This document shows, piece after piece, positions 1-33,472 of a stretch of DNA of 33,472 nucleotides. The number at the start of each line of letters is the position of its first letter. The stretch's first letter is position 1. The notes under the pieces are model-generated. The model was not told the DNA's origin. It saw only the letters and a list, made by a program, of their open reading frames with translations, and searched no databases. The stretch covers positions 1-33,472 of the forward strand of contig JAENJC010000001.1 of assembly GCA_016844545.1 (NCBI GenBank), in the 5' to 3' direction. Origin of the DNA: Deltaproteobacteria bacterium. Its GTDB lineage: Bacteria; Desulfobacterota; JAENJC01. The translations under genes and the position numbers were made by a program.

Positions 1-14
1 CTTGAGCTTATACT

Positions 15-209
15 ATGAAGATACGTGATGTCATAAAAATGATTGAATCGGATGGCTGGTATCTGGTTGTTACAAAAGGCAGTCATAGGCAATATAAACA
101 TCTTGTAAAACCAGGAAGGGTAACAATTGCCGGGCATCCAAGTGATGAATTGGCGCCGGGGACATTAAATAGTGTTCTGAAACAGGCAGGACTAAAGGAG
201 GTAAACTAA
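15..209 (+). CDS. hicA: HicA-family toxin (type II TA mRNA interferase)
   Basis: 64-aa ORF. MKIRDVIKMIESDGW..KGSHRQYKH..GTLNSVLKQAGL fits the HicA/YcfA signature, including the GSH block. Its stop lies 1 nt before the hicB ATG. Confidence 0.85.
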   Translation: MKIRDVIKMIESDGWYLVVTKGSHRQYKHLVKPGRVTIAGHPSDELAPGTLNSVLKQAGLKEVN

Positions 210-210
210 T

Positions 211-423
211 ATGCATCGTTTTCTTGTAGTAATTGAAAAAGCAAACGGCAACTATTCTGCATATTCGCCGGATTTGCCTGGGTGTGTGGCGACGGGAGCT
301 ACGCGTGAAGATGTGGAAAAGAATATTCACGAGGCTATTGAGCTTCATGTGCATGGGCTTCAGGAGGACAATCAAGAAATCCCGGAGTCTCATTCGTTTG
401 CGGAATATGTGGCTGTCCTATAG
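211..423 (+). CDS. hicB: HicB-family antitoxin (short UPF0150 type)
   Basis: 70-aa ORF. YSAYSPDLPGCVATGATREDVEKNIHEAIELHV is the typical HicB N-domain. Toxin-first order and tight coupling to hicA. Confidence 0.8.
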   Translation: MHRFLVVIEKANGNYSAYSPDLPGCVATGATREDVEKNIHEAIELHVHGLQEDNQEIPESHSFAEYVAVL

Positions 424-499
424 CCAAGGGTGGGCTGCGTCTCCAAAACCATGAATTCGTGGAGTTCTTTGGTGGAATCTATTCTGCGGAGAGAATACA

Positions 500-1513
500 A
501 TGATTAAAGAAACCATTGCAAAGGTTGTAGAAAAAAAGAACCTTACAGAAGATGAGATGGTCTCGGTCATGCGGGAGATCATGGAGGGTGAGGCGACACC
601 GGCCCAGATAGCATCGATCATCACTGCCCTGAGGATGAAGGGCGAGACTGTGGATGAGATTACAGGGGCTGCAAGGGTAATGAGAGAGAAGGCGCTGAAG
701 GTAAAGACAAAGGCCTCTGTAGTAGTTGATACATGCGGGACAGGAGGGGATGAGTCTTTTACATTTAATATCTCTACTGCGGCGGCCTTTGTGGCTGCCG
801 GCGCAGGGCTGACTGTTGCAAAACACGGGAACAGGTCTGTATCAAGCAAGTCCGGTAGCGCCGATGTCCTGAAATCTCTTGGAGTAAACATTGAAGCCGA
901 GGTTGAGCGGGTCGAAGAGTGTCTTGATAACATAGGTATAGGGTTTCTCTTTGCGCCTCTTATGCACGGTGCGATGAAATATGCCGCCCCTGTGAGAAGG
1001 GAAATAGGGATAAGGACTATCTTCAATATACTTGGGCCCCTTACAAACCCGGCAGGGGCACAGTATCAGGTGCTGGGTGTTTACAGGAGCGAGCTTACTG
1101 AGGTACTGGCCAATGTCCTGAAAAACCTGGGTTCCGCCAGGGCATTCGTGGTTAGTGGAAACGACGGCTTGGATGAGATGACCCTGACAACCGAGACAAA
1201 GGTTTCTGAATTGAAGAACGGGACCGTGAATACATATTTTATTAAACCTGAAGAGTTTGGAATGAAGTCATGTAAGCTATTTGAGTTGCAAGGCGGCGAA
1301 CCTGATGACAACGCAAGGATAATCCGTCAGATATTGAAAGGCGATAAGGGGCCAAAGAGGGACGTGGTGGTGCTGAATGCAGCTGCGGCGATAGCCGCTT
1401 CAGGCAAGGCAAAGGACATAAAAGAAGGCATCAAACTTGCAGAAGAGGCCATTGACAGTGGGAAGGCGCTGGAGAAGCTGGAAAAATTGATTGAAATAAC
1501 GAGTAAGAAATGA
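500..1513 (+). CDS. trpD: Anthranilate phosphoribosyltransferase
   Basis: 337 aa, full length. Motifs [25 protein letters not shown] and [12 protein letters not shown]. Confidence 0.95.
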
Positions 1514-2316
1514 TCCTTGATGAAATAATACGTTATAAAAGAAAGGAATTAGAGGTCAGGAAGGCAGATATCCCCCTGAATATCTTAACAACAGCCATTT
1601 GGTCTCTACCTCTGCCCTTGAACTTTAAAGATGCCCTCTTGCCTTCACCAGACGGCAGATCTAGGATAATTGCGGAGGTAAAGAAGGCCTCCCCGTCCAA
1701 AGGTGTCATAAGAAAGGACTTCAATCACCTTGAGATTGCTGAAACATATGAGAAGAACGGGGCATCGGCCCTCTCTGTCCTCACTGACCGTAATTTCTTT
1801 CAGGGAAGCATAGATTATCTATCAGAGATAAGGCATCATGTTTCTATCCCCCTTCTGAGGAAAGACTTTGTCTTTGACGAATACCAGATATTCGAGGCGA
1901 GGGGGTATGGTGCTGATGCAGTCCTATTGATTGCTGCGGTACTGGATGAAAAAAAGTTGCATGATTTTGTAGAGCTTGCCTTTAATCTAGGAATGGCGCC
2001 TCTAGTGGAGGTTCACGACGAAGCAGAACTGGAAAGGACCTTAAAGACCAAGGCAGAACTTATTGGAATAAACAACAGGAATCTCCAGACCTTTAAGACT
2101 GATTTGAATACTACTATCAGGCTCATAGATAGAATCCCTGATGACAAGATTGTCATAAGTGAGAGCGGGATAAATACGAAGGACGATATAAACTTTCTGA
2201 AGAATGCCGGAGTTGATGCCTTTCTGATAGGTGAGGCGTTGATGAGGGAGGCAGATATAGGAAAGAAACTCAGGGAGTTTGTTTATGAGGGGACTGTCCC
2301 AGATTTACGGACGTAG
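1510..2316 (+). CDS. trpC: Indole-3-glycerol phosphate synthase
   Basis: 268 aa. [24 protein letters not shown] and INNRNL motifs. ATGA overlap with the trpD stop. The last codons (EGTVPDLRT) run into a repeat element. Confidence 0.93.
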
Positions 2317-2349
2317 CTTAGCGAAGTCGTAGAACCGGGACTGTCCCAG
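2289..2349. repeat. 13-bp direct repeat GGGACTGTCCCAG x2 (2290-2302 and 2337-2349), each nearly self-complementary, between trpC and trpF
   Basis: Read directly. The first copy lies inside the last trpC codons. The two copies are separated by 34 bp. Confidence 0.75.
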
Positions 2350-2362
2350 TTCTGGGGGTACG

Positions 2363-2859
2363 ATGGTCAAAATAAAGATCTGCGGTATTACAAACCTTGA
2401 GGATGCCTAAAAGCATTGACTGGAATTGATATTGTTCAGCTTCATGGCGAGGAGACGCCGGAGATGTGCGAGACAATTGGGAATAAGGTTATAAAAGCGT
2501 TTTGGGTTGGTAGGGGCGGGGTTACCCCGCCCCTACATAATTACAAGGTAAGCGCCTATCTCCTTGATACGCACCGTGAGGGTCTTCCAGGAGGAACCGG
2601 AGAGACCTTCGACTGGGATGTGGCAATTGAGGCAAAGAGGTATGGCAGGATTATTCTTGCGGGGGGGCTCACGCCTGAGAATGTTTCTGAGGCAGTTAGG
2701 AAGGTGAGGCCTTATGCCGTTGACGTGGCAAGCGGAGTGGAAGAAAGACCCGGTAAAAAGAATATAAAGAGGGTGAAGGAGTTTATAGAAAGGGCCAAGG
2801 AAGTCTATTCAGTTCAGAATTATTGCCCTGGCCTCCCCGACGGTAAAAAGAGAGCCTGA
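2363..2859 (+). pseudogene. trpF: Phosphoribosylanthranilate isomerase remnant (frameshift plus internal deletion)
   Basis: ATG at 2363 gives [15 protein letters not shown], then TAA at 2408-2410. Another frame continues [44 protein letters not shown] (ORF 2416-2859). One extra C in GCC(C)TA would join the frames. Even so, about 55 aa found between EDALKA and DIVQLHGEE in TrpF orthologues as I recall them (e.g. T. maritima) are absent. Confidence 0.8.
2510..2536. repeat. 27-nt perfect palindrome GTAGGGGCGGGGT-T-ACCCCGCCCCTAC inside the trpF reading frame
   Basis: Read directly. Same GTAGGGG..CCCCTAC ends as the intergenic hairpins at 21160, 22848 and 24474. Confidence 0.85.
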
Positions 2860-4089
2860 AATAATTATCAAATCACTGTTTCTGGCCTTTGATCTTGCAT
2901 AACCTATTGCCTCCCTCAAATCCTCAAATGCAACAGAATTGCTGTTATGCTTCATTGCAACCGGTAACAACCCCGCAGCAGAAGAGGCCCTTTCATATCT
3001 CGGCCTTGAGAGTATGACTTCATGGGCCAGAGGGGCAAGTGGAGATATTATGGCGGCTATTTCCTTATCAGCCATTATCCCCATTATCAGGAACAGTCTG
3101 TCAAATTTAAGATCATCTGAGATAGCCTTGGCCAGAACCTCTGCCCCGGCAGGGTTGTGGGCGCCGTCAAGGATTATCCACGGGTCTTTAGAAACAGTCT
3201 CGAGCCTTCCTGGCCATGAAACCTTTTGAAGGGCGCTATATATTGCATCTCTGGGAATGGGAAATCCCCTGTCCCTTAGCAATTCTGCCACGGCAATAGC
3301 AAGAGATGCATTGTAAAACTGATGACTCCCTATAAGGTTGAGCCTGAGGTCATCAAAACTCTCCTTAACACCTTTATAAGAAAAGATATCTATCTCTTTC
3401 TTATGAAATGAAAAATCCGTCCCTAATTTATAGAGCGGCGCCTCTTTCTCTTTACATATATTTTCAATAACCAGTAAAGCAGAGGGCTGCTCCACTCCTG
3501 TCACAACCGGTATCCAGTCTTTTATGATCCCGGCCTTTTCATAGGCTATTGCCTCCAGGGTATCTCCAAGAAACTCCCTGTGTTCAATGGATACGTTGGT
3601 AATAACGGAAACAAGCGGCTTTATTACGTTTGTAGCATCAAGCCTACCTCCCATGCCAGTTTCCATTACCGCTATATCCACACCCTCCTCTGCAAAATAG
3701 AGGAGCGCCATTGCTGTCGTAAATTCAAAGAAAGTTATTTTACTCAGCTCTTCCCTGAACCTTGAATCTTGAATCTTTAACCTTAACTTTTCAGTAAGTT
3801 GAACTACTCGCTCCTCATCTATCTCTGTGCCGTTGATCTTTATTCTTTCGTTGAAGTTAATAAGGTGAGGAGAGGTGTAGAGGCCGACTTTGTAACCTGC
3901 TTCCTGAATTATTGATGCCACTATAACTGATGTAGAACCCTTTCCATTTGTACCAGCGATGTGGACTGTTTTTTTGGGGATATGCGGGTTGCCAAGGAGT
4001 TCTAAAAGATGGGTAATATTGGAGAGGCCGAACTTGATTCCGAATTTTTGCAGGCCAAAGAGGTAAGAGAGGGTTTCTTGGTATGACAT
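2809..4089 (-). CDS. folC: Dihydrofolate synthase / folylpolyglutamate synthase
   Basis: 426 aa. [12 protein letters not shown]-loop, Mur-ligase-like layout, typical FolC N-terminus ([12 protein letters not shown]). Confidence 0.93.
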
Positions 4090-4101
4090 AAGTTATTATT
4101 G

Positions 4102-4164
4102 TCAGATGTTAGATGTTAGATATCAGATGTTAGGTTTCTCTAACACTAAATACTAACACTAACA
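4102..4164. repeat. Tandem heptamer-like repeats in imperfect dyad: (A)GATGTTA-type units x4, then TAACAC(T)-type units
   Basis: Read directly between the mogA stop and the folC start. GTTAG (4129-4133) pairs with CTAAC (4140-4144). The outer arms are only partly complementary. Confidence 0.6.
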
Positions 4165-4165
4165 A

Positions 4166-4601
4166 CTATTCCTGCGCGCATTCCGAAGGATCGCCTTTTA
4201 TCTTTTCCACTGCGTGGGAGATTGCCGGGAGTATGACAGAGAGGTTTTCCCTTACTCCCTTTGGGCTGCCGGGAAGGTTTATTATCAGTGTGCGGCCCCG
4301 GAGTCCTACAACAGCCCTCGATATCATGGCCCTCGGGGTTTTCTTCAGGCTCTCAAACCTCATTACCTCCGCCATCCCAGGTATCTCCTTGTCTATGACT
4401 TCGAGGGTGGCGTCGGGGGTAACATCCCTCGGGCTTACGCCTGTCCCCCCTGTTGTAATTATGATATCAAGTCCCAATTCATCCGCATATTCAATGAGCT
4501 TGTCCTTTATGAGCAAGCCTCTTTATCTCCACCCCGCTCAGGTCTTCCCTTTCTCCCCTGGCCCCTTTGTCGCTCAAGGTAAGGATCCCTACAGTTATCA
4601 T
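4166..4601 (-). pseudogene. mogA: Molybdopterin adenylyltransferase MogA/MoaB-like, frame-disrupted
   Basis: The ATG at 4601-4599 abuts the upstream stop (TAAATG). It reads MITVGILTLSDKGARGEREDLSGVEIKRLA and then hits TGA. The ORF 4166-4516, in another frame, has LIKDKLIEYADELGLDIIITTGGTGVSPRDVTPDAT..INLPGSPKG. About 20 aa normally lying between the two blocks are missing. Confidence 0.75.
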
Positions 4602-5627
4602 TTACTTTTCTTTCTCCTCTTCAACCTCTATGGTCAAATCATCTTCAACCGGCTTTTTCACAGCACCCTCTTCCTTCAACCACTCTTCAACCAGACGCCC
4701 TTCCTCAAACTCCTCGTTGGTCAAGGGGCCCAATCCACTCTTCTCCTTCTGATCCTCTTTCTTTGCTTCAAGTTGGGGCTCTTCAGTTTTTGGGGGGAAG
4801 AGTTCTTCCACCTTTATCGAGATATTTATGGAAAACTCCCTTTCCACATCCTTCAGCCTGAAGCGAAGGGGTATCCTGTAAAGGTTGTTAGTTATCCTCT
4901 CCGCATCACCAGCCTGCAAAGTTCCAAGCTCCCCTTCAACATCCGGGGAACTGGGGGGATGTGATACTGCCAGGTCAAATCCGGCCTCCCTGGCAGCCTC
5001 AATGCCTGCTTCAGGGGCAATGACACCGGAAGGGATCTGTTCCGGTTTCTCCCTGAGGTTCCTGAGAACCATCTTAGCCACAGCAGAAAGGGTCTCCATA
5101 ACCCCCTTCCCTTCCAGAGCAACGGCCTCAAAGAACGGGGCATTATACTTATTCAGCTTTTTATACATCTCCTCCAAAGGGACAGCATTTGAGAGATCTC
5201 TCTTGTTGAACTGGATCACATGGGGCATCCTCTCCAGCGTCTTGCCGTATACATTCAGGTTCTCCTCAAGATTCTTGAGGCTCTCGATGTTGGCATCCAT
5301 CATCTGTCTCTGAGAATCGGCAACAAATACCACACCGTCAGTCCCCTTTAGCACCATCTTTCGTGTAGCATTATAAAATACCTGCCCAGGAACGGTATAT
5401 AAGTGAAACCTCGTCTTAAAACCCTTAACCTCACCAAGGTCTATTGGCATAAAGTCGAAGAACAAGGTTCTGTCAGTCTGAGTGGCAAGGCTCACTAGCT
5501 TGCCCTTCTGCTCCGGCTTCATCTTTTTGTAAATGTAATCGATGTTGGTCGTCTTGCCTGATAGGCCTGGGCCGTAATAGACTATCTTTGCATTCACTTC
5601 CCTGTTGGAGTAGCTAAGTAGAGCCAT
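4602..5627 (-). CDS. mglA: MglA-type Ras-like GTPase with a ~145-aa acidic C-terminal extension
   Basis: The first ~195 aa are collinear with Myxococcus MglA as I recall it (KIVYYGPGLSGKTTN, RTLFFDF, FHLYTVPGQVFY, QFNKRDL). Residues ~196-341, encoded at ~4605-5042, are extra. Confidence 0.85.
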   Translation of the reverse strand: MALLSYSNREVNAKIVYYGPGLSGKTTNIDYIYKKMKPEQKGKLVSLATQTDRTLFFDFMPIDLGEVKGFKTRFHLYTVPGQVFYNATRKMVLKGTDGVVFVADSQRQMMDANIESLKNLEENLNVYGKTLERMPHVIQFNKRDLSNAVPLEEMYKKLNKYNAPFFEAVALEGKGVMETLSAVAKMVLRNLREKPEQIPSGVIAPEAGIEAAREAGFDLAVSHPPSSPDVEGELGTLQAGDAERITNNLYRIPLRFRLKDVEREFSINISIKVEELFPPKTEEPQLEAKKEDQKEKSGLGPLTNEEFEEGRLVEEWLKEEGAVKKPVEDDLTIEVEEEKEK

Positions 5628-6185
5628 TTAATGTCCTGTCTTTTTAGCCTGCTTCTGGGCCTTTGCCATTAGTGTCCTCCTGGCAGCGGATACAAGGGCT
5701 CCAGGTATCCCCTTGGCCTTGGCAACGTCGGCAAGCTCTTTATCGCTAAGCTTTTGCATTAACTGCATACTTATTCCAACCGGAGTCCTGGGATTATTCA
5801 CAAGGGCCACGAGTATTTCATGACTCCTCATCCATGTCTTGTTCATTGATATAAGCCGTAAGACCTCATCACTGACATTCCTTGATTTTGCGTAGGTAAG
5901 CGCTTCGGCATCATTGAGCTTTGGGCTCTTCATGACCGCTGAGCAAACAAGCTTATTGGGGTCCTTGACAAGGATGCTCCTCGCCTCTTTGTTCCCTTTG
6001 AGCGCAAGCTGTACCTTCTGAGATATTCTCATGGTAAGGATCTGCTGGTAAATGCTTTTGTGTTTCTCCTCCGGGGCCTTTTCTTCTTCCCCTTCCTCCA
6101 CAAGCTCCTTGGGGAAGGTGACCTCTTCACCCTCTATCTTTATTTCTGCTGGTTCTTCAGTCATTACCTTCTCTTCATCCATCAT
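5628..6185 (-). CDS. Hypothetical protein with acidic N-terminus and LRV/HEAT-like ~24-aa helical repeats
   Basis: The ORF extends to 6203 with a TTG start. AAGGAG lies just upstream of the ATGATG at 6185-6180, so the start is probably there. The stop abuts the mglA ATG. Repeats resemble ..NP(K/R)TP.. leucine-rich-repeat-variant units. Family assignment is tentative. Confidence 0.6.
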   Translation of the reverse strand: MMDEEKVMTEEPAEIKIEGEEVTFPKELVEEGEEEKAPEEKHKSIYQQILTMRISQKVQLALKGNKEARSILVKDPNKLVCSAVMKSPKLNDAEALTYAKSRNVSDEVLRLISMNKTWMRSHEILVALVNNPRTPVGISMQLMQKLSDKELADVAKAKGIPGALVSAARRTLMAKAQKQAKKTGH

Positions 6186-6211
6186 CGGCTCCTTAGTTTG
6201 CAAGCAACTAC

Positions 6212-6291
6212 TGTCATGCCCGAAAGCTTTTGTCGGGCATCCATATCCTCTTTAAACCCTGGATTCCCGCTTAAGTACTGCGGGAATGACA
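6212..6291. repeat. Pair of REP-like hairpins in inverted orientation (BIME-like)
   Basis: Hairpin 1 is 6216-6240: ATGCCCGA, 9-nt loop, TCGGGCAT. Hairpin 2 is 6263-6287: ATTCCCGC, 9-nt loop, GCGGGAAT. Flanks are TGTCAT.CCCG and its complement CGGGAATGACA. Confidence 0.75.
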
Positions 6292-6303
6292 ATCTTATTT
6301 TTA

Positions 6304-7044
6304 TTATTTGATCATCTCCGGTTTAAACCCCAGCTTTTCCAGACGTCCGGACAAGGCCTTTGCATCCTCCTCACTCTCTGACCCGGCAATCAACTGATAG
6401 ACCTTAACTCTGATTTCTCTCTTTTCAACCACCGGCGTATAACCGAGCTTTTCAAGGTCTGCCTTGTTAGCATTAGATATCGTCTCATTCAGGTTCGAAA
6501 CGGCGTAGACCTTGTAAACATCCTTCTTCCGTACCACAAAAGGATCATAGCCGTTCTCTTTCAGCCCGGCAACGATACTATTGGCCTCATCCTTATCTTT
6601 CACCTCTTTGGCAAGAATCCTGTTCATCATGAGTTTCTTCTTCATCTCTTTTACTTCATGAGGGATATCTTTCAGCTTCCCCCTGGCTGTCTCAACCTCA
6701 TACCTGGCGGCGTATGTCCCGATAATTACAGCAAGCCCTTCTTTAGCCCCGGCTTCAGGCTTTACCTCAGCCTTGGTCTCAACCATGGGTTTAGCCTTCA
6801 CCTCTTCCACAGCTGTAACAGGGGCCTCTTTTATCGGGATTCTCACCGGAGCCGGCGGAACAGCCGGTTCCTCTTCCTTCAGCAGAAAGAAGTTCGCAGC
6901 AAGCGCCACAATAATCAGCAGGAGCCCTATGAGCAGAAGTTTTTTATTGCTCTTCTTTGGCGCCTTTGACGTCTCCTCAAAACCCTCAAACTCATCCCCA
7001 GTTGACTTCCCTTCCTCTTCGTCAAATAATCCTTTCTGGTCCAT
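6304..7044 (-). CDS. Membrane-anchored SPOR-domain protein
   Basis: 246 aa with one TM segment (LLLIGLLLIIVALAANFFLL). The C-terminal units VYKVYAVSNL..ADLEKLGY and VYQLIAGSESEEDAKALSGRLEKLGFKPEMI look like SPOR repeats. Confidence 0.7.
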   Translation of the reverse strand: MDQKGLFDEEEGKSTGDEFEGFEETSKAPKKSNKKLLLIGLLLIIVALAANFFLLKEEEPAVPPAPVRIPIKEAPVTAVEEVKAKPMVETKAEVKPEAGAKEGLAVIIGTYAARYEVETARGKLKDIPHEVKEMKKKLMMNRILAKEVKDKDEANSIVAGLKENGYDPFVVRKKDVYKVYAVSNLNETISNANKADLEKLGYTPVVEKREIRVKVYQLIAGSESEEDAKALSGRLEKLGFKPEMIK

Positions 7045-7200
7045 CTCATCCTCCTTAGATATTTTAAGGTTACAAGCTTTAGACTAGTTCAAGTAATCTA
7101 ATATCACACTTTTTCCTCATCATTCAAGCTTTTAATAGATGGTCACATCTTTGGCAAAATTACCTTCTTCCAAAAAAGGCTTTGGGTTATAATAGCAGCC

Positions 7201-8388
7201 ATGTTAGATATCGCCAAGCTGTTTTCTGTCCTTGCCCTTATTTCATACCTTTTAAGAAAAAAGTTCCGCATCGGGAACGTCCTTCTTGCTGCATCCGCAT
7301 TACTTGCCCTGCTGTACTTTATGTCACCCCATAAGATTGCTATAGCGATTGGGGCCGCTGCCACGAACCAGGTCACCATAAAGCTAACCCTTTCATTGAC
7401 CTTAATAAGGGTCATTGAGCTTTTGCTTCGCGAAAATAACGTCTTGAGCGAAATGATGCAGGCATCCAAGTCCCTCTTAAGGAACCGGAAACTCATAATA
7501 ATCTCCATGCCCCTCCTCATAGGGATGTTGCCCTCTCTTGGAGGCGCTTACTTTTCTGCCCCAATGGTGGAAGAGTCCACAAAGGGGTTGAAGATATCCA
7601 AAGAAGAAAAGGGGTTTATCAACTTCTGGTTCAGGCATCCCTGGGAGTTTGCGCTTCCCCTGTATCCAGGTATACTCCTTGCCTCAGCCATCTCCGGCAT
7701 AGAGTTAAGGTCCTTAATCCTTGCTAATCTCATCTATGCCGTTACAATGTTGGTAACCGGATTCATATTCAGCATGAAAGGCACAAGTGGGACGATAGAT
7801 ACAGCAAGGGTTTCCAGAGAAGGCCTGCTTAGCTTCCTGCCTATTACATCAATAATCCTGCTCGTGATTCTTTTCAATGTGGAGCTGCAGATGGCCCTTT
7901 TATTGCTCTCAGTCGTCCTCTTCCTGTATTACAGATATTCGGTTCCCAGAATTTTCAGTGCAATAAGGCATGGATTGTCACTTGACGTGGTATTGCTGAT
8001 CCTGGGTGTGATGCTTTTCAAGGAATTGATGGAAAAGACAGGGGCAGTGAACAATATAGGTGAGCTTCTGATATCCTGGGGGATCCCTCTTATACCGCTG
8101 CTGGTCATACTACCTTTTATCAGCGGCCTTCTTACGGGTGTGACAGTGGGGTTTGTAAGCAGCACCTTCCCTCTGCTGATGCACCTTATGCCCGGCTTCC
8201 CGATAGTGGCAGTATCATTAGCCTTTGCGTCAGGCTTTATAGGCGTCCTCCTGTCTCCGGTCCATGTATGCCTTGTACTTACGAGGGAATATTTCAGCGC
8301 AGATATGTGGGGGATTTACAGAAAGATGTTGCCCGCATGCGCCATTCTATTTGTTGTTGCTGTAATAGAATACGTTATCTTGAGATGA
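7201..8388 (+). CDS. Polytopic membrane protein, probable permease (DUF401-like; family tentative)
   Basis: 395 aa, hydrophobic throughout with about 10 or more predicted TM segments. No SD. TATAAT lies 7 nt upstream of the ATG. Confidence 0.55.
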   Translation: MLDIAKLFSVLALISYLLRKKFRIGNVLLAASALLALLYFMSPHKIAIAIGAAATNQVTIKLTLSLTLIRVIELLLRENNVLSEMMQASKSLLRNRKLIIISMPLLIGMLPSLGGAYFSAPMVEESTKGLKISKEEKGFINFWFRHPWEFALPLYPGILLASAISGIELRSLILANLIYAVTMLVTGFIFSMKGTSGTIDTARVSREGLLSFLPITSIILLVILFNVELQMALLLLSVVLFLYYRYSVPRIFSAIRHGLSLDVVLLILGVMLFKELMEKTGAVNNIGELLISWGIPLIPLLVILPFISGLLTGVTVGFVSSTFPLLMHLMPGFPIVAVSLAFASGFIGVLLSPVHVCLVLTREYFSADMWGIYRKMLPACAILFVVAVIEYVILR

Positions 8389-8415
8389 GACCGAAAAGGG
8401 GACAGATGTTCATAC

Positions 8416-9270
8416 TCACTGTTTTTTATTCCTCTTGTCCACCTCAACAAAGGCATAGGCACTGTGGTTGTGGATACTCTCCATATTTTCACATCCCACC
8501 TGAAACCATGTGATATTACGGTCTTTACTAAGCCGGGACGCCACCTCCCTGACTATATCCTCAACAAACATAGGTTTTTCGTAGGCCTGCTCTGTCACAA
8601 ACTTCTCATCCGGCCTTTTTAAAAGGGAATATACCTCGGAACTCCCCGAATCCTCAACTATCCTTATTATATCCTCCATCCAGATAAACTTCTTGAACCT
8701 GACGGACACGGAAACGATGCTCCTCTGGTTATGAGCCCCGTGAAGACTTATCTCCTTTGAGCACGGACAAACGCTTGTAACCGGGACAACTATCCCTACA
8801 TAGAAATCCTTTTCATCATCGCTGGCCGACCCTGAGAACCTGCATATGTAATCCATCAGGCTCTTTGCCTTCGATACCGGGGCCTCTTTTTCAATGAAAT
8901 AGGGGTATTCTATCTCCATATGGGCAGACTTGGCATTCAGCTTCTTCCTGATCTCTGCAAGGATATCAAAGAAGTTCTTTATGCTTATCTCTCGCCGATA
9001 TTCATTTAGCACCTCAACGAACCTGCTCATATGGGTCCCCTTGAAATGATGAGGGAGGTCCACATACATGTTTATGCTGGCTATAGTGTGCTGAGTGCCA
9101 TTTACCTTGTCAAGGACTACTATAGGGTATTTGATGTCCTTTACCCCAACCTTGTCTATCTGGATATTCCTTGTATCAGGAAGGCTCTGGATATCCTTCA
9201 TTGGGATATGAAGAGGCGAAATGTTCTCTTTTTTTACACTCTTACTCTTCATAGTACGAGGCACAGGCAT
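8416..9270 (-). CDS. folE2: GTP cyclohydrolase IB (FolE2/MptA type)
   Basis: IDKVGVKDIKYPIVV, GTHMSRF, VCPCSKEIS..GAHNQRS motifs. Maximal ORF given. The canonical-looking start MKDIQSLPD.. is at 9201. Confidence 0.85.
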   Translation of the reverse strand: MPVPRTMKSKSVKKENISPLHIPMKDIQSLPDTRNIQIDKVGVKDIKYPIVVLDKVNGTQHTIASINMYVDLPHHFKGTHMSRFVEVLNEYRREISIKNFFDILAEIRKKLNAKSAHMEIEYPYFIEKEAPVSKAKSLMDYICRFSGSASDDEKDFYVGIVVPVTSVCPCSKEISLHGAHNQRSIVSVSVRFKKFIWMEDIIRIVEDSGSSEVYSLLKRPDEKFVTEQAYEKPMFVEDIVREVASRLSKDRNITWFQVGCENMESIHNHSAYAFVEVDKRNKKQ

Positions 9271-9613
9271 TCTCCGACTCCCAGACAGTGACCTTGCTTA
9301 CCTTTACAGGATAATGGATTAACCCCTCAGAAAGGCGCTTAAACAGGTACCTTGCCATATTCTCCGAGGAGGGATTGATCTCTGTAAAGGGTTCAATCTC
9401 ATTGAGATACTTATGATCAAGCTCATCTATTATACCCCTTGTCTTTTCCTTCAGTATCTTGAAGTCAAGTGCAAGGCCTATGGAATCTAAGCTATCGGCC
9501 TTTACAAATACGTCAACCCTCCAGTTATGTCCGTGCAGCCTTTCACATGCGCCCTCATAATCCCTTAGATTGTGGGCTGATGCAAAAGATGTCTTTATCA
9601 TCAATTCATACAT
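9242..9613 (-). CDS. queD: 6-carboxy-5,6,7,8-tetrahydropterin synthase
   Basis: FASAHNLRDYEGACERLHGHNW motif. AAGGAG lies 6 nt upstream of the ATG at 9613. The ORF track extends to 9640. Confidence 0.88.
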   Translation of the reverse strand: MYELMIKTSFASAHNLRDYEGACERLHGHNWRVDVFVKADSLDSIGLALDFKILKEKTRGIIDELDHKYLNEIEPFTEINPSSENMARYLFKRLSEGLIHYPVKVSKVTVWESENACASYYEE

Positions 9614-9651
9614 GGCAAACTCCTTTATTACAGTCAGCACTCGACTTTCGA

Positions 9652-10143
9652 CTATTGACCGTCGACTCTCAATATCCTTATATCAGCCTTTTTCTTTGCC
9701 TCACTCAGCCATTTATCATACCTGCCTGCTGACGTTCCCTCCTTTTGCTCCCTGACCTTGTCAACAACAATTGAAGAGGCGAACTTCCTGGACAGATCCT
9801 TAAGATCCAGTTCGTAAGTCTCTAAAAAAAGGGCAAACTCGCTCCTGGATAGGAATGTTTCCTCGAAGCGTACTATCTCCTTAGTCACATCATCCATGGT
9901 TATGGTCAGACCGAGCCTGCCCGCCTCAGCAGAGACTATCTCTCTTTCTATCAAATAGCTAAGGGCTTCAGCCTTATCAGCACTAACCCCAAACTGCCTT
10001 CTTATGGCCATCTCCTCTTTCAGGTCGCTCATGGTTATCACCTTGTCATTGACAACGGCAACAATCCTTTCCACAACCTCTGCATCGACTGCCACAGAAA
10101 GAGATGCGGCTATAATAAGTATCAGTAGTGTATGTCTGAACAT
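9652..10143 (-). CDS. SurA N-terminal-domain periplasmic chaperone-like protein (no parvulin domain)
   Basis: Signal peptide MFRHTLLILIIAASLSVAVDA, then RIVAVVNDKVIT..L and a SurA-like tail (WLSEAKKKADIRIL). Start chosen at 10143; the ORF extends to 10167. Confidence 0.6.
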   Translation of the reverse strand: MFRHTLLILIIAASLSVAVDAEVVERIVAVVNDKVITMSDLKEEMAIRRQFGVSADKAEALSYLIEREIVSAEAGRLGLTITMDDVTKEIVRFEETFLSRSEFALFLETYELDLKDLSRKFASSIVVDKVREQKEGTSAGRYDKWLSEAKKKADIRILRVDGQ

Positions 10144-10217
10144 AGCAAGGGTGAGTAAAATTAACACATTACCGTTTTCATTGTCAAATTCAATGTCTCT
10201 GGCAAAATCCTTTTCAC

Positions 10218-10245
10218 TTGCATTATTTATTTAAAGGTTTAAAAT
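10218..10245 (+). promoter_or_regulatory. Sigma70-like promoter TTGCAT-16-TAAAAT, 6 nt before the nfeD ATG (possible leaderless mRNA)
   Basis: Hexamers read directly. There is no SD between the -10 box and the ATG at 10252. Confidence 0.45.
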
Positions 10246-10251
10246 TCCGCT

Positions 10252-11544
10252 ATGTTCAATAAGAGAATTCCGTTCCTTCTGACAGCCGCGTCGATCCTCT
10301 TCCTCTTTAGTATACTTAATGCTGAGGAAAGACAGGTACGCGTAATAAAGGTACAGGCAGCCATAAATCCAACCATAGCAGAATTCGTCACAAGTTCCAT
10401 AAAAAAAGCGGCAGTGTCGGGAGATGAGGCGATTATAATTGAACTCGATACCCCCGGAGGGCTCGATACGTCCATGAGAGAGATAGTAAAAGAGCTTCTC
10501 TCCCCTCCCCTTCCTGTAATAGTCTACGTCCATCCAGGAGGCGGAAGGGCGGCGTCTGCCGGGGCACTGATAACTATGGCAGCCAATATTGCGGCCATGA
10601 CCCACGGAACTAACATAGGGGCAGCACACCCTGTGAATATGGGCGGTGGTGAGGTCAGCAAGGAGATGAACGAGAAGATCACAAACGATGCAGTGGCATA
10701 TATAAAAGGCCTGGCGGAAAAGCGCGGAAGAAATGCAGAGTGGGCTGTAAAGGCCGTAAAGGAGAGCGCTTCTATCCCTGCTGAAGAGGCCCTGAAGATC
10801 AATGTAATCGATATCATTGCCGGAGACCTTGATGACCTCCTGAATCAGACAGACGGCAGGAAGGTTCTAACCGCCAAGGGAGAAACAATTCTTCATACAA
10901 AAGGTATAAAGATAGTAAGGGAAGAGATGGGATTTGGTCAAAGGATTCTTAATGTTATTAGCGACCCGAATGTTGCATACATCCTGATGATGCTTGGTCT
11001 TTTAGGCCTTTACTTTGAACTCTCAAATCCAGGTGCGATATTCCCCGGAGTCATGGGCGCCATATGCCTCATCCTTGCCTTCTATGCCTTCCAGACCATC
11101 CCTGTGAACTATGCCGGGGTCCTCCTGATTCTACTGTCTATCATACTATTCGTGGCTGAGGCAATGGTCACGAGTTATGGGATCCTTGCTATAGGAGGGA
11201 TAGTTGCCATGTTCCTCGGTTCCATCATGCTGTTTGATTCCCCTCTCCCATACCTTAGAGCATCTCTTCTGGTAATAATCCCTACCGTCCTTACTACTGC
11301 CGGGCTCTTCATACTGGCAATAACTTATGCCATAAGGGCCCAGTTCAGGAAGACGGAAACCGGGGCAGAGGGAATGATAGGTCAGGTTGGCGAGGCCAGA
11401 AGCAGGATATCCCCAACAGGAAAGGTATTTGTGGCTGGGGAATACTGGGATGCGGAGAGCGAAGAGGTCATAGAGGAAGGGGAGAAGGTCAGGGTCATAG
11501 CCCTGAAAGGCTTGAAACTTAAGGTTTCCAAGGTGGCAAAATGA
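10252..11544 (+). CDS. nfeD: NfeD-family membrane-bound ClpP-class serine protease (long form)
   Basis: 430 aa: signal/TM, ClpP-like domain (ELDTPGG..AASAGALI), several TM segments, and a C-terminal OB-like domain (GKVFVAGEYWDAES..KVRV). Confidence 0.88.
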   Translation: MFNKRIPFLLTAASILFLFSILNAEERQVRVIKVQAAINPTIAEFVTSSIKKAAVSGDEAIIIELDTPGGLDTSMREIVKELLSPPLPVIVYVHPGGGRAASAGALITMAANIAAMTHGTNIGAAHPVNMGGGEVSKEMNEKITNDAVAYIKGLAEKRGRNAEWAVKAVKESASIPAEEALKINVIDIIAGDLDDLLNQTDGRKVLTAKGETILHTKGIKIVREEMGFGQRILNVISDPNVAYILMMLGLLGLYFELSNPGAIFPGVMGAICLILAFYAFQTIPVNYAGVLLILLSIILFVAEAMVTSYGILAIGGIVAMFLGSIMLFDSPLPYLRASLLVIIPTVLTTAGLFILAITYAIRAQFRKTETGAEGMIGQVGEARSRISPTGKVFVAGEYWDAESEEVIEEGEKVRVIALKGLKLKVSKVAK

Positions 11545-12131
11545 AGCCGCTCTGGTCAATAGCTCTATTATTATTGCTTTGGAGCGGTATTTCTAATGCT
11601 GACACGTATAAGTATATAGACGATAAGGGAACTCCCACCTTCACTGACGATATCAAGAGTATCCCCGAAAGATACAGGAAAAAAGCGGTACTTTTAAAAA
11701 ACGATGATGAAAAGGTCACAATATTAACGCCTCCTCTGGCAGACAAAATAGATGAGTCACTCCTCCCACAAAAGGAAGCGGCGAGAGACACGGCAGAGAT
11801 ATCTTCTGCTAATAATCAGACCCTTGAGCCTCAGAATCAGGGTTTTCCTTACCTGAATGTTGCAATAATCTCATCAATCTTCTTAGGCACACTTATCTCA
11901 GCGGTCTTTGTAGACAACAGGATATTTAAAAAGATTCTGAATATTGTCAGCCTCGCATCCATGCTCACCCTCCTCGTCTACATCTCGACATTCTTTGTCT
12001 CCAGGCATATGCATACACTAAAAAAGGCTTCAACCGAGATGGCAGATACATTGAAGAAGAAAGAGGCTCAAAAGGAGAAGGAGATTCAGAAGGTGCTTGG
12101 AGACGAAAAGCCGTTAGAAGGGAACCGATAA
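11541..12131 (+). CDS. DUF4124-like secreted/membrane protein
   Basis: Signal peptide followed by YKYIDDKGTPTFTDDIKSIP (DUF4124-type motif), TM segments and a lysine-rich tail. ATGA overlap with the nfeD stop. Confidence 0.65.
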   Translation: MKPLWSIALLLLLWSGISNADTYKYIDDKGTPTFTDDIKSIPERYRKKAVLLKNDDEKVTILTPPLADKIDESLLPQKEAARDTAEISSANNQTLEPQNQGFPYLNVAIISSIFLGTLISAVFVDNRIFKKILNIVSLASMLTLLVYISTFFVSRHMHTLKKASTEMADTLKKKEAQKEKEIQKVLGDEKPLEGNR

Positions 12132-12270
12132 ATTTGCAAAACAAACATCCTTGACTGTCTGTACTGTTTTATCATATGAGTGCGTAATAAATTATAATAC
12201 ACTTTGAATATAAGTTTGAAGATATACATAAAAAGCTGCATAAAGTCGTAAAAGGATAAAATTATACCTA

Positions 12271-12288
12271 TTCTACGTATACGTAGAA
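12271..12288. promoter_or_regulatory. 18-bp perfect palindrome TTCTACGTA|TACGTAGAA upstream of the islet ORF (candidate operator)
   Basis: Read directly, 33 nt upstream of the ATG at 12321. The function is inferred only. Confidence 0.4.
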
Positions 12289-12320
12289 AAAACACTGTTA
12301 TGTGTTTAGGAAACGGCAAA

Positions 12321-12851
12321 ATGACGACTGATACAAATAAGAATTGGCAAGCTATCATCGGCTTAGTTTCTGAAATGAAACGATGTGATGAATGCGGCTT
12401 TACAACTGCCTCAGTCGCAATGGCTTTCATCTGTATCGATACTCTCGCGAGTCTTGGCAGGCCTCAAGATAAACAAAAAGTTACTCGCCCTGATTTCAAA
12501 GAATGGGTTGATACACACCTTAAAGCTCATCCAGATCAGCCATATCAATATAGAGGTAAAGACGTTTATGCTGCTCGCTGCGCTTTTCTCCACACGTATG
12601 GGTCAGAAGCTGAATTACATAAAGAAGATCCTGACACTATAAAATTTGCCTATCACAATGGCGGTAAGCATAAATATAACCCAACCATAGATCAGGGGCT
12701 TGTGCTCATTGGCACTAAGTCTTTCATAAATGATGTGGTATGCGCAGTTGAGTCGTTCCTTAAAACATGTCAGAGCGAAGCGCCATTGAGGGATCGTGTA
12801 GAAGAACGCCTTCCTGGTGTTCTACAAACAATGCCATTACCTTCGCAATGA
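12321..12851 (+). CDS. Hypothetical protein with an Rx4H motif (possible HEPN-like fold)
   Basis: The ORF is open from 12300. AGGAA lies 7 nt upstream of the ATG at 12321. RCAFLH is encoded at 12576-12593. The region is AT-rich and I recognise no homologue. Confidence 0.6.
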   Translation: MTTDTNKNWQAIIGLVSEMKRCDECGFTTASVAMAFICIDTLASLGRPQDKQKVTRPDFKEWVDTHLKAHPDQPYQYRGKDVYAARCAFLHTYGSEAELHKEDPDTIKFAYHNGGKHKYNPTIDQGLVLIGTKSFINDVVCAVESFLKTCQSEAPLRDRVEERLPGVLQTMPLPSQ

Positions 12852-12858
12852 TTTATAC

Positions 12859-12957
12859 ACATAACAAGCGGCTCCATACAGATGCTTACTGTCATGTCCC
12901 TTGCATATAACCCGCAAGGCCCATGCCAGACGCACAAGGTGAGCCTTAACGTTAGAA
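12859..12957 (+). mobile_element. Candidate integron attC-type site (imperfect 99-nt hairpin with ACATAAC ... GTTAGAA ends)
   Basis: Pairings seen: TAAC/GTTA, AAG/CTT and GCTC/GAGC, then 13 of 16 pairs between 12889-12904 and 12914-12929 around a 9-nt loop (12905-12913). CG (12869-70) and AAC (12948-50) are unpaired. GTTATGT at 12297-12303 is the exact complement of ACATAAC. Confidence 0.35.
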
Positions 12958-13028
12958 GAAATACAAAACTCAGAGATATTATATAGTGTATTCAAAAGAG
13001 GATGCCGTGTATTCAATGAAAAAGTTTA

Positions 13029-13060
13029 GTAGGTCGGGTAGAGCAACGCGAAACCCGACA
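13029..13060. repeat. REP (left): GTAGGTCGGGTAGAGCAACGCGAAACCCGACA
   Basis: Internal hairpin GTCGGGT..ACCCGAC with a 5' GTAG. It is the inverted copy of 13665-13696, with 31 of 32 positions matching. Confidence 0.8.
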
Positions 13061-13112
13061 GAATAGACACAATAGACACAATTCCTATGATTGATGATCC
13101 TGTTGAGGAATC

Positions 13113-13655
13113 ATGCAATACCGGAGATCGCTGGCAAAAGGGGCAACGTTCTTTTTTACGGTCGTAACGCACAACCGACGCACTATTCTCTGTCATGAAT
13201 CTAACGTCATACTGATGCGTGAAGCCTTTCAAAATGTCATCATACGGCATCCCTTTACCATTGACGCCTTTGTGTTGCTGCCTGAACATCTGCATTGCAT
13301 TTGGACCTTGCCGGAAAATGATAACGATTTCTCGATGCGCTGGCGGCAGATCAAAAGTTATTTCAGCAGACGATGCGGGGATGAATTCAAAGGCCGGCAA
13401 ACGACTGCCCACCTAAAGAGAGGTGAGCAAGCTGTCTGGCAACAGCGTTTCTGGGAACACCAGATCAGAGATGACCATGATTTTATCAGGCATGTCGATT
13501 ATATCCATTATAATCCCGTAAAGCATGGTTTGGTGAAGTCACCCATTGCATGGCCGCATTCCACATTTCAACGTTATGTGAAGCAGGGTATTTATCACAG
13601 CGATTGGGGAACAGATGAAAAGATTGTATTCGAGCCGAAGGTGGGAAGTGAGTAA
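13113..13655 (+). CDS. REP-associated tyrosine transposase (RAYT; IS200/IS605-like Y1 HUH transposase)
   Basis: 180 aa. HUH motif in LLPEHLHCIW and the Tyr motif YIHYNPVKHGLV. Flanked by inverted REPs. Confidence 0.88.
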   Translation: MQYRRSLAKGATFFFTVVTHNRRTILCHESNVILMREAFQNVIIRHPFTIDAFVLLPEHLHCIWTLPENDNDFSMRWRQIKSYFSRRCGDEFKGRQTTAHLKRGEQAVWQQRFWEHQIRDDHDFIRHVDYIHYNPVKHGLVKSPIAWPHSTFQRYVKQGIYHSDWGTDEKIVFEPKVGSE

Positions 13656-13664
13656 GACAAATGA

Positions 13665-13696
13665 TGTCGGGTTTCGCTTTGCTCTACCCGACCTAC
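13665..13696. repeat. REP (right), inverted copy of 13029-13060
   Basis: The reverse complement of TGTCGGGTTTCGCTTTGCTCTACCCGACCTAC matches the left REP except for one base. Confidence 0.8.
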
Positions 13697-13766
13697 CTAC
13701 TGCGGCTTTACGTGAGAAAAAAGGTTTTTACGATTTCATCAATAATTAATTCAAAGGAGGTTAATC

Positions 13767-14528
13767 ATGGAAATGCTTACAATACCATTTTTAGTAGTAA
13801 TAGGTGTGGTCATATTCATACTGGCCAACTCCGTCAGGGTGCTGAACGAGTATGAGAGAGGGGTAATATTCAGACTGGGTCGGGCCATAGGGGCCAAGGG
13901 GCCGGGGCTTATAATACTCATACCTGTCATAGACAAGATGGTGAAGGTGGATTTGAGGACAGTTACAATGGACGTGCCTCCCCAGGAGGTCATTACAAGG
14001 GACAACGTATCCGTAAAGGTAAATGCAGTGGTCTACTTCAGGGCGCTGGACCCTATGAAGGCTGTCTTGAGCGTTGAGAACTACCTATACGCCACATCCC
14101 AGCTTGCCCAGACGACCCTTCGAAGCGTATGCGGGCAGGGAGAGATGGACGACCTGCTTTCGGAAAGAGAAAAGATAAACAAACAGCTTCAGGAGATTCT
14201 GGACAGGCAGACTGAACCGTGGGGGGTGAAGATAAGCGCGGTGGAGATAAAAGGGATAGACCTTCCTGATGAGATGAAGAGGGCCATGGCGAAGCAGGCG
14301 GAGGCTGAGAGGGAGAAGAGGGCAAAGATAATCCACTCTGCAGGGGAGTACGAGGCAGCTGCTAATCTGGCAAAGGCCGCTGATATGATATCCATGAACC
14401 CTGTAACACTTCAGCTAAGGTATCTCCAGACCTTAACCGAGATAGCAGTAGAAAAGAACTCAACGATACTCTTCCCATTACCGATGGATCTGCTAAAACC
14501 GTTTTTAAACCTTGGGGAAAAGAAGTGA
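13767..14528 (+). CDS. SPFH-domain stomatin/prohibitin homologue
   Basis: 253 aa. N-terminal TM, then [29 protein letters not shown], followed by a coiled AEAEREKRA region. AAGGAGG lies 6 nt upstream of the ATG. Confidence 0.9.
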
Positions 14529-15791
14529 ATGAGGGTCCCGGCTAAATCCCTTTTATCTTTCCTGATAATTACATTTATGCTGAGCACCTTTTCTGAGGCG
14601 TATCTACCTGAAAGAAGGAGAGATCAGTTCAAGGGGACTCCAGGGTACTATATAGCCCCGATCCCTTACCGCCTCACAGGTATAGGAGAGGGGCTCATCC
14701 TTCTTGGCGCTGCCCTGAATATAATGGACACCAATACCGATGCCTACGGATTTGCTTTTACAGGAGACCTTGAAGGCTTCGGCGGCGGAGTGCTGGATAT
14801 CCACCTGATCCCTGAGACGCTGATCCTTGATGCAACTACAGAACGGATAAACAGGGCAACCCTGACAAGCTATACAAAACGCGGGATGGACACGGACAAG
14901 AACGATTACACCCTCCTGGAACTGGGAGAGATCGAGTTTAACTTAGCCAGGCTGACAGCCTCATTCTTTGACCGCAGGTTTGAGATCTACGGGATGGGGT
15001 ACGAAGTCTCGTCAGCGCTTAAGAATATCCGTGAGCCGGACGGCGCGATCATCGTAGATGTCCAAGACCCCAAAAGAGAAACAGGGCAAAACACCTCAAT
15101 AGGGACCCGTCTTGACCTGACAGACGATTATCAGGACCCGCGAAAAGGGGTCCGTCTGGACATTAGTAGTGCGTGGTCTCCCCCCAAAAGCTCAAGCTCC
15201 CCCGATTATTACATCATGGATTATAACGCCACTGCCTTTATCCCGATGGGGAAGAGAAGCACGTGGGCCTTCAACTACTTCCGCTCCGATGCCTATGTGA
15301 TGAGAACCGGAGAGACAGACAGGGCAAAGATTGACGAGGAACTGGGCTTGGATTGCGGGACTATTGTCGATCCGGTTGAGCAGAAAAAGTGCAATCAGTT
15401 TATTGATAATACGATTGCAGCAAACACCTACGGGACTGTCGGCTCTTTAGGCGGGACAAGCCGCCTCAGGTCTTATTCCCACGACAGGTACAGCGGGTCA
15501 CACTCCCTTTTTTACGGAACGGAGTTCAGATGGAATATAACCGAGGAGAGTAAGCCGTTTAACATCGTCATAATGAAAGACGTTCGCACAGCACTTCAAC
15601 TGGCCTGTTTCTATGAAACGGGAAGCATAGTTGACAAACTCGAGGAACTTGGCAGCATCATGCGATCATCGTATGGCACAGGTTTCAGAATAGTTACGGC
15701 ATCAGGGCTTGTATTCAGGGCCGATATAGCGAACGGAAGCGAGGGCGTTGAAACAACGATGATAATAGGTTATCCGTGGGAGATATTTTAG
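14529..15791 (+). CDS. Omp85/BamA-superfamily outer-membrane beta-barrel without recognisable POTRA domains
   Basis: Signal peptide and alternating beta-strand-like pattern. The C-terminal GTGFRIV..GLVFRADIA..IIGYPWEIF ends in an aromatic residue. TGAATG junction with the stomatin gene. Confidence 0.6.
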   Translation: MRVPAKSLLSFLIITFMLSTFSEAYLPERRRDQFKGTPGYYIAPIPYRLTGIGEGLILLGAALNIMDTNTDAYGFAFTGDLEGFGGGVLDIHLIPETLILDATTERINRATLTSYTKRGMDTDKNDYTLLELGEIEFNLARLTASFFDRRFEIYGMGYEVSSALKNIREPDGAIIVDVQDPKRETGQNTSIGTRLDLTDDYQDPRKGVRLDISSAWSPPKSSSSPDYYIMDYNATAFIPMGKRSTWAFNYFRSDAYVMRTGETDRAKIDEELGLDCGTIVDPVEQKKCNQFIDNTIAANTYGTVGSLGGTSRLRSYSHDRYSGSHSLFYGTEFRWNITEESKPFNIVIMKDVRTALQLACFYETGSIVDKLEELGSIMRSSYGTGFRIVTASGLVFRADIANGSEGVETTMIIGYPWEIF

Positions 15792-15841
15792 GGGCCGTTA
15801 AGGAATAACCTGTGTGTTTCTGGTTAAGCCTTTACGGCCCC
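15791..15841 (+). terminator. Long stem-loop after the barrel gene: GGGGCCGTTAAGG..CCTTTACGGCCCC, with inner AACC/GGTT
   Basis: 12 of 13 complementary outer stem positions, read directly. No U-tract follows, so it is not a canonical intrinsic terminator. Confidence 0.35.
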
Positions 15842-15968
15842 TTATGCCGGTCCCGCCATTCTCATGACCAGGTTAATTTTCAACGACGGCTTAGTTGTGC
15901 CGGCATTCCCTCCTGAACTCAATTACCTTCTGGACTTGTTTCTGATTTTCGTGTAATTTATCCAACTA

Positions 15969-16862
15969 ATGATAGACCTCCATATCCATACCAGCGCCAG
16001 CTCTGACGGTCAGCACACGCCGAGAGAGATATTCGAAATGGCAAAAAAGATCGGCCTTGAGGCCATAGCTTTTGCAGACCACAACACCGTGGCTGCCCTG
16101 GATGAGGGTTTTGAGCTGTCTAAGGAGTTTGGGATAGAGTTCATCCCAGCCATAGAAATAAATACGATATATAATGAACTGGACCTGCACCTCCTGGCCT
16201 ATTACATTGACTACAGGGAACCTGAATTCAGGACATGGCTTGATGAGATAAACCAGGAGAAGATTGAACAGGGGTTTAAGCGGTTTGAAAAGCTCAAAGA
16301 ACTAGGTTTTGTATTAGATATTGAAGATGTCGAAAAGATCTCAAAGGGGATGATACCTAGCGGAGCTACATTCCTGAAAGCCATCCTGAGCAGGAAAGAG
16401 AATAGCAACAATCCAAGGCTTAAACCTTATGTAGACGGGGACAGGTCTGATTCCCCCTCTTTGAACTTCTACCTCGACTACCTCAGGGGCGGGAAACCTG
16501 CATATATCCCCCTGGCAGTATGTGACACGGTTACCAGCATAAAAAAGGTGAAGAGCTTCGGCGGAGTGCCTGTTCTGGCCCACCCATCCGATACGCCCCC
16601 TGGTGTGATAGAACTATTGATAAAGGAAGGGCTTGCAGGGCTTGAGGTATACTCCAGCCGCCATACAGATGCGGAGATATGGTACTACCTGGAGGTGGTC
16701 AAAAGGCATCAAATATTATACACTGCCGGATCTGACTTCCACGGGAAACAGATAAAGCCAAATGTGGAACTGGCATGCATCAAAGGCAACGGGTATGAGG
16801 TACTTCAAAGACTGAAATTTTATATACAAAATTTATCGCATAGACGCAGAGACGTAGAGTAA
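15969..16862 (+). CDS. PHP-domain metal-dependent phosphoesterase (TrpH/YciV-like)
   Basis: Opens with MIDLHIHTSASSDG; also has AFADHNT and AHP motifs. The C-terminal tail (SHRRRDVE) looks derived from a CGCAGAGACG-type repeat. Confidence 0.85.
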   Translation: MIDLHIHTSASSDGQHTPREIFEMAKKIGLEAIAFADHNTVAALDEGFELSKEFGIEFIPAIEINTIYNELDLHLLAYYIDYREPEFRTWLDEINQEKIEQGFKRFEKLKELGFVLDIEDVEKISKGMIPSGATFLKAILSRKENSNNPRLKPYVDGDRSDSPSLNFYLDYLRGGKPAYIPLAVCDTVTSIKKVKSFGGVPVLAHPSDTPPGVIELLIKEGLAGLEVYSSRHTDAEIWYYLEVVKRHQILYTAGSDFHGKQIKPNVELACIKGNGYEVLQRLKFYIQNLSHRRRDVE

Positions 16863-16894
16863 CCCATTCTTTTCCCCTAAGCAGTGAAAAACAG

Positions 16895-16923
16895 TTTACA
16901 ACCCATATATTTTTAAGTATACT
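16895..16923 (+). promoter_or_regulatory. Sigma70-like promoter TTTACA-17-TATACT upstream of folD
   Basis: Hexamers and spacing read directly, about 33 nt upstream of the folD start. Confidence 0.5.
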
Positions 16924-16955
16924 TTGCCCTCAAAATGAAAATGCAGGAGGTCTTG

Positions 16956-17801
16956 ATGGCTACTATTATTGATGGAAAGGCTATTTCTCAAAAGATAAGG
17001 TCAGAGGTAAAGTCAGCAACTGAAAAACTTATAAGGGAAAAGGGCGTAACCCCAGGCCTGGCTGTTGTGCTTGTGGGCGATAACCCTGCATCAAAGGTAT
17101 ATGTCGGAAGCAAGGAGAAGGCCTGTGTAGAAATGGGGTTCTACTCTGAGAAACACGTCCTTCCTGTTACTGCAAGTCAGGATGAGCTTCTTAAACTTAT
17201 TGACAAACTTAACAAGGACAAAAATATCCACGGGATCCTCGTGCAACTCCCTCTACCTAAGCAGATAAACGAGGATTTAGTCCTTGAGGCCATATCCCCG
17301 GAAAAGGACGTGGACGGGTTTCACCCGTACAATGTAGGAAGGCTTGCAGTTGGAAAGCCCCTCTTCCAGCCCTGCACACCCTATGGCATGATGAAGATGC
17401 TTGAATATTCCAATATCAGCGTTGAAGGTAAGCATGCAGTGATAATCGGACGCAGCAACATTGTCGGCAAGCCTATTGCCCTTATGCTTTTACATAAAAG
17501 CGCCACAGTAACAATATGCCATTCAAAGACAAAAGACCTGAAAGCGGAAGTGAAGAGGGCGGACATCGTTGTAGCAGCCATTGGTAAACCTGAATTTGTA
17601 ACAGGGGATATGCTGAAAGAAGGCGCTGTAGTCCTTGATGTTGGAATCAACAGGCTTGAAAGCGGAAAGCTTGTAGGTGACGTGGATTTTGCATCCGCCG
17701 AGAAAGTTGCCTCAGCCATCACCCCTGTTCCAGGCGGCGTAGGCCCAATGACCATAGCCATGCTGATGTACAACACCCTGGAGTCTGCAAAGAGGGTTTA
17801 G
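16956..17801 (+). CDS. folD: Bifunctional methylenetetrahydrofolate dehydrogenase/cyclohydrolase
   Basis: [11 protein letters not shown].., [31 protein letters not shown] and PGGVGPMT motifs. AGGAGG precedes the ATG at 16956. The ORF track starts at 16935. Confidence 0.93.
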
Positions 17802-18436
17802 ACGACCCCGTTTCCCTTGTTGTTCACGGCCCAGACGACCTTCCAGAGGTCTATCTTATTCAATTTATACTGCTCCCTGACATCCAGGTCGGTTTCTCGT
17901 ATCAGTCTCTCGAGGGAGAGGTCTGTTCTCCAACCTACCTTCTTTGTCATTGGAGAGATCAGTTCGTCAAATTTGGCTATATACTTGTTTGAGCTCTGGA
18001 AGTGGTTTACTAGAACGATCTTCCCTTTCTTCTTACAGACCCTCTTCATCTCTGCTATGACCTTTACGGGATCTGGTACCACACTGATCACGTGGGTGGA
18101 AATGACATGATCAAAGGAGTCATCCCCGAAGGCCAGGTTTGAGGCGTCCATCTCTATGAGGGTCACATTCTTGATGCCGTGCTTGTCAAGCTTCTTTCTT
18201 GCCTCCTTCAGCATAGCGGCAGAAAGGTCTATACCTGTAACATCACAATAATCAGGAAAAAGGGTTAAAGAGAGACCGGTTCCTACGCCTACATCCAGTA
18301 TCCTATCTCCTGGCTTTATATGCATCGTCTCAATTGCGTGCTTTATCCTCGGATAGAAAAAGCCCTTGAATATAAAGTCATAGGCCCCTGAGTACCCGCC
18401 GTATATCTTCTTAATCTCTTCAGCCTTCAATGACAT
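17798..18436 (-). CDS. Class I SAM-dependent methyltransferase
   Basis: The ILDVGVGTG motif I, and a layout resembling UbiE or phospholipid N-methyltransferase. Its 3' end overlaps the folD stop by 4 nt. Confidence 0.8.
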
Positions 18437-18466
18437 CCAAATTCTCCTTACATTATAAAAAGAAGA

Positions 18467-18495
18467 ATTCTAATATATTTTGTCTCTCTATGCAA
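18467..18495 (-). promoter_or_regulatory. Sigma70-like promoter TTGCAT-17-TAGAAT for the methyltransferase gene
   Basis: Read on the minus strand just after the recJ stop. AAGGAG lies upstream of the ATG at 18436. Confidence 0.5.
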
Positions 18496-18500
18496 GTAGT

Positions 18501-20234
18501 TTATTCCCAAATCCTTACATCCTTAAGCTTTAACTGAATGCTCTTCCCACCATTCCAGATATTAATCTGAGGGATAAATGCAGTATCGAGATTTATACCC
18601 GGAGATAGATTGAGATTCCCCATTCCAAATCCAATCGCATCCCTGACTGTACCGCCCTGCTTAACTTTCATCTTCAGATGATTGTTTCCTACAACCCTGC
18701 AATCTGCTATCCCCAGACCGGTAGAACAAAGCAGGGGCTCCGGGTTGGCCTCGCCAAAGGGGGCCAGGTTATCAAGCTCTTTTACGAGATCTTCAGTGAC
18801 GTCATTTAGATCCATGGTCGCATCTATATCCATTTCAGGTACCATATCCTCGTCAGACAGTTTATTTGATGCTACTCTTTCGAACGCATCCCTGAACTTC
18901 TCAATATTTTCTTCATTTATCGAAAGGCCGGCCGCATAATCATGCCCGCCAAACTCATTAAGGAGATGAGAGCACTCCTTTAATCCTTCATACAGCATAA
19001 AGGAGTGTATGCTCCTTGCCGAACCCTTCCCTATCCAGTTCTTAAGGGCAATCATAACGGTAGGACGGTAGTACTTCTCGGCTATCCTCGATGCCACTAT
19101 CCCAATCACTCCGGGATGCCAGTTCTCGGAGGCAAGGACAATCGATTTCCTGTCTTCAATGCGGCCAGACTCTACCATCTCTGTGGCCTCTCTCAAGATC
19201 ACCTCTTCCAGACCCTGCCTCTCTTTATTACCATCGTCAAGGAGCTTTGCAATCGAAGCCGCCTCATCGTAACTTTCAGACGTCAGAAGCCTTACCCCGT
19301 CCACACCCTTCCCAACTCTACCGGCAGCATTGATCCTCGGGGCAAGCCTGTACCCGACCATTCCTGCATTTATCGGAACATCATTAAGCCCGCTGATCTC
19401 CTTAAGGGCTATTATTCCTGGTTTTATTGAAGCTGTCAGCTCCATCAGGCCATATTTTACGAATATCCTGTTTTCATCCACCAGCGGAACCACGTCAGCT
19501 ACGGTTCCCAGGGCAACCAGGTCTAAGTACTCCTTGAGATTTGGGACCTCTTTTTCTTTCCAGAAACCCTCATCCCGTAGGGTAGCCCTTAATGCTATTA
19601 TAAAGTTAAAGGCAACACCGACACCGGCAAGGTTTTTAAAGGGGAATGGGCAGCCTGATTGTTTGGGATTGATAATGGCATAAGCAGGAGGGAGGTCGTC
19701 AGGAACCTCGTGATGGTCTGTGACAATCACATCCATTCCCAACTCCTTAGCCAGTTTCACCTCGGGGTGATCTGATATACCGCAGTCAACGGTAATAAGG
19801 AGCGTAACCCCTCTTTCGGCGAGCCCGCTTATTGCATCAGCATTGAGCCCATACCCTTCGGCAATCCTTTCAGGGATGTAATATGAGACATCGGCGCCTG
19901 CCGACTTCAAGAACATTAACAGTATCGAGGTGGAGGTTATCCCGTCCACATCGTAATCGCCATATATAGCTATCTTTTCCTTATTATGGAGAGCTTTCAG
20001 AACCCTTTCTACGCCTTCTTTCATACCTTTCATCACAAGAGGTGAGCGGATATCTGAAAGGGTTGATGAAAGAAACCTCTCAGCCTGTTGAATGTCTGAG
20101 ATTCCCCGATTAATAAGGAGTTGACTGGTAATAGTAGATATATTAAGGGATGCGGCAAGGGTCTTTTGGAGCACAAGCTCTGGCTCCCTGACCCTCCACC
20201 GTTTTTTGCTCTGATAGCGAAGAGAAGAAGTCAT
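18501..20234 (-). CDS. recJ: Single-stranded-DNA-specific exonuclease RecJ
   Basis: 577 aa. DHH motifs (IYGDYDVDGITS, TVDCGI, VTDHH) and a DHHA1 GGH motif. The start overlaps the secF stop (TAATG). Confidence 0.93.
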   Translation of the reverse strand: MTSSLRYQSKKRWRVREPELVLQKTLAASLNISTITSQLLINRGISDIQQAERFLSSTLSDIRSPLVMKGMKEGVERVLKALHNKEKIAIYGDYDVDGITSTSILLMFLKSAGADVSYYIPERIAEGYGLNADAISGLAERGVTLLITVDCGISDHPEVKLAKELGMDVIVTDHHEVPDDLPPAYAIINPKQSGCPFPFKNLAGVGVAFNFIIALRATLRDEGFWKEKEVPNLKEYLDLVALGTVADVVPLVDENRIFVKYGLMELTASIKPGIIALKEISGLNDVPINAGMVGYRLAPRINAAGRVGKGVDGVRLLTSESYDEAASIAKLLDDGNKERQGLEEVILREATEMVESGRIEDRKSIVLASENWHPGVIGIVASRIAEKYYRPTVMIALKNWIGKGSARSIHSFMLYEGLKECSHLLNEFGGHDYAAGLSINEENIEKFRDAFERVASNKLSDEDMVPEMDIDATMDLNDVTEDLVKELDNLAPFGEANPEPLLCSTGLGIADCRVVGNNHLKMKVKQGGTVRDAIGFGMGNLNLSPGINLDTAFIPQINIWNGGKSIQLKLKDVRIWE

Positions 20235-21139
20235 TATTTAATCAACTTTCCACCTTTAGTCTTCCATACAATAAGGATAGGGCTTGCAACGTAGATAGAT
20301 GAGTATGAGCCTACAATCAGGCCGATAAGGAGGGCAAGGGAAAAGTCATGGAGCACCTCCCCGCCAAAGAAGAATATCGAAGCAGATGCTATGAACATGG
20401 TCAGGACAGTTATTATGCTCCTTGACAGCACCTCGTTTACACTCCTGTTTATTATAGCTTCCAGTGCTCCCTTTGACTTAGACCTCAGATTCTCCCTTAT
20501 CCTGTCAAAGATAACCACCGTATCTGTGAGGGAATACCCTGCAATGGTAAGGAGCGCCGTAATAATAAGGAGGGTTATCTCCGTGTTAAGGATAAAAAGC
20601 ACACCAAGGACAGCCAGTACGTCATGGAATGTAGCAATAGTGGCAGCGACGCCGAACTTGAACTCAAACCTCCAGGCAATATATATGACTATTGCCAGCA
20701 TGGATATGATTACTGCAACGAGGGCGTCCTTTTGCAGGGACTGACCAACTGTAGGCCCTATCTCTGTGCTGCTTTCAACGACAAACTTGTTAGCTGAAAA
20801 CTCCTTTGTGAAGACTTCCACTACCCTGTCAGCTACCTTCCCCAAGGGAATATCAGATTTCTTGACCCTTATGAGGAGCTTGTTCCCCTCAGCAAACTGC
20901 TGGAGATCAGCCTGAAGCCCATTGATTTCAAGGGTCTTTCTCGCCTGATCTATCACCACAGGCCCCTCAAACTTGAGCTGAACCGACGTCCCGCCTGCGA
21001 AGTCCACACCCATATTGGCCTTTCCTAGGCCTATCATGACTATGGCCACAACCCCTAAAAGACATAACACCCCAGAGAATGCAAAGGCATAATTCCTCTT
21101 CCCTGTAAAATCTATATCCGTCTTTCCAATTAATTCCAT
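20234..21139 (-). CDS. secF: Protein translocase subunit SecF
   Basis: 301 aa. FTGKR.. N-terminus, GVDFAGGT, and a six-TM layout typical of SecF. Confidence 0.93.
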   Translation of the reverse strand: MELIGKTDIDFTGKRNYAFAFSGVLCLLGVVAIVMIGLGKANMGVDFAGGTSVQLKFEGPVVIDQARKTLEINGLQADLQQFAEGNKLLIRVKKSDIPLGKVADRVVEVFTKEFSANKFVVESSTEIGPTVGQSLQKDALVAVIISMLAIVIYIAWRFEFKFGVAATIATFHDVLAVLGVLFILNTEITLLIITALLTIAGYSLTDTVVIFDRIRENLRSKSKGALEAIINRSVNEVLSRSIITVLTMFIASASIFFFGGEVLHDFSLALLIGLIVGSYSSIYVASPILIVWKTKGGKLIK

Positions 21140-21159
21140 CTGTAACCTCCATAAATTCG

Positions 21160-21219
21160 GTAGGGGCGGACCCTATGTGGTTGCCCAACATCGGGGCAGG
21201 CACGCAGGCCTGCCCCTAC
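21160..21219. repeat. GTAGGGGC...GCCCCTAC element with inner 9-bp GC hairpin (GGGGCAGGC-ACGCAG-GCCTGCCCC), between secD and secF
   Basis: Read directly. Shares its termini with the elements at 2510, 22848 and 24474. Confidence 0.8.
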
Positions 21220-21221
21220 AA

Positions 21222-22823
21222 TTACAATTTCAATGTCTTCAGCATCCCCTTCTTGATCATATAATCATAAACAACCTTTGTCCCTATGATGGCAGTAAAC
21301 AGGTTTATTATCACTCCAAGGCTCAAGGAAACAGCAAAACCTTTTATCGGGCCTGTCCCGAACTGGAAGAGGACTACGGCCGTGATAAGGGTTGTTATGT
21401 GAGAATCCATAACTGTAGAGAAGGCCTTGTCGTAGCCGGCATCTATTGCCGACCTGACAGTCTTCCCGAGCTTCAACTCCTCCCTGATCCTTTCGAGGAT
21501 AAGGACGTTGGAATCAACCGACATACCAATGGTAAGTATTATACCTGCTATACCCGGCAGGGTCAGCGTAGCCCCAAGTACCGCCAGCGCCCCCATAAGG
21601 AAGAGGACGTTGAGAATAAGGGCGAAATCCGCAATAGCGCCTGAGAACCTGTAGTACACTAACATGAAGATAACCACCAAGATTGCACCCAGAAGCGCAG
21701 CCCTTATACCCTTCTCAATAGAATCCTGCCCCAGTGTCGGCCCAACAGTGAGGTTTTGAAGTATCTTTACCGGAGCCGGAAGCGCACCGGCACGAAGCGC
21801 AATAGCCAGGTCGGTTGCCTCTTCCAGCGTATATGTGCCGGATATCTGTGCCCTGCCGCCGCTTATCCGCTCCTGGATCACCGGCGCCGAATAGACTGTG
21901 CCATCCAGAACTATCGCCATCCTCTTTTTCACGTTCTCGGCGGTAATCTGGTCAAACATCCTCGAACCCCTTGAATCAAATGTAATGGAGACGTACGGCT
22001 TGTTGTACTGGCTGTCTATTGCAACCCTTGCATCGGAGATGACGTCCCCGGACAATACAGTCTTCTTCTTCAGGACAATGGGAGTTGTAGTCACCCTCCC
22101 TGTCGCGTTGTCTATATTCTTTTCGTACAATATTTCGGAGCCTTCGGGTATATTCCCCTTGAGTGCCTCATCCACAGAGGCTTTTTCGTCAACAAGTTTG
22201 AACTCAAGAAGGGCCGTCTTACCAATAAGCTCAAGCGCTCTCTTTGGGTCCTTGACACCGGGGAGCTGCACGATTATCTCATACCTCCCCTGTCTCAGAA
22301 TAACCGGCTCCGAAACACCGAACTGGTCTATCCTGTTCCTTAATGTCTCGACACCCTGCCTGACCGCAAAGTCCTCAATGGCACCCACCTCTTTTTTGGT
22401 AATGCCCGCGGTTATTTCTATGTTCCCCTCCGAACCTATCGGGGATGAAGCATCGAGATACGGGAAGTCGTCTTTGAGGAGCTTTAAGACCGAATCCGCG
22501 CTCTGGGAAGTCGGAACCTTGACCGATACCCCTCTGCTTCCGCTTCTCTCAACTGTAATAAAGGGCATATCCTTTTTCTTGAGCGCATCCTTAATGTCGC
22601 CTGCGTATCTGTCGAGGGTATTCTCAACAGCCTTTTCCGTCTCCACGGCTAGAACAAGGTGCATACCCCCCTGCAGGTCCAGACCAAGTCGTAGTTTTTC
22701 CTGCGGCAGTACACCCTTCCACCATCCAGGGAGCGTCCCAACCAGAGTCGGGGTCAGAAAGACTATTGACAGGAGGGTAAATAAGATTATCAGTGTAACC
22801 CTCCATTTTATACTATTGCCCAT
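21222..22823 (-). CDS. secD: Protein translocase subunit SecD
   Basis: 533 aa. LGLDLQGG motif, a periplasmic domain and a C-terminal six-TM domain. Confidence 0.93.
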   Translation of the reverse strand: MGNSIKWRVTLIILFTLLSIVFLTPTLVGTLPGWWKGVLPQEKLRLGLDLQGGMHLVLAVETEKAVENTLDRYAGDIKDALKKKDMPFITVERSGSRGVSVKVPTSQSADSVLKLLKDDFPYLDASSPIGSEGNIEITAGITKKEVGAIEDFAVRQGVETLRNRIDQFGVSEPVILRQGRYEIIVQLPGVKDPKRALELIGKTALLEFKLVDEKASVDEALKGNIPEGSEILYEKNIDNATGRVTTTPIVLKKKTVLSGDVISDARVAIDSQYNKPYVSITFDSRGSRMFDQITAENVKKRMAIVLDGTVYSAPVIQERISGGRAQISGTYTLEEATDLAIALRAGALPAPVKILQNLTVGPTLGQDSIEKGIRAALLGAILVVIFMLVYYRFSGAIADFALILNVLFLMGALAVLGATLTLPGIAGIILTIGMSVDSNVLILERIREELKLGKTVRSAIDAGYDKAFSTVMDSHITTLITAVVLFQFGTGPIKGFAVSLSLGVIINLFTAIIGTKVVYDYMIKKGMLKTLKL

Positions 22824-22847
22824 TAAAATCTCCTTTATTAATTTATT

Positions 22848-22878
22848 GTAGGGGGTAGGTCACCGACCTGCCCCCTAC
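22848..22878. repeat. GTAGGGGG-T-AGGTC-ACC-GACCT-G-CCCCCTAC hairpin between yajC and secD
   Basis: Read directly. 8+5 bp stem. Confidence 0.8.
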
Positions 22879-22882
22879 ATTT

Positions 22883-23197
22883 TTAATCTTTTCTTACAGC
22901 AGATATGCTGCTCTTCTCAACCTTGATCTTAACATCCTTTGCAATCTCCAGGGTCAGAATCGTCTCAGTCAGCCCCACTATCTTGCCGTGAAGACCTCCG
23001 GATGTCACAACATTGTCACCCACTTTCAGAGAGTCCAACATCCCTCTCTGGGCCTTAAGCTGCTTCTGCTGCGGCCTTATAAGCAGAAAATAAAAGATGG
23101 CAAATATGACTATAAGTGGTATGAAACCGGCGAATGCCCCCATCCCCCCTCCTTGTGGCGCTCCACCCATACCCATCGCATTAGCTATTCCTTCCAA
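22883..23197 (-). CDS. yajC: Preprotein translocase subunit YajC
   Basis: 104 aa. FIPLIVIFAIFYFLLIRPQQK followed by GDNVVTSGGLHGKI. TTG start 5 nt after GAGGAGG. Confidence 0.88.
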   Translation of the reverse strand: MEGIANAMGMGGAPQGGGMGAFAGFIPLIVIFAIFYFLLIRPQQKQLKAQRGMLDSLKVGDNVVTSGGLHGKIVGLTETILTLEIAKDVKIKVEKSSISAVRKD

Positions 23198-23283
23198 GAC
23201 TGCCTCCTCAAAAAGTTAATAAAATATTTAATAGAGTAACTTAATCGGTTTTTGTCCAAATTTCAAGATAAAAATAGGGTGGC

Positions 23284-23312
23284 ATTATATAATTGAGATT
23301 ACTGTTTGTCCA
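23284..23312 (-). promoter_or_regulatory. Sigma70-like promoter TGGACA-17-TATAAT upstream of yajC-secDF
   Basis: Read on the minus strand between the tgt stop and the yajC start. Confidence 0.5.
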
Positions 23313-23318
23313 GGGGAA

Positions 23319-25566
<2,248 letters not shown>

Positions 25567-26751
25567 TTATGAGCCATTCATCCTCTTGATTGTGACACCG
25601 GGGTAATACCACTTAAGGATATCTTTGTAGCTCTTGCCTTCCTCTGCCATCCCCTTAGCCCCCCACTGGCACATCCCAACCCCGTGCCCGCCTCCGCTTC
25701 CGGCAAAATATACAGAATCCCCCTTAATCTTCAAAGTAAAATCAGTGCTCCTTATGTTTTCAAATCCTAAGGCCTCCCTGAAATCCTTGCCCGGTAGTTC
25801 AAAAGACCCGTTGCTGTGCCTGACTGATATGCTGGTAACCCTTCCTGTACGAGATCTCTTAAGAATTGAAACCGAGTTTATCTCTCCTATCCCACCATTA
25901 AACCTCATAAGCCTGTTTCTCAACCCGTTCATATCTATATTGTACTGCCAGAAGTAGTTGGGGGCCTCGGTACAGTGAGGGTCTTTTATACTCTTGAGAT
26001 AGGGTATCTCCTTTCCCCAGACCTCAAGAGCATCCTCCGTCTTTCCCCCACAGGAAGAATGATAAAGAGCCTGGATCATCTCGCCATTATAATAAGCTAC
26101 CTCTCCCTCAGTCTCTTTCACTGCCTGGCGTGCAAGTTCATCCTCGCTCTCAATTCCGCTGTAAACCTGACTTGCAACCGTTGACTCCAGATCGTACGTT
26201 GGATACTTCCTGTTATTTTTCTGATAAAGGGCGTAAGTCCTGGCAACCACGGCCTGGGCCTTTACTGCCTCCATGGGCCACTTTGATGATATCTCCTGGT
26301 TTATGAGGCCAACCAGATAGTCCTCCAGGTTAAGCTCATTTATCAGGATCAGACTTGAGTTGTCTTTTACTATCTCTATCTTCCCACGATAACGCTTCCC
26401 ATTTACCTTAATACCGGATTCTTTCGATTCTATCTCAAGGGATGAATACGATGTCCCGTTAACAACTATTCCATCTCTCCCGGCCTTTGTCTCAATGCCG
26501 TCACTGCTACGAATAGATACCTTATTGCTGCCGATCATTCCGGTTATTGCAATACCCTCTCCCCCAACGCTTACCGCAGTCCCTTTGAATATGGCGACCC
26601 TAACGGTCTCCTGAGATTCCCAGGCAAAGGAAGGAAAAGTGAACAACAGGCAATACAAGAAAGAGGTTGAGAAGATAAGAAGATGAGATGATGTGAAAAT
26701 GGGGAATCTTAACCTCTCAAAGTCACAACTTCTTAACTTCTTCTGATTCAT
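25567..26751 (-). CDS. SpoIID/LytB-domain protein
   Basis: EDYLVGL...E..S.WP.EA.KAQAVVARTYAL, YHSSCGG.TE and GHGVGM.QWGA motifs. N-terminal signal/TM. Confidence 0.8.
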   Translation of the reverse strand: MNQKKLRSCDFERLRFPIFTSSHLLIFSTSFLYCLLFTFPSFAWESQETVRVAIFKGTAVSVGGEGIAITGMIGSNKVSIRSSDGIETKAGRDGIVVNGTSYSSLEIESKESGIKVNGKRYRGKIEIVKDNSSLILINELNLEDYLVGLINQEISSKWPMEAVKAQAVVARTYALYQKNNRKYPTYDLESTVASQVYSGIESEDELARQAVKETEGEVAYYNGEMIQALYHSSCGGKTEDALEVWGKEIPYLKSIKDPHCTEAPNYFWQYNIDMNGLRNRLMRFNGGIGEINSVSILKRSRTGRVTSISVRHSNGSFELPGKDFREALGFENIRSTDFTLKIKGDSVYFAGSGGGHGVGMCQWGAKGMAEEGKSYKDILKWYYPGVTIKRMNGS

Positions 26752-26756
26752 TCCAC

Positions 26757-28093
26757 TTATTCCCCGCTTACTGTAAGTTCCGATATCAGGATAGATGGTG
26801 CGCCTATCTTACCGAAGAACCTGAGGTCATCGCCGAGAGCGGTCACGCTCTTAAGTATGTCTATGATATTTCCGGCTATGGCAACCCCTTTAACAGGATA
26901 GGCCTTTTTACCGTTTTCTATCCAGATCCCGGAAGCGCCTACGGAAAAGTCACCTGATACAGGATTTGCAGTATGCATACCCATTACCTCCGTCACAAAA
27001 AGCCCTGTTCCAGCCTTGCTTAAAAGGGCATCCATGCTTAAACTACCTTTTTCTATATACAGGTTTGTGAGACCGCAGGACGGCGGAGCCTTGATCCCAG
27101 GTCTTACAGCATTTCCGGTTGACTTAACCCTATCCTTTGTTGCCGTGTAGGTGTCATAGAGGTAACCTTTAAGGACACCGGACTGAATCAGGGGTGTCCT
27201 CTGTCTCGGTACACCTTCTCCATCCACTGGAGCGGTCCCAACTCCGCCAGGATAAATGCCGTCGTCAAAGACGTTTAAGATTGCCGAGCCAACGGATACT
27301 CCGATCTTACCGGCGAACAAAGACTTCCCCTTCTGGACCGAATCGGCGATGAAAGATGAGGCGATAACGCTTAAAAAGTCGGTAGCAACGCTGTTTTCAA
27401 GGACAACAGGACACCTTACAGTCTTTATCCGCCTTCCGCCTAGTAATTGAACGGCATTCTCAGCGGCCCTCCTGCCTATACGCTTCACATCAAGGCCGTC
27501 ATAGAATCTAACTGACTCAAAGTCCGAGCCCATCTCAGACTCCGCACCCTCCTCTGCCAGGGCAGATACACTTGCAGAGCAGAATGTTCCTTTGTGGCTG
27601 ACATCGACACCTCTGGAACTCACAATAGCTACACTATATTCTGATTCCGAGTATGCCGCCTTTCTTACCCTTTTAATCCTCCTGTCAAAAGAAAGGGCCG
27701 AATCCTCAAGGGCCTTTGCTCTTTCGATCTTTTCCTCTTCAGGGATTTCCTTCATCCTTGCATCGTATACTGATACAGAAGGGAATGAGCCAACAGCTTC
27801 GGGCAAAATCCTGAACTCGTCAGGGGTGACATGCCTGGAACCCATGGCTGCATCATCCACCATCGCTTTACTGCGTCATTGCTAAAATCGGTACAGTAAG
27901 AAAAACCCTGCCTTCCGTCACTGAAGACCCGTAAAGATGCCCCTGTAGTCTCTGAGGCCTCAAAGGAATCAATCTTCCCCCCTTTGGATTCAATGGAGAG
28001 AGAGCGGCTTAAGTTTATATATATCTCGAACTCCTTTATCCCTTCACTCTTGACCTCGTTAAGGATAAGGTTTTTAATCTCGGTTATTTCCAC
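26757..28093 (-). pseudogene. pmbA: PmbA/TldD-family metalloprotease with a 1-nt frameshift
   Basis: The N-terminal 75 or so aa (ORF 27752-28093: ..SLRVFSDGRQGFSYCTDFSNDAVK) and the remainder (ORF 26757-27863: MVDDAAMGSR..) are collinear with PmbA but offset by one base near 27863-27866. Confidence 0.8.
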
Positions 28094-28112
28094 TTTTACC
28101 TCATTTTGAAAC

Positions 28113-28175
28113 TGATTTACACAGATTATTTATGATTTTAAAAGATATAAAGGTCAGCAAAATCTGTGTAAATCA
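28113..28175. repeat. 15-bp perfect inverted repeat TGATTTACACAGATT ... AATCTGTGTAAATCA with 33-nt AT-rich spacer
   Basis: Read directly between the GNAT stop and the pmbA start. Confidence 0.8.
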
Positions 28176-28245
28176 TATTTTATCCATGTCCATCTGTGTC
28201 TAAGTATTTCTCTTTGCATACTCTGCGCCGCAGTGAAAAACAATT

Positions 28246-28698
28246 TTATAGCTCCATCACCATCGCAATCTCGTCACAATCCGGGAACTTGGAACACTTG
28301 ACGCAGTCTCCCCATATCTTGTGCGGGAGCTGCATCTTGTCTATCTCGTGAAAGCCTAACTTCTCAAAGAAGGCCCGCTGATATGTCAGGGCGAATACCC
28401 TCTTTATCCCGAACTCCCGTGCCTCATCAACGCAGGCCGTTACAAGCTTCTTCCCTATCCCTTTCCTTATATGGCGTTCGGCCACAACGAGGGACCTTAC
28501 CTCAGCCAGGTCGTCCCAGCTTATATGTAGTGCGCAAACGCCGGCTACCTCACCCTCTTCTTCATACACATAAAAGTCCCTGAGGTTGTCGTAAAGCTCA
28601 CTCAGAGAGCGCTGAAGCATCTCACCCTTCTGGGCATATACCTCCACCATCTTCTGGATCTCTTTTACATCACTTATTTTGGCCTTACGTATCACCAC
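28246..28698 (-). CDS. GNAT-family N-acetyltransferase (short ArgA-like)
   Basis: 150 aa. RKGIGKKLV acetyl-CoA motif and a cysteine-rich tail (CVKCSKFPDCDE). GTG start. Confidence 0.8.
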   Translation of the reverse strand: MVIRKAKISDVKEIQKMVEVYAQKGEMLQRSLSELYDNLRDFYVYEEEGEVAGVCALHISWDDLAEVRSLVVAERHIRKGIGKKLVTACVDEAREFGIKRVFALTYQRAFFEKLGFHEIDKMQLPHKIWGDCVKCSKFPDCDEIAMVMEL

Positions 28699-28721
28699 AT
28701 TGAACCCCTGTCAGCAAACTC

Positions 28722-30302
28722 TTAACTCCTAACTAAATTTATCATCTCCTCCGCATGCCTCTTAGTGGCCTCAGTAATGGTCATCCCCCCAAGCATCCTG
28801 GCCACTTCATCAACTCTTTCATCCCAGCTAAGCCGACTCACCGTTGTTGTTGTCCTTCCCTTATTCTCTCCTTTTGAAACGGCATAATGGAGGTCTGCCA
28901 TAGCTGCGATCTGCGCCAGGTGGGTGATGCACAGGACCTGCCTTCCTTCAGCCACCTCCCTGAGCTTCCTTCCCACAATCTCGGCAACGCCTCCGCCAAT
29001 CCCTGAGTCCACTTCGTCGAACACCATGGTAGGAACCCCGGTCGGGTTCGCAAGCATCTTTTTCAGTGCCAGCATGATCCTTGACAATTCGCCTCCTGAT
29101 GCAACTTTTGAAAGGGGCTTTGGCGCTTCCCCAGGGTTTGAAGAGAGGAGGAACTCAACCTTGTCAAATCCCTTTGCAGAGATATCGTTCAACCTCTCCA
29201 TATTGACCTCAAATATCGCCTTTTTCATACCCAGGTCCGAAAGCTCTTTCTCAACCTTATTTTTAAGCTCTACTGAAGCCTTTTTTCTTTTGCCTGATAT
29301 CGACTCGGCAATCTTATACCCTTTGCTCTTTAGACTTTCTACCTCTTTTTCCAGTTCCTCTATCCGCACTTCGGCCTTCTCTATCCCGTCGAGCTCCCTG
29401 TCCACCTCTTCCCTGTATTTCAGTATTTCAGAAACAGTATTCCCATATTTTCTCTTCAACCTCCCTATCAGGTCCAGCCTCTCTTCTATCTCATTAAGCC
29501 TTTCAGGATCAAAGCTGATCCTGCCTACATAATCTCTAAGGGTCAAGGCCGCGTCCTCAATGGATGCTGAGGCAGAGTTTATGGCATCCAGGGTCAATCT
29601 CATCGACTCATCAATAATCGATATATCCGTTACATTTGATCCTGCCTTTTTGATAAGCTCAAGGGCTGAACCAGATTGTGAATAAAGGAGTTCCAGTGCA
29701 GTGTTTGAAGATTCATAGAGTTTCTCAGAATTCGAGAGAAGCTTCCTCTCCTCCAGCAGTTCCTCATCTTCATCCACTTTCAGGGCGGCCTTTTCAATCT
29801 CATCGGACTGGAACCTCAGGAGGTCAACCCTTTTCTCCTTGTCGGCCTCTGACGACTTCAACGACACCAGTTCATCCTTGACCCTGTTCCATTCAGAATA
29901 GATCCCTGACATCTCCTGACGTAAAGGACCCAGGGCGGCATACTCATCAAGGACATCAATGTGCCTTTCAACCTTCATCAAGGTCTGGTGCTCATGCTGA
30001 CCGTGGATATCTACAAGGAACTCCCCTACGTCGGAGAGCATGGCAATAGTGGCCATAGAGCCATTTATAAAGACCTTGTTCTTGACATCCGAGATATCAA
30101 AGGCCGCCTCAACCACCGCTTCTTCGCACCCGGAGCGTATCATCTCTGAAGATGCCCGGCCCCCAAGTACCAGGTCCACTGCGTCAACGATAATAGATTT
30201 CCCAGCCCCCGTCTCACCGGTAAGGACGTTAAAACCCTTTTCGAAGGTTATGTTAAGGGAGTCTATGATGGCGAAATTTTTTATGTTCAGTTCGGTAAGC
30301 AT
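28722..30302 (-). CDS. recN: DNA repair protein RecN (shorter than usual in the N-terminal head)
   Basis: MLTELNIKNFAIID.., GETGAGKS, IHGQHEHQ, a long coiled coil, ASGGELSR and FDEVDSGIGG. Start chosen at 30302; the ORF track extends to 30356. See the finding on the missing segment. Confidence 0.88.
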   Translation of the reverse strand: MLTELNIKNFAIIDSLNITFEKGFNVLTGETGAGKSIIVDAVDLVLGGRASSEMIRSGCEEAVVEAAFDISDVKNKVFINGSMATIAMLSDVGEFLVDIHGQHEHQTLMKVERHIDVLDEYAALGPLRQEMSGIYSEWNRVKDELVSLKSSEADKEKRVDLLRFQSDEIEKAALKVDEDEELLEERKLLSNSEKLYESSNTALELLYSQSGSALELIKKAGSNVTDISIIDESMRLTLDAINSASASIEDAALTLRDYVGRISFDPERLNEIEERLDLIGRLKRKYGNTVSEILKYREEVDRELDGIEKAEVRIEELEKEVESLKSKGYKIAESISGKRKKASVELKNKVEKELSDLGMKKAIFEVNMERLNDISAKGFDKVEFLLSSNPGEAPKPLSKVASGGELSRIMLALKKMLANPTGVPTMVFDEVDSGIGGGVAEIVGRKLREVAEGRQVLCITHLAQIAAMADLHYAVSKGENKGRTTTTVSRLSWDERVDEVARMLGGMTITEATKRHAEEMINLVRS

Positions 30303-30480
30303 TTGCCCTGCAAGACTTATTAAAAGTACATGTTTGCGGAAATAATAACACATCAAGTGGAAGTATCCAATAAGAAAGAGGCCGCCGTGATAAATACAGC
30401 ACTTTCACTTGGAAATACGCTCCTTGATGAAAATCAATGATTGTCATAATAGAATAACAAGATAGGTGAAAGAACGGGAC

Positions 30481-31659
30481 TTACCTTTCAGCCCGACTGA
30501 CCATTGCGATAAAGACAATAAACAACCCTGCTGACAGGCTTGCCGTTATTGCCCCTAAGTAGAATGTTGCAGATGGAGAGACGTGGTCCCAGAGCCAGCC
30601 GCCTATAAGGCTTGCCGGGAACATGGCTATCCCGACAATCGTATTATAGACCCCAAAGGCAGTGGCCTTAAATTCCTGAGGTATGATGCTAGCGAGGAAG
30701 GCCTTCTGTATCCCTTCTGTGAGCCCCATAAAGAGACCATACAAGCCGAAAAGTATCCAGATGGCTGTGGCATCTGATGCGACTGCGAATCCGTAGTAAA
30801 GGATGGCAAACAGGACAAAACCGGTAAGTATCACCCTCTTCTTTCCGAATCTGTCCGCAGCGATTCCGGCTGGTATGGCAGATATGGAGTATACGAGGTT
30901 GAAGAAAAGGTATACAACTGGGATCATAATGGCCGGGATCCCCTTCTGCTCCGCCCTGAGGATCAGGAATACGTCGCTTGAATTTCCTATGGCAAATATG
31001 GTTGCAATGAGGACAAAGAACTTGAACCTCCAGTCAAAATGTTTGAGGGTAAGCTTAGGTTTTTCGGAATGCTCTGCTGTTGGCTTCTTTGTCTCCCTGA
31101 TGAAAAAGATAATCAGGAGGACGGCGATTGCTCCTGGTATAATTGAAAACCAGAAGACCTTACGATAGTCATTGGAAAATATGCCAAGAAGCAAGAATGC
31201 TAAGGCAGGACCGATGACCGCCCCCATCGTATCCATTGAGCGGTGGAAGCTGAAGGCCCTTCCGAGAAACTCTTTTTCTGTAGATTCTGCAATGAGGGCA
31301 TCTCGCGGAGCGGCGCGGATACCCTTCCCGAACCTGTCAAAAAACCTGAAGGCAAATACATGATGCCAGGTTGTGGCAAGTGCAACTATTGGCCTGGTGA
31401 GGGTCGAAAGGCCGTAACCGGCTACCATAAGCCACTTGCGGTTCCCTATCCTGTCTGAGAGATAACCTGAAAAGACCTTTAGTATGCTTGCCGTTGACTC
31501 TGCAATACCTTCAATGAGGCCTATTGCAGATTTGCTGACGCCGAGGGAGTTTGCAAGGAAAAGGGGAACGAGCGGGTATATCATCTCGGAGCTTATGTCC
31601 ATGAAGAAGCTCACAAACCCGCTGACGTATACGTTCCGGCCAAAACCGAAGAGTTTCAT
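30481..31659 (-). CDS. MFS transporter
   Basis: 392 aa, about 12 TM segments, with an MFS loop motif (GYLSDRIGNRK). Confidence 0.85.
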   Translation of the reverse strand: MKLFGFGRNVYVSGFVSFFMDISSEMIYPLVPLFLANSLGVSKSAIGLIEGIAESTASILKVFSGYLSDRIGNRKWLMVAGYGLSTLTRPIVALATTWHHVFAFRFFDRFGKGIRAAPRDALIAESTEKEFLGRAFSFHRSMDTMGAVIGPALAFLLLGIFSNDYRKVFWFSIIPGAIAVLLIIFFIRETKKPTAEHSEKPKLTLKHFDWRFKFFVLIATIFAIGNSSDVFLILRAEQKGIPAIMIPVVYLFFNLVYSISAIPAGIAADRFGKKRVILTGFVLFAILYYGFAVASDATAIWILFGLYGLFMGLTEGIQKAFLASIIPQEFKATAFGVYNTIVGIAMFPASLIGGWLWDHVSPSATFYLGAITASLSAGLFIVFIAMVSRAER

Positions 31660-31764
31660 CTTTGCCCCTATCTCAGGCTGGAATGCTTAAGCTTTTCGTA
31701 AAGGTTCTAGCGATTGATCCTGATTAATATCATAAGAGCAGGCAGGATAGAAGTCAGTCTTTTT

Positions 31765-32616
31765 TTACCTCTCTCCCCACTTGAGCTTTTTACGAATGAC
31801 CTCGTAATAGTTCCTGTAAGGAGACTTGATAAGATGGATCACTGCATCGGCCTTTTTTATCTCGACAATGTCGCCACAATGAAGGGCGGGACCGGCTATC
31901 CCGTCGTGAGTTATAAGGATATCCTCCTTTGAAAGAATAGATATGGTTATAACAGAGTCGTCAGAGACTATTACCGGCCTTTGTGTAAGGGTATGGGGAC
32001 ATATAGGAGTAAGGGTAAAAGCATGGAGGGACGGGTATATGATCGGCCCGCCTGCTGAAAGGGAATAGGCGGTGGATCCGGTTGGGGTGGATACTATAAG
32101 TCCGTCGGCCTTATATGTAGTGACATAATCACCGTTGATCTTTGTCTCCAGGTCTACGATCCTTGCAGTGCTTCCCCTGCTTACAAAGACATCGTTTAAG
32201 ACTTCATATCTGGAAATCTCTATCCTATCTCTGATGACTCTGGCTGAGAGCATTACCCTCTCCTCCGTCTCATACTCCCCTTTCAATACCCTTTCCATTG
32301 CAGGATAAAGCTCATCAATAGTTATCTCAGTGAGAAATCCAAGGCTGCCAAGGTTAACCCCCAGGATCGGGATACCTGTGGCACCAGCAAGTCTTGCAGC
32401 AGCGAGAAGGGTGCCATCTCCGCCCAGAACAAGAAGCATATCGGATTTTGATGCTATCTGGTTCTTTGGGCAGCAACCGGATATTCCCAACAGCGCACCA
32501 AGTTCCTCATCAATAACAGGCTCAATCCCCCTTCCCTTCAGCCATGGGATCAGCTCTTTTGAAACTTCTACAGCCTGGGCCTTGTCTGTTTTTGCGATTA
32601 TCCCTATCCTCTTCAT
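31765..32616 (-). CDS. nadK: NAD kinase
   Basis: MKRIGII.., LVLGGDGTLL, NLGSLGFL, DGLIVSTPTGSTAYSLSAGGPI. The ORF track extends to 32679. Start choice is moderately certain. Confidence 0.9.
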   Translation of the reverse strand: MKRIGIIAKTDKAQAVEVSKELIPWLKGRGIEPVIDEELGALLGISGCCPKNQIASKSDMLLVLGGDGTLLAAARLAGATGIPILGVNLGSLGFLTEITIDELYPAMERVLKGEYETEERVMLSARVIRDRIEISRYEVLNDVFVSRGSTARIVDLETKINGDYVTTYKADGLIVSTPTGSTAYSLSAGGPIIYPSLHAFTLTPICPHTLTQRPVIVSDDSVITISILSKEDILITHDGIAGPALHCGDIVEIKKADAVIHLIKSPYRNYYEVIRKKLKWGER

Positions 32617-32726
32617 ACCCTTATTAATTAGCATAACCGGCACTATTTTGTCCATCAAATTCAGATTGGAAAGGGGCATTCGGTGTGATAGACTAACTCG
32701 AAAGCGGTTTAAACGGTTAATAAGAC

Positions 32727-33472
32727 ATGGAACTATTCAAGGAAAATAAACCTAAAGAGGCATCAGCCCCCCTCGCAGACAGGATGAGACCTCGAAGCCT
32801 TGAAGAATTTGTCGGGCAGGGACATATCGTTGATAAGGGGCGGTTCCTTAGATCTGCCATAGAGGCAGATAAGATCCCATCCCTTATCCTATGGGGTCCT
32901 CCTGGGAGCGGAAAGACTACCCTCGCAAACGTAATTGCAAACGCCACAGGCTCCCGCTTTGTCTTTTTCTCAGCAGTCCTTGAAGGGGTAAAAGAGGTAA
33001 GGGAGATCGTCAAAGAGGCGGAGGTTGAGTTCAGAAAAGGGATAAGGACCATCCTCTTTGTGGACGAGATACACCGCTTCAATAAGGCCCAGCAGGACGC
33101 TTTCCTCCCCCATGTAGAGAAGGGAACCATAACTCTTATTGGGGCCACGACAGAGAACCCCTCATTTGAGGTAAACGCGCCGCTCCTCTCAAGATGCAGG
33201 GTGCTGACACTCAAACCCTTAACAAACAGTGATCTGAAGACCATCCTTAATAAGGCCATAGAAGACAAAGAGCGGGGACTTGGAAACTTTAATCTGTCAG
33301 TTTCCGAAGATGCAGTTGACCACATAGTAAAGGCGTCCCATGGCGACGCCAGAACAGCCCTGACTGCCCTTGAGGTAGCGGCAAACCTTTCTATACCGGA
33401 TGCAGAGGGACAGAGGACAATTGAATTGAAAGATGCCGAAGAGGCATTGCAGAGAAAGGCCCTCTTATACGA
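32727..33472 (+). CDS. rarA: Replication-associated recombination protein A (AAA+ ATPase), 3'-truncated by the window end
   Basis: Not in the ORF track because no stop is reached. My translation from the ATG at 32727 gives MELFKENKPKEASAPLADRMRPRSLEEFVGQGHIV..LILWGPPGSGKTTLA..LFVDEIHRFNKAQQDAFLPHVE.G.ITLIGATTENPSFEV. The 202-aa minus-strand ORF here is its shadow. Confidence 0.88.
   Translation, partial: MELFKENKPKEASAPLADRMRPRSLEEFVGQGHIVDKGRFLRSAIEADKIPSLILWGPPGSGKTTLANVIANATGSRFVFFSAVLEGVKEVREIVKEAEVEFRKGIRTILFVDEIHRFNKAQQDAFLPHVEKGTITLIGATTENPSFEVNAPLLSRCRVLTLKPLTNSDLKTILNKAIEDKERGLGNFNLSVSEDAVDHIVKASHGDARTALTALEVAANLSIPDAEGQRTIELKDAEEALQRKALLY

Follow-up and report, generated by a model that had tools for sequence, protein, structure and literature searches.

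A likely integron gene cassette at the head of a small, decayed array in a variable island of a Deltaproteobacteria bacterium

We analysed 33,472 nucleotides of the genome of a Deltaproteobacteria bacterium (assembly GCA_016844545.1, contig JAENJC010000001.1), referred to below as the window. Positions 12298 to 12951 likely constitute one integron gene cassette, whose gene is promoterless in style. This cassette heads a small array that has decayed and for which the window contains no integrase. The array occupies an island of variable content, flanked by a DUF4124-like gene on one side and by the stomatin gene of an nfeD-stomatin operon on the other, and its order is a G|TT junction at 12297/98, the first cassette, a second G|TT at 12951/52, a toxin-antitoxin (TA) stub, a REP/RAYT insertion and the stomatin gene (Table 1). 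Elements of this kind (SALIN/CALIN) are known, and the present one is real but fairly ordinary. It provides a documented case of integrase-less cassettes in a core operon of an uncultured groundwater lineage, and the current understanding of integrons is unchanged by it.

By analogy with established integron biology, the cassette would first have existed as a circle. The bottom strand of its attC would have formed a hairpin comprising R and L boxes, a spacer and an extrahelical G and T, and an integron integrase whose gene lies elsewhere or has been lost would have recombined the cassette at G|TT into the junction. Because such recombination splits R', TTATGT would come to head the cassette and to complement the cassette's own R'', ACATAAC. 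Expression would then be driven by promoters resident in the AT-rich platform to the left. The part of the stem that separates the two extrahelical bases would later have acquired mismatches, and recombination is perhaps no longer efficient.

Table 1. Features of the cassette locus, in window coordinates
Feature	Position	Strand	Evidence or remark
AT-rich left platform (...TTCTACGKATAYGTAGAAAAAACAYTG)	12132..12296	+	Between DUF4124-like gene and cassette junction
Left cassette boundary GTTATGT	12297..12303	+	Probable crossover between G12297 and T12298
Cassette ORF, 176 aa	12321..12851	+	211 homologues, 42 invariant columns
attC, 99 nt	12859..12957	+	Covariance models, arm alignment, bottom-strand fold
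attC R'' ACATAAC	12859-12865	+	
attC 5' spacer	12866-12869/70	+	
attC L'' stem GGCTC[C]A	12870-12876	+	Bulged C at 12874/75
attC second extrahelical base	A12882	+	
attC variable terminal hairpin	12889-12929	+	
attC L' stem TGAGCC	12940-12945	+	
attC 3' spacer	up to 12950	+	
attC R' GTTAGAA	12951-12957	+	Crossover G12951|T12952
Second-cassette remnant: leader, ribosome-binding site, first 7 codons (GTG 13007 onward)	12952..13028	+	L077 alignment
REP-RAYT-REP unit	13029..13696	+	Defines right edge; outside integron-type element
RAYT gene (Y1 tyrosine transposase)	13113-13655		NCBIfam REP_Tyr_transpos, 193 bits; Pfam Y1_Tnp

Cassette boundaries, homologues and protein product

An earlier note on this DNA, which worked from the raw sequence, described a gene cassette of the integron type in which an attC follows the ORF and crossover points at G|TT lie on both sides, and our analysis agrees that the cassette was correctly recognised. 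When the sequence was read, the positions that the note had given for GTTATGT, ACATAAC and GTTAGAA were all reproduced, GTTATGT was the exact reverse complement of ACATAAC, and ACATAAC began 7 nt downstream of the stop codon (TGA, 12849-12851). TTATGT at the head of the cassette is the half of the R' site that belongs to the cassette itself. The observation is real and above chance. The ATG at 12300, inside GTTATGT, is not the true start codon; the homologues of about 176 residues (n ~200) align from the ATG at 12321.

The homologues of the predicted protein are 65-99% identical to it, about 176 aa long and spread across phyla. Those with 65-82% identity occur in Marinobacter, Algiphilus, Shewanella, Thiobacillus, Geobacteraceae, Nitrospirales, Desulfobacter and others, and Vibrio xiamenensis also has one, a 58% identical gene in its array (locus L016). 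Many lie inside same-strand attC arrays (Vibrio, with two attC repeat families, and loci L014, L017, L009, L040 and L048), and the same gene is a cassette of bona fide attC arrays at L016, L014, L017, L009, L040, L026 and L002. A search for intI beside the arrays at L009 and L017 returned only a doubtful 222-aa fragment, in L009. Most homologous loci share one layout, with GTTATGY approximately 19-28 nt upstream of the start and RCATAAC 5-10 nt downstream of the stop, and the DNA to the left of G|TT is unrelated between them. The earlier note had cautioned that a 7-mer match is weak on its own. In 11 of the 18 loci with both motifs the two are exact complements (GTTATGT/ACATAAC in nine, GTTATGC/GCATAAC and GTTATGA/TCATAAC), so that the boundary 7-mers covary in three states (T/A, C/G and A/T). 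On these grounds we regard the gene family as cassette-borne. The Vibrio superintegrons, as sedentary chromosomal integrons, offer the closest view of the same logic: the L016 homologue is a regular cassette between two VCR-like attCs, with GTTATGA/TCATAAC as its boundaries. The window differs from them in lacking a long array, a homogeneous family of attCs throughout the array and an integrase within reach.

The cassette protein has no family in Pfam, NCBIfam or PADLOC and no sequence match in the PDB. Alignment of its homologues revealed an invariant R86-x4-H91 motif. The AF2 model (pLDDT 75) is all-helical, and the top Foldseek matches were HEPN proteins (2hsb, 9bj6, 1wol and 3o10), none of them significant (E of at least 0.6, TM ~0.35-0.48). 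We took HEPN proteins to be defined by a four-helix up-down bundle and a catalytic Rx4-6H motif, together with a significant match to a profile or structure. The predicted all-helical fold, with R86...H91 in a helix, resembles that of the HEPN RNases (AbiV, toxin-antitoxin and abortive-infection toxins), whereas the protein has no significant Foldseek, Pfam or PDB match. The resemblance is a lead only, and membership is putative. The gene family has been very widely transferred and is strongly conserved, at about 70% identity across phyla with an invariant Rx4H, and it would be worth including in functional screens, where it might prove to be a toxin or a defence-type RNase.

The attC site and its fold

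We defined an attC as an imperfect palindrome of 57-141 nt with RYYYAAC and GTTRRRY ends that lies 3' of an ORF in the same orientation. The 99-nt imperfect palindrome that the earlier note had described from ACATAAC to GTTAGAA is present, with its outer pairings TAAC/GTTA, AAG/CTT and GCTC/GAGC and an inner hairpin in which 12889-12904 pairs with 12914-12929 at 13 of 16 positions around a 9-nt loop (12905-12913). R'' and R' each carry one mismatch to the consensus, and their AAC and GTT are intact. The R box is 4 bp long, the spacers measure 4-5 and 5-6 nt, and the L stem comprises 6 bp with a bulged C (G on the bottom strand). A second bulged A (T on the bottom strand) lies 6 nt beyond the L stem, in a register that matches approximately 35 real attCs in an arm-versus-arm alignment. 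The 3' end of the site, GAGC-CTTAAC-GTTA, resembles that of the closest homologues, L026 and L028 (GAGC/CAGC-TTGGTC-GTTA). The attCs of L026 and L006 are better preserved than that of the window. Folding of the bottom strand had been proposed as a check for canonical extrahelical bases; both bases are in register, but the 6-nt helix between them is paired at only 2 of 6 positions, which leaves an internal loop of 14 x 11 nt. Because this helix is largely unpaired, the attC looks partly decayed, and that it should still be recombination-proficient seems to us, judging from its structure, somewhat doubtful.

Two covariance models, R1 and R2, were built from the sites of other genomes with the window excluded. 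MAFFT alignments of the attCs had structurally wrong arms and were discarded; therefore three well-aligned sites and a structure written by hand served to seed the model, and the remaining sites were realigned by Infernal. In the resulting structure 91.7% of cells were paired and 10 of 16 pairs were changed on both sides, which is strong covariation. Both models placed the site at 12859-12957 on the plus strand (R1, 19.8 bits, E = 0.0023; R2, 21.6 bits, E = 0.0034), with E values whose calibration is rough and scores that include a few bits gained for free, since the training set contains the attCs of homologous cassettes sharing ACATAAC. Neither model found a second attC in the window, where the next best match had E > 3. 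The lack of a second hit bears out the earlier note, which had seen no further attC there and likewise no intI. On the arrays, the same model detected many attCs outside the training set at 21-45 bits, all of them on the gene strand. The score of the window's attC lies at the low end of real sites (range, 21-69 bits).

In unconstrained folds only the inner hairpin was robust (z = -2.5 and -2.2) and the R and L boxes were unformed. When the attC form was forced, the bottom strand reached -15.8 kcal/mol, at most 0.6 kcal/mol above the free minimum, and the top strand -11.8 kcal/mol, so that the bottom strand is about 4 kcal/mol more stable in this form. Only 4 of 300 interior shuffles folded as well as the bottom strand did. 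In a scan for RYYYAAC...GTTRRRY pairs with constrained folding, the site came first in the window when energy was taken per nucleotide (-0.16 kcal/mol/nt) but was not clearly above background; the scan cannot assign a strand, because the motif pair is self-complementary. Taken alone, the predicted folding would amount to modest evidence.

These folds could instead be read as those of a terminator, a REP, a regulatory stem-loop or some other generic structured element behind an ordinary accessory gene with coincidental 7-mers. The free-energy folds yield just the inner hairpin, the constrained energy is unexceptional among the motif pairs of the window, and a search of the whole window against Rfam gave no match, a result that says little either way. 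However, the terminator scan returned nothing on the plus strand at the hairpin, and no T-run follows the stem. The hairpin, whose recurrence elsewhere in the genome would have spoken against a cassette according to the earlier note, has no further copy in the window, and the genome's REP is a different sequence from the attC hairpin. The covariation of the boundary 7-mers across homologues and the covariance models, which matched only this site in the window, also argue against a generic element; the comparative data refute such an origin, which we consider extremely unlikely.

The second cassette stub, the REP/RAYT unit and the sister genomes

The earlier note had described a lone cassette. 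This description did not hold, since R' is followed directly by what is left of a second cassette, namely its leader and first 7 codons. Window positions 12945-13029 align with positions 7901-7986 of a sister genome, L077 (local alignment score of 47 against a shuffled null of 8.9 +/- 1.3, z = 30), where the aligned stretch lies upstream of an intact antitoxin/ParE pair. The remnant is thus the start of an Unstab_antitox/ParE TA cassette, truncated in the window by a REP element. Because the DNA from the G|TT of R' is the start of a TA cassette that is intact in L077, at least two cassette units were once adjacent. The inverted REP arms that flank the RAYT gene are 32 nt long (13029-13060 and 13665-13696) and 97% complementary.

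The island differs between the sister genomes. Besides the window's genome, the locus is present in GCA_015660955.1, in GCA_030646755.1 and on a 1.06-Mb contig of ERZ1286166. A canonical attC (26 bits) is present in L077. In the loci of L072, L075 and L082 none was detected, and the island is therefore not demonstrably cassette-built throughout. The available sequence of L083 ends at the gene. No match was obtained when the variable genes of the sister genomes were compared by tblastn with all fetched arrays. No integrase-type tyrosine recombinase was found among 26 ORFs of the window, all long ones included, and no intI among the genes called within 5-6 kb of the island in the sister loci. 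The earlier note had considered the lineage one not classically associated with integrons. This was a weak point: NCBI assigns the sister MAGs to the Deltaproteobacteria, and integrons as well as integrase-less attC clusters are well documented in Deltaproteobacteria.

REP/RAYT units or fragments of them lie at the edge of the variable genes in all the sister genomes, which raises the question of whether the neighbouring Y1 transposase (RAYT/REP), or another non-integron system, assembled the island, with the attC-like features as passive relics. The left REP junctions are uniform, all reading AGTT(T)|(A/G)GTAGGTCGGG with different DNA to their left, and most of the sister-genome genes have no detectable attC. 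Assembly by such a system is nevertheless very unlikely in our view. The left junctions of the island all fall at G|TT, the window's cassette and one cassette of L077 have correctly oriented attCs, and the REP arm interrupts a cassette and does not form its boundary. No RAYT is known to mobilise gene cassettes.

In the nomenclature of IntegronFinder, a SALIN is a single attC and a CALIN a cluster of attCs, both without an integron-integrase (PMC9024848; bioRxiv 10.1101/2022.09.11.507474). A complete integron (intI, attI and Pc) was found neither in the window nor in the sister loci. Nor does the window hold the at least two attCs that make a CALIN, with one attC detectable and the stub devoid of any, while it does hold, at the 33-kb scale, one attC and a CDS with no other att site or intI. 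The earlier description as SALIN-like thus stands operationally, because only one attC is detectable and no intI is present in the window, and falls short historically, because the second cassette stub that follows the attC makes the locus a former CALIN. With SALINs and small CALINs it shares an ORF with an attC, no nearby intI or classical attI, a chromosomal position next to housekeeping genes and transposable elements at the array edge. It differs from them in that its junction carries other genes in the sister genomes and its attC is partly decayed.

The left junction

The left platform has a GC content of 0.35, compared with 0.45-0.5 nearby. It contains a promoter-like site (12169-12198) with 10 of 12 matching positions, although such matches are not enriched over shuffles, and a perfect palindrome of 18 nt, TTCTACGTATACGTAGAA, at 12271-12288. 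This palindrome is conserved, and the junction, ...TTCTACGTATACGTAGAAAAAACACTG|TTA, lies 9 nt to its right and downstream of the promoter-like sequence. The last ~60 nt of the platform show homology to L072 and L082 that extends exactly as far as the G of G|TT (z = 10.9), and the sister genomes diverge from the window exactly at the left boundary of the cassette. The left junction ...GAAAAAACAYTG|TTA is common to L072, L075, L077 and L082, with other genes following it, contrary to the one-off secondary site that the earlier note had envisaged.

A single insertion of this kind would make the cassette a true orphan, inserted once at a secondary site (attC x attG) into resident DNA. Several observations are compatible with it: the window has one detectable attC and no intI, the left junction, ...CACTG|TT, is AT-rich, is not an attC and agrees with the GWT consensus of attG, and the same cassette family stands alone after similar AT-rich junctions, beside ordinary genes, in L006, L028 and L045. 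Against it, the leader and start of the TA cassette begin exactly at the G|TT of R' and are intact in L077, and the sister genomes carry other genes after the same junction, one of them with another attC. The empty site that the earlier note had predicted, ...CACTG|TTAGAAG..., was not found; the only relative without the island, L079, resembles a larger deletion. Its DUF4124 C-terminus is shortened in comparison with that of the outgroup L080, so L079 probably represents a deletion and not the ancestral state. We therefore judge an orphan insertion unlikely and retain the reading of a first cassette in a decayed array.

Integrase-mediated insertion of cassettes at genomic 5'-GWT-3' sites, including hot spots, has been described as attG recombination, with hot-spot motifs reported from E. 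coli with IntI1-3 (bioRxiv 10.1101/2022.09.11.507474). The left junction of the window is like an attG in being a non-attC, double-strand-type site cut at G|TT, with the cassette downstream of a promoter-like sequence, and unlike one in that several inserts have apparently used it across the sister genomes, which is more attI-like. This might be taken to mean that the junction is a recurrent cassette-entry site with no adjacent integrase gene, either attI-like or a hot spot of the attG type, on which an integrase would act in trans, a tentative notion that we hold to be possible and rather improbable. It would be in keeping with first cassettes having been swapped among sister genomes (the window, L082, L072 and L077) and with the similarity of the left flank in L006. 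If correct, the entry site would be natural evidence for the proposed evolutionary route from attG to attI, and the locus offers a natural test of the reuse of genomic G|TT hot spots in cassette capture. For the left flank of L006 (Nitrospirales), a free local alignment with the window was not significant (z = 0.9), whereas an alignment anchored at the junction matched at 13 of 19 positions and was an outlier (z = 3.5), which we leave as a lead.

Cassette boundaries and distribution of the cassette gene

The variable DNA between the DUF4124-like gene and the stomatin gene carries a cassette-family gene with cassette boundaries, an attC-like site, and the stub of a second cassette, with no integrase in reach. 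Reading of the window sequence bore out every coordinate of the earlier note, which had proposed an integron-type gene cassette at this position. An ATG at 12300 was rejected as the ORF start; the start is the ATG at 12321, and relatives (n = 211, ~176 aa) align from that Met.

Features of the cassette locus and of a related island
Feature	Position	Strand	Remark
nfeD	10252-11544		Left of cassette
DUF4124-like gene	11541-12131		Left of cassette, after nfeD
Left boundary GTTATGT	12297-12303	+	Window sequence
Stop codon TGA of cassette ORF	12849-51	+	Window sequence
ACATAAC (R'')	12859-65	+	7 nt past stop codon
GTTAGAA (R')	12951-57	+	Window sequence
REP-RAYT-REP unit	13029-13696		RAYT gene bracketed by 32-nt inverted REP arms
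REP-associated tyrosine transposase (RAYT)	13113-13655		Between cassette and stomatin gene; NCBIfam equivalog, 193 bits
Stomatin/SPFH gene	13767-14528		Right of cassette and RAYT
IS630-type (DDE_3) transposase, sister locus L081	3627-4661		Directly after DUF4124 gene

In loci carrying homologues, GTTATGY was found mostly 19-28 nt 5' of the start and RCATAAC 5-10 nt 3' of the stop. Both motifs were present in 18 loci and were exact reverse complements in 11, with covariation at the seventh position (GTTATGT/ACATAAC in nine, GTTATGC/GCATAAC in gammaproteobacterial locus L009, and GTTATGA/TCATAAC in Vibrio). The sequence left of G|TT varies by locus and often is the end of a preceding attC, and 3' of R'' lies an imperfect palindrome particular to each locus and terminating in GTTRRRY. 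Circular cassettes are opened at the G|TT of their attC (10.1101/2022.09.11.507474), and this layout and covariation are the signature expected of that process. The integron-cassette reading is supported by the boundaries, the attC-like site, and the gene family.

Relatives of the cassette protein with 65-82% identity occur in Marinobacter, Algiphilus, Shewanella, Vibrio, Thiobacillus, Geobacteraceae, Nitrospirales, Desulfobacter, Bacteroidota, and Spirochaetia, a spread over unrelated bacteria that is typical of horizontally moved genes. In the fetched loci, the neighbours of the homologue are short ORFs on the same strand. Homologues also lie within attC arrays, namely, a Vibrio xiamenensis superintegron (L016; two attC repeat families, spacing of 350-1300 nt), a Geobacteraceae array of at least seven sites (L014), and arrays in Thiobacillus (L017), the gammaproteobacterial MAG (L009), and three metagenome contigs (L040, L048, and L026).

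At two further loci, L028 (1829-2651) and L045 (47-523), the same family is present as a single unit with ordinary genes alongside (a gene pair, by eye with a TIR-like first product, and a response-regulator gene), preceded by the AT-rich non-attC junctions ..ATAAAATACAATG|TTATGT and ..ATGATAATATTG|TTATGT. These loci suggest that the family has inserted repeatedly in the manner of a SALIN (a single attC without integrase). In a Nitrospirales MAG (L006), the same cassette (76% amino acid identity) lies at an unrelated locus, 3' of an SDR gene. Its left flank (9957-9976, identical in L027), ...TTCTAGAAGACGAATAAAAATTACTG|TTATGT, shares 13 of 19 positions with window 12278-12297 and, among 125 GTTATGN sites, stands out as an outlier (z = 3.5).

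The attC-like site downstream of the ORF

When either strand was folded freely, the inner hairpin (12889-12904 with 12914-12929; 13 of 16 positions paired, 9-nt loop) alone was formed confidently (z of about -2.3 to -2.5), so the outer pairings required other evidence. Two covariance models were built. R1 used three attCs from other genomes, aligned correctly by MAFFT, with a hand-written structure (R box, spacer, L stem, two single-base bulges, and one distal pair), and R2 used the Infernal alignment of 28 sites recovered by R1 in fetched loci. In the R2 alignment, 91.7% of cells were paired in the structure and 10 of 16 pairs had both-side changes; the covariation score was 0.49, versus 0.14 for shuffles and ≤0.07 for slid partners, in an alignment itself fitted to the model. 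R2 recovered many untrained attCs at 21-45 bits, all on the cassette-gene strand, with a single reverse-strand echo in 371 kb.

With filters off, both models matched exactly 12859-12957 on the + strand (R1, 19.8 bits, E = 0.0023; R2, 21.6 bits, E = 0.0034). This score falls in the low range for real sites and is owed partly to ACATAAC, which is common to the homologous cassettes of the training set. No further attC was found in the window, all other R1 and R2 matches being <10 bits. One of these, at 2897-2950 (GCATAACA...GTTATGC, inside a folC-like gene), had weak matches on both strands (9 bits, E of about 3) and was judged to be due to chance.

Comparison of the 5' arm with the reverse complement of the 3' arm in ~35 real attC sites gave a constant register: R'', 3-5 nt, a 4-6 bp stem, one bulge, ~6 bp, a bulged A (the "GGAC/CGAC" motif), and a further stem. 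The window site reads ACATAAC-AAGC(G)-GGCTC[C]A-TACAG-[A]-TGC... in its 5' arm and ...GCA-CAAGG-TGAGCC-TTAAC-GTTAGAA in its 3' arm. The site thus has the R box TAAC/GTTA, unequal spacers, an L stem with bulged C (bottom-strand G), and the second bulge at A12882 (bottom-strand T). Pairing between the two bulges is limited to 2 of 6 positions, so that the distal hairpin is preceded by a large internal loop. At its 3' end (GAGC-CTTAAC-GTTA), the site is similar to the attCs of the closest homologues (GAGC-TTGGTC-GTTA in L028 and CAGC-TTGGTC-GTTA in L026). Forced into the attC form, the bottom strand reached -15.8 kcal/mol (free minimum, -16.4) and the top strand only -11.8, the asymmetry expected of attC sites. 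We read 12859-12957 as a genuine attC that is partly decayed; the decay would have been subsequent to insertion.

A variable island with a second cassette stub

Among the genes of the window, which is core genome, are trpD/trpC, folC, folE2, SecDF, tgt, queA, recJ, recN-like, and NAD kinase genes. No integrase-type recombinase was found among the 26 window ORFs scanned, which included all long ones. Sister loci were found through close homologues of the DUF4124-like neighbour in other MAGs. L005 (GCA_015660955.1) is the same locus, with a 99% identical cassette protein. The same two genes flank 245-, 166-, and 163-aa genes and an antitoxin/ParE pair in loci L072, L073, and L075, whose neighbour proteins are 86-87% identical; L077 (79% identity) has 125-, 84-, and 97-aa genes and a different ParE pair, and L082 has one 114-aa gene. 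Contents differ among relatives, so the island is variable, and the ORF with its hairpin is one of its states rather than ancestral, syntenic sequence, the alternative raised in the earlier note. The island is absent from L079 (GCA_016208525.1; 6480-6650), where 43 nt separate the DUF4124 and stomatin genes. Because the DUF4124 C terminus of L079 is shorter than that of the outgroup (L080) as well as those of L072, L077, and the window, the absence probably reflects a secondary deletion spanning the island and not an ancestral empty site. The spot after the DUF4124 gene attracts several kinds of mobile DNA, the IS630-type element of L081 included.

The left flank is kept to the same point in the window (...GTAGAAAAAACACTG, with TTATGTgtttagg after G|TT), L082 (...GTAGAAAAAACACTG, then TTATGTccataga), L072 (...GTAGAAAAAACATTG, then TTAACCttgaaa), and L077 (...GAGAAAAACTTG, then TTAAATatat). 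L077 has a canonical attC (7000-7053, 26 bits), and none was detectable in L072, L075, L081, or L082. We consider it rather unlikely that the conserved junction serves repeatedly as a site of cassette entry at a distance from the integrase.

AT-rich intergenic DNA (GC, 0.35) precedes the ORF. Here a perfect 18-nt palindrome, TTCTACGTATACGTAGAA (12271-12288), ends 9 nt short of the G|TT junction and is conserved in L072 and L082 with 1-2 changes; it may be a protein-binding site or belong to an attI-like site. L077 contains repeated units (5800-6360 and 6940-7000), CCAACCAGKTT..CTSCACCAGAYTWCACTGGTGAG.., then GGCAGAATCGGCCC, which resemble attC 5' halves, having an L-type hairpin without the GTT R' site. 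L072 (6709-7732) has two adjacent paralogous genes of ~165 aa, starting ...GEYLVACELARRG.. and ..GDCGELTICNWLSRSG..., whose products by eye resemble PD-(D/E)XK or Holliday-junction-resolvase-like nucleases.

Window 12945-13029 (85 nt) aligns with L077 7901-7986 (score of 47 versus a null of 8.9 ± 1.3), where the same stretch comprises an attC end, a leader with a ribosome-binding site, and the first Unstab_antitox codons, followed by a ParE gene. In the window, this homology ends after codon 7, exactly at the start of the left REP arm (13029). G|TTAGAA thus marks the border between two cassettes, the second of which the REP/RAYT insertion destroyed. In sister genomes, the RAYT is reduced to the left REP and 100-170 nt of the gene, with differing cut points; the left REP junctions all read AGTT(T)|(A/G)GTAGGTCGGG, despite differing DNA to their left.

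Classification, origin, and the cassette protein

The proposal of a lone orphan cassette at a secondary site, in a lineage not classically associated with integrons, stands only in part: no integrase is in reach, and the cassette is not alone, being followed by the stub of a second one. Operationally the locus is a SALIN and historically a small CALIN (attC cluster without integrase; PMC9024848; 10.1101/2022.09.11.507474). Neither category is new or rare, RefSeq containing 3400 SALINs and 2961 CALINs (10.1101/2022.09.11.507474). The authors of IntegronFinder caution that single attC sites may be false positives, a doubt that the comparative evidence removes at this locus. An integron integrase, either supplied in trans or lost in the meantime, would have carried out the insertion at G|TT, the target being either an attG-type genomic site (GWT consensus; 10.1101/2022.09.11.507474) or an attI-like platform. 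Expression may be driven from resident promoter-like sequence, matches of a kind not statistically enriched.

The cassette protein matched no family in Pfam, NCBIfam, or PADLOC. Its AF2 model (pLDDT, 75; pTM, 0.74) is all-helical with two short strands, and an invariant R86-C-A-F-L-H91 (Rx4H) motif lies within a predicted helix. Its closest PDB structures, all weak matches, are HEPN proteins (2hsb, AbiV 9bj6/9bj7, 1wol, and 3o10; E ≥ 0.6), and as a lead, the cassette may encode a HEPN-like RNase or toxin.
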